Shown: positions 1 to 64,000 of the stretch, in pieces
How positions within the stretch are numbered: the stretch's first letter is position 1
Layout of the letters: the number at the start of each line of letters is the position of its first letter
Origin: Pelomyxa schiedti
Taxonomy: Eukaryota > Protista > Evosea
DNA: 64,000 nt
NCBI GenBank assembly: GCA_020536535.1
Contig: JAHLWZ010000802.1
Coordinates: 72,677-136,676 of the forward strand
Reading direction: 5' to 3'
Translations under genes and position numbers: made by a program
Notes under the pieces: generated by a model
The model's database searches: none
Seen by the model: only the letters and a program-made list of their open reading frames with translations
What the model was told of the DNA's origin: nothing

Positions 1-360
1 AAGAAAAACTCCTGGGTTGGAATTTCATCAAGTTATGTTGCAAGTGCTGGGCGTCCTGTTCCACCTACTGTGGTAAAGTGAATTGTTGTTACCCAACTTT
101 AACTCTTGGAGGATAAATATATTGGAACTGCCTCTGCTTCAGCACCAGGTAAAAAGTCTGGCTTTCTCCAGCGGAAACAAGGTTTTGAGTTCTACACTTA
201 GGCAACATAAAATTTTCACCACATTTTTTCAGCCCTTTCTAGTCGACTTCGCCAGAACGTTCCTTATTCCCCTTCTGTGGAAGCTTACCCAGTAAAAAAA
301 GAGGTGGACCCACCATTTATTGTTTCCCTCTCATCTTTGAAACAGAATCAGGATACGAGA

Positions 361-2155
361 ATGGAAAGTGTTATTTCCTCCGCCAAATTGGAAAGAGCAC
401 GTCTAATGCGAGACCTTATTTCGGGAAGATCCGTTCGTCGCCATGTAATAACTATCAAGTTCATGGCCTCAATTCACCTTGTTGCAGGCGTGGTGTGCAA
501 TCAGTGGCAGTGACTATCTTGTCCACCACGATCCTCATATTCTAGAAAAAGCCACTTCCACTGTGTTTGATATAGCACGTCACCAGGTGGACTTTATATG
601 CACATTTAATAATACCAATTTCAGGTACAAGTAGGTGATAAATGGCAGCTCACGCTTTTTAGAATAGAAGATCATTGTCTATCTGCAGATGCATTTCATC
701 ACTTTAAAGTGATGTTATACATATTATCACAGACTAAAATACCTGCCGATCATTTGAAATACCTTCCCGACTTGCGTTAGTTTCTTCAATCCCACCTTCA
801 TCTTACTTACTTCTCAAAAGTTGCAACCTTATTGCAAGTTGTTGATAACTTACATGCATATTCTATTACCAAGATTATCGTGTATCAATCAGTTGTGTAC
901 GAGAAATTCTTTCCTGGGACAGCTATCTATGTATCAGCTCGCGCTTCAACATTCAATTGCCTTATAGGAGAGCATCTTCCAGCATTACATCAAAGTGCTT
1001 ATTCATTGATTTAATCCATAAATAACTTTGACATTCAAGAGATGTTGTATCTCGGAGTCAATATTCAAGAACTCAGTTCTCTTTGGTTTGACAGATTGTT
1101 TCATGGTATCTTGAATAAAGAGACAATCCTTCATCTAATGGACTGGTGTTTTTTTTTTTTTTCTACCAACTTTCCAGAAAGTAACCTGTTCTCAGGTTTC
1201 TGTGTGATGGTATGGTGATTTTGTACAGAGCGGGCTTGGCACTGTTGTACATTCTTTCCGACAACGTTCGCTTGATGGAAACAACTACAGCTATCACTCA
1301 GGCATTACGAGACATACACATTTACAGTCTTTCGTGGAATGCTCAAGACTTCATGAAGGTGATTAAATTATAATCAAAAAGTGTCTGAACTCCACAAGCT
1401 TGCCATGACTTTTGATACCAGTACCGAATACATTCCCTATTACAGACCCCCAGAGGGGCCATTTCCACTTAATATCTCTTCAATTTTGACAAATGACCAG
1501 GTTTACTTACCTTTGTTTCCCATCTCTCACATTAATGAAGTTCCTGGCTGTATGGAGATGGCTTTCTCCAGTGTACCAATTGATGGTGCCTCTCTTCACG
1601 TTTCTTCTAAACTAACAAGTAAAAATTCTCAAGGAATTCCCTCAACTTGTCTATGCTTCTCGAGAAGATGGATTCAGTCTGCATAGAATGTATGAAAGGT
1701 GTCAGGGTATGGCACCTCTTGTATTGATAATAAAATCAGCCGACCACAATGTAAGCCAACACGATTCTTTATTGTGTAACATTTATGGAAGGTGTTTGGG
1801 GCATTTTTTGCGGACCCACTATGTGTGCGAATTTCATGCTTTTATGGCACAGGGGAAACCTTCTTGTTTACTGTTTCACCTATTCCAGTAAAGTATAATT
1901 GGACACACTCAAATAGATATTTGTTGTATACCGAGCAGGAGCAACTGGCATGTGGTGGCGGGTATGATATGAGCCCATTCCCAAGGTCAACCTCACCAAA
2001 ATTCAAGGGGGAGTGTGGGTTATGGACTTATGATTGATGACGAGCTGCACTTTGGAACAACAACAAGGTGCGCAACATTCGAGAATGAACCACTGAATGG
2101 TGGAAAAGAAGAGTTTGAGTGTGTGGATATCGAGCTAATCGCGATTTGCTCCTGA
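361..2155 (+). CDS. TLDc-domain protein, probably with an N-terminal TBC-like region (TBC1D24/OXR1-like); multi-exon
   Basis: Spliced exons give FGAFFADP..FYGTGETFLFT..YNWT.SN..LACGGG..GLMIDDELHFGTTTRCATFENEPL..FECVDIE, which is the TLDc signature. Stop TGA at 2153-2155. Start approximate. Confidence 0.8.
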
Positions 2156-2291
2156 CATAACACTCACCTGTATTGTAAAAAAAATAAATAAAAAAAAGGC
2201 AATTGGGATTCACCCCCTATTTCCATTTTCTTCTTTCTTTTGGTTGAAAAATACGTAGAACGAGTTCTTTACTACTGGAGGTACATTGCTC

Positions 2292-4578
2292 TTACCTAAT
2301 TGCATTAGACAATTCCCAAGTTCCCAAGCGGGGTGTACCTCGGGCAACTTGATTTGCATAACCTTCAAAGTGCTTGTAGAATATTGAATCAATCGAGAGA
2401 GAAATATTTGTTTCATGCACTACAATTTTCCGAAGTTTGCCGCGGTTTGCAACCTAGTTTTCTATCAGTTAAGATAAGCAGAAATAAAACGGAGCAGACA
2501 TTTATGTCATGGTCGCTTTCTAAGCCTGTTACATCAGCAAAATGGATCAATGCGTGTTCTTGGCGCAATTTTTTTCTATCCTGAAATACTGTATGTTAAT
2601 AAAACACACAAATGCAGAAAAAGTCAAAAACCTTGTATAGTGCAGATAAGATACGGAGATTTGCGGTATATGCTGGTATGGATTGCAGCAAAACGTTTGC
2701 AAACGTTGATAACCCATGGCACCCTGCATCCAAGTAAGGCACCCCAAATCCTAGTCTGTACGCATAAAGCCTCCTGAACCAGTTTCCCGGGAAATGGAAA
2801 TGTACAGTACGGACAAATTCGTCAGAAAAATGAAGGGGTTCCGGCTCTCGAACATCTGAGAAATCCCTAAAAATGCACATGTCCTCCTTCTGAGATACCA
2901 CTTCCATTCCGGTTCTGATGATTGCAGTCGGAGAGAACCATGCAGGACGCACGGACTGCCGTTTTTTGGGTAGTTTTATGTCCTCTTCGCTTTCACTGCC
3001 TTCATCCCCATCATCCTCGTCATCGTCACTACCACTGTTGTCAGAGTAATAATCACTGTCATCTTCATCATTGTTATCTTCATCACTGTCATCTTCATCA
3101 CTGCCATCTTCATCGTCATCGTCTTCATCCTCATTTTTTTCGTTGTCATCCTTAACTTTGTCTTCATCATCATCTTTATAGTAATCTTCGTCATCCTCTC
3201 CCTCTACATCATTGTCTTCTTCCTCTTCGGCAGCATCTCCTTGGTCCTCATCTTCACCATTTCCCTCTGCATCTTCGTATGCCTCCTCATTTTTACTTTC
3301 CTCCTGGCGCACATCTTCCTCTTTCTTTTCTTTGTCCTCTTCCTGGCCTGCGGGTTTTCCAGTGGAATTTATGTCGACATTTCTTTCTTGTTCTGTGGTG
3401 TTGCATGGTACTATTGGAAATAGCTTGTATTCTGCTGGTTTAAAGAGAACCCGGGCGGGATCCCTGGAAGACACTTTGCATGCTGGGTGATTTTGTTCAC
3501 CAGGCTTGCTGAGTGGGGTACTGGAAAACAACTTACTTGGTTTCCACAAAGATTTTGGGATTTTCTTGACCTTCTCGCCTTGACAAATGGCATTGTCAAT
3601 TGCAACTAGTTTTTCCTGGCCTTGAATCACGGTAGTCTCTGCAAGACTTTTGCTTAAAACATTCAGTCCTTCTTGGGGAAGGTCGCCATCGCTGTTATTG
3701 ACATGGCTGCCCAAAGGAATTTCAGAGAGTGAAAAGCTGTTTTGTAGTTGAGCAGACACTCCAAGGCCGGAAGGCAAGAGAGGTGGCTGACATCGCATTT
3801 GATTGGGTTGTGGTTGCACAACAGTTCTGCACTTCTTTCTTGGAGATTGACTTATGGGTGAGAACGAAGACATCCATGAAGGGGAACCAGAAATGGCATC
3901 AACCCCACCGTCGACGTCCCCCACACTATCACCATCGATGCCACTGCTCCCAATCCTGCTACTACTACTACTACTAGTCGTAGTGGCAGTTGTAGTTGTA
4001 GCTACACCACACTGCTCTTCAGCCAGAGTAGTGGGCGACACCGATTCCTCGGTGAGGTCCACAACCACCACAGCAGGGTCCCTCTTCGTCCACGCCATTC
4101 GCCCGCACCCGCACCCATAGTTAGGCGCGCACTCGTGTGTGCCAAACGCCGGGGTAGCCGCCTTGGCCCCGCAGCAATCGCATTCCTGCCTCCTCCCCGC
4201 CGCCGCGGCCTGGCTGCCCGCGCGGCCCCCGCTCTGCTGCTGCCCCCGCAGTGGTGTGCTCTCCACCTTGGGGCAGGGCTTCGTGTAGGCCTGCAGAGGG
4301 GGGGCACCGGGGGGCGGGCACGTGGCCCAGCACCGCGGGGTGGTGTCCGTGTCGCCGTCGCCGGGAGCGGGAGCGGGAGTGGGGGCACTCGAAAAGCACG
4401 GGAGCAGGTGTATGGCCGCTCGGATGCGGACCAGCTGGCCTGTCTTTAGACCCATGCGGACCAGGTCGTCCTGGGTGAGCAGGGCCACAGTCGACATGCT
4501 GTCTACCAACTCGGCCTCAAACATGCCGATGCACCCTTGGCACCCTATGTCTGTCAGCCACTGCCGCACCTCATCCAT
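2292..4578 (-). CDS. SAM-domain protein with acidic low-complexity linker and uncharacterised conserved C-terminal domain (paralog A)
   Basis: The N-terminus MDEVRQWLTDIGCQGCIGMFEAELVDSMSTVALLTQDDLVRMGLKTGQLVRI is SAM-like, followed by a D/E tract. The C-terminus FPGNWF..YLDAGCHGLSTF..HDIN..DSIFYKHFEGYANQVARG emerges after removing two short introns and is homologous to 34468-36291. Confidence 0.8.
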
Positions 4579-4796
4579 GGTGTGGTTTTCGAACGCGACG
4601 AATATACGGCAGGAAAAGAAGGGTTTGGTTTCGGTTTTGGTTTTTATGTTGTTATTTATTTGTTTTTTGTCCAAATGAACACAATTGAAAGGGAGCCGCT
4701 TGGCTTGGCAAAAGCAAAGTGGCAAGCGTTTTTGCCACCGGCTGGTATTCACTGCTTGTGAGCATCAGGGGGTGGGGAATCGCCCTTCCAACAATT

Positions 4797-5450
4797 TTAC
4801 AAGCCGGAGTTGGCAACGTTCCCAGAGTAGTTGGCTCCACCGGCCTTGATCAATTGTGTGCGGACCTTGCTCTCCTCAAGGTCGTCAGTGGTTGTGCCGT
4901 GAACAGCCAAAGCGAAGTTCTGGATAACAACCAGTTAGGAGAAATGAACAAGCCTCACTGTGTAATCTACAAAATAAAGACAAGGGGGCATACCGCGAAA
5001 ACGCCCTGAAGAGCTGGCTTGTGAACGCTGACCTTGGCGCGCTTGATTGGGGAGACTCGCTCGCCTACCCATGAAATGAAGACGAACTTGGCGCGTTTGC
5101 TCTCAGCATCTCCGGTGATGCTATTTGTATTATTGTTTGTAAGTGTGAAGGATGCGTAGGGGTTAAACTTACAATCTGGCGAAGGCGTAGAGGCACTGGT
5201 CCTCCTTGAGCTCAGCGAGGAGCTCCTCGTATGGTCCCTCACTCTTCCTCACAACGACAATCTTGTTGCTGTTGGGTCCTGGATAGCCGCAAAGAACCCT
5301 AATGGAAACCATCAAACACAGAACAAAAAACCAAAACACATCGCCAACGGGGGGAAAAAAACGAGGCGAAACGAACCAGTTTGTGGGTGTGGCATCAGAG
5401 CGGACGTCTTTGTATGCCTCAACAAGTGCGGGATCTGATACGTCGGCCAT
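4797..5450 (-). CDS. Coactosin-like ADF-H actin-binding protein; multi-exon
   Basis: MADVSDPALVEAYKDVRSDATPTNW..LYAFARL..TGDAESKRAKFVFISWVGERVSPIKRAKVSVHK..LIKAGGANY matches coactosin closely. Confidence 0.92.
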
Positions 5451-5779
5451 TGTTGTTGATGGTAAAAAAAAACGAGTTGGTGAACGGAGAGATGCTGCTT
5501 AAGATCGGATTGTTTTTTATTTTGTGTTTTCCTTCGTGTTGGTTCTTTTTAAAGCCGGGAAAAAAATCCAAGGGTTTTTTGCGAAAACCGTTTCAGGCAA
5601 GGCCAAAAAGAAACCAAAAATAACCCTCAAAAATATCAAATCTTCTTGAGACGGGGCAGCAGGTGCTTTTGTGACCAAAAAAAGCACGTGCAAAGCGAGA
5701 CTTTTTTTTTTGTGTACCAAAAAAGACCCTGAAGGCAGAACACAAAACAAAGAGCGTTGACTGTTTCGTCCTTGCAGCT

Positions 5780-7809
5780 TCAGTAGAAGTCCTGTGTTAT
5801 ACGTTTGTACAGTTGAATGTCTCTGGGCATGATAGTCATACGACCAGTGTGAACAGAGCAAGCTAATGAGCCAGCGTGCACTTTGGTAATATACTGTTCG
5901 GCTGCTTGCTGTAGGACCGTTGTTGCATCGTTGGAGAGTGTAATCAGGTCCGCGGGTTGTATGTCTGCGTCTCCGAGTGGAAGTGGCGGCAGAGATAATG
6001 CGTTGGCTGTTGTGGTTGTGGTAGCCGTTGTGCATGTGGGACTTGTAGTTGTAGTTGTAGCTGTAGCTGTAGGGGAAGTATTCCTTCGCCGTCTCTTCAC
6101 CTTGTCCTGTCATGTGGGGTAAGTTATTGAATCACTACTTGTGGGATTGTATGATGCTTACAGCTTGTGTAGTTTGGCAAATCTCCTCAGCGAGTCGTTT
6201 AAAGGCTGCATGTCCAAGTGTGAGACTGCAGGAAGGTTGAGGAACATTTGAATTCCACAGTAGCCGCTGAGTGTTGCGGACATCTTTCACAAAGAGTTTG
6301 ACCCTGTGGGAATGGATAGCTCCCAAGTTACTACTAGAAAACATGGACACAATATAGCTTTCAGCTACACAGAAGTTAAACTTTTACACATGGTGAAGTA
6401 ATAACCTGCAGAGTGTATTGCATCGGATGCTTCTTCAGAAAAAGTGAAGCCTCCTGTGGCAAACTCGCTGCAATTGGAGGCCACTTCCTTTAGAGCAAAA
6501 TTAAATAACTTCTTGTGCCAAGATAAACCTGAAGTAAGCCTCGAAATTCCGACTTCGGTATAACTGGGGTGCCTGTACTTTGTATTGCCTTAATTTCTGC
6601 AAGGCATTGCTCATCTGTCTCTTGCCCACATTCGTCATCACTTCTGGTTTCCTCCTTTTCCTTTTGACTGACATCAGATTCAGAATTGGTTTCAGGCTGG
6701 TGGCATTCAGTTTCATTTTCATCTTCTTCTGGGAAGAGCGTTGGGAGAATATGTGGCAGAACTCCAGCATTAGGAAATATGTAGCCTCTAAAAATGTACT
6801 GCATCTCCGCATCTTCTTCAATTGATAGCATTATATGTCGAGGAGTAATATCAGAACCTTATTTACGGTTTGTGCAGGAAGAGAAATAAATTAAACATAC
6901 TTGAAGAGGATTGTGCTTTTTGCAAACAAAGGTACAAAAACTCGGATGCAATGTATTCCAGTCCTCCTAGTAAAAACCATGGAGCTAATTTTAATGAGAT
7001 TTGAATTGCCACTGGCATTTGTCGCAACACCAGAGGCAGACCATGACGTCCCAGACTTCAAGTAAGTAACTAGGTGATGGGATGACAACAGAAATGCGAC
7101 TCTCGAAATGTTGGTTTCTAGGAAGGATGACTGCTTTCTAACGCAGTTTTGTCCCTCCACAACCGAATAGTCATACAGCTGGGTACCAGAGTAAACGATT
7201 GACATGGCAGTGTCTAACAGAGGTATATCCAGTTCTACGCGAGCGTGAATAGGTGAGTACAATGCCATTTAGGGTAGTACTACCAGAAGTTTTTGCAACC
7301 CCACGTGGAGGTACCTCTGTCAACTCTTTTTCTATGATAATACAACAAGTGTCACAAATTCGTCGCGCTACTTCACGTAAAATATCCACCATAACAAGCC
7401 CTGCCTGGGGGTTCAAGCTGTGACTCGAGGCCGTCTGTCCAACAAATGAGGGGGAAAAAAAAAGGGGGGGGGGGGGGGGGGGGGGGGAAGAAAAATAACG
7501 GAGCACATTGTGCAGTAGAAGAGAAAGCCCCTCAATTGGAAACCAAGATCTAAGGGCGGCCTCGAAGTTCGCTCTCTCATCCACAACACGCAACGAATCT
7601 AACGTAGTTACGACAGTGGGATCCCGGACTCGCGTCTCGCCGTCGGCTGTTAAAGACGAAGAAAAAGGGCACTCGTCGTAGTGCAGTTCTTGCCCGCATA
7701 GGCGGTCGTCTTCTTCCGTCGGCTCCGAGATCTCCCTCCAAACGCGCTCGTTGTGCCGCGTTATTTCGGCCTCTTCGTTTTTGGCGTTTTGCGTGCTTTG
7801 CCTGCTCAT
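5780..7809 (-). CDS. Fused multi-histone-fold protein (H2B-like, H2A-like, H3-like, H3-like); about 8 exons
   Basis: The spliced product contains H2B-like SLNPQAGLVMVDILREVARRI..LLDTAMSIVYSG..SVVEGQNCV and H2A-like APWFLLGGLEYIASEFL..ITPRHIMLSIEEDAEM..NAGVLPHILPTLFP. Then H3-like CLAEIKAIQ..IPKSEFRGLLQEVA..AESYIVSMFSSSNLGAIHSHRVKLFVKDV and a second H3-like AAFKRLAEEICQ..LQQAAEQYI..VHTGRMTIMPRDIQL. Confidence 0.85.
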
Positions 7810-7939
7810 CGCCCAACCGACAATCTTTTATCTCTTATCTTCAGTTGGTCCAATTTTTTTTTTCTTTTTCGCGTTAAAATAATATCATTTTGGTTCATAT
7901 TTCTAACAGATTCTAGATCCCCTCATCACCTCAGCCACC
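7810..7939. promoter_or_regulatory. Putative bidirectional promoter between the histone-fusion gene and PARG
   Basis: ~130 nt AT/T-rich spacer between two divergently oriented coding regions. Confidence 0.5.
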
Positions 7940-10900
7940 ACGGATACGCTCAGCCACCGCAAGGCGTCGTTCGCGACACCGGCCTCGCCCTTCATTTTCC
8001 ACAGCCCCCTGCAGGAAGAGGAGGAGCCCTACCTCCTCGACGACCTGTACGACAACCGCTCCCCTCCCTACACGGCAAGCCCGCGGCGCCGGTCGGCCGG
8101 CTCGCCTAGGGACGCGGCCGCGCGCGGCGACGGCGCTTTCGCGTGTGACACCAACTTGGTCGGCGACGAAGACGAGCTTGGCTTTGGCGACGACCTCCCA
8201 CAATCCCAGCCTGTGCCGAGGCGCGTCAGCCCCGAACCTCAGCGGTCTCTGACCCAGCCTCATCCCAAGTCCCACTCAGAATCCAACCCATCGACACCGA
8301 CACCCACACAATCCCAATCCCAATCACAATCACAATCACAATCACAATCACAAACCCAAACTCAGCCATCCGAGCAAAGCCGGCCCACGTCCACCAAGCC
8401 TAAATCTTGCAAGAGCCTCCCACAATCACAATCCCAATCGCAGCCCCAGCCCCAGCCTCGGTCCCAATCTCAGCCTCAACCACAGCCTCAGCCTCAAACC
8501 CAGCCTCAGTCTCAGAACCAGCACGGTGAGGCGAGAAAGCGGCCCCTTAGGCAAAGTACCCTTACGGAGATGTTTGGCAGAGCAACTTCGCTGAACTTGC
8601 CTTCCCGGAATGCGTGTGATGACACAAGCAATTGCAAGAATGACTTGGGTGGAATCCTCACCTGCAGTTCTGATAGAACTTCTGCTCCAGGGGGCTGTCT
8701 CTTATCTTCTAACCAGGCCCCCGTCATACCCAGTGCGCCGGCTCGCGAGCGTGACAAGTCTGAGGCTGATGAGGCTGAGGCTGAGACTGAGGACGAGAAC
8801 GAGAACGATAACGATAACGAGGGGTTGGAGCCACCTTTACCAAAGAAATATCGGCCTGATTTGCAGAAGAAAACCCCAATGGTGCTCCGAGGTAGCCCAT
8901 TGCCAGTTTCACATAACTCCTCTGGAAAGCACAGATCCGCGAAGAGCACTAGAAATTATCTGTCCCAACCAGTGCGCTCGGTTGCTGCCTCTGAGGCGTG
9001 CTTGGAGGAAAACAGGGTCAAAGATTCTGATGAATCGAGATGTTGCTCTAAAAATTCTTCTTCTACCTTGTCCACTCCCCCAAAGCTCAGCTGCACGGTA
9101 TCTACAAGCACTTGTACATCAGTCACAGGCATTCCAACCCCAGTTCTCGGCGAGTCGCACCCACCGCAGTTACTTACTGGAAAAGGTTCAACATCAACAG
9201 ATACAACACACCTTACACCCGGGCCACTGCTCCCTTGTTCAACACCACCTGATGCTCTCTACAATTGCACAACACCAACTACTCCATTGCGTGCTCGCAA
9301 CAGTCAAGCTCGCATCCCAACTTTAAGTACTGCTGCCAGTCCCAAGAGACGTCGCAGCTGCAGCATGTCTCCCGGGTACATCGACCCTACTTCTGGGATT
9401 CACAGTATGGAAAAATTAGCAGATGCGGAGGCCAATCTTTCAAAATCCCATACTCCAGTTGAAGACTGGAGTACCAATTTCACTGTTAGGTCCGCGCCAT
9501 CTTCCCCAGTTTCTGGACATAGCCACACACATGAGAGGCCTCTGAAAACCATATATTCTTCATGTTGCAAGGACCTATTCTCAAGTAGCAAGCGCACAGA
9601 CGCTTGGGATGAAATGCATGTGAGATTACCTTGCTCTCCTAGGTAATTATTCTCCTGGGATAAAAAAAATATTCAAGATTCTTAGAAATATGGTTCGAAC
9701 AGATTGTTTGATGTGGCCCTTTATATGCACACTTTTGAGTCAGCCGATTGGGTGCTCTCACAGACTAGAGGTTTAAATACCTTACTTAGTAAAGCACTCA
9801 ACGAATTAGGAGATTATTTTCCTTCTCAATGTGCAATATAAAGCAATTTGGGATATGGGTGGCCTACACGAATACTGTATCAATGTTTATGAGCCCCATG
9901 CCTGTGCAGCACATAATTGCTTGTGCATCATGAAAGGTTTTTCCTTAGCAGTGGGGCAAATTGCATCTTTAGTCTGCAAGTTACCTGCTCTAGTAACTTC
10001 TCCCATTTCCTTACTGCGGTGTGAATCACCCTTACGTTCTCTTTGTCGCCTAATATCATTCAGGAAAACAATGAAGACCTCTGTTGTTCTGTCGCAACTT
10101 CAAATAGCAAGCTTGTTGGTTCTTCTTCCTTTCAAATCTGACGGTAAATTAATATTGCACAGGCCAATTGCTTCTTTTGTACATTTCCTCGGCGCAATGC
10201 TTTAACAAGCGTATTCACTTACTTTTTGTTAAAGTTGAACTCAAAATTTAGAAGGACACAATAAAAACGGAGTACTCTGACTTCCCTTCTGTGAATTTTT
10301 CGACACTTTATCAGAGGCATGCGCAACATAAACTGCGATTCATTTTTCATTATTTTGAACGAGTGCCCAACTTGCAACAATGTATTCACACTTTCCAATT
10401 GTCCGTAAAATGAAAATGCAGCAGGTGATGTCAAATTTACTCGCCACCATCTATCAACCCCCCCAGATTGGAGGCAGAGCAGTACCCCTTTAGGGAATTT
10501 AGTACCACATCTCAGTGGATCAGTTAATTCTTTGTTCCTTTTTTCTTTCCCTTACCTTCGAAGATGGAAGAGTCTGTAACGGATTTGCTACCTTGTGACA
10601 GCTTGTTGGTAGACTTCGCAAATAAAAAAATCGGCGGAGGTGTTCTTGGAAAAGTACTCCTGCTCTTCCTCCCTCCCACCACAAATAAACTTTGTTTGCA
10701 GGGATCTGCTCAAGAAGAGACTCTTTTTCTGACTCACCCAGGCTGGTAGAAATTCGTACTTTCCTGTATCCATAACCTGACTAGCCAGAACTCCTAGTCA
10801 GCCGTCTACTATGCGAAGAGCTAAATGATACAGAATGTGTGATAATTACTGGTGCCGAAAGGTTTTCTAGACACAGTGGATACTTGTCAGAACTTTCATG

Positions 10901-11617
10901 GCAAGGCCCATACAATGATAGCACTCCTAGGTTGACTTCTAGGTTTTAACTCTGCTTTTTAATGTAACTTACAGGAATGGGTACAATCGAGTATGTGTCG
11001 ACTTCTTCTTTTAGGAACCTTAACCTTTGCAGCGGCGAAGACATATTGTAGCAATGGACGCTCTCGACTTCAACCGAGGAACCAGAAACATTGCTGAGTT
11101 CTCAAAAGAAGGTGTAGAGCGCGAATTGAACAAGGCATATTGGTAATAATACAACGACACCATCTGTGCAATTCACGGAAACTTAGTGCGTTTTCATATA
11201 CCGACGATGACATTCCCCCTGATTGCAAAATCGTCACTGGGTGTGCCCCTTCTAACTTACAGAAAAACAACAAACTAAAATGCCACAGGCACTGGGGCTG
11301 CGGTGTGTTTGGCGGCTCCAGGCACCTCAAATCAATGATACAATACCTGGCCTCATCACATGCCGGCCGAACTCTCCACTATCACACGCAAGACTACGTC
11401 TTTGATGAAGAGTTGCAACAAGTGGTGACACACCTCCGTAACAGGAGGGTCACTGTAGGTTGGTTTGGCTCCTTACCTTTCCTTTTTCTCCCTGTTCATT
11501 CCAATCAAATAACAACAACATCTAGGCCAACTGTGGACCGCCATTATTGCCTTTTGTCAGGAAGTGCCCCGTGTGCCAAAAGCCAGTCTTTTCCATTGGA
11601 TAATTGGCAACACCTAG
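7940..11617 (+). CDS. PARG: Poly(ADP-ribose) glycohydrolase with long disordered N-terminus; multi-exon
   Basis: Motifs HVRLPCS, QIASLLANCFFCTFPRRN, VDFANKKIGGGVLGKGSAQEE (GGG-x-QEE catalytic loop), ITGAERFS, IVAMDA, RELNKAY and TGHWGCGVFGG. Start uncertain (ACG at 7940 or first ATG at 8570). Confidence 0.92.
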
Positions 11618-11740
11618 GAGTGTTGTTCATCATCATGTACAAAAGCAAAAACCAAAAAACTTTACGTGAACAACAAGGGCTCGCTCTTTCCGCATCTTCT
11701 AGAAAAATAGTAATAGTAGAACAAAACAAAGGGGCCTGTG

Positions 11741-13135
11741 ATGGACGGTAAGAAGAAGGCCAAGAAGAAGACAAGCAGCGACGACGACACGAGAGTGCAC
11801 GTGAGGGTGAGGGTTACGTCGACGCCGTCGTCCACGTCCTCGCACTCCTCGCGCTCCCACACGCACGCGGCCCCCCCGGCGGCAACAGCAACCACGCCGG
11901 CGGCGGCGGCGGCGACGACTACGGCTACGACAGCGGCGGTGGCAGACACCGGGCAGCAGGAAGGGGCGTCGGCGTCGGCGCGAGGCGGCGCCACAACGGG
12001 GGCAGCACCGCCCAGCCGCAGCAAGAACACCCTGCTGAGCCTCATTTTACACACGCGGCGGCACGCGGACGGGGTGGCGGAGGACGGGGACGGGCACGGG
12101 GGGGCCCAGCGCCCGGACCACGAGCACGACCACAGCCACACGCACACGCACGAGGAGGGGGGGGCAGCGGCGCCGGCCCCCCGTGGCGCCGGGGCAGAAG
12201 CGGGGAGGGGGAGGGGGAGGGGCGCGGCGAGGGACAGGGGGGGCGGCCACGGCCACGGTCACGGCCGCGCACGTGAGCACGAGCACGAGCACCAGCGCCG
12301 GCACGGGCACTCACACGGCCACGGGCACGGGCATGGGCACGGGCACGGAGGCACTGCTCCAGCAGCAAAGACTAAAGGCAAGAGCAAGGGGATGAGGGAC
12401 GAGTCCTCCGATGACGATTCCGACATGAGCTTGTCTAGTTTGAGTGACTTCGACAGCTGGAGTAGCAGTAGCAGTAGTAGCGGTAGCAGTAGTAGCTCCA
12501 GCAGCAAGAAGAAAGGAAAGAAGCATAAGGGAAAGCACAAGCACAAAAGCAGTAGCAGCAGTGACAGCAGTAGCGGAAGCAGCAGTTCAAGCAGTAAGAA
12601 GAAAAAAAAGGGCAAGAAAGAAAAGATGTTGAGCAGTAGCTCAAGTTCCAGTAGTAAGAAGAAAAAGAAAGAAGGGAAAAAGCACACTGGACCACCAACA
12701 AAAACACCCACCACCAAGCCAGCCACAACAACCAAGTCTGACACCACTCCCCCTGTTAAAAAGCACACCAGTACTAAACCCCACAATGCCGAACCACAAC
12801 CACCCACACAGTCTCAGCAGGACATTGCTCCCTCACCGGTCCCAAGACCCTCAACCACAAGTCCCAGTGTTTCAGCCCCGGTAACACCTCCACTGGCTTC
12901 TGCTGTCTCGACGGTTTCTGCTGCTGCTACTACCACTACCACCAGTAGTAGTACAGAAATGGCCGTGGATGAGACGGCATTGTGCTCTGTGTGCCTGGCT
13001 TCTCCAAAGACTCACGCTCTCGTTCCTTGTGGTCACTTGTGCCTGTGCAAAGATTGTGCTCAAAATGAAGCCATGCGAAAGACATGCCCACTGTGTAGAA
13101 AGCCTGTGCTCCAAGTTGTTCACATTTTCTCTTGA
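11741..13135 (+). CDS. C-terminal C3HC4 RING (IAP/MDM2-type) E3 ligase-like protein with His/Gly, Ser and Lys low-complexity N-terminus
   Basis: CSVCLASPKTHALVPCGHLCLCKDC..CPLCRKPVLQVVHIFS at the C-terminus of a single ORF. Confidence 0.85.
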   Translation: MDGKKKAKKKTSSDDDTRVHVRVRVTSTPSSTSSHSSRSHTHAAPPAATATTPAAAAATTTATTAAVADTGQQEGASASARGGATTGAAPPSRSKNTLLSLILHTRRHADGVAEDGDGHGGAQRPDHEHDHSHTHTHEEGGAAAPAPRGAGAEAGRGRGRGAARDRGGGHGHGHGRAREHEHEHQRRHGHSHGHGHGHGHGHGGTAPAAKTKGKSKGMRDESSDDDSDMSLSSLSDFDSWSSSSSSSGSSSSSSSKKKGKKHKGKHKHKSSSSSDSSSGSSSSSSKKKKKGKKEKMLSSSSSSSSKKKKKEGKKHTGPPTKTPTTKPATTTKSDTTPPVKKHTSTKPHNAEPQPPTQSQQDIAPSPVPRPSTTSPSVSAPVTPPLASAVSTVSAAATTTTTSSSTEMAVDETALCSVCLASPKTHALVPCGHLCLCKDCAQNEAMRKTCPLCRKPVLQVVHIFS

Positions 13136-13424
13136 TTGAACTGTGGCGGTTTGAATCGACGAAGCCAATTTCCTCCTGTACCCAGCATTCAAAGAATATC
13201 GCGTTTCTACGTCCAGTCCTACCCTCTTGTTATACGCCACGGTGTCCCGACTCTCATCGCCCAGACCGCGGACGAGTTGGGAGAAAGAATAAAGTAATCA
13301 ACAGACCAGAACGCCAGGGTTCCCTTTCCCTCCCAGAAGACCATTTTCTCGGAAACCCGATTATTGGTGCTGCAGCGATGGGTGTGGTTCTTGGCAAGAA
13401 TGAGGCAAAAGTTTGTTTTTTTGT

Positions 13425-15914
13425 TTAAAACGGTCTCAGAGAAAAATTGCGAAGGAGGTAGCTAATAAAGGCAATAGTCATCTGGGTGTTGTAAGTGGCT
13501 TGTGGGAGGGGTGTTACCGGGGCTTACACAGAAAATTCCGGAACTACAAAGTAACACTTGTGAAAGAGGTTCTGAGTACCTGGCAAGCATTGCAAAGGCA
13601 ATAATAGACATCAAAATGAAAACCCAAATGTCCTGAATAAATTCGGGAGTTTAATACATGGTCATTTGTAGGTGAGGATAACCATACCAGCCATAAAAGC
13701 AAAGGAAATAAAAGGTAGGCAGCAACTATGCCAAAAGCAGCAACGCACATACCACAGAGACCAATGTAGAACCTTTAGAAAAGATTTTGTGCAGTCATGG
13801 AAGAGGAGCAATAGGAGTCTACCCTGCTACGTCTCCTAGAGTCATCAGGAACAGTGACACTGTTAGTATGCACACACAAATCCCTATCTGCACCCAGGCA
13901 AATATGTCAACTGGGGGAGAGAGTGGGCTCTGATTGCACTTTGCTTTTGTAACTGGCTTTCGTTTGAAAGGATTTAAGGTGTGCTTGTTGAAATTAGAAG
14001 AGGAGGACGAGTGCATAAGCATCAGGGCTTCGGAATCAGCGGACTTAATATGTTAGTTTCTCTAAGAAACACAGAGAGTAAAGATACAGACAGAATTTCT
14101 AGAAACATCATAAAAATTATCATTCATGAGTTTGGCATTGGAATCGATGTCTTTTTCCAGTATTGCTATGTCACTGCAAGGAAAGTTTAGATAGGTAACA
14201 ATTGTTTCCGTACTTTTGCAATTCATCGCGAACTTGAACAATCACCGTTGCAGGTATGCGGTGATGTTTACCAGCATGATCAACAGCATTAGTTAATCGA
14301 TCCACGTGGTTTGAAAGACTACAAAATTTAGGGTGACGACGAAAAAAAAACCGTAGTGCGTACTTCCGTTTGATGGCTTCCATATCCTGAAAAAGAGCTT
14401 AGGGTAAAACCTTGGAATTATGTAAATTTTAGTAAGTAAAATACATCATGTATCCTAGCGTTTCGGCGCTCTAGTTTGTGGACCCGACTCTGTTTGTGGA
14501 TTAAAGTCTGAAAGTACAAGAACAATACAAAAAAGTAATAATCAAGTGAATACTTGAAGATCGACAGGAGACTTCGACTCGATTGAAGACTGAGTTTTTC
14601 GTGATATTGAGTCAGGAGTATGCCTCCTCTCCCAAACAGATAACGTGTTATCACAGGAACCAGTAATTATACGCTGGTCATCTGGAGTTGCACAGCAGCA
14701 TAAAACCTACGGTAAGGTAAGAGAAGTCACTCGAAAATGAGCTAACTGGGCCTCTGTGGCCAGATAATGTTACAAGAAGCTCCCCATTTGATGGTCTCCA
14801 TACACATACAGCTTGGTCAGTAGAGCCCGAAATAACTAAGGAGCCACCATGGCTGTAACAACAGCATACAACCTAATTTGTCCTTGTGTTGTCTTAAAAA
14901 AAAAACCGCGCCACATACTCCTTCACTATGGCCAACAAATTTTCGTACTAGAGAACCATCCACCAGATTCCATAAGCACAAAGTCTTGTCTTCTGAAGAA
15001 GTTACTACAGTTTTTCCATCAGGAGAAACAGTGCAACACATGACCTTGGAAGTAGTGGTACACTAAGAGTATAAAAAGTGGACAAAGTACCTCTGCTGTG
15101 TGACCCTCCAGTGTTTTGGCTTCCCCAGTGGATAGATTCCAGACTTTGACAGTTTTGTCTTTTGAAGTTGAAATCACATGTGAGTCGTCTGGGGTTGTGC
15201 AACACCAGAAAACCTTTTTTTATTTTAAGGAATATGACAACTGCTTATCCATTTGTATCTTACAAATGGTGATTACACAAACACACCCAATCAGTGTGCC
15301 CCATCAATTTTGTTATCAGTGCGCCATCCAGTGCATTCCACACACAAACTGTTGAATCGTCACTAGATGATAATATTCTACTACCATCGTGAGTTGTGCA
15401 GCAGCACCCAACCTGAAAAGAGGTGAGAGTTGAAGGGTACAAACCCAGAGGTAACATAATAATGAGTAATACCCTATCTGAGTGCCCACGAAGAATCAGC
15501 AGAGTATTTCCTGTTGCCACATCCCATGTTCTTAGTGTGTTATCCCACGAAGCGGACACAACAGTCCTTCCATCTGGGAAAACACAACAGCCACTAACCT
15601 GGGTTCCCAAAATATGAGAATATTAATACAAAAAGGGGCATAAATACAGGATCAGTGTGCCCTTTTAGTGTCATCAAACAGGTGCCATCCAACAGTCTCC
15701 ATATTTTGAGAGAGTGGTCCCAAGAACCAGACACCACCCTACTACAATCAGGAAACACTGCACAGCAATTCACCTGAACATATAAGGATAGGGAAGTGGT
15801 AGGGGAAAGTGGGAAACAAATTAAAAAAGCAAAAAGAGATAAAGCACAGACAGGTTTAGTGTGGCCAGATAACACTAATCCCCGGTGCAATTGCCTCACT
15901 GCGAACTCCGCCAT
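13425..15914 (-). CDS. WD40-repeat protein, apparently continuing into a helical region and C-terminal transmembrane segments; multi-exon, 3' end approximate
   Basis: Repeats such as GH..V..C.VFPD..VVSGSWD..LKIW at 14.7-15.9 kb. Hydrophobic stretches IFAWVQIGICVCILTVSLFL and VAAFGIVAAYLLFPLLLWLVWL at 13.7-13.9 kb. Could be two genes. Confidence 0.65.
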
Positions 15915-16216
15915 GGCAATAGATCACTATCGATCGAACACAACAATTCGAATTCGTAAAAATCAGACGAAAACCCGTGAAAAGAAAACGGTGGAAAATC
16001 TCTGCCTTGAGGTGAATCTCTGAGGCTGGTCTGCACGAAAGAACGCTCCCAATCCTGATCCTGATGCTTTATTGAGGCACTGCACAACCACCAAGTACCA
16101 ACTTCGGAATGGCCTTAGATGTAAAACGAAAAAAAAAATTGCGAAATTAACTGCAGGGCTCCGATGAGTTCTGGCGATCCGCGGCCTGGTGTGTAGTTTT
16201 CCTTGTGGAAGTTTTT

Positions 16217-19200
16217 ATGGGAGGTTACTCCCTTCGTTGCGGACGCAAAAACAAATCAACTTTTCACTCAGAGAAGCAAGCCTTTCCTCAGACAGCCGCG
16301 AGCGTCCCATCATCGTTTTACGGTCGCTATTGCGACCCGCGAGGTACACGCTACCCTCCTGTAACAGTTTTTCTCGACCGTCCAACTACAATATGCCCGC
16401 CTCCTCCCATAACTCTCCCCGGCTTCAACGATGCCCTGCGGTTCTTAGACCCCGTGCCTCCCTCTACAAATGCCGGCCACACCCAAAACCAACACAATCA
16501 CGAATCGTGCTTCTCTGCACCTCACCAGCCCGAAATTATTTGTCCGGCAATTACTGCTTGTGCTACTGAATCTCGGAATGAGATTGGAATGGAACCTGAG
16601 ACTGTGACTGTGATTGTGACTGGCACTGGCACTGAGACTGAGACTGAGACTAAAGCACCCGTAGAGACTTCTACGAATACTGAACCAGAACAGTCCAGAT
16701 TGTGTGATGACGTTTCTGCTGTGGAAGTTGGCTCCAGTAGAATTGCTGGGAATGTGGCTGGATTTGGCGATTGTGGGACTGGAGATTGCAGCATTCCAAT
16801 GGCACCTAACATTGTTGTGAGGCCAGGACATGCAAGAACAAGGTGGATTTATGGTCACCATAAGGATGACGATGATTCTGTGCCAACCTACCCAATTAAG
16901 AATTGTAGGACTTCTCATGAAAAGTCTTGTATATGTGAGAGACCATTCCATCAATATGACTGGATGATCGAGTGTGACAAATGTGACAAATGGTGCAAGA
17001 CTATACTTGACTGGAGGGGTGTGAGTGAAGCCAAATAAACTCAAATGTGCTCCAGGTTTCACGGTTATTGTATGAATGTGGAAAAAGGCTATCTTGATAG
17101 GCCTGGGTTCAAAACTTCCTTCATTTGTCCCGAATGTAGTTCTGTCAAGAGAAGCGAGATTCGCTACACTTTTGGTAACTTTTGCCCAAAATCGATGTTT
17201 GTAATAGACGCCAATAGAGTGCATCGAATTGAAAAAGACATTTGCACCGCATCTGGAGATTGGCTACTTTTTAGTACCTGACTCCATTGACCAGTCCCCT
17301 TCTTTTCTAGATTCTGCAGTAGAGAGATTACCTCCAACAAACTTTTAAACTCGTTTAGGTGTGTGACTGTGGAGGTCGTGATGACGGAAATGAATTAGTG
17401 GTCTGCTATGGGTATGTAGTAGGATGTCCTCTGTCCTTGTGCTAACATATTTAAGATGTAAGCAATGGTTTCATCCGCACTGCGTGTCATGTGCGGCTTT
17501 GGATGCCCTTCTTTCCGGAGACAGTGCAAGGCACTCAGAAAAATCTCTGGCGTTTTGTTGTTCTCGTTGTTCGCTAAGTCAGGAACCTGTTCTTCTACCT
17601 TCTCGTTTTAATCACTTTTCAGCATCTCAAAGTGAGCTCTGTCACGCAAGGGATATTACATCGAGAAAATCTTCAAGCTCAAGAAATGTTGTTGTGAAAG
17701 CCTGTCTTTCGAATGTATATATTAACTGTATAATGTCTTTTGACATGCAATAGAAAGTAACACCAGAAAGTGACAGTTCCGGCAGCTTACCCTGCCTCCC
17801 ATTACGACCGGTTTCTGTTGTTAATGCTCTCTTCTCACAGCAGTTTACTGGGAAGCGGGCTAGGATGACAACCTGCCGTGTTTCAAAGACTTTGAGGTGG
17901 GATAACTTCACACCGTATGCCTTCTATGACATGTCCAGGATTCTCTGCCCAGATGCAAATGAAGTAGAGTACATTTCTTCGTAATTTGCATAATGCATTA
18001 ACATTTAAACCAGGTGCCACGAGCTGTAAGGTTCAGACCACAAAGTAGGATACTCGCCATTGGTACAAACGCCGGCACTATTGTATTGACGAATGTACAA
18101 GAATGTCCAAGGCCAAATTTAACATGCGATCCCCATTGCATATTAACACCTGAAACTCCGGAGTGCCAGTCAATTAGGTTATCCATTGATGTTGTATTTG
18201 TAAAATTTAATGGAGCAGAGGTTTTTCACCCGAGATAGGCTGTCTTGAGTGGACTAGTGACAAGATGGGCTTAATATGTAGTAGTTTGAGGGATTCTACT
18301 GTGCAGGTCGTCTTTCTTTTGTTAAGCCTCTCTTTTACTGGCTCAGATTATTGATCCTAGTGCATCACTTGTTACTGGATTTTACAGTGGGCATTCAGCC
18401 TTCGTGAGGTACCAAAGTGTCCAATATTGCTTCATTGACCAATTATAAAGGATGGTCCATACACATGCATTACATCCATTTTGTGTGTTGAGCTCTAGTT
18501 TTGACAAATCTATTCACTGCTGGGATTTCCGTACCAGAGCCGTTCACTCACCCTCCTCTGTCAGTGTTTGGGATTCTGACGGTTCACATTCTTCACAAGT
18601 GATTACTATTTGCACCGAATATTAAAGAGGGAGAGGGTTGCGACTCGCAGTCTAATTTTAAACATAGTGTGCTTTTAAATGCATTGGGCACAAAGGAGGA
18701 GTTGTTGGAGCGCATTTCGTTAATGGCAATGAAATATATATAGTCTCAGCATCCACAGATGCGACTGTGAGGTTATGGGACTCGCGAAATACCTCAGAAC
18801 ACATTAGTTTGATTGACCTTGGCTCAAAGTAGTACTTCCTCATTATTCAGCTGTCTTATTCATACCTTCTAATCTTTAGGGTATTGTCATTCGATCAGAG
18901 TGTAGATGGAAGTCAAATAGCCTTGGACAGTCTCCCTGGACAGGTCACGGTACTAGAAATGGAGACACTTTTGCATAGCAAGTCAAATACCGTTTTTCCT
19001 ATTGCTGTATGTACTGTTATAATGAGTGACCTTTAAATATTAAACTGGGTCACAGACTCTCCGAGGACACATGAACTCTAAATGGGGAATGGGCCACGTA
19101 GTGTATTCCAACGATGGTTCATTAGCAGTTTCATCAGAATGTGGAGGAGCTTACATGTGGGATATACCATCAATGAAGCATTCCATATGTCGCATGCACA

Positions 19201-20956
19201 CTTCATGGGTGTGGGATGTGGGATGGTCTGATTACGGTGATTTGGCAACTTGCTCAGAGGATAGAGCTGTGGTTGTATCCAATTATTCTGGGTATCTTCC
19301 AAAACAGAAATGAGGTAGAATTCAATGCATCTAGGACAACAAAGGGTGAATCGAAGCGTGGTGTTGGATCTCATGTCTTAGCCCGATGGGGGGATGGGAA
19401 ATACTACCACGCCAAAGTAAGGGCCGAGAACAAAGATAGAACATCACGTGAGGAGCAACCTGCTTTTGTGTAACTCACATTACATCAGGCATCACTTTCC
19501 CATTATGGACGGGACCAGATAGTGAAGCTCAGTATGTAAGCTATATGCTTTACAGGGAGGAGACTATGCCATGTTTTAAACGGCGATCATGCTTAAAGGG
19601 TCATTCCCTTGTCCAAGTAGTGCTCATCAAATTGGATCGGCTTTAACACTCGGGATTTAGGTCGAACCCTATTTACAAGCCTCATTTTTTCAGCCAAGAG
19701 AACGCCTGAAAAGTGCCACTCTTGAAATTCCTGCCTCGGACGATACTTGCCATCAATCCCCCGTGCCATTCAATGAGCCCCCTTCACAGAGGAGGTGCTA
19801 CCAACGTCCAACAGCAGAGTCAACAACACCTGTAAATAAGTGTTCAAGATATAATACTCGCAACAATCCCACACCAGCCAACCACCACACCGCTCGCAAG
19901 ATAAAGTCAGCACCACACCTCAAGAAGTACCTGCTCCGGAATTGTAGAAAGAGAAGATTGAACACAAGCCTGTCAGCATTGTCAGACACAAGCTCCCCCG
20001 CACCATACGAGTCCCCACCCTCTCCTCTATCCCATTCACTGCCGTCCATACTGCTCTCACCGGTATCCCCATCCACAACCTCCTCAACACTTTCGTATTC
20101 ATTCCCTTGTCCCATACTAGACTCACCACAGTCCTCACTCAACTCTTCAACTGATGAATGGGAGAGCAGAAGACGCTCTCTCAGTCCTCATTACAGAACA
20201 GCCAGGCACAGAACACTCCCTCACACCACCGACCAGCAACAAGCCAGCGAATTCTACCTACCCCCGTTGCAGATTCCTGAGGATACAGAAATCGACCCAA
20301 GAGACCAAAACGGCCCAACACCACAAAACCCGGACCCACCAACAAGCCCCGCAACTGTAACATACAATACAACCACCCCTACCGCCAACACAAACAACAG
20401 CAATGAATTCCAAGCCTCTGAAGAATACCTCAGCCCATCACCCCCTCACAACACTGACAGCTCCGCTGGTGGTGCTGACTACGATGATGACTTTGCTGAT
20501 GTTAATGTGGATAGCAGCACTGATGATACTGAAGCTCACAGCAACAGCACAACCACAACTACAATCACAATCACCCTCACACAACAACCACAACAAGAAC
20601 AACATCAATTCGCGGAACCTGAGCCGCCCCCACTCTCGCCCAATGGCGCCTCGCGTTCCCCCTCCCCTTCGCTCCCACAATCACGCTCACCGTTACCGTT
20701 ACCGTCGCCATCACCATCACCCCCGCAACCATCAGACTCTGAGGTTGATGTTCATGTGGAACTACTTCCTGTCACAGCCGGAATTCCAAAGCACCAACCA
20801 CATCGACGAAAAGTACCAGTACATCAAGAGCAGCAAATGAACGGAACCCGTGTTCACACATCACCCAGCAACGGAACACCGAAAGAGAACCTACCCAGTC
20901 CAACTGCCAAAACAAGGAAGCACTACAACCTTAGGAGGAAAAGCCATCGAACCTAA
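16217..20956 (+). CDS. Chromatin-reader-like protein: two PHD fingers, WD40 repeats, Tudor-like domain, long disordered tail; multi-exon
   Basis: PHD1 CICERP..MIECDKCDKW/FHGYC..FICPEC; PHD2 CDCGG..LVVC../CKQWFHPHC..FCCSRC; WD40 GHKGGVVGAHF..SASTDATVRLWD; Tudor VGSHVLARWGDGKYYHAKV, joined in frame across the ~19291-19333 intron. Confidence 0.75.
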
Positions 20957-21262
20957 AAATGTAGAGAAAAAGATTCCAAGACGTAGGAAGCAACAACAAA
21001 ACGTGTGAATTGTCAAATTCCCCACTTTTTCGGAAGGGAAGAGAGCTTCGCGACCCTGCCTAATTTTATCTCCTGTTTTGCCAGAATACATCACGTTACC
21101 AAAACGAAAAGTAAATCAAATTAGTACATCTAGTGAGCGTTAAGTAATTGAGCTGTGTGTCATGTCGCACCGTGACACAGAGCAGGTACTGCACGGTCAC
21201 ATTGTAGTATTCGTTGTCACTCTGCGCGACTTGCTCTTTTTTTTTTTTTCTTGTATTTGGCT

Positions 21263-22738
21263 ATGATCAAAAGCGCTGATGTTTTTTTAACCGACGTTCC
21301 TCGTGCGCGTGATTACATTTTCTAACACCTTTTTTTTTTTTTTTCCCCTTTGCAAGACGGGCGATAATAAAGTAGAGAGTCCGACTCCCACTAATAACAC
21401 ACCACCCGTTCCAGTACCTTCCTCTGCTGCCTCCATTCACAATCAAATTCAACTCCTCCAAGCCCTGATAGAACTAAACCAACTGCAACAACAGCACCAA
21501 CACACAACGCCCCAACAACAACCCCCACTACTTTCACCTCAGCTTTTACAACTTTTGCAATGCCCACTTCCTTCTGCCCCGTTACCTCTCCAGAATGTAT
21601 TATTACCACCACCAGGGCTCCAGCCGCCCTTGGAGGACAAAAACACACCAAGGCAAGACTCTCCGCAACAGTTTTCACCTTTGCAGTCTTTACTGCAGCA
21701 AACTCAGTTTCCAACTTTTCCGCCAATTGAGTCCTTATCCCCATTGAGAAATCCCAAGCAAACACGGCAAGATAAGCCTAGGACATTATGCACACAGTCT
21801 ACTGCCTCACAACTCTCGCCACCAATATCAACGTCCACTAGTTTATCAACACCAGCCAGCAAACCTAGTGATGTTGAAGTGGGTGCAATTAATGGGATTG
21901 AAGTTGCTTTGTCATCATACAAGATTTTCCGACATAAGAAATTCCAAGTCTCCAACCCTTGTAACTGTAAATTCCACTGTAACACTTGCAACAGATGTTG
22001 ATCAAGATACCTCCTCAAATAAAACAAAAGCTACAACTCTCCTGTGATGATATTCTGATCGCTGGTTTAAATGCAAAGTGTTGCAGAGAAGGAACAGATG
22101 AAGGAATGCGTTATTGGCTGTTAACAAAACACTGATACAAAGTACAGAGGTTGGATGTTGCATGCAATGCTCGCCCCACAGGAAAGTAATTACCGTTGGA
22201 GTTTCAGAAAGAGCACCTTTTCGGAGCAATGTTACCAGCGTGGTGGATAGCTCACCAATGGAAGTGTTTGCATTTGATGACTGCAAGTCGAACTGTTCCT
22301 CTTCCAGGTCTTGCCAGCACCATATATCCCAATATTCCAAATAACATCCATCAGAGATCACTTGCATACGTCGCTCACACTCGGTGTGGAAATACTCCCT
22401 GGCCAAATTCTACACTCAGCACCATTTGTGCTGCAGTCTCGTGCGGTTCAGAGTCCAGCATCAAGTAAGTCCCCGTCCCTATATTAACTACTAGTACTCA
22501 TTTCGCGTAAACTTTACCGTTGGTTGTCAATAACGAATACCGTGCAGAAAATAAGAGAGCACCAAAGTCGGAAACTACGGCGGCTGCCACAACACCCCAG
22601 AAAAGGAAGACCTCAACACCAGCCCAACAAACGAAAGGCACAAAGCAACCAAGGACATCACCCACACCACTTTCAGGCTCGTTTACTACCACCCCCACCA
22701 CCTTCACGCCACCACCCCCAGATCCGAAAAAAAGTTGA
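21263..22738 (+). CDS. Q/P-rich protein with Cys/His-containing beta-rich domain, putative transcription factor; multi-exon
   Basis: Spliced: ..VALSSYKIFRHKKFQMLIKIP..VGCCMQC..KVITVG..EVFAFDDCKSNCSSSRDHLHTSLTLGVEILPGQILHSAPFVLQSR, then a basic tail. Confidence 0.6.
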
Positions 22739-22905
22739 ACTTGTGCAAAAAGAAAAAGCAAACTCAACCCCAGGTGATCACGCAGGGGAGTGCTGCCATT
22801 CGCTCTCAACAGTTTTTGTTTTTCTTCTAAGGTGAGAGAACATTTGACTTTTTCGAGTTTGCCTGATTTCCTGATATCCGGCTTTTTTTTCAATCTAGTC
22901 ATCAA

Positions 22906-25032
22906 ATGAACTTTGTGGTGTGGCCCAATACTCTAACCGTTGTCGATGCCGCGGGTGTGCCGAGATCTACGTTTGACTGGAGGCAGACACAAGATCCAGC
23001 GCGCACGTCTTTGCCTGTTGGATCTGTGTTAGTGGGCTGGGACATTGCCGGCTCTGAGAGTGTGGCTAAAGTCATTGTTTTTGCTGTCACACCGCAACGT
23101 GATGACAGTTGTGCCACCTCATCCTCGGACTTCGTAGGTCTTTCGGGTTTTTTCAACGTTTGACCTAAGACTGCCAAGAATTCTGTGCTGGCGCCATTAC
23201 TAGCAAAAATTGCATTTCCTCTCACGCCACTCGGAGTGTGGGGTGGACGCACAAATGCACCTGGGGATGCTCCTCTTACCATGGGTCTACTCCCAGGGTT
23301 TCCTCCCTCTGTCATGTAGTGAGCCTCTTCTTCTGTATTCTGTTGATGAATTCAACTAGTACGCCCAAAGTACCATGGAAGATCATCTTTTATGACATTC
23401 CAAGAGGATCCAATCAGTTTGGATATGAAATGAAGCTCAAATATTCCTCTCAGCTACATATTATGACTTGTATCATTGAAAAGGTGCCTCAACTATGTCC
23501 AGATTTCAGTTAACCCAAATTAAGATTAACTGTAGTCACATCGTTCTTGAGACATTGCAGAATTTGGGTCAGACGTCTAATTTGCATGAAAGCCAGCTAT
23601 CCTACAGTGGGCATTGTGGTGGTAGCGATTTGGGTATTTACAATCCCATTCAATGCTTTTTGTATTTAATGGCTGCAGTCAACCATGTATGTAACAGAAT
23701 AAAGAATTTCCCTCAGCAATCCAGATCTATGGGCACATCAGGTTCCCTTCGATTCGCCAAGTATTTGTTTTATTATTTTGGTCCAAACCTCCTAATTATA
23801 TCCAGGAGAAGGAATGCCTTCCTTCTTATTGCTATTGACATTTTTATTGGGATGATCTCAGCTGTATTTTTGAGAAATTACATGTAATCCTATCATTTCT
23901 GTTGGTGTGACATTGATGCTGAGTAGAAAAAATGTTCCACTCATACTTAAGGGTCTGGCAGAGGCAGTAGGAAATCTGAAGCATGTTGTACGATGGCTTA
24001 TGGGATGCCCAGCTGGGTTAAAAATGAACAAAAACTTAGATGACTTTTTTGGTGATATATGTTTGTACATGATAACTCTTTGGACACGTATGTGAAGCCT
24101 TTCTGAGATTACCATGTAATTTTTTTTCTTAGATTCATTTTTCCCTAAAACAAAAATAAACTTTTAGGAGCTTTGCAGACAGACATAGCACACAAAATTC
24201 TTCACTGCATTCTGGTTTTCTTGTGCTTCATTGCTCTTAGTGGCCTTTCTTCCCTTTTCTGTGCCATAAGTGATATAATGTTCGTTGGGACAATTCATGT
24301 GCATTTATTGTACCATGCCATTTCTCGGTATGTAGGACGAGTAATATTCCATTTTTGACCTTTATTTAGATTGTTTAATTTGATAAATCATATTTTGACT
24401 TCACTGTTCCGCCGGCTTGTAGGGAAGAAACGGAACCCCCTCAGAAAAAGAATTGATACATGTGTGTTCGAGTTGGACCAGATGTTATTTGGCACGGCGG
24501 CATTCTCCATATTAGCACTACTCTGGCCAACCGTCACAGTTGTTACTCCCTCAACCAGGTTACACTAATTTACGGTTAGGTTTATTTTCTCTTTTTCGCT
24601 GGTATGTATTTGATGAGAAATTTCTGTCAGGTAAAGTGTACCCCACTTGTTGGTTTCAAGATACATTTTCCTAGGGAATCCTATTGCTATGCTCGAACGT
24701 ACTTATTGAATTCCCTCTCTATCACTTAACTTCACGTGCTTTTTGCCCTGGGAGCTTCCCAGGTTAGTTTCCATCACGATTTTGGCCTATCAGTTCAACT
24801 TTTTACAGGGGACATGCACCTAGAAATCCTGTCATTTGCTCATCACCCACACACCGGGAACACATTCTTTATGCTGAAGGTACGCACGATTCCCTACCAA
24901 AATGCTTATCCCATATAGAGCACTCCGGTATCCACGTCCGTAATCCTTCAACCTCTCACCTCCCTCATTTCTGCATACACCCGCAATTCCATTGCCAGAC
25001 TCAGAAGCACCATGACCGGGGACTACCATTAA
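22906..25032 (+). CDS. PIGQ: GPI-GlcNAc transferase subunit Q (Gpi1/PIG-Q); multi-exon
   Basis: WLMGCPAGLKMNKNL and GKKRNPLRKRID..ELDQMLFGT..LALLWPT are Gpi1 signatures. The N-terminal VVWP..LVGW..VIVFAV is typical of the family. Confidence 0.9.
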
Positions 25033-25101
25033 ATAGAACCAGATAGAAAATTTTCTATCCCCGCGTGTAGATCGTAACCAAATTAATCACGGCCAAACGA
25101 A

Positions 25102-25799
25102 ATGCAGATGAGCACCACTGCTAGCAGCACCAGCACGACGACGGCCACGAGCACTGCTGTATCTCCTCCTGCAAAATCCACGACCACAACGACTACGTCC
25201 TCTTGCACCACACCCACGAAGCCAAGCCGCGAGGCGCGCGCGGCGGAGGAGACGCCGCGGTCGCGCTTGGGGAAGCGCAGGCGCCCGTCCGGGAATTTGT
25301 CATCTTCGTCGTCGTCCGAAGACAGCGACGTGTCCGATGATGACGAGAGCGACGACGAATCTACTCTCGAGGAGGCAGAACGTAATAATGGCTTTTGATT
25401 TCATTTTATTAATTTCTTTTTCCTACTCTCCCTCTCGCGGTGTTTTTGTGTGATACGGTGCGGGTGCAAGTAAAGAAAAAAAACCATTTTAGAATACAAT
25501 ATACTATTTGGGATTAAAGGAGAGTATAATAGTCTCACATTGATACAGAAGTGGATGAGGAGGAATCTGGTGATGAACTTGCAGACCTACAAGCCAACAT
25601 GGACACACCACTCGAGGAGCTTGTGAGGGTGTATGGTGTTCCACCGGGGCAATCAGCAGTGAGTGGGGCCACTGGAGGATCAAAGGCTGCTTCACCGTCG
25701 TCATGCACATCCACTACATCCACTACTTCCACCACTTCAACAACAAGTGTGAGGCCTCCTCCATCTGCAAAACGCACCAGAAGCAACCAATCCTATTGA
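25102..25799 (+). CDS. Small acidic/low-complexity protein with MIER1/SWR1-type 'EL..L....D.PLEEL...Y' motif; 3' end uncertain
   Basis: STLEEAER..intron..DEEESGDELADLQANMDTPLEELVRVYG, plus a basic NLS-like KRRR. Confidence 0.5.
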
Positions 25800-26429
25800 G
25801 TGGAATGAAATAGAATTGAATTCTATTTTCTGTTATTATTACTTTCACGACGCTACAATATGTACCATTACGGCTGGAACAAGGAATTGTGTAAATGAGG
25901 AACACCGGGAGGTTGATAGTGGCCGACGTTTTCCTGTTCAAAACTATTAATAACACCAGGCAAGGGACCAGAGATGCTGATGAGGGTGATGATGACTGCC
26001 ACGAGCGAAAAAGTGGAACAAACCACACCTAGTGATAGGGATGCCACAGCACAAGAGGACATTGCGAATTTGGGTGCACCACCAATCAACATCGGAGGAT
26101 AACCACTAGATGTTGTTCTAATTCTGGCAGAAAGCACCATAGAGTGCAATAAGCTGTTCTTGGCCACCAACGAGGTTCCTTTCCTTTCTTCTCCATATGT
26201 ACTTTATTGTTGTTCACTCTGTTGGGTTTAGCGCCATTAGGCATGCTTTTGACATTGTGTTGCGTTGTCCTGCCGATAACAGTGCCACTGGAATTCTCAG
26301 TGTTGCAACGTGATACCAACTTGTCACGCCAGACAATGGCAATGACCCTTCAGAAGCGGTACATCCCCCGAACAAAAACCATGCAAAATGTTTTTCTTTG
26401 TGTAGAGGAAAAAAACCAATAGAAAAAAG

Positions 26430-29400
26430 AAATGTTGCTCTCCACTTTGGTTTGTTTGCACACAGCTCTTCCTTCACAAGCAGTTCTCTTGTAGGACTGG
26501 CCCATCAACGATAACATTCTATTCTGGAGTGTGCCTTGTTCCTGAAGTGAGTCCACAATGATTATTATGGATCATGTGGTGAGAGCTGACTGCAGAATCG
26601 CCGATAGCAACTTACGTTGACTTTTGGATGCCATCAATCCTTTTAAATCCGAATAAATCCAGCGTGGTGACTGTGTGCCAACTGCTGGATCCCATATCAG
26701 AGCTTGTTGGGTGTCAGGGAAAACAGAATCCCAGTTCAGCACAGTGTGGAATGAATATACCCAGGGAGAAGTGTGTTGTGGAGGTGAGGTCCCCTTTGCT
26801 CCGAGCTCCAGTACTTTGTTACTGTATAAGTTCTTAGACAGAAATGTGAGGGAGGGGTTTTTTGTTGAAGAAGTAAGTTCCTCACCAAAGATTTCTAAAC
26901 TAATGCTGGCAAGTACAAGAGAAGTAAATTCCTGTTCGCACAGCAATGCCCATCATCCTCCCCACTAGTTTGTGCATCTTGGGGTGCTCAGAGCTTGTGA
27001 AAGAAGGTCTTGGGAATAAACTTCATTCATATGTGGTGTTGAGCATGTTATGAACAGTGACATTTACTGCTGCGTCTGGGCCACTTCAGTGAAGAACTGT
27101 CTGTATGTTACAACTATTCTGCAGTTCAAGGTGGCTTTTGCATTCACCCTCTACATTTTAACCTCTGAAGGTTAAACTGAGTTTTATGGCGGTGTGGTGC
27201 TCCACCAGGTTTCCGATACCTCAGCAGGGCAGGGTGCACATTTAGCAAAAGCTGCCCTGAACATAGTGTAGCAAAGGGAAGGCTCCTCTCCTTCAGATGC
27301 TGCTGTTGTATATTAATTTTGGAAAATTGTATGTACAATGCAAACCTTTCATGCTACACGTACAGCTGTTGATATCAAGCTGCTTGAACGAATTCAAGAG
27401 TATGCCAAAAGTCTCTGAATGGATTTAAGAGGACAGAAAGAAGTGGTCTATTACCAGGGTTTTCTGCCAGCTGTTTCAAATCTTTGTCTTTGTGAATTCA
27501 TTCATAGTCAGTGAAATGTTTTCCTGCACCCACAAGTTGCAATGCATCAAGTTCCTGAAGGGTGATCATACCCTGGTGGATTGTTACCAAACCGAGAAGG
27601 TTAGGTACCGGTAACTGCTTGCCAAATCTGGAAAAGAGTGTTTCTAAAGCAGATAATGCTGGTGAAGCGAGTTCTTTACTTCTGGTAAATAACTTTTACA
27701 TGCCAATACTATAATGTGTTGGTAGAAGCAAATAGAAAGTTGAGCATAGATCTTGGATTGTTTTACTGCTCCAATCTGGTTGGAACCTGGTCCACCTTCA
27801 AGGGGCTGAAGGTGTCATTGTATTAGAAACATGGAAAGCAACCACTTCCATAAGTTTTGGAACTTCTGGGATTTCCACCTCCGTAGGAGAAGTTGTGTTG
27901 GATGGTGAAGAGCCTGGTATTGCAGCTGCAGATTCCTCCTGCAGACTTGATGAAGGACTTGACTCCCCTACCACTGGGGACTCCATGGTTTCTGGGCTGC
28001 TTGCTATCCATGCTGTCATCCTTTGATTTTGACTCCTCCACCTCTTACCCAAGCTGGTAAAAGTGAAGCCAAAATCTTCAAGGAACACACAGATTGAAGA
28101 GAGTACAATTGCAAGAGCAAAATCATACATGAGCTGCTTGATCTGAATCTTGGTCAAAATGAATAAAGTAAGACATGTGTACCAACCTTCATCAGCACCG
28201 TCTGGTTCTAGTTTCTCAACACTGTATTGTAAGGTCTTGGTAACGGCAACTGCAGGGGCAGTGTCATATTCGTCCAGTGAGGCCTGATGCCAAACAAATC
28301 ACTTGGCTATATGCTGATCAGAGGATTTTGGTGTGGAGCCAGCCAAAGATGCTGAGCAAGAGCTGCAGTGGTTGCCTCTGCAATTGACATCTGCGTTGCA
28401 GTTGGTGATACAGTTGATGACTGGGAGTCTATCTTCTGATGTGACAGGTGGAGGGAGAGTCAGAGAAGCTCTTGCTTCCTACAGTAACATGTACCACACT
28501 TGTTTGGAGATGAAAGCAGAGACTGGAAATAGGTTGTGCAACTCCAGCCTTGTAACTAGCAATCAGAGCAACTCGAGAAGATAACTTAGTAAATACCAGC
28601 AATTGCCATCACCACCCACTGTTGCTTCCAAAAAAAAAGAGACACAGTCAAATGGTATTTTGGGGTGCCTGAGGTGCGTGCACACAGAACTAAAAAAAAA
28701 AAGGTATCAGTCATTTGTGTGTTTTGCATAACATACATAAGGAAATGCTGTAAAGGATGTGTGTTTGTTGGTTTTCTGTCGTTGGGAATAGAAACCTAAA
28801 CTGCAGGGAAACAAACAAATTTTTCACAAAAAAAAACCAAAAAGGAGGCACCACCTGGTGGTGGCCACAATTCACATTCAGATTCACAGTCAGTAGTAGA
28901 ATATCTGCCTGCATCTCTCAGAGAGGGGCCACACTAAAGTCACCACCACAAATTGGCTATGCAAATCACCCAACAACAGAACCAACAGGTCTGGTTAGCA
29001 CTCCCCACCAGGTGTATCTTTGCTTGCTTGCTTTCTTGGGGGGTTGTTTTTTTTTTGTTGTTGTTAGTATTGTGGCTGCTTAGAGTGCTGTGTCCATGGT
29101 TGAAAGGTGGCACCCAATTTGTAGTTTACACTATGGACACTACTAGTTGGCTATGCTAAGCACCAAACAACCACAGAGCACATAATACACTTGAGGCAAA
29201 AATACCACAACACAACAAAACAAAAAAAAAGAGCAAGCCAAAGAAGTGACCCAAAAGGGTCCACCTGTGTGGACATCAGAGAACCCCAGGGGGCCTGCAC
29301 AACACTGTTGTTGGGTGGCACCCAATGCAGTAGCTAGCTGACCCCTCAATGAGAGAAAGAAACCACCTGGTGGTGGCCACAATTCACATTCAGATTCACA

Positions 29401-29640
29401 GTCAGTAGTAGGGAGTAGTAGTAGCACAGAGAACAAACAGAGAGACAAGACAGTGTAGTAAGTTGGTAGATAGCAGTGTCATCATCAATATCACTCAAAT
29501 GCAAAATGGATGGACAAACCAGAACTGAACTTGAAATGGTAACCAGCTTTCAAATGTCAATGGGCCACAAACAGAGCATGCAGTGGCACCCAATTGAGTA
29601 TCTCAAGGCTTCATCCACCTGTAACCATCATCACACAGCA
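26430..29640 (-). CDS. Uncharacterised multi-exon protein (boundaries approximate)
   Basis: Chain of open frames flanked by GT..AG on the minus strand (e.g. 26572-26946, 27798-28157). No family recognised. Confidence 0.4.
28850..29411. repeat. 50-bp exact direct repeat (28850-28899 and 29362-29411)
   Basis: accacctggtggtggccacaattcacattcagattcacagtcagtagtag occurs twice with starts 512 nt apart. Confidence 0.9.
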
Positions 29641-30173
29641 CCACCAAACAGCCAGACACCACAGTAGATCCCCCCACACCCTTGCTTTCCCCTCCTTATG
29701 CCAAAAACTAATAGTAACTTAAGGATGCCAAAAAGCAACAACACATAGACAAAAAAAAAAAACCAAGTAAAGACAATAACAAAGCAATACAACAAGAGCA
29801 CACGTTTTGTGGTGTACTACAAAACCGAATCGGGGCCGACGCGGAAAAGCAACTGCGATCGGCACTCTACACCCACCCGAAAAAGAGTCGTTTCGTTACT
29901 TCCGACGTTGAACGCGTAATGTGCTCGCGGTGTCGCTGTGTTGTCGTGCCACGTGTCAGCTGCGACAATTCTGGAAAATGATTTTTCTTTTTCGTGCAAC
30001 TGCGTATGATAGAAAATTTTCACAGAGTGATCCAGATCTGGAAAGCATTTCTCCTCTCCCCACTGGCAACGATGCAGCACCAAGCCACCTCGGTGGGTGA
30101 AGGTCCTTTCTCCTGCAGGTCAACTAATGTTGATTCCACTCTGTTAGTGGTGGATCGCGGAAGAAGAAAAAAA

Positions 30174-32413
30174 ATGACCTCGTCGCTGTGTCGGTTTGCG
30201 TCGCAGTTTATCACGCAGGCGACGAGCCCAAGCGCGGTTGGGCACCCAGCGGCAGCCACCACCAACGTGGCCGCGTTCGACCTGGCCACGCTGTCGCAGC
30301 CCCTGGCCACAGCCACCGGCGACTGCCACCCGTGCTCCCGCTGCGGCTCCGTCCTCAGCCGCCACGACGCCTCCCGCCTCACCCGGGCCCCCGCCGCCAC
30401 CACGGACACCGCAACCGCCACGACGACCACGACCGCGAGCACGAGCACGAGCAGCAGCAGCGTGGGGGGCGGAGGAGGAGGAGGAGGCGGAGGGAGCAGG
30501 TGGGTGTGGCGGTGCCAGTTCTGCGGCGCCGCCCAGGGCGTCGACGTGGCGCCAGAGGAGATGCCCTCCACGTCCCTCGTCGAGTACGTCACTAGCTCGC
30601 CTCCGCATTCCGCTGTCTCCGCTAGTGCTGCCACTTGTTTGGTTTTCTGCCTGGGTGTGTGGTGTGATGATTATGGGAGTTATTAGGGTTTTCATTTTAT
30701 ACGGCTATTCTTGTAGTAATGTGATAATATGCTTTCAACTTAATCGATTACTGCTCATTAACTACTCCAGATGTTAGTGGGTCTATGTGTGTTACTAGTG
30801 AGGTTCCAACAACGGGAAGAGGGAAGCCAAAGTATGTTTCAAGGCTGGAGTGTGTGCAGCAAGCAGTTACTTCGCAATTGGCTGCACTGGCTTCCGCTAA
30901 TAAAAACTGCAGGGTTGGTCTAGGTATGACCTCCTTGCGCCATAAATACCACTCCACTTAAGATCAACCCGCACTTGACAAGTGCAGTCACTTTTAGTGA
31001 TGACGTGAGCATTTTTGGTGATGGAACAAATACCTGTGTTACTGTTGCTGGGGATAAGCTTAATGACTGGGATCAGCTAGTAATAAAACCCCCACTCTAT
31101 TCTCCCCATTAAAATACTTTTTCCATGCAGTTGAACATTGGAAAGGAGAATGCAGTAGAGAAACCGATTTCCGAAACGCACAAATTCCTGGCAGAAGCAG
31201 TGCGTGGTCTTAATGAGCAGGGGAAAACTGCCCTTGGTCCTGCTTTGCTTGTTTCTACGGGGATAGCCTCCCAATACCCCGGATCACGAGTTGTTATTTG
31301 CACCGACGGACTGGCCAATGTGGGAGTGGGCAACATAGAGGAGGGTGGTCTGCAAGGGGGTTCTTTTTACTCTGCTGTTGGCGACCTTGCCAATGCTTCA
31401 GGTAAAACCTTCAGATCCTGCCTATTGATTTACATACCACTATAGGTGTCTCTGTGTCTGTTGTGAGCATTAAAGGATCACATTGCTCAATTGAAAACCT
31501 TGGAAGGGTAGCTGATGCAACTGGTGGAATTGTGGATATGGTTGATCCTGTGAACCTGGATCTCAACTTTAAGTGAGTAAACAATGTAATCTGTATCTAT
31601 TCTTACATCTTCAGATCTGTCCTGCAGAGGGTCGTCATTGCCACTGGTGTTAAACTTAACATGATAATACACCCGAGCTTTTGTTTCAGCTCTAATACCA
31701 ATTCTATCTCGATTGATGTCGGAAATGCCAATGTAAGGAATACCGTACCCAGTTCCACTTCAGCTCAAGCACCACAGAGTGATACCCAAGTGACCTTTGA
31801 TTTCTATTCTGTGCCATCTGTTGAACCCCCCAGTGAAGTTCCTTATCAAGTTGTTGTAAATTACACGCGGGTGGCAGATGGAGCTCACTGTGTACGTGTA
31901 TATACATCCACATTGCCATACACACCAGACAAAGCAATGGCGGAGCGAGCTGTAGATGTCATGGTTGTTGGCTTGCATGTATCCAAGAAATCTGCCATGT
32001 TGGCTCAGGAAGGTAGATGATAAGCCTTGTTATTGAATGCACTCTGACCTTCATAACTCAGGCAAGTACGAACAATCTAAAGCGGTGGCTATGGCTTACT
32101 CAACCTTATTGGAGCGATCAGTTCACACGCCAACGCAGATTGCTCAGTTCCAGTTGTTTTTGAAACAGCTTCGGAATGCCGAAACAGAAATTAACTCCGC
32201 ACTTGCTGAAGAACACACCAAGGGAGTCTCAGGGGCTTCCGCTAGTGTACGTTGTGTTCTTTTTATTATTCCTCCCACATGCATAGAAAAACACATCTTC
32301 AATCTTACTAACAAAATATCATACAGGTTCGATGTAATGTTCGTACAGACAGAACAGCAGCAATGATGTACAGCATGAAAGGGAAAGAGGCTGCTGGGTG
32401 CATTTTGTCCTAA
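30174..32413 (+). CDS. Sec23/24-type Zn finger plus VWA protein (circularly permuted Ras protein 1-like, no Ras domain seen) with C-terminal CaaX; multi-exon
   Basis: TGD..CSRCGSVLS..WRCQFCG..EEMP, LVFCLDVSGSM (MIDAS), YVSRLECVQ, G.TALGPAL, VVICTDGLANVGVG. The last exon ends GCILS-stop. Confidence 0.82.
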
Positions 32414-32454
32414 AAAGTGGATTTAAATTTTAAAAAAAAGCATTCTGTTTTAGT

Positions 32455-34216
32455 TCATTCTGTCCACCCTTCCACACAAGTTGGGTTACATTCTACCGGC
32501 GGGTCCTCAGTGTATAGACAAGGTTTGTATGTGTTATCACTTGCTGGTGTATCTTTGCTAGAGTGCCACCATTTGGAGACTGCTTGCTGTAAAGTGACCC
32601 CGTCAATGGACAACTGTTTTTGGATTAGGTTTAGGAAGTGTTTGCAATGAGTGTGTACTGATGTCCATGCCCTATCATAATCTTCTGTGCAGTGTGATAA
32701 GCAGGAGGATATAAATGCTCCATTCCCAGGTTCATAAAGTGTTTTTATGGAGTCGAGAGTATTTGTAAACGTGTTAGAGTATTCGTTCATAACTTGTACC
32801 TTCGGGAAATGTGAGTTCCAGGCAGAACTTGACAATCCAACTTTTGGTATTAAAATCTTTGGTTGGTTATCCAACCTGTGATGGAGTACACATGGCTATG
32901 TCAGTGAGTGTACAGTTCTGCCACTCGGGATACACAAAGCAAAAACCGTTATATGGGGACTCTGGTGGCATTGGCCATGACAAAAGTCTTCAACCTGAGC
33001 ATGTATCAGAAAAAATGCACATGGGACAGCCATACCTATTTGCCAAAGGTCCACTGCCTACATGCATTTAAGTACAATCTTCGTAAAGGGCGTTACTCAC
33101 CGAGTTAACAACAAATGTTGGTATTGTAGTATGCGCATAGTTATTGACCGCAAATATGCATCGCCATTCTTCCCCTTCTTTGGCAGCTTGGAGACAACGT
33201 TGGTTTACACCAGCACTGCAGTTCTGCATTTGGAAGACGTATTCCATTTGCGAGCTATAGACCGGCTTTCCCTTTTGAAGATTAGGTACCGCAAAGAGAA
33301 ACATTGGTACTACGTTGATGTTTGTATGATCCAAGAAAAATCCACACATAGGTAAGCTCTTATATATTTGAACAGATGGTGGGAGTAAACTCTGAACATA
33401 ATCCGCATGGAAAAAAGTGGCTAATCCTAGTTTTTTTTAGCATTACTCAGAACACAAGAGGGGATGGGGACAAGTACCTCCTGCGGAACATCCTGTAAGA
33501 AGTACATTCTCTGCATTTCCGAAATTGTGGTCCCGTTTTAAATGAGAGAAAACCTGGTCCAGGATTGTTCTCCCACGGAAATACTGTCCATGTGTTGGAA
33601 CTTACAATTGCCTTAAGTTTTGTACCAATTTCGTTCCATTATATTCAATTGGTTCCTCCAAGTAGCCAGAGAACGATGCTCCGTCACAATAAGGCAACCA
33701 GACCAAGTTCCAGTCGTAGAAATCTGGGTTCACAGCAGGGTCATCTGACAATGAAGCATACATAGATACATTCGACTGCCACACTGTACTTGTGCCAAGA
33801 TATATATGTGACCTGGCTTCACAGTCAGCCTCCTCATAGCACCATCCTCCTCCTGTAGTATAAATGCAAATTAAATGTGTTGCCAAACAACTAGGGAAAA
33901 CTTTGTTAACATTCATACCTTGGAAGTCCAACTGCCAATTGTTAGCTGCCCCCACACTAGTTGCCTCTCTGATATAATAGCCCGCTGGTGATCCTACCCT
34001 CAAAATTAGATACCGCCTTATTGAACACAAAGAACACAAGCACATTGAAGTGGCAACAAACAGTTTTACTGTGTACTATTGGGTTTGGTTTGCTTATTTA
34101 CCATCAAGACACACAGCCCCAGTCTCAGAGTAGTCGTCAAATAGAACTTGCCTCAAAATGGTGCCGCTGCAAAGGCTAACCAGCAACAACACTCCAACTT
34201 GGTGCAGGGCTGTCAT
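32455..34216 (-). CDS. Secreted pectin acetylesterase/Notum-family carboxylesterase; multi-exon
   Basis: Signal peptide; AVCLDGSPAGYY, FQGGGWC, NPDFYDWNLVWLPYCDGASFSG, LLTGCSAGG nucleophile motif, GAFISSCLSHC. Confidence 0.92.
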
Positions 34217-34467
34217 GGCACTCTGATTGCACGAAGGGCACGAAAACAAAAATGTGCATTTTTGTTTTGTAGTGGAAACAACGAAAAGGAAGAAAATATA
34301 AATTTATGTTGATTTTCACTTGTACACCACTTCTAGGTGAGTGCAGCCTTGTTTCATTCTTCCTTCTCTGTTTGCTTTTTGAGGTGTAAATACACATAGA
34401 AACAACTCTTCACCACTTGAGCCACATTCTCATTGCCTGCAGAATATGTTATGTTGTGATGAAGGAA

Positions 34468-36291
34468 TTATGGTGTAGTTTCTGGTAACCAACCTCTGGC
34501 CACGCTATCAGCATAGCCTTCTAATTGTTTGTAAAAAGAAGAATCAAGACGCAGTTCGACGCCATGTGCGTTGGCAATGTTTTGGATCATCCTGCGGTCT
34601 CCAATCTGTTAAATATTAATACAAGCAAATGATTCTGAGACCCATACATTTACATCATGCTCAGTCTTAAGCTTAGCCTCAGTGGTAAATAGAGCCAGAG
34701 CTTTTTCTTCTGTGAAATCGGAATGTGGGCAGTTCTTGATACTATCCAACAGAACCTTGCAAAATGTAGACAGCCCATGGCAGCCAGCATCTAGGTAGTC
34801 ACTGGACTTACGTATGTGACGACTGGTTTTTGCCAATTGATGGAAACCCAGGTCCTTGGCATATTTCCTGTTAAACCAGTGTCCTGGAAAACTGAAGTCC
34901 ACAGTATAGTTTCCAAGTTGGAGAGGTGCTGGAGGTGGAATCTCTAAGAACCGGTTCATTCTTTCGTGGGAGACATTGTCTACTCCTCCAGTAGGAGCTT
35001 CCGGCGGACCGTACCGGTTGGGGGGCACACTCTTACGCCTTGTAGGGAGGGGTTCTGGTTTTTTTTCCCACCCACCCTTGAGTGTGCCTACACTTCTCCC
35101 CTGTGCTGAATCGACAATGCTTGTTTCTTCTTCAAGTTCTTCGTCGGATTGTTCTTCGAGTTCTTTGAGATCTTTGAGTTCTTCTTCGAGTTCTTTAAGC
35201 TCTTTGAGCTCTCTGATTTCGTCTTGAAGATCTTCTTGGGATTTTGCTTTGGGTTGGCGTAACATAGATCGGTGTTCGGCGGGCAAAGTCTGCTCTGAAA
35301 TGTAAGTGGTTTCATCCTCACCCGGTATTGCTTTGCCTTGGTCTGAGGTTCGACTAGGGGATGGACTGAACACCACTTTTGGTTTTTTCTTTTGTTGGCT
35401 GGATGGGGACTGATGCTTTTTGCAGCTTTCTTTCTCTGTTTTGTGGAGAAGTGGAGATAGGTCTGTGGTTCTTACGGCACTGAACTTCAGAGGTTTTCTT
35501 GGTTCTTCCAGTTCAGATTTCCTAAGGCGTTTACTGGGAGATACCTCCTGCGCCGCATTATCAGCAGTACTAGGCTTGCTGGAACTAGTAGTTGTAGTGG
35601 TAGTTGTAGATGTTGTGGTGGTAGAAGATAAGGACTTTGGCACTGAGGGAGCAGAGTTTTGGTGCCCAGAAAGTGGCAGGTTCACTCTCATGGATTCAGT
35701 TGAGTCAGTAGGGCTCCTCTTTCGCGGCACACTTGGCTCCGCCACCCAGTAATTATCCGTTGCATCATAAGTATCATCGGCACTATCTTTATCCGCAGCA
35801 GCACTCACTTCTTTCCTCATCCCAGCCGCTGCTGGAAAGTGCCCCGTGTGTGCTGGTATTGATACATGCGGAAGCGGCGCGAATGGCGGCGACGATAGCT
35901 TGGCCCTTGTCTGCGGATGCGGGTGCGGGGGCGGCGGTGGTGCCGTAGTGGCTGGTGTTCGTGGTTCTGCCATTGGAGGTGGAACCGCCTTTGCTGCTTC
36001 TCTTTTCTCTCCAGTATTAGCAAAGTGTGGGTGCGATGGCCGCGAGGGCGGCGATGGTTGCGGCGGCGCCGGCGACGAAGAAGGAGAGGCAGCGGGGGGC
36101 GGCGTTGAATTGAGGACCTCCAGCGCATGGCGCAGGGTGACGAAAAGGCCCAGGGGGAATCCCATGGTGTGGAGGTCCTGCTCCCTGAGCAGCCTCAGTG
36201 TCCTCATGCTGCATATCCTGGCGCTTTGGAACTTGTCCTGGCACTCGGCACAGTCGTTTTCGGCAAGCCACTTGATTAGCTCGTTGTCCAT
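34468..36291 (-). CDS. SAM-domain protein with uncharacterised conserved C-terminal domain (paralog B)
   Basis: N-terminal SAM (LIKWLAENDC..LRLLREQDLHTMGFPLG). C-terminal FPGHWF..YLDAGCHGLSTF..HDVN/intron/IGDRR..DSSFYKQLEGYADSVARG. Confidence 0.82.
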
Positions 36292-36483
36292 GTCGCTCGC
36301 TCGACTGGCGAATCGTTGCTTTTGTTTCTGTCGCCTGAGTTGCAGATTTCAGATTCGTTTAAAAACGGTTGGTAGAAGGAACAGTTTTCCTCCAACTATG
36401 AAGTTTCCCATAAGAAAGTTGGGGTTCTTTTGCTTTTTGGTTCTTGCTAAAACCTTTGCAGCCGCAAGGCAATGGGGTGAGTG

Positions 36484-37236
36484 ATTAGAAGTAAGTAAGC
36501 CGTGTCTGGATATCCATATCCTCACACGCCTGATATCCACTAAATCATGATGGCTTCGAGCAGCCAGGTCTGACACTACTTTTTGTCAGCGTGGGGTTAG
36601 GTTTTCTTTTGAGTTGGGGTGAAGCTTACTCAGTGGGTTGTTGGACGAAAGTGTGAGGTTAGATGCAATGTCCCTAGTGCAATCAATGCGGTGAAGAGGC
36701 ATCCCACGAGTGCAAGCTCATTGATACTGGTGTTGTTAAGAGGTGCAATTCTTGAACTTGGTGACATCATGCTTTTGGCACATATAGCGCAAATAAGTAG
36801 AGTGGCGACTGTCAGTATTACTGGCAAACTGTTAACAACCTTTTATTTATTAGTTAAGGCCACTGAAGTTTAGTTTTATCCCTTTCCTTATTGAAGATAG
36901 AAGTCTCTTACATAGGATAACGTAGTGAACAAGGTTCCAGGTGATTTGTAAAGAAACTCTTTGAAGTACGCGTAGCTAAGGGAGAGAGCTTCCCACGGCT
37001 GTAAGGTACAACAAAAAAAACCATCAGAGTTATTGCACGAGAACAAGAGGGCGCCCGCTTAGTATATAACGTCATCAATAACAGACGTTGCGAATAGGTT
37101 GCTGGGCACACAGTACACCAAAGGAAGTGCCTAGATCCTCGCTGTCGTTCTTGTGCGTATTGTCGTTGTGGTCAAAGAGAACAATCGGCAGCAGGATAAC
37201 AAGGAAGATCAGCCACAGCACCTTGATAATGACCAT
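36484..37236 (-). CDS. Putative small membrane protein (uncertain structure)
   Basis: Hydrophobic start MVIIKVLWLIFLVILLPIVLF and further hydrophobic exons (LPVILTVATLLICAICA, ELALVGCLFTALIALG). Confidence 0.35.
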
Positions 37237-37445
37237 TTTTTCGGATCTTCCTCTCTACCACAAAAACCGAACAACAAACGTCAATCGCGCAGGGTAGTAA
37301 TGCCACCTGCCATTTTTCAAATGTGTTTCCTTTTGTTAGCCGAAATTAGAATTAAAAAAAAAGAAATAGAAAACGTGAAGTGTTTGTTGTTTGCTTTTTT
37401 GTTTTTACAAGCACAGTGTTGTATTGTAGTGTTATGGGGAGAATT

Positions 37446-39752
37446 CTAATCAGAGGGAGGCCCCTGATCGTCACTGGAGTTTAGCCGCAGTGAATCGGCA
37501 TCTGTATTTTGCATAGATGAGGATGTTGAGAGTGAGGCTGCAGTGGATGTCAGAGCGGGGCTACTCTGAGGAGAGGATGTCATTGAGAGGGGTGTGGGCC
37601 CACGGCTTAGTGAGGTGGACATTCCGGTGGACTTGAGGTCATCTTGAATGTTGTGGGGCTGCTGCTGGCTCCTGCTGGAGTGGTCTTCATCTTTTTTTAG
37701 GGTAAGTTGCTGTTATTTGGAAGGGAGAGTTTTACCTTTTGTGGTGACTGCCTGTGTGCGGCGAGGGTGGTTGTTGTTATGCTGTTGTACACAAGAAACG
37801 CCAGCAGTGTTTGGTTGCTGGTGTTCAGGGTGATTGGATGAGGTGATGTCTTGCTGATTCTGCAATTGTTGCCTCTGTTGTGCCTGCATTAGTTGCTGGG
37901 ATTGTTGTAGTTGTGGTTGTCCTTGAGGTTGTTGTGTGAACTGGTTTTGTTCTAAGATTTGAAGTTGAGGTGTTGTTGTAGCAAGAAGGCGTGGATGCAG
38001 TTGCTGCTTGTTGACAACAAGGACTGGGATTTGCTGTGAAATAGGTGTTAGAAATCCTCAAACGCGGAATTGAAAGGACTCACCATGGAAGTAAGGCTCG
38101 CGTTTTGTCCACTGAGGACCCCAGAAATCCCATTTCCATTTCCCACCATATTAGGAATGCCTAATCCCAGAAGTGAAGATATCCCTGTGTTCATGTTCAC
38201 TCCCATCTGAGGATTTTGTGATTGCTGGAGCATGAGAAGAAAATGGTCTAATTCCATATCTGGTCCCCCAGCGTCCGCTTTTGAAGTATTAATTAAAGGT
38301 CTGGGATTTTGAGAGTGTATTTACCTGGGCTACGAGGGGCCATATGTTGGTCAGAATTAGTAGGCGGTGGGGTAAGTGCCGAATGCAACTGGCCAACTTG
38401 AAGGCCACTGCTACTATTAGAGCCTCCACTTGAATTGTACATATTAAGAAGATTTGCGGCAGTACTGTTCCCAACAGTGCTACCACCGGTTCCACTGGAA
38501 AGGTTGGCAGAGCTGTTGCCACCAAACATTGCGTTATTGGCGTTAATTGCCCCCAACAACCCTTGTCGGGTATTAAAATCCGTCTTGGAAAGATACTCGG
38601 ATATTTTTTGTATGCGCAACTCCAGTTGTTCTTCACGGGATTTTGACTGCAAAAGCACCTATTTTGATCTAAGATACAACGAAGAGGAAATGGAGTGTAC
38701 CTCTTTCAATTGCTGTATCGTCATCTGTGTGTCACCATTTTGCTTTTGCAACTTGGCAATTTCAGTGAGAAGACATTTGTATAGTGCTGTACTACTGTCC
38801 TGATCGATTGATGCAGGTGGATTTGGTGGTATCTGTGTGTTCATCAATGGCCCAGTTACTCCTTGATTGTTCACAAGGCAGAGAAGGCTTCCAGAAGCTG
38901 AACCCACATTATTAGGTGGCTTCTTGTGGACTGGTTTTCTTCGTTGTATGTGCTTGAGTAAATGTGGAGTGTCAAATCTGAAATAATCGTGCATGAAAGC
39001 ATAGCCTTCTCTCGATTCAACTTTGTGGAATCCATAAATGTTTAGCTGGCGGACAAATCTAAGTACTATTAAATTTTCTATGAATGGGGGGAAGAACGTA
39101 CGAGCAAAAGTTGGAATGTTTGAAGAATTTAGGAAGAACCCCAGTGGCAAATTCAACAGGATCCCAAACAATAAAAGCTTGCCGATTGTGCTCTTCACTC
39201 CAGGAAATCAAATGCTTTTTAATATTATGCTTGGAAAAGAAAAGAAAAAATAAAATAAAACGAGATTCAATAGAAAAAGGGACTTGTTGGTACCTGTGTG
39301 GAAGCATCATTTACCAGTTCATACAATTTACACACAAATGGTGCAATTCCATCTTGGGCTGCATTAAGGCTTGTTATGGAGGCCGGAGTAGCACCCCCAT
39401 TTACCCCAGTTCCAACACCGCCCATTCCAACTCCGGAGACAGTGCCTAGTACGCCACAGTTGAGGAAGCTTGCATTCCCGTTAAACATTGTAGGATCCAT
39501 TCCAACGCCCAAGTTTCCATTGCTGCCAAGGCCCAGGTTAACGCCAAGTCCGTTGACGGCACCCAAGCCATCGAGGCCTTCCAGCCCAATACCGCCACTT
39601 TCACCCATCAGCAAAGCGCCGTTGACTGCGTTCATTATGTTCGAGTTGGGTGAGCTGCCTTGCGCCAGCGACGATTGCACAACGGACTCAGGGGGAAGGC
39701 CATCTCCTTGTGGAATCATGGGTGACGGCGGACACGAGTTGTTCGTTTTCAT
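37446..39752 (-). CDS. Heat-shock-factor (HSF) family transcription factor; multi-exon
   Basis: APFVCKLYELVND..LISWS..FIVWDPVEFA..VLPKFFKHSNFCS/FVRQLNIYGFHKV..F.HDYF..LLKHIQRRK, followed by a coiled coil and a Q-rich tail. Confidence 0.93.
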
Positions 39753-40191
39753 GACTGGTGCAAGTAGACGTGAGTTAAAAAAAAAAAAGATGCAACACCA
39801 CACCTGGTAGTCTAAAAAACGCACTTAACAGGAGGCCGGAAGTACAAAGGACGGAGAGACCGTATCAACGACGCACTCAACAGGAACACACCACCACTAA
39901 GGATCTTAACGTTACTCTGTGCTTGTTTTTGTGAAGACTAAGAAGAAACGGAGTTGAAGGCGAAGAAGAAAGATCTCAACGCCGGTCTAGTGCCTCTAGA
40001 CTGGTCTGGGTTGTTCAACAAAAACAAATTAGTGATTACTATAAACCGCGGTTTTGCTTGAGGTCCCGATCAAACGCAGATTTGTCGATCTCCTGCTTTG
40101 GCACCAAATCCCTGCTTCCGAAAAAGCAGAAATCCAAGCAAACGCAAAATCAAAAAACAAAAGAAAAACCGGACCTCTCGGCGAGCGACAC

Positions 40192-43100
40192 ATGGCTGAC
40201 GATACGACAGCGGTGATAGCATCCGGCTCTGGATCTGGATCTTCTGGGTCGTCTTCCACACCTCCGCTTAAGTCCACTACACCCCCGCCTGTTGTCTCAA
40301 CTCCCACTCCAAGCACGACACCCAGTACATGTTCAACCCCAACACCGTCGGTGACGCCACCAATAACTCCGAGTGGCAGCGCTACGACACCTCTTTTGAA
40401 GTCTTCTTCGAGCGAACTTCTCGCCGTTTTCCCCCCCAAGGTGAAGGGGAATTCTTCAGCACCTTTTTTTTTAACACTCTTGTAACAGAGAGATTATGTT
40501 CTACTTTGGAACACAGATCAAGTGTGCAGCTCCTTCAAGGAGGACGCAGGTTATACTTCTCTGTTAGACTTCACTGTGTTGTATTTACATATGATGAACA
40601 GCATTTGTGAATCCAAACCTTTCCTATGGAAAAGAGTCTTCTGAGGAAAAGGAAGAAAGAGCTGAAAGGGAAAGAGCTTCCAGTGAACCCACCACGGAAC
40701 CTCAAACAACCAGCACAACACCTAGCACAACCGCAAGTGAAGCAGACGTGAATCACACAACACAAGACTCAGGAGTAACAACCCCTGATCCTCACATGGA
40801 ACACATCACTGTTATACTAGAAGCACTTCAAAGAATACAATTGACTGGCTCTGCACTTCTTGCACTGTCATGCCAAATGCCATACTCACTTGCTTACTCC
40901 TCTGCCATTATCAAAGCACCTCCTGTTTTATACTACAAACCTCCAACCACAGCACCCTCACCCTCACCTTCACCTGAAACGGCTGAAATATCTGCCGCCA
41001 AACATCGACAGGCAATAGAGCTTGTATCTCGGGAATTGGGTATTCCTTATGAGGCAGCAACTGCTTTTGCGATATACCTTTCTCATTTGCGAGGTTTCTA
41101 AAAAAAAAAAAAAACTCAAGCAGAAATACCATGCTCACCCCTCACAGCGTCAGTGTTTATTAAGCGTCGAATTCAAAAAAGAGTCTTGAAGAAACGAGGT
41201 TACTTAACCATTTTTTCAAACCAGCATTAACAAGGCCAATAGCCAACCGAGAAGCTCATAGAAATTCTGTAGTCAAGGAAATTGTTGAGAGTGAAAAGTA
41301 TTTCCATTGAATATCACCCAAATCTTATCGTTTTTAGGAGCTATGTTGATCAACTGCAAATCTTGATTTCTGTATGTGAATGAATGTTTTGCTGTGCACT
41401 TTAAGTGAAAAACCCAGGTGTTCATGGACCCCCTCCGCAAATCTGGTTTTCTCACAGATGAAGAAATGAAAACTATATTTAGTGACATTTCTATCATCGC
41501 GGGCATGAATACAACATTACTAAAACTGCTTGAGACCCGATTTGAACATTGGGGTCCCACAACAAAATTGGGAGATATTTTCCTCCGTGTGGTGAGTAAT
41601 ACGTACTCTCTTATGCAACTTATTTCATAAGAGTGACTACTTGCGTATGTATACAGAATATGTAACAAATTTTGATCACTCAATATCGAGTTGGTCTAAA
41701 CTTGAGCCTAGCCACCCAGCAAAAAAGCTCGTTGCCGTATGTTCTCCCTTTTACAGAAACTCGACTAATTTACTTTTGATTGTAGAAACAAGCACCTAAG
41801 GCTGGAGAATATGCCAATTGGGGTATGTGGCCATTTACATGTATTTTCCTAATGGCACCTAGAACTAAACTCTTTTCTTATTCTGCCAGTGCAGCGTATT
41901 CCCCGCTATAAATTGTTGCTTCAGGTAAATCTACAATTTTTTTCCTCATCCAACAGAGTAAAACAGGCTGTCGTCAAAGATACCTCACCACTCCATCCTG
42001 ACTGGGCAACTCTAAATGCAGCACTGGATAAAATCAGCAAGATCGCAGGTTGGGTGAATGAATGTCAGCATAAGTATGAAAGTGGACTGCAACTACTAGA
42101 GCTTCAGGCTACAATAAACGGGCTACCTACGGTATACCCTCAATACATACACCCCTCCTTAGCTCATGTTAAAGGCACTTGTTGGAGGTGCAAGAGAACT
42201 GGTGAAGCAAGGGGAAATCTGGCAAGTTGTGGAAAAAAAAATTAGTAGATGGTTTATGGCCATTCTGACAGATCAAATTTTGCTTTGCGAATACAAGAAG
42301 GTGTGACCACAAACTCACAGTCTACTAGTTTAAAAAAAAAAAAAACGAAAGCCAGAGTCTGGGCTATTCAAAAAAGTGTCCTACAAATACCAACTGACAC
42401 AAACCATCCTAATGGATGGGTTGATGGTTGATGACTTACCAGATAGTCCAAGTAGTCCTCTGTTCACTGAGTGTATTTAAGACTAACCAATGGCATCTCA
42501 CTCTCAGCTTTGATTAATTCCTTTAGCATATCATTTCGGGGACGAAGTGGTGTTCTAAGAACTGCCACTTTTTTTAGTAAGTCACCAGAGGAGAAAACAT
42601 CCTGGTTTCAGACAATAAAGAATGCCACCAAAACGCACAATGAGCTCAAAACAACTGTGGAAGGTTTCTTAATTACCACATGAAAGACTCTAACTGATCA
42701 AACTTGCTTAGAATCCGCAACTGAAATTGCAAAACCTAAAGTCGCCTTTGCGAAATCAATTTTGGATACACATTATGCTGGCCTCAAGACCAATAGATCA
42801 ACCAGTACTACCCTTTGTTATGGCACCATCTCAATTTCACTTAGTGCCAAGTCTTAAGCGTGGATTCCCCACTATCTACCAAATGAGCCCTGGAGATAGG
42901 CAGCGCTTAGCTGAGGAGGCCCGCAAGGAATTCGAGCAGCTTCAACAAGAGGAGAAACTGAAGCAGGAACGACAGGCGTTGCAAGCTCAAAAAGAAGCTG
43001 ATGAAAGGCTCAAACAAGTTGCTCAGCAGCTACACGCACTTGCTGGTCAACCCCAAGTTATTAGCAACCTGCTTCTAACCAAGTCCAACCCCGGTGAGGC

Positions 43101-43695
43101 AAACAGCGATTTCTTTTCTTAATATATATGCTAACTACAAATAGCTTACCGCAGTGCTGAGAAAGGGACTCCTACACCAGACAAAACGAGTACCCCACCC
43201 GACAAAGCACCGCCACCAATCCCTCACAGGACACCTGAGGGTATCTCCACCATTGATAAAACTGGTACGGCAGATAAATCCACCACTCCCACAAGCACTC
43301 AACATGCAACTGCACCTACCGGAACACCCGCAATACCAAGCACAACGCCCACACCTACTCCTACTCCTACACCTACCCCCACACCCACGCCCACCCCTAC
43401 TCCTACCCCAACCGCTCCCACTCCAACCCCAACGCCTCCAGTCACCACAGCAACCCCCACCACAGACTCAGGACCCTCATACACGTCGGCCCACAAACCG
43501 CACTACCGCCATCACCACTCACACCACCACCATCACGCCAGCAAGAGCACAGCTACTTCACACCACAGCCATCACCACCGATCATCCGTAGGGGTGACGC
43601 CAAGCACCACTCCCCCCACCGCCGCGCACAAGAAGGCCTCTGTAGGCGCCAATGACGGCTCCAGCAGCTCAGGCACCGGCAGTGCCTCTGAGTAA
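40192..43695 (+). CDS. Dbl-family RhoGEF (DH-PH) protein; multi-exon
   Basis: HRNSVVKEIVESEK, FMDPL..EEMKTIFSDI, LNSFLILPVQRIPRYKLLL..LDKISKIAGWVNE; PH RELVKQG..EEKTSWFQTI; P/T/H-rich tail. Confidence 0.9.
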
Positions 43696-43801
43696 CCAGT
43701 GCACTATCACCAGTCCAACACACCCAGCTTACCAAGCCACAAACAACTTTACCTTTGTTCTGTATCTCGCTCTCCCGTCCGTCCGTAACAAACAATCAAC
43801 A

Positions 43802-45270
43802 ATGCAAATGGACCCTCGGGCTACGTCCCTAGAGGAGGTTTGGCTACGAAACCTCTAACACACTGCCACACTGACATTAACAACTATGGTGTGTGATTGA
43901 TGTACACAGGCGATTGCGGAGCGCGACCGCAGGAAGGCGGACTGGTGTGCGATGCAGTTGTTGTACGGGGCTGTTGTTAGTTGCTTGTGCAGGAGCGGCG
44001 GGATAGGGACCAAGGGGAGCGAAGAAGGTGGTGGTGGCACAGCGACCGTGGCAAGGAAACCAGAGGCGAACGTGACCACTGTGCAAAAGTGCGGGGGACT
44101 GTGTGTAGTTGGTTGGCTAGTGGCTGTGAGTGTGGTGCGTGGTGGGGCGGGATATTATTATCTTGGAACTTGTTCTTACTGGGGGATGCTATCTTTATTG
44201 GTTTTTTTTTTTATTTAGTTTGGCTGAGCATGCTGTTGTACGAGAGATGGCGAGGCGAGGTGCTCAAAGGGAAGGACCCGGATTTCCCCGCGCCGTTCTG
44301 GCTCAGCTTAATGACGATGGCACAAGCTCTGTAACTGAACCAACTGAGACTCCCAACACACATTCTTCTATGAACTCTGCCATGGTCAGTACTCTTGAAT
44401 TATCTGGGGGGAAAGTAAATGTAACTTGAAATACATGCTCAGGCTCAACTGCACGAATCGGTTCGTTGTACAGTGCTACCTTCTGTAGAGCGCTATTTTT
44501 CTGAAACTAGTGCCATGCTTCTCCGACTTGTACATCGGAAGGAAACAACAAGCCGTGGTGTTAGGGATGCCTCTGTTTTGTATGAAGCAGTTAGATTGCA
44601 GAAAGTTCAACTTATATCCGACCGAAATGAACTTGCATCACTTAGACGCTTGCACTTTTTGTCTTCCATATCACTTTCCAAGGTTGAAATGCAACCAGAA
44701 ACTCCTCGCTCATCGATATACAGACACTAGTGGAGGAAATTCATTTTCTGATTCAGCTCATTCTCAAGTATAAAGTAGATAAGGAGCATACACACAACCT
44801 TGTCTCTGTTGAACGCCTATGTGCAGAAAGCTATGCACTTAGCTACAAACTTATGTATGTTCTAGATTACTAAAAAACAGTGACTTACATCTATAAGGGT
44901 GATACACCAACGGATTCTTTCGCAGACCTACATACCTGAGAATATCACCAAACTGAGGCAAATGAGGTTGCATCCCCTAACACTTTCGCAACATTACAAT
45001 CCTTGAATACTTTCGCAACTCAGACTACAAGAAGACTCACTTTTGCCCCCAAACAGAAATGACCTAATTCAGGAGCACTTTTTCACCAAGCAAGAGATTG
45101 AGCGCACAAAACACACACTTTCACTGTATCACCAATCATGCACAGACCCATCCTATCAATCCCTGCTTCAACAATACACAGCCCTTCTTCGACAACGAGA
45201 GAGTACCTCATGGGCTCTTGCCAACTTTGGTCCAATGGACAAAGCATTGTCTGTCAGCCACACAACCTAA
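43802..45270 (+). CDS. Augmin subunit HAUS4-like coiled-coil protein; multi-exon
   Basis: C-terminal ..ILSQTYIPENITKLRQMR..LSLY..YQSLLQQY..LLRQRESTSWALANF resembles the HAUS4 C-terminus. Confidence 0.6.
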
Positions 45271-45417
45271 TACCACAAAAGAAGGAACTTTTTCTTGAAG
45301 CCTTAATGTTGGTGTATCAAACACTTGTTCCTCTTGAAGAGCAAAGACTAATTTCTATTTTCTTTTTTTTTGAAAATAATAACACAAGCACTAGGTTTCT
45401 TTTTCGTGCTTTGGACT

Positions 45418-48400
45418 TCAGATAGAATCCAGGTCTTGCACACCGTCTCGTTCGAGCTCCGCTCTGATGGTGCTGCGCAAAAGTTCGAGGTCACAATTGT
45501 AGGACTTGGGCATACGGTCCAGGCACTTGACAGTGTGTGGGTGCATTTCGTGCAGAAGATCTTGCTTGTGGAAGAAGATGTACTGACGGACCAACATAGG
45601 AATTGGGGCTGGTTGGTTCCATGGTGGCACTTCCCAGGTGGGGAACGCTGTTGTGAAATCTCGGAAGGGTACGCGTTTGTCCGAACCACTGAGGCGGATC
45701 GTAGCATTTTTGGCGGCACTTTGCAGGCAAGAATCTGGATCAATCATGAGGGAGACACATTCGTGGGTTCCGCCAAGGCCGCCAGGTTGGTGTGCGGACA
45801 TGTGCAACCCGGAATGTCCGTCACCTGAGGGGTGGGCACACCGGATACGACACATAGGGCAAAGCTCCTTGCAACGCAACCGGAATGTTTCAGTGACTGG
45901 TGCATCCCGGAGGCGTTGAAGTATACCGTCAGCTATTCTACCTATGCAGAATGGTGTATGTGTTACAGAAGGGAGGGATTCATATGGAAGGGATTCTTCT
46001 ACGTGTGCTGCTATATCTTGCAGCTCCACCAAACCGCAACTGTCAATGTTGAACATGGCTGAGGCATTCTCAGGGTCTGGTAACCTGTCCTCAAGGAAGC
46101 CTAAACCCTGCAAGCTTGAGCGAAGCACGGTGAAGAACTTCTGGCTGCGGCCAGGGCACACACCTGAGTTGGTAGAAGGGTCGATATGTGCTGCCTGCTG
46201 GGCAGCTGTGTGAAGACTACTACATATCAGATTTCTGAGATTTACCAAGTCACTGTTGTCAGTGTAGTGCTTTTTAAGAAACACCATAATTCGTTGCGTC
46301 ATTACTTCATCATAGTGACTCTGGGGATCACTCAGAGCTTTCTTCAGGGCAATTGTCATTTATTTTTGTCAACAGGTCGTAGTCAGCAAGGTTCTGAAGC
46401 ACCTTGTACGACATTACAAAACCTTGTTGGCATAATTCTTGCTCACGTAGAAGGTTAGCAGTGCGGTGCACAATGAGGCTAAGGTGTTGCCTCCAGAAGG
46501 AATTGCGGATGGTTTCTACCAGATACTTCTTCAGACGCGCCTGCACTTCCAAGCCGTTGATTGTATCTAGGAAGAACTGCCGAAGTTCTACCTTCGACGA
46601 AGCAATCAACCCTGGAATGGAGTTGGTGCTATCCCACTTGCACTGCTTTGTGAGTAGTATTCTTGTCACCTCTTGCCTGGCCATGTTGTGGATGTAAGAT
46701 TTCACCGCAAAGCGGTACTCCCCCTTGCCGATAAGGAGGGCGTCTGTCTTCTGGATGACCATCTCGACTGCAGCATCAGAGTAAACAGTGTGGTCTTTTA
46801 GTAGACGCTTAACCTCTGCCATCACTTCAAAAAATAGACGTTGCACTCCCTCAATTTCTAACTCCGAACGCCTAGAATCCCCACTGAATATCTTTCTTAG
46901 GCGTGGAAGGAAAACGCACCAGGCTGAGCTGGCATGAGATGCCTTGGAACTCTCAATTTCTTCGGAGTACGTCGGCGTAATTACATCATCTTTAATTATG
47001 CCGCAGCGTTGCCTATACACTTGCCATACATTAGTCTCTACTAAGTTATGAAGTGGCTTGCACTCTGTCGAGGCTCTTTGCTCCACTCGATCAAATATTG
47101 CTGTAAATTCTTCCTCCTTTCTTGTATCAGACCAGTCCTTTCGCTCCTTCAAAGGATGTTGTTGGCACAAGACTTTGGTATCATAAACAATTTGTTGCTT
47201 GTACTCTTCCACCTTGATTTTGAAGAATTTGCGTGCCATAACTAGGTTACGGACTCGTTCAGAAGAAGCCACAGTTTGTTGGAAAAGGAAATTCTCCCAC
47301 TTGCCCTTCTCAGAATCCCTGAAGTTATTGTAAATACCAGGGGATATTGTGAGTTCAAACTGCTGGTTAGCTTTCTGTGCTTCCTCTTGAATCTGTTTTG
47401 CAATGTGCTGATCCAGCAGCCTAATTAGTTCCTGACATACTTTTTCTGGAAGATTCCCGCCTGCTTTCTCGGTTGCCTGTAGAAACATACCCCTGGTTCC
47501 TGGCTCGCCATCCACAAGTGCAACAAAGTTGCTCTGTACATTCTCAAAAGCTACCACATAGGCCTTTGACACACTGCAGCGCAGAATGCCAAGTTCATCT
47601 CCCAACTTTTCCAGAGCCACACGAGCATCTGCACACTGATACACCATCACAGACTCCATCTCGAGAATCTCATCCTGTGCTTTCAGGAAGTGCTCTGTCC
47701 AACGTGCCAATGAGCGGGATTTGAATTTGGCTTGCATACAGCACCGTTCGTGGATACGTTCACGCAAATTACTAACGTCAAGGCCATAATGGGAATCTGG
47801 CACGTCATCTGGGGCCCTGTCAGACTTGGTGATATTACCTAGGATGAAGATATCTTTTTCAGGAACGAAATCTGTAAGAAAGTCATTTGGGTTCTGCCCA
47901 GAGAGTGTGGAGGCAAGTTCCAATGCTTTACTCACATCATTGAAAAGAATGGCGCGCACTTCATCAACTACTTTCATACCTTGTGCCTTAGAAATACTCC
48001 GCATGGCAAAAAAGAGACGGTTTGTGAGGCGGCCAAGATTTCCTGTTGAGCGGTCGGAGATGTACTTGACAATTGATAGTACATCCCGAGAGTCGTTGGA
48101 TTGGTTTCCATTCACCAAAACAAGTGTTGCATCTGCCAACCACACAGCATACACCGCCAAGCGGTTGTCATGCAGAAGTGCATTATCTGTGTGATGCAAG
48201 TCAGGTGACCTAACTCCTTCCGTGTCCAGCACTAAGAGGTACTTGAATTTTGTGTCTTGTCTCTCACAACGGATCAGCTGCATATTCAAGCCTCTTGTGC
48301 ACCTTGTAACACTCGTGCGGAAGCGGCACCCAAACATCACGTTCAGCAAGCTCGACTTACCTGATTTTTGTACTCCCAGGATGCTCAAGACAAACACACG

Positions 48401-51400
48401 TGTAGGCTTCACACCCAGTTCCGGGTGCCGCTGGTGGATTGCCACCTGTAGAGCTGACATTACAGCCTTGAGCCAACTACCATTTGCCCAAGAGCAGTCA
48501 CCGTCGACCAACTCTATTGGAAACCCATCCAGTAAGTGCAATGCAGCCATCATTGGAAACTTGGCATAACGGTTAACCCCCTCATGGTTAGCAGGCTGAC
48601 ATATAACTGCCTTTTCTATTTGCACCTGTACCGCTTCATACATGCAGGCCATTTCTCGGAATAGGTGCTCTGGTGCGACCACAGACTCTGCCACAGCAAC
48701 TTCAGCCTTCTGACGTTCCTGTTCTGCCAGGTGGAGCTCACTGGCTGGAACTGATTTCGATACCTTTTCTTGGTACTGTTGGCGGGCTTTTGATCGCCTT
48801 GTCAAGAGACCGGCTCCTTTGCAATTGCAGTGTTCTTCAAGAAGGCGGTCCAACATTAGATACATATTCACACGGTCGGAAGCCGTTGTCCTCTGAAGGA
48901 TGGACTCAAACATACTCAAAACTGGCAGCTTGTCCAGCTGATTAACTATTTTGACCCGCTTAGAGAAGCAATCTTGAATATGACGGCTTGCTTCAGTGCG
49001 ATGAGCAATGGATGTCAAGGGGTTCTTATTTTGACGCATTGCGGCAACTTGATCCCTAAAGTGTTTATGTAATGGCAAGCTCTGGTCTCTAGAGATACTA
49101 AGAGTGTCAAGTATCTCCCGCATGTAAGCTATGCTATATGCTCCTGAAAGTGCCAGCGTTGATGAAGGTGACGGTACCGGTTTTGTGGTCGCTGTCGTGG
49201 TCATCGTTGCTGTTTTTGTTGTTGTTGTAGTTGGCGCTGCGGTTGTTGGTGTTGGTGGCACTTGAGTTGGGACAAATAAGAAAGAGAGGGGGTTACGGCA
49301 ACGCACAGGTTGCTTTTGAAGCATTTGAGTGCCCAAATTGTTGCGGTCTTTACAAGTGTCTCTCAAGAGTTGTTTAATGGTTGTTGTGAGTTCATCTGTG
49401 ACAAGTCCTTGTAGGTTATTTACCTTCACTCCTTTACAGTGAGTTTCTTTAGACTTCGAGAAGGGTGGCTTTGGAGTCCAAAATATGAATCGCGCTGGCC
49501 AGGGAGTAGTGCCCTGGGGAGTAAAGGATTTGTTGAGAGGTGGAGATGAACTCAGCTCAAAGAGTACTACATCAAAAAGTTCATGCAGTCTATTCTTCAT
49601 CTCCTCATACTTAGAATTGCCAACAATGTGAGATAGAATCAACGGTATTGGTGGCCGTTCCTCTGCTGAAGAGCTTTTCTGAGAAAGCCACCCATAGCCA
49701 AGCTCCGCTATGGAGCAGGTACCCACACCATATGCAGTTAATGTGTCACAACCGAGAACTTTAACAAGAGAGGGTGTTTGGCGGGAGCTTCCTTCCTCCA
49801 GGCTGACGAGGGCCACACGCATCAACTCTTGATCAGACACAATCACTGAAGTGTTACCCTCCAAAAGGAGTGTTTCAACATTATCAAGCGCATGCCCTGA
49901 TATTACTAGTGGCACGGCACAGCGTCGGTGCAACAATGTTGAAGCTATGTAACTTTGGGACACTTCATCACATTGTGATAGCATCTTGCACATCCTTTCA
50001 TGAGGTGATGTAAAAACTGTCGTGGATGGTGGTGTGAGGGGAGTATTACTCTCAGAGGCAAACAAATCATCCTCGCTCTGAGTTTCATCTGATTCAGCAT
50101 TGCACGTTACTTCTTCAGAAGAGCTTGGAGGTTCTGCTGACGTTGTAGGGAATGCCAGTCTATGAACAAGAACGTCAATTAACTCATGGTCCTCTAGATC
50201 TGGAAGAAGAGCCAGGGGTCTGTCGACAAGGAACTTCTCTGCAAAGGAAGACACCTCATGCTGACAAAACCATGTCACTGTAAGATTTTGTTCATTAGCA
50301 ACTTTTTTGCTACTACCAGATTCATTGGGAGGATATAAATTGTCATCACAATCGCCAAACCCAGCCAGATAGCACTTCATTTCATCAAGCATGTGCTCCA
50401 TCTGCATCTTTGATAAGGGTCCCTGAAAGCCACTTGCAAAAAAACCAAACTTATTCTGGAGAAGGTGTTTCAGCTCAATGGCCTGGCTTGTGGATGCAAA
50501 TCTACTATTTTCACAAAGGTTCCATACTAGAGTACGCTCGACTCGAAAAGCCACCATTGGGTGGTCCATGAGTTGGTCATAAAGTAGTTTATGGAGGATT
50601 TCAACAAGTTGGTTTCCACTTTCTACTGGCTGGGCAAACCAGTCACTTTCCGGAGAAGCATTTGCTTCGTGGTTGCGAGTCAGGAAAAGCTTTTCAATAA
50701 TGGGATTTCTAAACAATGGCGAGGTGGTATCATTCCGCTGGAGATCTACCTGTTGTGGCTCTGATATACAAGCGAATAGAGCACGCCTTAGCTCTGAAAA
50801 TCGATAAAGAGAAGGTACTGCAGTGCCGTCCTCTGACGGGGAACAAAGCTTCCCACAAATTTGCACTGCAGTGGCGAGTGGCTGGCCAGGTTCCAGGAAT
50901 TTGAAAAGGAGGTTAGATTCTCCAAGAAAAGAGGCCCACTTGTGTATCGCCATAAATGCCCGCAAAATTGCTTGTGCTGCCTGCTGGTCCCACTGTTTAT
51001 TGTCAATACCATTCTGAGCTTGTGCACTCACGATCACGTCTGCACATTGTTGTACAAACACCTGCAAAACAGCAAGGTCAGAAGCACACACGCCATTTCC
51101 AGAAGGCTCAGGTAGCTGGAAATGAGGGAGGCCATCTCCAAACAAGTCCTGTATACAAGTATCACGCTGCACCGCTGCCCGTGTCTGGTTTATGGCATCG
51201 AGAACTGTGGGAATATCACGCTGGTCTTCAGCCATCTGCAGCCAGGCTTGGCGTACAAATCGACCGGCGGCCTGCACAACATCTTCACTGTGGCGCAGCA
51301 TTAAGTCCCAGACAGGGATAAGGGTGTGAAACGGACCACGGTCAATGATGCGCCACGTGTTTGGGCTGCTAAGCAGCTGAGCCACGAAGGCATCAGCAGA

Positions 51401-53080
51401 AAAAACATTGGGGCCGTATGCTCTGACGTATGTGCGAATTGTGCAATCTCTCTGGCTTTCTGTCTCACGTCCTTGACCATCGAGATCTGGGAATGTGGAA
51501 GCACTCACAGCAATCTGAGACGTGAAACCATATGCTCCCCCTGCGCCGTCATCTATCTTCAAGCTCTGCATGGCTTTATTGCAGATAGCTTGGGCGCCTG
51601 TGCTCTCAGTAACGGTCACAGTAACATTACGGCTAAATGTACCTCCAATGGTGATGGTGCTTGAGGGTATATGAGAATAAAAATCGTTGAGGAAGTCGCG
51701 CCCCTGTCTGATGCCTTTTATAGTTCTAGCACGTGCAAGAGCCTCACTGTTCAGTACCATCTGTGTCTCTGGAATGCAGAACGTATTAACAGGTACACTG
51801 AGGGTCTCTGCAACAGATGCTGAAGTTCTTTTGGTTGCTTTTTCTTGTTGCCTCCACTGAGCACGGGATTCAGGGGTACTACCAGAATCTAAAGTGAGTT
51901 CCCAACCACTGGCCTTGAGTGATGTTGCTAGAGAGTATCCTATTGACTCCGCCACAGATTGAAATATAGTTGCACTTTGCTCGTTATTGAACTCTTCATG
52001 GGATACGGTAAATGGTACCTCCGGATTTCTCAAACGGCAGAATTCAGGCTTGCACAGCACAGGGTGTGGGGCACATTGGGTATTGCAATTGAGAGGCAGG
52101 CCAAACGGAATTGCGTTTAGAGCAGAGCCTGCACCAACTGTAGCAATGATATCTTCATCACTCCTCTCCTGTTGCCGGCTACTCAGAGCTGCTTGTATCT
52201 CTCTGTTCGTGCTTGCTAGTTCCGTTTTTGCTCGTTCCAGTGCCTGTATTGCTGTAGAGTGGTCTGTGATTCCAGAAGCCCACGTGGATTGCTGAGAAAT
52301 AAGGTCTGCCTCCGCCTGAATGGATGCTAGACTGCTTACAATATCTGAAGACACTGCTTGTATCTCTTTGCGTAACTGGTCATGTGTCTTGCTTCCTATC
52401 TTTGCCTCGTTCAGCAGCTGGTGGACCTTGGTTTCTGCATTCACAGTTGCTGCTCTTCTTGCCTCTACCTTGGCCTGTTCAATTCTCTGAGTCCCAGAGT
52501 ACTCTGAGGCATTCCTACGATATAATGCAGCGAGCCGCTTGAGGTCAACCAAACTCACACGGGGCTGTCCAGGTCCGCCGTGCAACAACTGGTCAATATG
52601 CTCCTGCTTAAGTTCACTCGGAGAACTCACTCTTGCACACTGGCTGCGCTCAAGGAAGTCCACCACCTGCAAGTTAATTTCCTCGCTCACAAGTGCCTCT
52701 CTCAAGGACCTACCTTGTGCCCACGTTGTAATCACCGCCTGACGAGCCACGGCATCGTCCCCGTCGTCGCCAGTGGGATGAGTTGCCAAAAACGTGTCCA
52801 ATTCAGCATAACTGCGGGCCTGCAAGTCTTCCCTGGTCGGGGACTCTCGGGCTATAGTGACCAGCCACCCGGGTAAGCTCTTGTGGTCTTTGATACAGAC
52901 CATGCCGCAGAGGTGTCCCAGAGTCTCTAGTCTCTGCCTCAGGTGGGTAATGTCCAGATCTGTGGCTGAAAGTGCCGACTGCACCCCGACGGTGTCATGC
53001 ACCAGCGCGTAGGCGAGGGCCACAACACTGTTGTTGTACTTGTCGTGAGTTGGGCAGTGGAATGCCCCGGGCACGCTCAT
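45418..53080 (-). CDS. Very large inducible GTPase (VLIG/GVIN1-like) with N-terminal MACPF-like region; intronless, split by one frameshift at about 46328-46359
   Basis: G1 VLSILGVQKSGKSSLLNVMFG, RCTRGLNMQL, G3 LDTEGVRS, HDNRLA. The C-terminal Cys/His cluster CKELCPMC..C..H..H..HQPGGLGG lies in the second ORF. MACPF-like FLNDFYSH..TIGGTF and WRIIDRG upstream. Confidence 0.85.
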
Positions 53081-53628
53081 CTCGGAAAACAGAGCATCGA
53101 TTGTTGCAGGAAACCCGGGTGTGGTTGTACAGACAGTTTCGCTTGGGGGGTTCTGTTAAGAAGCAAATTATTCTTCACCAGGAAAAAAAGATAGGAGACC
53201 TCCTTGTCCATGTTTATCTGCCTGTAAAGGTAGGCTTGAATACCCGTAGAATTTATTTCAGTCAGGCAGGCTCACAGGTTGCACAAGTTGGGGCTTCAAC
53301 TTGGTGCCCGTTCATTTTGGTGGAATAAGAGCGAGCCACGTTATTATAGCAATAGTGCCACAAACAAAATAAGAATGACACTAATTGGACAGACGTCCTT
53401 GCTCAAATGCAGAGCCTGGTTGAAGACAAACTTGCCGAAAAGGTCCGTGCCGTTCCCACAGCCACTGCTACGATTGCGTTGCACGTGCTAGATGCTCCCC
53501 ATCGTTCATCCCTGAGGACAGTTCCTAGAAAACGGATCAGATCTGGCAGTAATTCCAGACTCGGGACATTTTACCTGTGCTCTCCAGATAAAGTGGTGGC
53601 CGAGGACAAACCTGGGGTAATCGGGGTG

Positions 53629-55969
53629 ATGCGGGTATGGCCTATGCGGTGGTGTTGTGCAGGGTTTCTGTTGCTATCCACGTACTTTGTCGTCGTCACG
53701 TCGGCTGACCGCCAAGGTACCTTGCGCGTTTTTATCCCTCCTTCCTTCGCCCCTCCCTTTTTATGGAGAAGGCTTTTTATGCCCAATGTTCAGGTTCTTT
53801 GTATACTTCGCGTAGTGGGTACATAAATTTAGCTGGCAGCACAAGGTCAATCAAACTTACCTTGTCCGTAGGGCACTGCACTGGTATACCGTTTTTAAAA
53901 AAACCAAAAAAGGAATAATTGTACGGTAGAACAAAGCAATTGCACTTGTGGCCTGGCTGTTCAGTTGGAGCAAATAGATGGAACTGAATGGAAAAACTTG
54001 TCTGGTGTTTTCTGGGGGATTATATCGGAGGGAATCCCAAGTTCCCTTGACTATCAATTCAGTGGCGTGAAAAACTACACTCAGACCAAGGGGCACAGAT
54101 TGTCTTGGCACCAACTTGACTCATCCGCTGCTCAGTTTGTTTTTGACATGAAGCTCATACAGTATGATGCCATCGGTGATGCCAGAATATATATTAGCTT
54201 AGGGGTGCTCCTAGTCACTTATGCTCTGATTGCATCAGAGCTACTCAACCGTGTACTTGTCTGTATGGCAGCAGATGCTGTGATGATTCTTTATTTCTGG
54301 CTGTGTGATGAACATCTATCTCCAATGCAGGCTGCATTAGCTGTGGACATTGATACTATACTAGTAATTTTCGGGATGATGATTATTGTTGGCAACTTTG
54401 CGAGAACAGGATTTTTTGATTTTCTTGTTGTTAGGTACAATCCAAATTTTCCTGCTTTAGAACCCTCTTATTTGTCTCCCAGATGCTTCAAACTTAGCGG
54501 TGGCAATATGTGGATATTGGCATTGATCATTGGTACTGTCACTGCTGTAGTTTCAATGATTCTTCCAAGTATTACAACCGTTCTCTTAATTGCCCCTGTT
54601 GCAATGCGACTATGTGGCTCCATTGAAGTACTTTGTTCTCATTGAATCTGAGTCCTTCTTGACTTGGCTGTACCAGGTGTCACCTGTCCCACTTGTGGTC
54701 ATATCAGCAATACTTAGTACCATAGGGGGAACAGCCACCCTAATTGGAGACCCTCCCAACGTCTTGATCGGAAGTGCCTTGCACATATCATTTGTTGATT
54801 TCTTTGTAAACATGTTTCCTGGCACCGTGATGTGTGCCCTTGTGGCCTTATTGTAACCCGTTCCCCATTTCTTCTTTCATCTCACTTCGAAGGAAGATAT
54901 TTGCAGTTTGTGTTCCGAGAACAGCTTTACGTGCACAAAACTATACCAAAAGATCTAGGATCTCCACTTATCTCTTCAATTAAGGACAAAATCCTCCTTG
55001 TAAAAGTGCTAGTGGTGCTTGTAATTGCGGTAACCCTTTTCGTGGCCTCAAGTTATCTTGGAATTTCTCTTGGCTGGATAGCAGTATTTTCAGCACTTGG
55101 AATTATCATGATAACCGCTCCTACCAAATCCCTTCTTCTGAATCTTCAATTTGTGGAATGGGAGCTTCTATGCTTTTATATTGCCCTCTTTATGTTGGTT
55201 GGCTGCACAGAACAGCTTGGGTTCATGCAATGGATGGGCACCATTTGTACTGCTCCCAATAATTTTTGCACTCCCTCACTTGTTTAAAATAGTATCAGAT
55301 CTGATCCTTCTAAGCCCCCCTGAAGCGCAGCTGCCTGTGACTATCGTTCTGATCATTTGGCTCAGTGGCATTCTTTCCAGTTTTATTGACAATACTGTCT
55401 TTGTGCGAGTGGTAGTACCACTCATGCACATTGTGTCAAGCACAGTTGACCTACCTCTTTCCGCTCTCGGCTGGGCTCTAGTATTTGGCGGTTGCTTAGG
55501 CGGCAACTCCACACTCATTGGAACATCCACAAACATTGTTGCCACTGGCCTACTCATGCAGGAGAAGCAAAACCTTTCATTCATGCGGTTCTCCAAGCTC
55601 TGTGCGCCCCTCACTTGTGCTACACTAGCAACAGCAACATGGTACATGATTGCGCGGTACTGCTCCGGCGTAGCCAGAATTGTTGCCGTGTCAATTGGAT
55701 GCGCCTCACTGGGGATTGTACTGATACTCTTCCTTCTTCAGCTGTGCATTGAAGGAAGACGCGGGTGGTGGAAGTTTTCCCCCCTTAGGACAGACATTGA
55801 CCCCCACACAGCAGCACTGAACACACCAACATCTACAAAAGAAGAGGCCCAAACAGCCACACAACAGCACTTTTGTTGGATACAAACTCCTGACGGCATG
55901 GAAGAACTTGAAGTTTCGACAGTAGACCTTTCCACACTCACTGACAATGATGGCATTATAAATTCGTGA
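53629..55969 (+). CDS. ArsB/NhaD (IT superfamily) anion permease, P-protein/OCA2-like; multi-exon
   Basis: DTILVIFGMMIIV..RTGFF, GGTATLIGDPPNVLI, VEWELL.F..LF.LV, SSFIDN, LGGNSTLIGTSTNIV, FMRFSK. Confidence 0.9.
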
Positions 55970-56029
55970 ATAATTGTGAGCTTGTTACTTCCCTCTTGAA
56001 GTACAACAAGGCACACTCTCTGGGCTGAT

Positions 56030-57666
56030 TAGTAGTGAGAAGAACCCCTTGGGGGTGGTGTCTTAGGGCGGGCTGTTGCCGAAGGGGGTGGTGTTTTGGG
56101 CCTGGTAGTGTGAGAGGGTGTGGTGTAATTAGTAGAGGAATAATTCAAGTAGTCATCCAAAATAGGTGCATGTGCCTACATAATGGAACGAGTTACTCCC
56201 ACAGAGTAAGTGGGAAAAAGAAGAGGAGGTACCTTTATGACTGAGTGGGTGAGGGGCTGAACGCCGAGAGTTTGTCCGTTGATGCGTGTTCTGTTGGTGC
56301 TAACGTAGTTTGCTGTGTATTTGGCGTCTTGGTGGGATGGCCGGGTTATAATCCCAATGATGGCTTTTGACTTTGGCCTTGGGTAAGGTGTAAATAATTG
56401 ACTCTTTCGTACTCGTGGTACTCACTTGCGAACGATTCTGCACTGACTTTCAGGAACACCGCAGTGTTGGGCAATTGTGTTGGATGAAACATTCCTGCCA
56501 TATGCTTCAACGTTGGTGATAATGAGAACTGGTGGTAGTTCTGGTTTTGGTATGTGCAGTTCCTCTGAAGGTATCTTGAAAGAGAGTCAAACTCAAACCA
56601 AAAAAAAAAGGGAGACATACAATAACATTTGATAAGTCGATAATTCCACTTAAGGAAGGCGGGTGTGTTGTTGGAAGGGGTTCAGGTGGTGAAGAGATAA
56701 ACTCTTGAAAAGCCTAGCAAAGAACTGTGGTGAGTAGAGTGTAAGACATTTACTCTCAAATTACTGGATTATTTTGAACTAAGTGAAGGATACTATCTAT
56801 ACTGTCATCAACTTCAGTTCTACAAACAGGGCACAGAAAATGAAAGCTGGTATGTGCTCTACAGGAAGGGTAAGAAGGCATGTCTTCTTACTGGGAGTAC
56901 TTTACTTGTACATATTGCGATTTTCCAGTGATTTATTGTGTTCTTGTAATTTCCTTTGATACCTTCTTTGGTTTTAATAGGTAATTGTCTTAAGCATGGA
57001 ATTACCAACTTGCCAAACAAGAGTCGTGAAAGTAGTGAAAGCATTTTGTTCTAATTGCTTTTTCTCCCTCAGAAAAAGGGGAGAGACAGATCGTACAGGA
57101 TTCATATGGAGTTGCATCTGTTTGAGTAGCTTTGTCTCTGGCAAACTTTATTGGATGAGTGGAAAAAAAAGGGGGGGTACCAGCTTTTACCTCGATAATA
57201 TCAAAAAGCATTTGGTTGCCCAGAGCGGCCTTGGCTGTTTCTTGTAGTTGAGCTATAAGCTCCGTCTGATTTAAGCCTCTACACACAGAAATTTCTATAC
57301 GAGGGATTTCCATTGGGTACTACACACAACTCAGTGTGCCACTCAAAAAAAAAAAAAAAAAAAAAGCTAAAAAAAGTAAAAAAAAATCTCTATTGTTCTA
57401 TATTTAGTCTGCTGGTCGAAATAAAAAGAAGAGCCCACACGTACGTTAATGGGGATGGTGAGGAGGAGCTCGCAAAAGACCAAGGCCTCGTCGGTCTTTG
57501 GGTTGATCGCCACCCTCAGCGTTACCGGCGCGTCGCGACGCACCACGACCACCTCCGCTGGGTACATCGCCTCGATCATCGGCAGCTCCACCTCGATCGG
57601 CGTCGGCTCCGTGCCGCCGCCGCTGCTGCTGCTGCTGTCACCAGGTCCCGACGTCGATGTCGCCAT
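56030..57666 (-). CDS. RWD plus RING-H2 E3 ubiquitin ligase (RNF25/AO7-like); multi-exon, 3' end approximate
   Basis: EVELPMIEAMYP..LTIP.NYP.EIPRI..RGL..LGNQMLFDIIE; CTICL..RTKCFHYFHDSCLASW..CPVCR. Confidence 0.85.
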
Positions 57667-58174
57667 TCCGTTTCGTGTTTCGTGTTTAGTTTATTGTGTT
57701 TGGTCTGGGCCATTTCGCGGTCTGCGAATACAACGAGAACAGGAAAGGAGATTGGTATACGGGGCAGGAAGGAACCCGGGAATCTTTAAGAGGAGAACGC
57801 GGAGTGGGTTTCGGCATGCCAAGAGCCCACGGCACTGGGCAGATATTGTGAGCTTTGGGTCTGAGGAAGTTGATAATGTTGGAGGTCATCAGATTGGGGG
57901 TGAAAGTTGGTGTACGGAAAAGGGGTTTCGTTGAAGAATGTCACATTCGACCAGTACCTCGTGTGAGCCTGGTAGTGAGTGGTCGGAATTGTGGGATGCA
58001 CTCTCTACCGTGGCGGATCCCACCCTGTGTGTTTGTTGTTGGTGAATTGTTTCCCAACCGACAAAGCAGTTTTGGTTTTTGGATTTTGTTTTGCTATTGG
58101 TTATTACTTGGCCTTATATTGGACCTAATTTTACTCTTAGTGCTGCTAAATGTAGAAGGGTGGTGCAATCGTGC

Positions 58175-61100
58175 ATGAGCACCATGTCACAGTCTGAGAG
58201 AAGGCAGTCCATCCTGCGTGATACTGAGGCACTTCTTTTGAAGTAAGTGCAATCCTTCCACCCAAATATATCTCCCTAAACGTGTAACACTAGCGAAAAC
58301 CCTGGTGGCAGAACAAATTCCATGGCTGTTAGTATGGAGATTCTCCCAAAGCACCTGGACACAGTACCCTCCTCCTAATTTGAGTTGAATGACTTTGTAT
58401 GTTTATTAAGAATATCAAGGCCAAAACAGAGCTTATGCAAACTTCTTCCCAACTAGCCGAATTGCAAACAATAATCGTGTCTTTAGAAAAGGAAAAATCA
58501 CTTTTACAGTTAAAATCCAATGGTAAAGTTTATTGTTCCCATTTCTGTCATATTAACGTATTCCCACCTACTTAAGAACTTTCTACTGAAAATGGAAAAA
58601 CACTTGATCCCCGAATCACAGCTCTTCAGTTTGCCAATGAAGAATTACAGGTTTTTACTGAAAGGCAAATCCTGGGCTCACATAAAGCTAGCAACATACC
58701 ACCCAACAACGGGAGATAGCCACAAAACTTCGAAAGGAGTCACAAGACTTGGCGGATATCTACTCTAAGAATCTTGCATCCCACCTCTCCTCTAAGGCAA
58801 CCCAGAGCAGTCTCTCAGCTGATTTGGCAAGAATAAATCCTACCCCCAAGTATCAAACTCCCCTGTCTTTCTCCTTTTTTTACCTTGGGTTAGGGCTGAA
58901 GCAGATCATGCAGAGACAATATTCAATAATTATGTTGCCAAACTAGGCCAGATGCAAGAGTCAATTGCTTTTTTAGAGAAAAACGAGAAAGAAGCTAAAA
59001 GAGCAGCTGTGGTATAAAGGCATTCCTACTTATTTAAATATTCAATTGTGCAAGGCTATTGAAGTTGAACTGAAGAATGTTATGGATAACATTATTGCGT
59101 ACCAGAAAGAAAAGGAAATCAGGGTAGGCTGTTATTATTCCACCTCCTTATTCTTATGTTCATAGGTATTTTTTTTAGGAACAAAAAGCAGTTGAACTTC
59201 AAAATGAGCTTGATTCACAAGGCTCACTAAGATGTAGTCACGAGCAGTCACTTTCCTTTCTCCATACAAAAGAAGAAGAATTGGATTTCAAGGTAGTGGA
59301 CGACATACCTCTCCAAGTATATTCTTACTTCCCCATAGATGAAGCAAGTTGATGGCTCAATGAAATTCCAAGAGAAACTAATAAACAAGTCTCGTCAACA
59401 ATTATTTGAAGCTCGTAAAACAGTATATAAGTTATACCATTTTAATTGCAAACTAACACTGCAGCTGGATGAAACAATGAAATTGCTGCCACCTCTGGAA
59501 CAGCAGAGCATAATAGCCCAGAAGGAGTGCCTGACAATAAATGAACAAATTCAGCATCAGCACATCTTGGTTCTTCCTCCAAGTTTTGACCCTTCGCCCA
59601 CCTTATTAGATTGATGAAGTGAGAGTGGAAATTGAGAACAACTTGAAGTTTTTGCTGGGGCAACTTGAAAGCGAATACCCTACTGAAACTACTGATACCA
59701 AGAAACTTCAAGTGGAAATTTCGGTCCTCCCCAGTGAAGTCTGCCTTTTTTTTTTATTTCTCTCAGGAAATGCATCTTGTTGTGAAAAGGCTACATGATC
59801 TTCATTCTACACTTAAGCACGAACTGGCAGATGCGATTCTTGAAAAGAGGCAAAAGGTTTAAAGTCAAATGGCACCTGTTCTCTAAAGAAACCCAGGAAT
59901 ATGAAGCCAGGATAGCTCAAAATAGAATAGTGTCAGCACAGCATGAACTGAATTTGTGCCTTTCCAAGTTTCCTTTCCTTGAGGAACACTTACAGAATCT
60001 ACAAAACACCTTGAGGAACTACTCGTTGCTCACAAAGCAAATTCACTCCGAGGGAGCCAAACATGTTGGCTGCACTAATTCTTCACAACTGTTAACTTTC
60101 TTTCCTTTTCTTTTCTTTTGATTTTGTTAGAATGAACTGCGCCCTATCGCACATCAAATTTTTGCAGAGTATGAACAAAAATTCAGGAAAATGGAGTGTG
60201 AGCAATCTATTTTGAAAGATGAATCAGCACAGCATGATCGAGATCTTCAAGTACACCTTTCTCCTCCACAAGATAAACTCATTTCCACCCTTTAGCAAAC
60301 AAGAATGGAGTTTAAATTACTTCTTCGCGAATACGAAAAAGTAAATACCGAAATAAACAAACGAAAATTTGTCCTATCACAGAGAGAACGTAACTTATTG
60401 ATATCTAACCGTTTGGTAATCTTTTTCTCTCAGAAGCTTCAATCCCACTCGCAGCAGAGTGTCGAAAACTGGAAGAAAACATTCACAAATTAGACCTTGA
60501 AGTGGTGGTAACTTCCCTTGCCCGTTGTAAGAGGAAAACTCATTTTTCTTGATACCTAGGAGCTAAAGCGGCAGTTTGAATTCCAAGTGCACAACCGTGA
60601 TACTGTAGGGTACCAAGTTGTTAACAGAAATGAAGAACTATGTCTACATCATAGTCGTGCCACTAGCCTTCAAAATATACTGCTTAGTCAGAAGCAGCTT
60701 ATATCTCACAAGGAAGATGTATGTTAGGAGTAACATTTTCCATTTTAACGAAATATTGTAGGAAATCAGTGTTCTTTCTTTTGAACTTTCCGAATGTAAG
60801 AGAGTTTTAATGTTGGAAAGACAACGTACGCAAAAAATACCACAGCACACAAACCAAGTGGCATCCCTCAAGAAACAACTTGCTCAACAAAGAGCTCTTG
60901 CTGAACAGTTATCTATCAAGCTAGGTTATTGTTTACTGGGTGATTTGAGATGGTTGAATTTTCTATAGAGACGCCTCCAACGACTCCAGCCAGTGGAAGA
61001 GCGCTTTCGACAGAACAAATTACAAGCAAGCTAGTAGATTTAGAGAGGAGGTTGCAGTTCCAAGAGGTGAGTGACAACCGAAAATAGCTTACATGCAATA

Positions 61101-61754
61101 ACTTAATTGATTAATTAAAAGAACAAGCTGCTTTCTCAACAACGGGAACTGAATGAGATTGAATCCCACAGACTGCAACTGCAAAAACGCAGCACAGAAA
61201 ACAGAGACACTCCTGAGGAAATGTTTCAAGTAATAGTGACCCATCTATTATCTTCTCTAAGTAACATAACAGGTCAGTGAGGCGCGAAATAAATTGGACA
61301 GAGTTGACAAAAAGCTTGCTTCTGCTACCGCCGAATTGACTCTCCATAGAGCCTACGCTCTTAATCTACAGCAGCTTCAAACTGACTTGGTAAACAATTC
61401 CTTAAATTCCAACTTACTACTTACTCGTTATTCTCCAGGAAGCGGAAGTGAAAGACGCGACTGCCAGGCTTCATAGAGGCGAGGCACCTACATTGGATGC
61501 CGAGCGCGAGTGGTTTAACATGATGCTCAGGAGACAAATGAAGCTGCAGGAGATAAGGTAGTATTTCTAATCAGTTGTGCGTAATTGACAAGAACCATAG
61601 AAATCAGCAAGAACAACAACAACGCGTTTCTATCCCGCGATCAAATGAATCTAGTGCCGCCGCTCGGTATTATAGAATCCCACAACAACAAACACCTGAA
61701 GGGATGCATCTGAGATGTACAGTAAATAATACAGAGGTCACTGGTTTATTGTAA
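58175..61754 (+). CDS. Flagellar coiled-coil protein CCDC146/MBO2-like; many exons, start approximate
   Basis: Extended coiled coil with RNEELCL..EEISVL, ELTLHRAYALNLQQ..RLHRGEAPTLDAEREW, resembling the CCDC146 C-terminal motifs. Confidence 0.7.
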
Positions 61755-61786
61755 ATAAAAAAAAGTTTTGTTTTTCTCTGTTTCAT

Positions 61787-63104
61787 TCAAGCATAAATGA
61801 TAGAAGCCCTACCCCCAATAAAATCGTGATAGGTGTAGGCGGGAAAGTTATTGACAGCCGGTACAGTGCCAGAGACTTGTCCTTGTGCCACTACTTCTAC
61901 AGTCATTTGTGCTGGTGGGGTCTGGAGGATCGTGAGCGGTTCAGAAGATATTTGGGGTTTTACCTCGAGGTATTGCTGCTCTACTTGCAGTACCCATTCT
62001 ACAGAAGCAGTGTCCCCGGGGTTAATGATGGAAATGGGCACTGTTTGGCTTTGGCCACCCACTAGCGACATTCCAACTGCAGGAAGTTGTACAGTGGCCT
62101 CGCTTTGAGTGGATTTCAGTGAATCCCACATTTTGTCTCCAAGAGATGGTGGCTGGGGATAGCGAATATCAGCTTGCAGGATAGTTGTATTGGATTCCTC
62201 GTAAAACGTGATTACAATTTCCCACGGAGACAATACAGATCCAAAAAAAGGACCGTAGGACCCCATGTTTGTGGCTCTACTTGATATTGGTGACCTACCT
62301 CACTGCCACATTACATACTCAGTGTAGTTCCACAAAGCACAGAACTGTGCAAAGCTGTAATCCATGCGGTGAGGTGTATTCCTATCCCATGGGTCAAGTG
62401 TAATAATTGTGTCATCGTCCCATCCGACTACAACGCGGAAGTGTCCATCTTCTCCAGGAGACTCGTATGCCATTAGGATAGCCACAGGAAAGCCAGAATT
62501 AACAGTCTCTTCAAGCAGGTCGATCCAACAGTCATTTACATCAACTGTACCAAGTGGAGCACGCCTAGAAAAGCCAGCTGCCCCCATTGGATGACCAACC
62601 CAACTGTGTTTAAGGAGAGTGAGGGATAGTGACTATTACTCGACTTATAGATAGTCGTTACTCTAGAAGTGCTGGAATATGGGATATACCCGTGAGTCGG
62701 CAATTGATTGGGGAAGAGGTCAGACTGAGCCTTACTGGCGAAAGAAAACGCCGCTGCTCTTGTCATGTCATAAGAAAGTGTGCCAACTTGAGTGTCTGTC
62801 CTAAGGACATCTGTTTGTTTCCACGTCAGTACGTGCAATAAACAAAAGAACGGGACGGCACCCAAAATGGCCCTTTGGTCCACAGTCACTCCCCTGTGCG
62901 CCAGTAGCATTTGTGTGGAGGCTGCTCCGCACGCATAATCCGTGACTTGCCTCTGAACGGAAATACGCAAACAACGTAAGATCTAACGAAGGAATATAAT
63001 AAAACCAACCACTTCACCTTGTAGGGAACGTCAGTAACCACAAAACAGCCAACAAAGGCTGCACCTCCCAACAGCAAAAAAAGCACGGTTTGTCCAACCA
63101 CCAT
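61787..63104 (-). CDS. Secreted peptidase C39-like (papain-fold) cysteine hydrolase with C-terminal beta-rich domain; multi-exon
   Basis: Signal peptide; DVPYK/RQVTDYACGAASTQM (Q..C), GFPVAIL..GHFRVVVGWD..TLDPW (H, D). Confidence 0.85.
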
Positions 63105-63317
63105 CACGCAGATCTCTCCTTCCTTCAGGAGTGATTATCTTGTGGAAAGAAGAAAGAAAAAACCCCGCAGGGAAAAAGTGCCAATCGACAACCCCCCAAA
63201 TGTGTGATTCCATTATCCAATTGGCATGGCCTACCCCCCAGCCCCAAAGAATTGGAAACAGTGCACCTTGTTGTCACTGTGAGCGATTTCGGCGAAAGCA
63301 ACGAGCAAAAAAATAGG

Positions 63318-64000
63318 ATGAGTGACGAAGCCCACGACACAGCGGGCGCCGTTTCGCTCGAATGCGCGGTTGTCGCGACCCAGGAGGCGTCCGCGACGGC
63401 GGCGAGCAGCGAGAGCAATACGGCCACCTCGGCCGACGGAGCGGAATCGCGGTCGCCGCCGCCGGTCGCGGCGCCGACGACCACGCCGCCTCTGGCCGCA
63501 TCGTCGCCGCCGACCACGAGCCGGTCGTCGCGATCGCACCACCGATCGTCGGCGAACCCATCTTCGTCGTCCACGTCTTCTTCTTCTTCTTCGTCGTCGT
63601 CGTCGTCGTCGTCTCGGCACCGCCGCGCGCAGTCGGTCACGGCGGAAGCGGCGCGCGGCCTGTCCCATAAGTCCGGGTCGTCTTCTTCTTCTTCCTCGTC
63701 GGGGTACCCGCAGTTCTTCGCGACGACAGACTCTCTTGCCAACGTTCCCACGACGTCCACGTCGGCGTCTGTGTGGTCGACTCCCACAATTGCGAACGTG
63801 GCGGCCATTGTCACCCCCTGTACTCCCCCCTCGACGACGGCACAAGTGGTTCCCAATGGTGACCTGGACCAGACTCAAAACTCAAGTCAGAATCCAAGTC
63901 AGAACCAGGAACAGGACCTGCCCCCTAATTCTGCTTCAGCTGTACTTGGCGCAGCTTCTAGTGCATCGCAGAAGGCTCACTATTCCAGACACTCTCGGTC
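63318..64000 (+). CDS. 5' part of a gene with Ser/Ala/Thr-rich low-complexity N-terminus, running off the window end
   Basis: ATG at 63318 (MSDEAHDTAGAV..) opens a GC-rich frame like the other first exons here. Confidence 0.55.
   Translation, partial: MSDEAHDTAGAVSLECAVVATQEASATAASSESNTATSADGAESRSPPPVAAPTTTPPLAASSPPTTSRSSRSHHRSSANPSSSSTSSSSSSSSSSSSSRHRRAQSVTAEAARGLSHKSGSSSSSSSSGYPQFFATTDSLANVPTTSTSASVWSTPTIANVAAIVTPCTPPSTTAQVVPNGDLDQTQNSSQNPSQNQEQDLPPNSASAVLGAASSASQKAHYSRHSR

What the first reader, a model, noticed from the sequence alone, without database searches (positions are those of the whole stretch)
5780..7809. Single-chain histone 'quadruplet' (H2B-H2A-H3-H3) encoded by an intron-containing nuclear gene
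Seen in sequence: removing seven short GT-AG introns joins the ORF fragments into one protein with four histone folds. (1) H2B-like, ~7140-7550: LSLLLHNTASSHSLNPQAG..ELDIPLLDTAMSIVYSG..SVVEGQNCV versus canonical VYKVLKQVHPDTGISSKAM..TITSREIQTAVRLLLPG..AVSEGTKAV. (2) H2A-like, ~6735-7110, including the docking domain ITPRHIMLSIEEDAEM..NAGVLPHI versus IIPRHLQLAIRNDEEL..QGGVLPNI. (3) After an acidic linker, an H3-like fold with the alphaN helix (CLAEIKAIQ versus ALREIRRYQ). (4) A second H3-like fold ending RMTIMPRDIQL. Established: eukaryotic core histones are normally separate proteins, and fused doublets, triplets and quadruplets are characteristic of giant viruses (Nucleocytoviricota). Inference: this may be a domesticated viral-type or independently fused half-nucleosome protein in which a second H3-like fold occupies the H4 slot. 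It lacks Lys-rich tails and has acidic linkers, so it could form non-canonical nucleosomes or act as a histone mimic or chaperone.
Basis: partly seen in the sequence, partly recalled or inferred. Interest (0 to 1): 0.92.

Follow-up and report, generated by a model that had tools for sequence, protein, structure and literature searches.

The report
Four-histone fusion protein of anaerobic amoebae
Anaerobic amoebae (Pelomyxa, Mastigamoeba and two uncultured relatives) share a nuclear gene that strings four histone folds (H2B, H2A, H3, H3) into one acidic protein, probably a mimic of half a nucleosome core that does not wrap DNA, an arrangement I found described in no cell or virus.

Summary
Seven GT-AG introns join eight exons into a 560-aa frame. 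The database holds the same model (Pelomyxa schiedti Pelo_10767). Family profiles assign the folds to H2B, H2A, H3 and H3; none is H4.

It is not a mis-joined annotation. Mastigamoeba balamuthi has a 543-aa orthologue. One metagenome contig carries the whole array in a single intron-free frame (one TAG). Another appears to share six intron positions. The gene is single-copy, and canonical histones are retained.

The H2B-H2A half models as an intramolecular dimer. The H3-H3 model is low-confidence.

The proteins are strongly acidic (net -29 to -51, against +21 to +45 for viral repeats) and most DNA-contact arginines are lost. The acidic patch, the docking-domain/alphaN contact, an H4-like aromatic C-terminus and an NLS-like motif are kept.

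Best reading (0.5): a DNA-free nucleosome-surface mimic or scaffold, fused from host histones. A viral origin is not supported but not excluded (AU p about 0.2). Expression evidence is one low-depth RNA contig. The scan had noted only this same stretch before, plus separate H2B-H2A doublets elsewhere in this genome.

The parts
5780..7809 (-). Gene for the 560-aa H2B-H2A-H3-H3 protein (Pelo_10767), 8 exons and 7 GT-AG introns
   Evidence: single copy in the genome
7534..7701 (-). Family-specific N-terminal segment (about aa 37-92) with two conserved short motifs and a helix leading into H2B; not a histone fold
   Evidence: aligned in four members; hhalign probability under 1% against H4, H3, H2A and H2B
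7131..7533 (-). H2B-like fold (aa 93-186) with an insertion in loop L2; E113 kept, E76/R92/E93 not conserved
6730..7130 (-). H2A-like fold with docking domain (aa 187-290); acidic patch E56, E61, D90, E92 kept; R32, R35, R42, R77 mostly lost
   Evidence: intramolecular H2B-H2A dimer in the model
6625..6729 (-). Acidic linker (aa 291-325, net charge -12)
   Evidence: acidic in all four members
6249..6624 (-). First H3-like fold with alphaN (aa 326-423); E50, Q55, Y99, H113, R116, D123 kept; R49, R63, R69, R83 lost; T118 is K
5780..6227 (-). Second H3-like fold without alphaN (aa 431-560), long low-complexity insertion in loop L1, A127 is Y, aromatic C-terminus
6083..6106 (-). Basic cluster at the start of the L1 insertion, NLS-like, present in all four members
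   Evidence: the NLS reading is inference from known monopartite motifs
5827..6106 (-). RNA-seq contig (depth 3.1) that begins exactly at the exon-8 acceptor
   Evidence: run X4 record 24

Best explanation
A single-copy gene, conserved across Archamoebae, that arose by fusion of host H2B, H2A and H3 genes plus internal duplication of the H3 fold. SHOWN: the gene structure, fold identities, orthologues and residue patterns. MODELLED: H2B and H2A fold together as a dimer. INFERRED: the two H3 folds pair in a handshake with the second in the H4 slot. That pair docks on the H2A docking domain through the first fold's alphaN and the second fold's H4-like aromatic tail, giving a one-chain half-octamer. 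INFERRED: being acidic and stripped of most DNA-contact arginines, it does not wrap DNA. It is imported into the nucleus by the basic motif and presents an intact acidic patch, acting as a low-abundance nucleosome-surface mimic (a decoy or scaffold for acidic-patch-binding chromatin factors) beside normal chromatin.
For: Orthologues with the same order in four lineages at 31-34% identity to the Pelomyxa protein where measured. H2B-H2A half at pLDDT mostly 70-90 matches single-chain H2B-H2A with TM 0.7-0.84 by target. Net charge -29, -51, -48 against +21 to +45 for four viral-type repeats. H3 R49, R63 and R83 lost in every family fold that spans them; H2A R32/R35 lost and R42/R77 mostly lost. 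H2A E56, E61, D90, E92 and H2B E113 kept in the three full members. H3a E50/I51/Q55 and the H2A GV-P-I motif kept. H3b C-terminal F/Y in 4 of 4 against 6 of 34 other terminal H3 folds; H3a-to-H3b spacing 27, 27, 34, 65 aa against 34 in a viral H3-H4 fusion. H3a and H3b are sisters at 93/89. The best-likelihood H2B+H2A tree groups the family with the eukaryote-like cluster. The same genome has made another fusion from crown-eukaryote parts, an H2B-H2A.Z doublet. Canonical H3, H4, H2A and H2B are retained.
Against: The H3-H3 model has pLDDT 53 and pTM 0.34 and matches only single H3 chains, not double folds, so the handshake is unshown. H113 and D123 are invariant in both H3 folds and H3b keeps R69, R116 and T118, so higher-order assembly or some DNA contact is possible. 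No binding partner, localisation or protein-level evidence exists. RNA support is one low-depth contig. The trees do not resolve the origin.
Confidence: 0.5

Rival explanations
1. The two H3 folds do not pair with each other. Each binds a separately encoded H4 (canonical, or the divergent H4 of G000:C994) and they meet through an H3-H3' four-helix bundle, giving a hexamer-like core or an H4 sink/chaperone.
For: H113, D123 and most H4-facing hydrophobic residues are kept in both folds. AlphaFold did not pair the folds confidently. The genome has a divergent, intron-containing H4 with H75 changed to F. Viral H2B-H2A-H3 triplets use an H4 in trans (10.1101/2024.12.06.627149).
Against: Bundle residues L126/A127/I130/R131 vary in H3a, and A127 is Y in H3b. 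H3b has lost Y99 in most members and F104 in all, and has gained an H4-like aromatic tail.
Confidence: 0.22
2. A true histone variant that dimerises into an H4-free octamer and wraps DNA loosely at special loci or stages, for example cysts or centromere-like chromatin.
For: Complete set of four folds, docking domain and alphaN kept; H113/D123 invariant; R116, K122 and, in H3b, R69 and T118 kept. Viral quadruplets self-assemble into nucleosomes (PMC11222145).
Against: Net charge strongly negative and each fold neutral to acidic; minor-groove arginines lost; H2B-H4 bundle residues eroded. RNA depth is about a fifteenth of the neighbouring gene's, a rough measure from contigs.
Confidence: 0.13
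3. Origin rival, independent of mechanism: the gene was captured from a giant-virus histone repeat (for example an H2B-H2A-H3 triplet) in an Archamoebae ancestor, then duplicated its H3 and gained introns.
For: The H2B-H2A-H3 order is common in Nucleocytoviricota. The nearest Atlas clusters by features and by shape are viral repeats. AU tests do not reject grouping with viral quadruplets (p 0.177 and 0.221). One member is intron-free.
Against: Atlas similarity follows from the shared multi-fold layout, and only clusters of 50 or more are searched. No relative was found in viral contigs. The neighbours tested are ordinary eukaryotic genes. The H3 folds score at least as well against single eukaryotic H3 as against viral quadruplets or Marseillevirus doublets. 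H2B-H2A is also the order that host doublets adopt (SOS; the doublet).
Confidence: 0.2
4. A histone-fold scaffold subunit of a transcription or kinetochore complex (TAF, SPT3, CENP-T/W, SOS or ABTB type).
For: Such proteins also lose DNA contacts. Weak Pfam hits to CBFD_NFYB_HMF and CENP-T_C. The SOS histone domain matches structurally.
Against: Core-histone hits are far stronger (E 6.6e-10 against 5.8e-4 and 0.014 for exon 8). Identity to SOS is 11-12% against 20-24% to H2A/H2B. There are no ankyrin, BTB, DH or PH domains. The docking domain, alphaN and acidic patch are nucleosome-specific features.
Confidence: 0.1
5. Annotation artefact: separate or decayed histone genes mis-spliced into one model, as reported for animal histone clusters.
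For: Talbert et al. 2022 found such fusions in animals to be mis-annotations. No RNA contig spans the junctions.
Against: L019 has all four folds in one intron-free frame. The Mastigamoeba gene has only about 110 nt of intron. Fold boundaries lie inside exons 3, 5 and 7, with no stop or start between folds.
Confidence: 0.02

Closest known systems
Nucleocytoviricota histone repeats (triplets H2B-H2A-H3; quadruplets H2B-H2A-H3-H4, H2B-H2A-H4-H3, H4-H3-H2B-H2A; PMC11222145, PMC9145170)
   Same: Several core histone folds in one chain, H2B before H2A, tails absent.
   Different: A cellular, intron-bearing gene. No H4 but two H3 folds, an order not among those I read in these papers. Acidic rather than basic, with DNA contacts lost. 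Not grouped with viral repeats in the free trees.
Eukaryotic double-histone-fold proteins: SOS H domain, ABTB2/Cca3S, SPT3 (review PMC13088155)
   Same: Intramolecular H2B-H2A pseudodimer, low identity to histones, probably used for protein contacts rather than DNA.
   Different: Four folds and no signalling, ankyrin or BTB domains; keeps the H2A docking domain, acidic patch and H3 alphaN; found in Amoebozoa.
High-identity histone multiplets in animal annotations (PMC13520046)
   Same: Eukaryotic records with three or more histone folds per chain.
   Different: The tabulated doublets are 88% or more identical to canonical histones and such records are scattered across taxa; Talbert et al. judged similar ones mis-annotations. 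This family is far from canonical histones, orthologous across lineages and backed by an intron-free member.
H2A/H3 variants (macroH2A, cenH3)
   Same: Divergent paralogues kept beside canonical histones; the H3 folds have longer L1 loops and lack Q68, as cenH3s do (own knowledge).
   Different: Variants are single folds that enter nucleosomes. The best PDB hits here are canonical H3, not CENP-A.

Membership tests
NCLDV histone quadruplets | One of each core histone (H2A, H2B, H3, H4) in series | tested here: not met
   The fourth fold is H3 (51-60 bits) and not H4 (3.5-9 bits); PDB hits are H3
NCLDV histone quadruplets | Encoded in a viral genome or viral insertion | tested here: not met
   Seven spliceosomal introns; neighbours cofilin/ADF, SAM, PARG-like, RING; no relative in viral contigs
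NCLDV histone quadruplets | Basic protein with DNA-contact residues | tested here: not met
   Net charge -29 to -51 against +21 to +45; residue table
NCLDV histone quadruplets | Branches with viral repeats | tested here: inconclusive
   Separate clade in the free trees; AU p 0.177 and 0.221
NCLDV histone quadruplets | Self-assembles into nucleosomes on DNA | not testable with these tools
   Needs reconstitution
Double-histone-fold proteins | Two tandem folds pack intramolecularly: H2B-H2A half | tested here: met
   AlphaFold model and Foldseek match to single-chain H2B-H2A; prediction only
Double-histone-fold proteins | Two tandem folds pack intramolecularly: H3-H3 half | tested here: inconclusive
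   pLDDT 53; only single-H3 matches
SOS / ABTB2 | DH-PH-RasGEF or ankyrin-BTB domains after the doublet | tested here: not met
   Pfam finds only histone families in P0001 and P0003
TAF / SPT3 / CENP-T-W / NF-Y | Best profile match to these families | tested here: not met
   Core histone models and chains score best
cenH3 | Closest to CENP-A and centromeric localisation | tested here: inconclusive
   Top PDB hits are canonical H3; no cenH3 was in the tree; localisation is untestable here

The most novel reading that the evidence does not exclude
An H3 duplicate has taken over the role of H4, so a eukaryote builds an H4-free, one-chain half-nucleosome that dimerises into an octamer-like particle acting in chromatin. 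This would be the first verified cellular counterpart of viral histone quadruplets, possibly descended from one.
Probability: 0.2. Interest if true: 0.92.

Novelty: new variant of a known kind. Interest (0 to 1): 0.74.

Why it matters
A 2022 review stated that no fused doublet, triplet or quadruplet had been confirmed among eukaryotic histones (PMC9145170), and viral repeats are used as evidence for how the nucleosome arose (PMC11222145). A conserved cellular four-fold fusion, with further doublets in the same genome, suggests that eukaryotes can build such repeats from their own histones. That bears on whether viral repeats must be pre-eukaryotic relics. It also offers a natural test of whether H3 can pair with an H3-derived fold in place of H4, and a candidate host-encoded nucleosome mimic. 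Mastigamoeba balamuthi grows axenically (own knowledge), so the question is testable.

Tried and rejected
1. Word-index homologue searches with P0001 and with alignment A1 missed even the known orthologues, so their blanks say nothing about range.
2. The metagenome scan returned only other histones and repeats, no further family member.
3. The idea that the N-terminal segment is a decayed H4 was rejected.
4. Structure prediction of the H3-H3 half was uninformative.
5. The H3 residue table was misnumbered by two; one search replaces it.
6. Literature searches found no description of this gene or fold order. The library lacks most subscription papers, and the supplement of PMC13520046 was not held.
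7. Neighbour searches did not identify the organisms of L019 and L020.
Exons were concatenated once inside a script only to check frame and composition. Full-length work used the database protein P0001 that a tool returned. The L020 model was not joined. L019 was read with X at its TAG in local scripts only.

Full report
Observation. The minus strand at 7809-5780 carries eight exons separated by seven GT-AG introns of 41-72 nt. The frame runs 560 codons without a stop, with pI 4.94, 48 K+R and 77 D+E. Exon-wise Pfam finds the H2A C-terminus in exon 5 and the histone fold in exons 7 and 8. Searching exon 5 alone against 1.84 billion representatives returned a 560-aa protein identical over that exon.

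Expression. Three runs (at least two with contigs crossing the introns, so most likely genomic DNA) confirm the sequence. The one RNA run shows the neighbouring cofilin-like gene spliced at depth 46. For this gene it shows only a 284-nt contig at depth 3.1 that starts exactly at the exon-8 acceptor with four unaligned letters. That is consistent with a rare spliced transcript, but it is weak evidence.

It is one real gene. The same search gave three relatives. (1) Mastigamoeba balamuthi m51a1_g10209 has 543 aa in a 1742-nt gene range, leaving only about 110 nt of intron. (2) A JGI contig, L019, has all four folds in one intron-free frame, interrupted by a single TAG. (3) A 257-kb ENA contig, L020, has same-phase GT donors at six of the seven Pelomyxa intron positions, one offset by a codon in a loop (inferred from sequence, not RNA). 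Identity to the Pelomyxa protein is 31-34%. Fold boundaries fall inside exons. This rules out the mis-splicing of adjacent histone genes that Talbert et al. describe for animals (PMC9145170). Pelomyxa is only distantly related to Mastigamoeba and Entamoeba (PMC8887013), so the gene probably dates to the Archamoebae ancestor. It is single-copy, and canonical H3, H2A, H2B, H2A.Z-like and H4 genes are present. The organisms behind L019 and L020 are unidentified eukaryotes.

Fold identity. Family profiles match H2B (2.5e-10), H2A (1e-22), H3 (1.7e-15) and H3 (6e-13) among PDB chains. The fourth fold scores 51-60 bits as H3 and under 9 as H4. TAF/NF-Y and CENP-T hits are much weaker. The conserved N-terminal segment is not a histone fold. 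AlphaFold models the H2B-H2A half at pLDDT mostly 70-90, and it superposes on engineered single-chain H2B-H2A dimers (TM 0.7-0.84 by target). It also matches the SOS histone domain, at half the identity. The H3-H3 half stays low-confidence, whole or alone, and matches only single H3 chains. Pairing of the two H3 folds is therefore not shown.

What is kept and lost (residue roles from established nucleosome structure, own knowledge). Net charge is -29, -51 and -48, against +21 to +45 for viral-type repeats. Lost: H3 R49, R63 and R83 in every family fold that spans them, R69 and R72 in the first H3 fold, H2A R32 and R35 in all three full members and R42 and R77 in two of three, and the H2B loop contacts. 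R63 is also lost in the viral repeats, so it does not discriminate on its own. The H2B residues that bundle with H4 (E76, R92, E93) are not conserved. Kept: the acidic patch (H2A E56, E61, D90, E92; H2B E113), the H2A docking motif, the H3 alphaN residues that touch it, the hydrophobic cores, and H113, R116 and D123 in both H3 folds. The second H3 fold has no alphaN and has relaxed Y99 and F104. It ends in F or Y at the register of H4's Y98/F100 in 4 of 4 members, against 6 of 34 other terminal H3 folds. Its spacing from the first fold (27, 27, 34, 65 aa) is like that of a viral H3-H4 fusion (34 aa). A basic cluster resembling a monopartite NLS opens its L1 insertion in all four members.

Mechanism. 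The simplest reading of that pattern (inference) is a one-chain half-octamer. The H2B-H2A dimer holds, through its docking domain, an H3a:H3b handshake pair in which H3b has converged on the H4 role. The particle would show a nucleosome-like acidic patch but would not wrap DNA, and so would act as a nuclear decoy or scaffold for acidic-patch readers (0.5). The rivals are: both H3 folds take H4 in trans, possibly the divergent H4 at G000:C994 (0.22); a loosely DNA-wrapping variant nucleosome (0.13); a TAF-like complex subunit (0.1); an artefact (0.02).

Origin. In an H2B+H2A tree of 56 rows the family is a clade (98/95) of unresolved position, nearest by path to separately encoded eukaryotic histones and unplaced doublets. 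Holding it with viral quadruplets costs 7.8 log units (AU p 0.177). Holding it with the eukaryote-like cluster improves on the free tree by 3.7 (p 0.727); that cluster was defined after seeing the tree, so this test is lenient. In the H3 tree the two folds are sisters (93/89, not starred), as expected from internal duplication, and neither placement is rejected (p 0.22 with viral quadruplets, 0.26 with single H3). Long branches limit all of this. The viral label is documented for the IMG/VR rows and inferred for the other quadruplets, and L020 was left out of the trees. No viral relative was found, the neighbours tested are ordinary eukaryotic genes, and the same genome holds an intron-bearing H2B-H2A.Z doublet built from crown-eukaryote parts. 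Host fusion is favoured; viral capture keeps about 0.2.

Comparison with what is known. Viral repeats come as doublets, triplets and quadruplets with one of each histone (PMC11222145; PMC9145170; 10.1101/2024.12.06.627149); the phrase H3-H3 does not occur in the latter two. Known eukaryotic double folds are SOS, ABTB2, SPT3 and high-identity animal records (PMC13088155; PMC13520046), and none of these is an H2B-H2A-H3-H3 family or amoebozoan in the parts I read. The protein works like a double-histone-fold protein in its first half and resembles a viral quadruplet in layout, but it fails membership of the latter.

Verdict. A real, conserved and apparently undescribed histone-repeat architecture in eukaryotes, with function inferred and untested. 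New variant of a known kind; interest 0.74.

Noticed in passing
L006:785-1950 and L007 (G000:C5, two inverted copies): Intron-containing gene for a fused H2B-H2A.Z-like doublet with an acidic linker: a second histone fusion in this genome.
   Followed up: partly
L097:1050-1665 (G000:C994): Divergent intron-containing H4 with H75 replaced by F and a Ser/Thr-rich N-terminal stretch; a candidate trans partner for the H3 folds.
   Followed up: partly
L012:1132-2015 (G000:C1109): H2B variant with a long N-terminal extension (SHOCT-like by eye) and a strongly acidic C-terminal tail.
   Followed up: partly
L015:1727-2134 (G000:C817): Divergent H3-like exon with a long basic tail, a possible cenH3.
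   Followed up: no
L024, L025, L031, L054 (metagenome contigs of about 1 kb): A well-supported clade of H2B-H2A doublets with acidic flanks that groups with eukaryote-type histones; hosts unknown.
   Followed up: partly
L027:3764-6418, L029:3-2387, L092:378-2294, P0067, P0039: Other intron-free multi-histone proteins with long acidic inserts (H2B-H2A...H3; H2A-H4...H3; H4-H2B-H2A-H3-H4-H3), of unknown origin and not grouped with the Archamoebae family.
   Followed up: partly
window 46328-53080 (-): Uninterrupted 2250-aa ORF in an intron-rich genome, with a URGCP-like (very large inducible-type) GTPase domain.
   Followed up: partly
window 8156-about 10800 (+): Divergently transcribed neighbour with a low-complexity N-terminal exon; a downstream ORF at 10564-10749 has a weak PARG catalytic match.
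   Followed up: partly
window about 4900-5450 (-) and 2596-4752 (-): Downstream neighbours: a spliced cofilin/ADF-family gene (introns confirmed by RNA) and a SAM-domain protein with a long acidic tract.
   Followed up: partly
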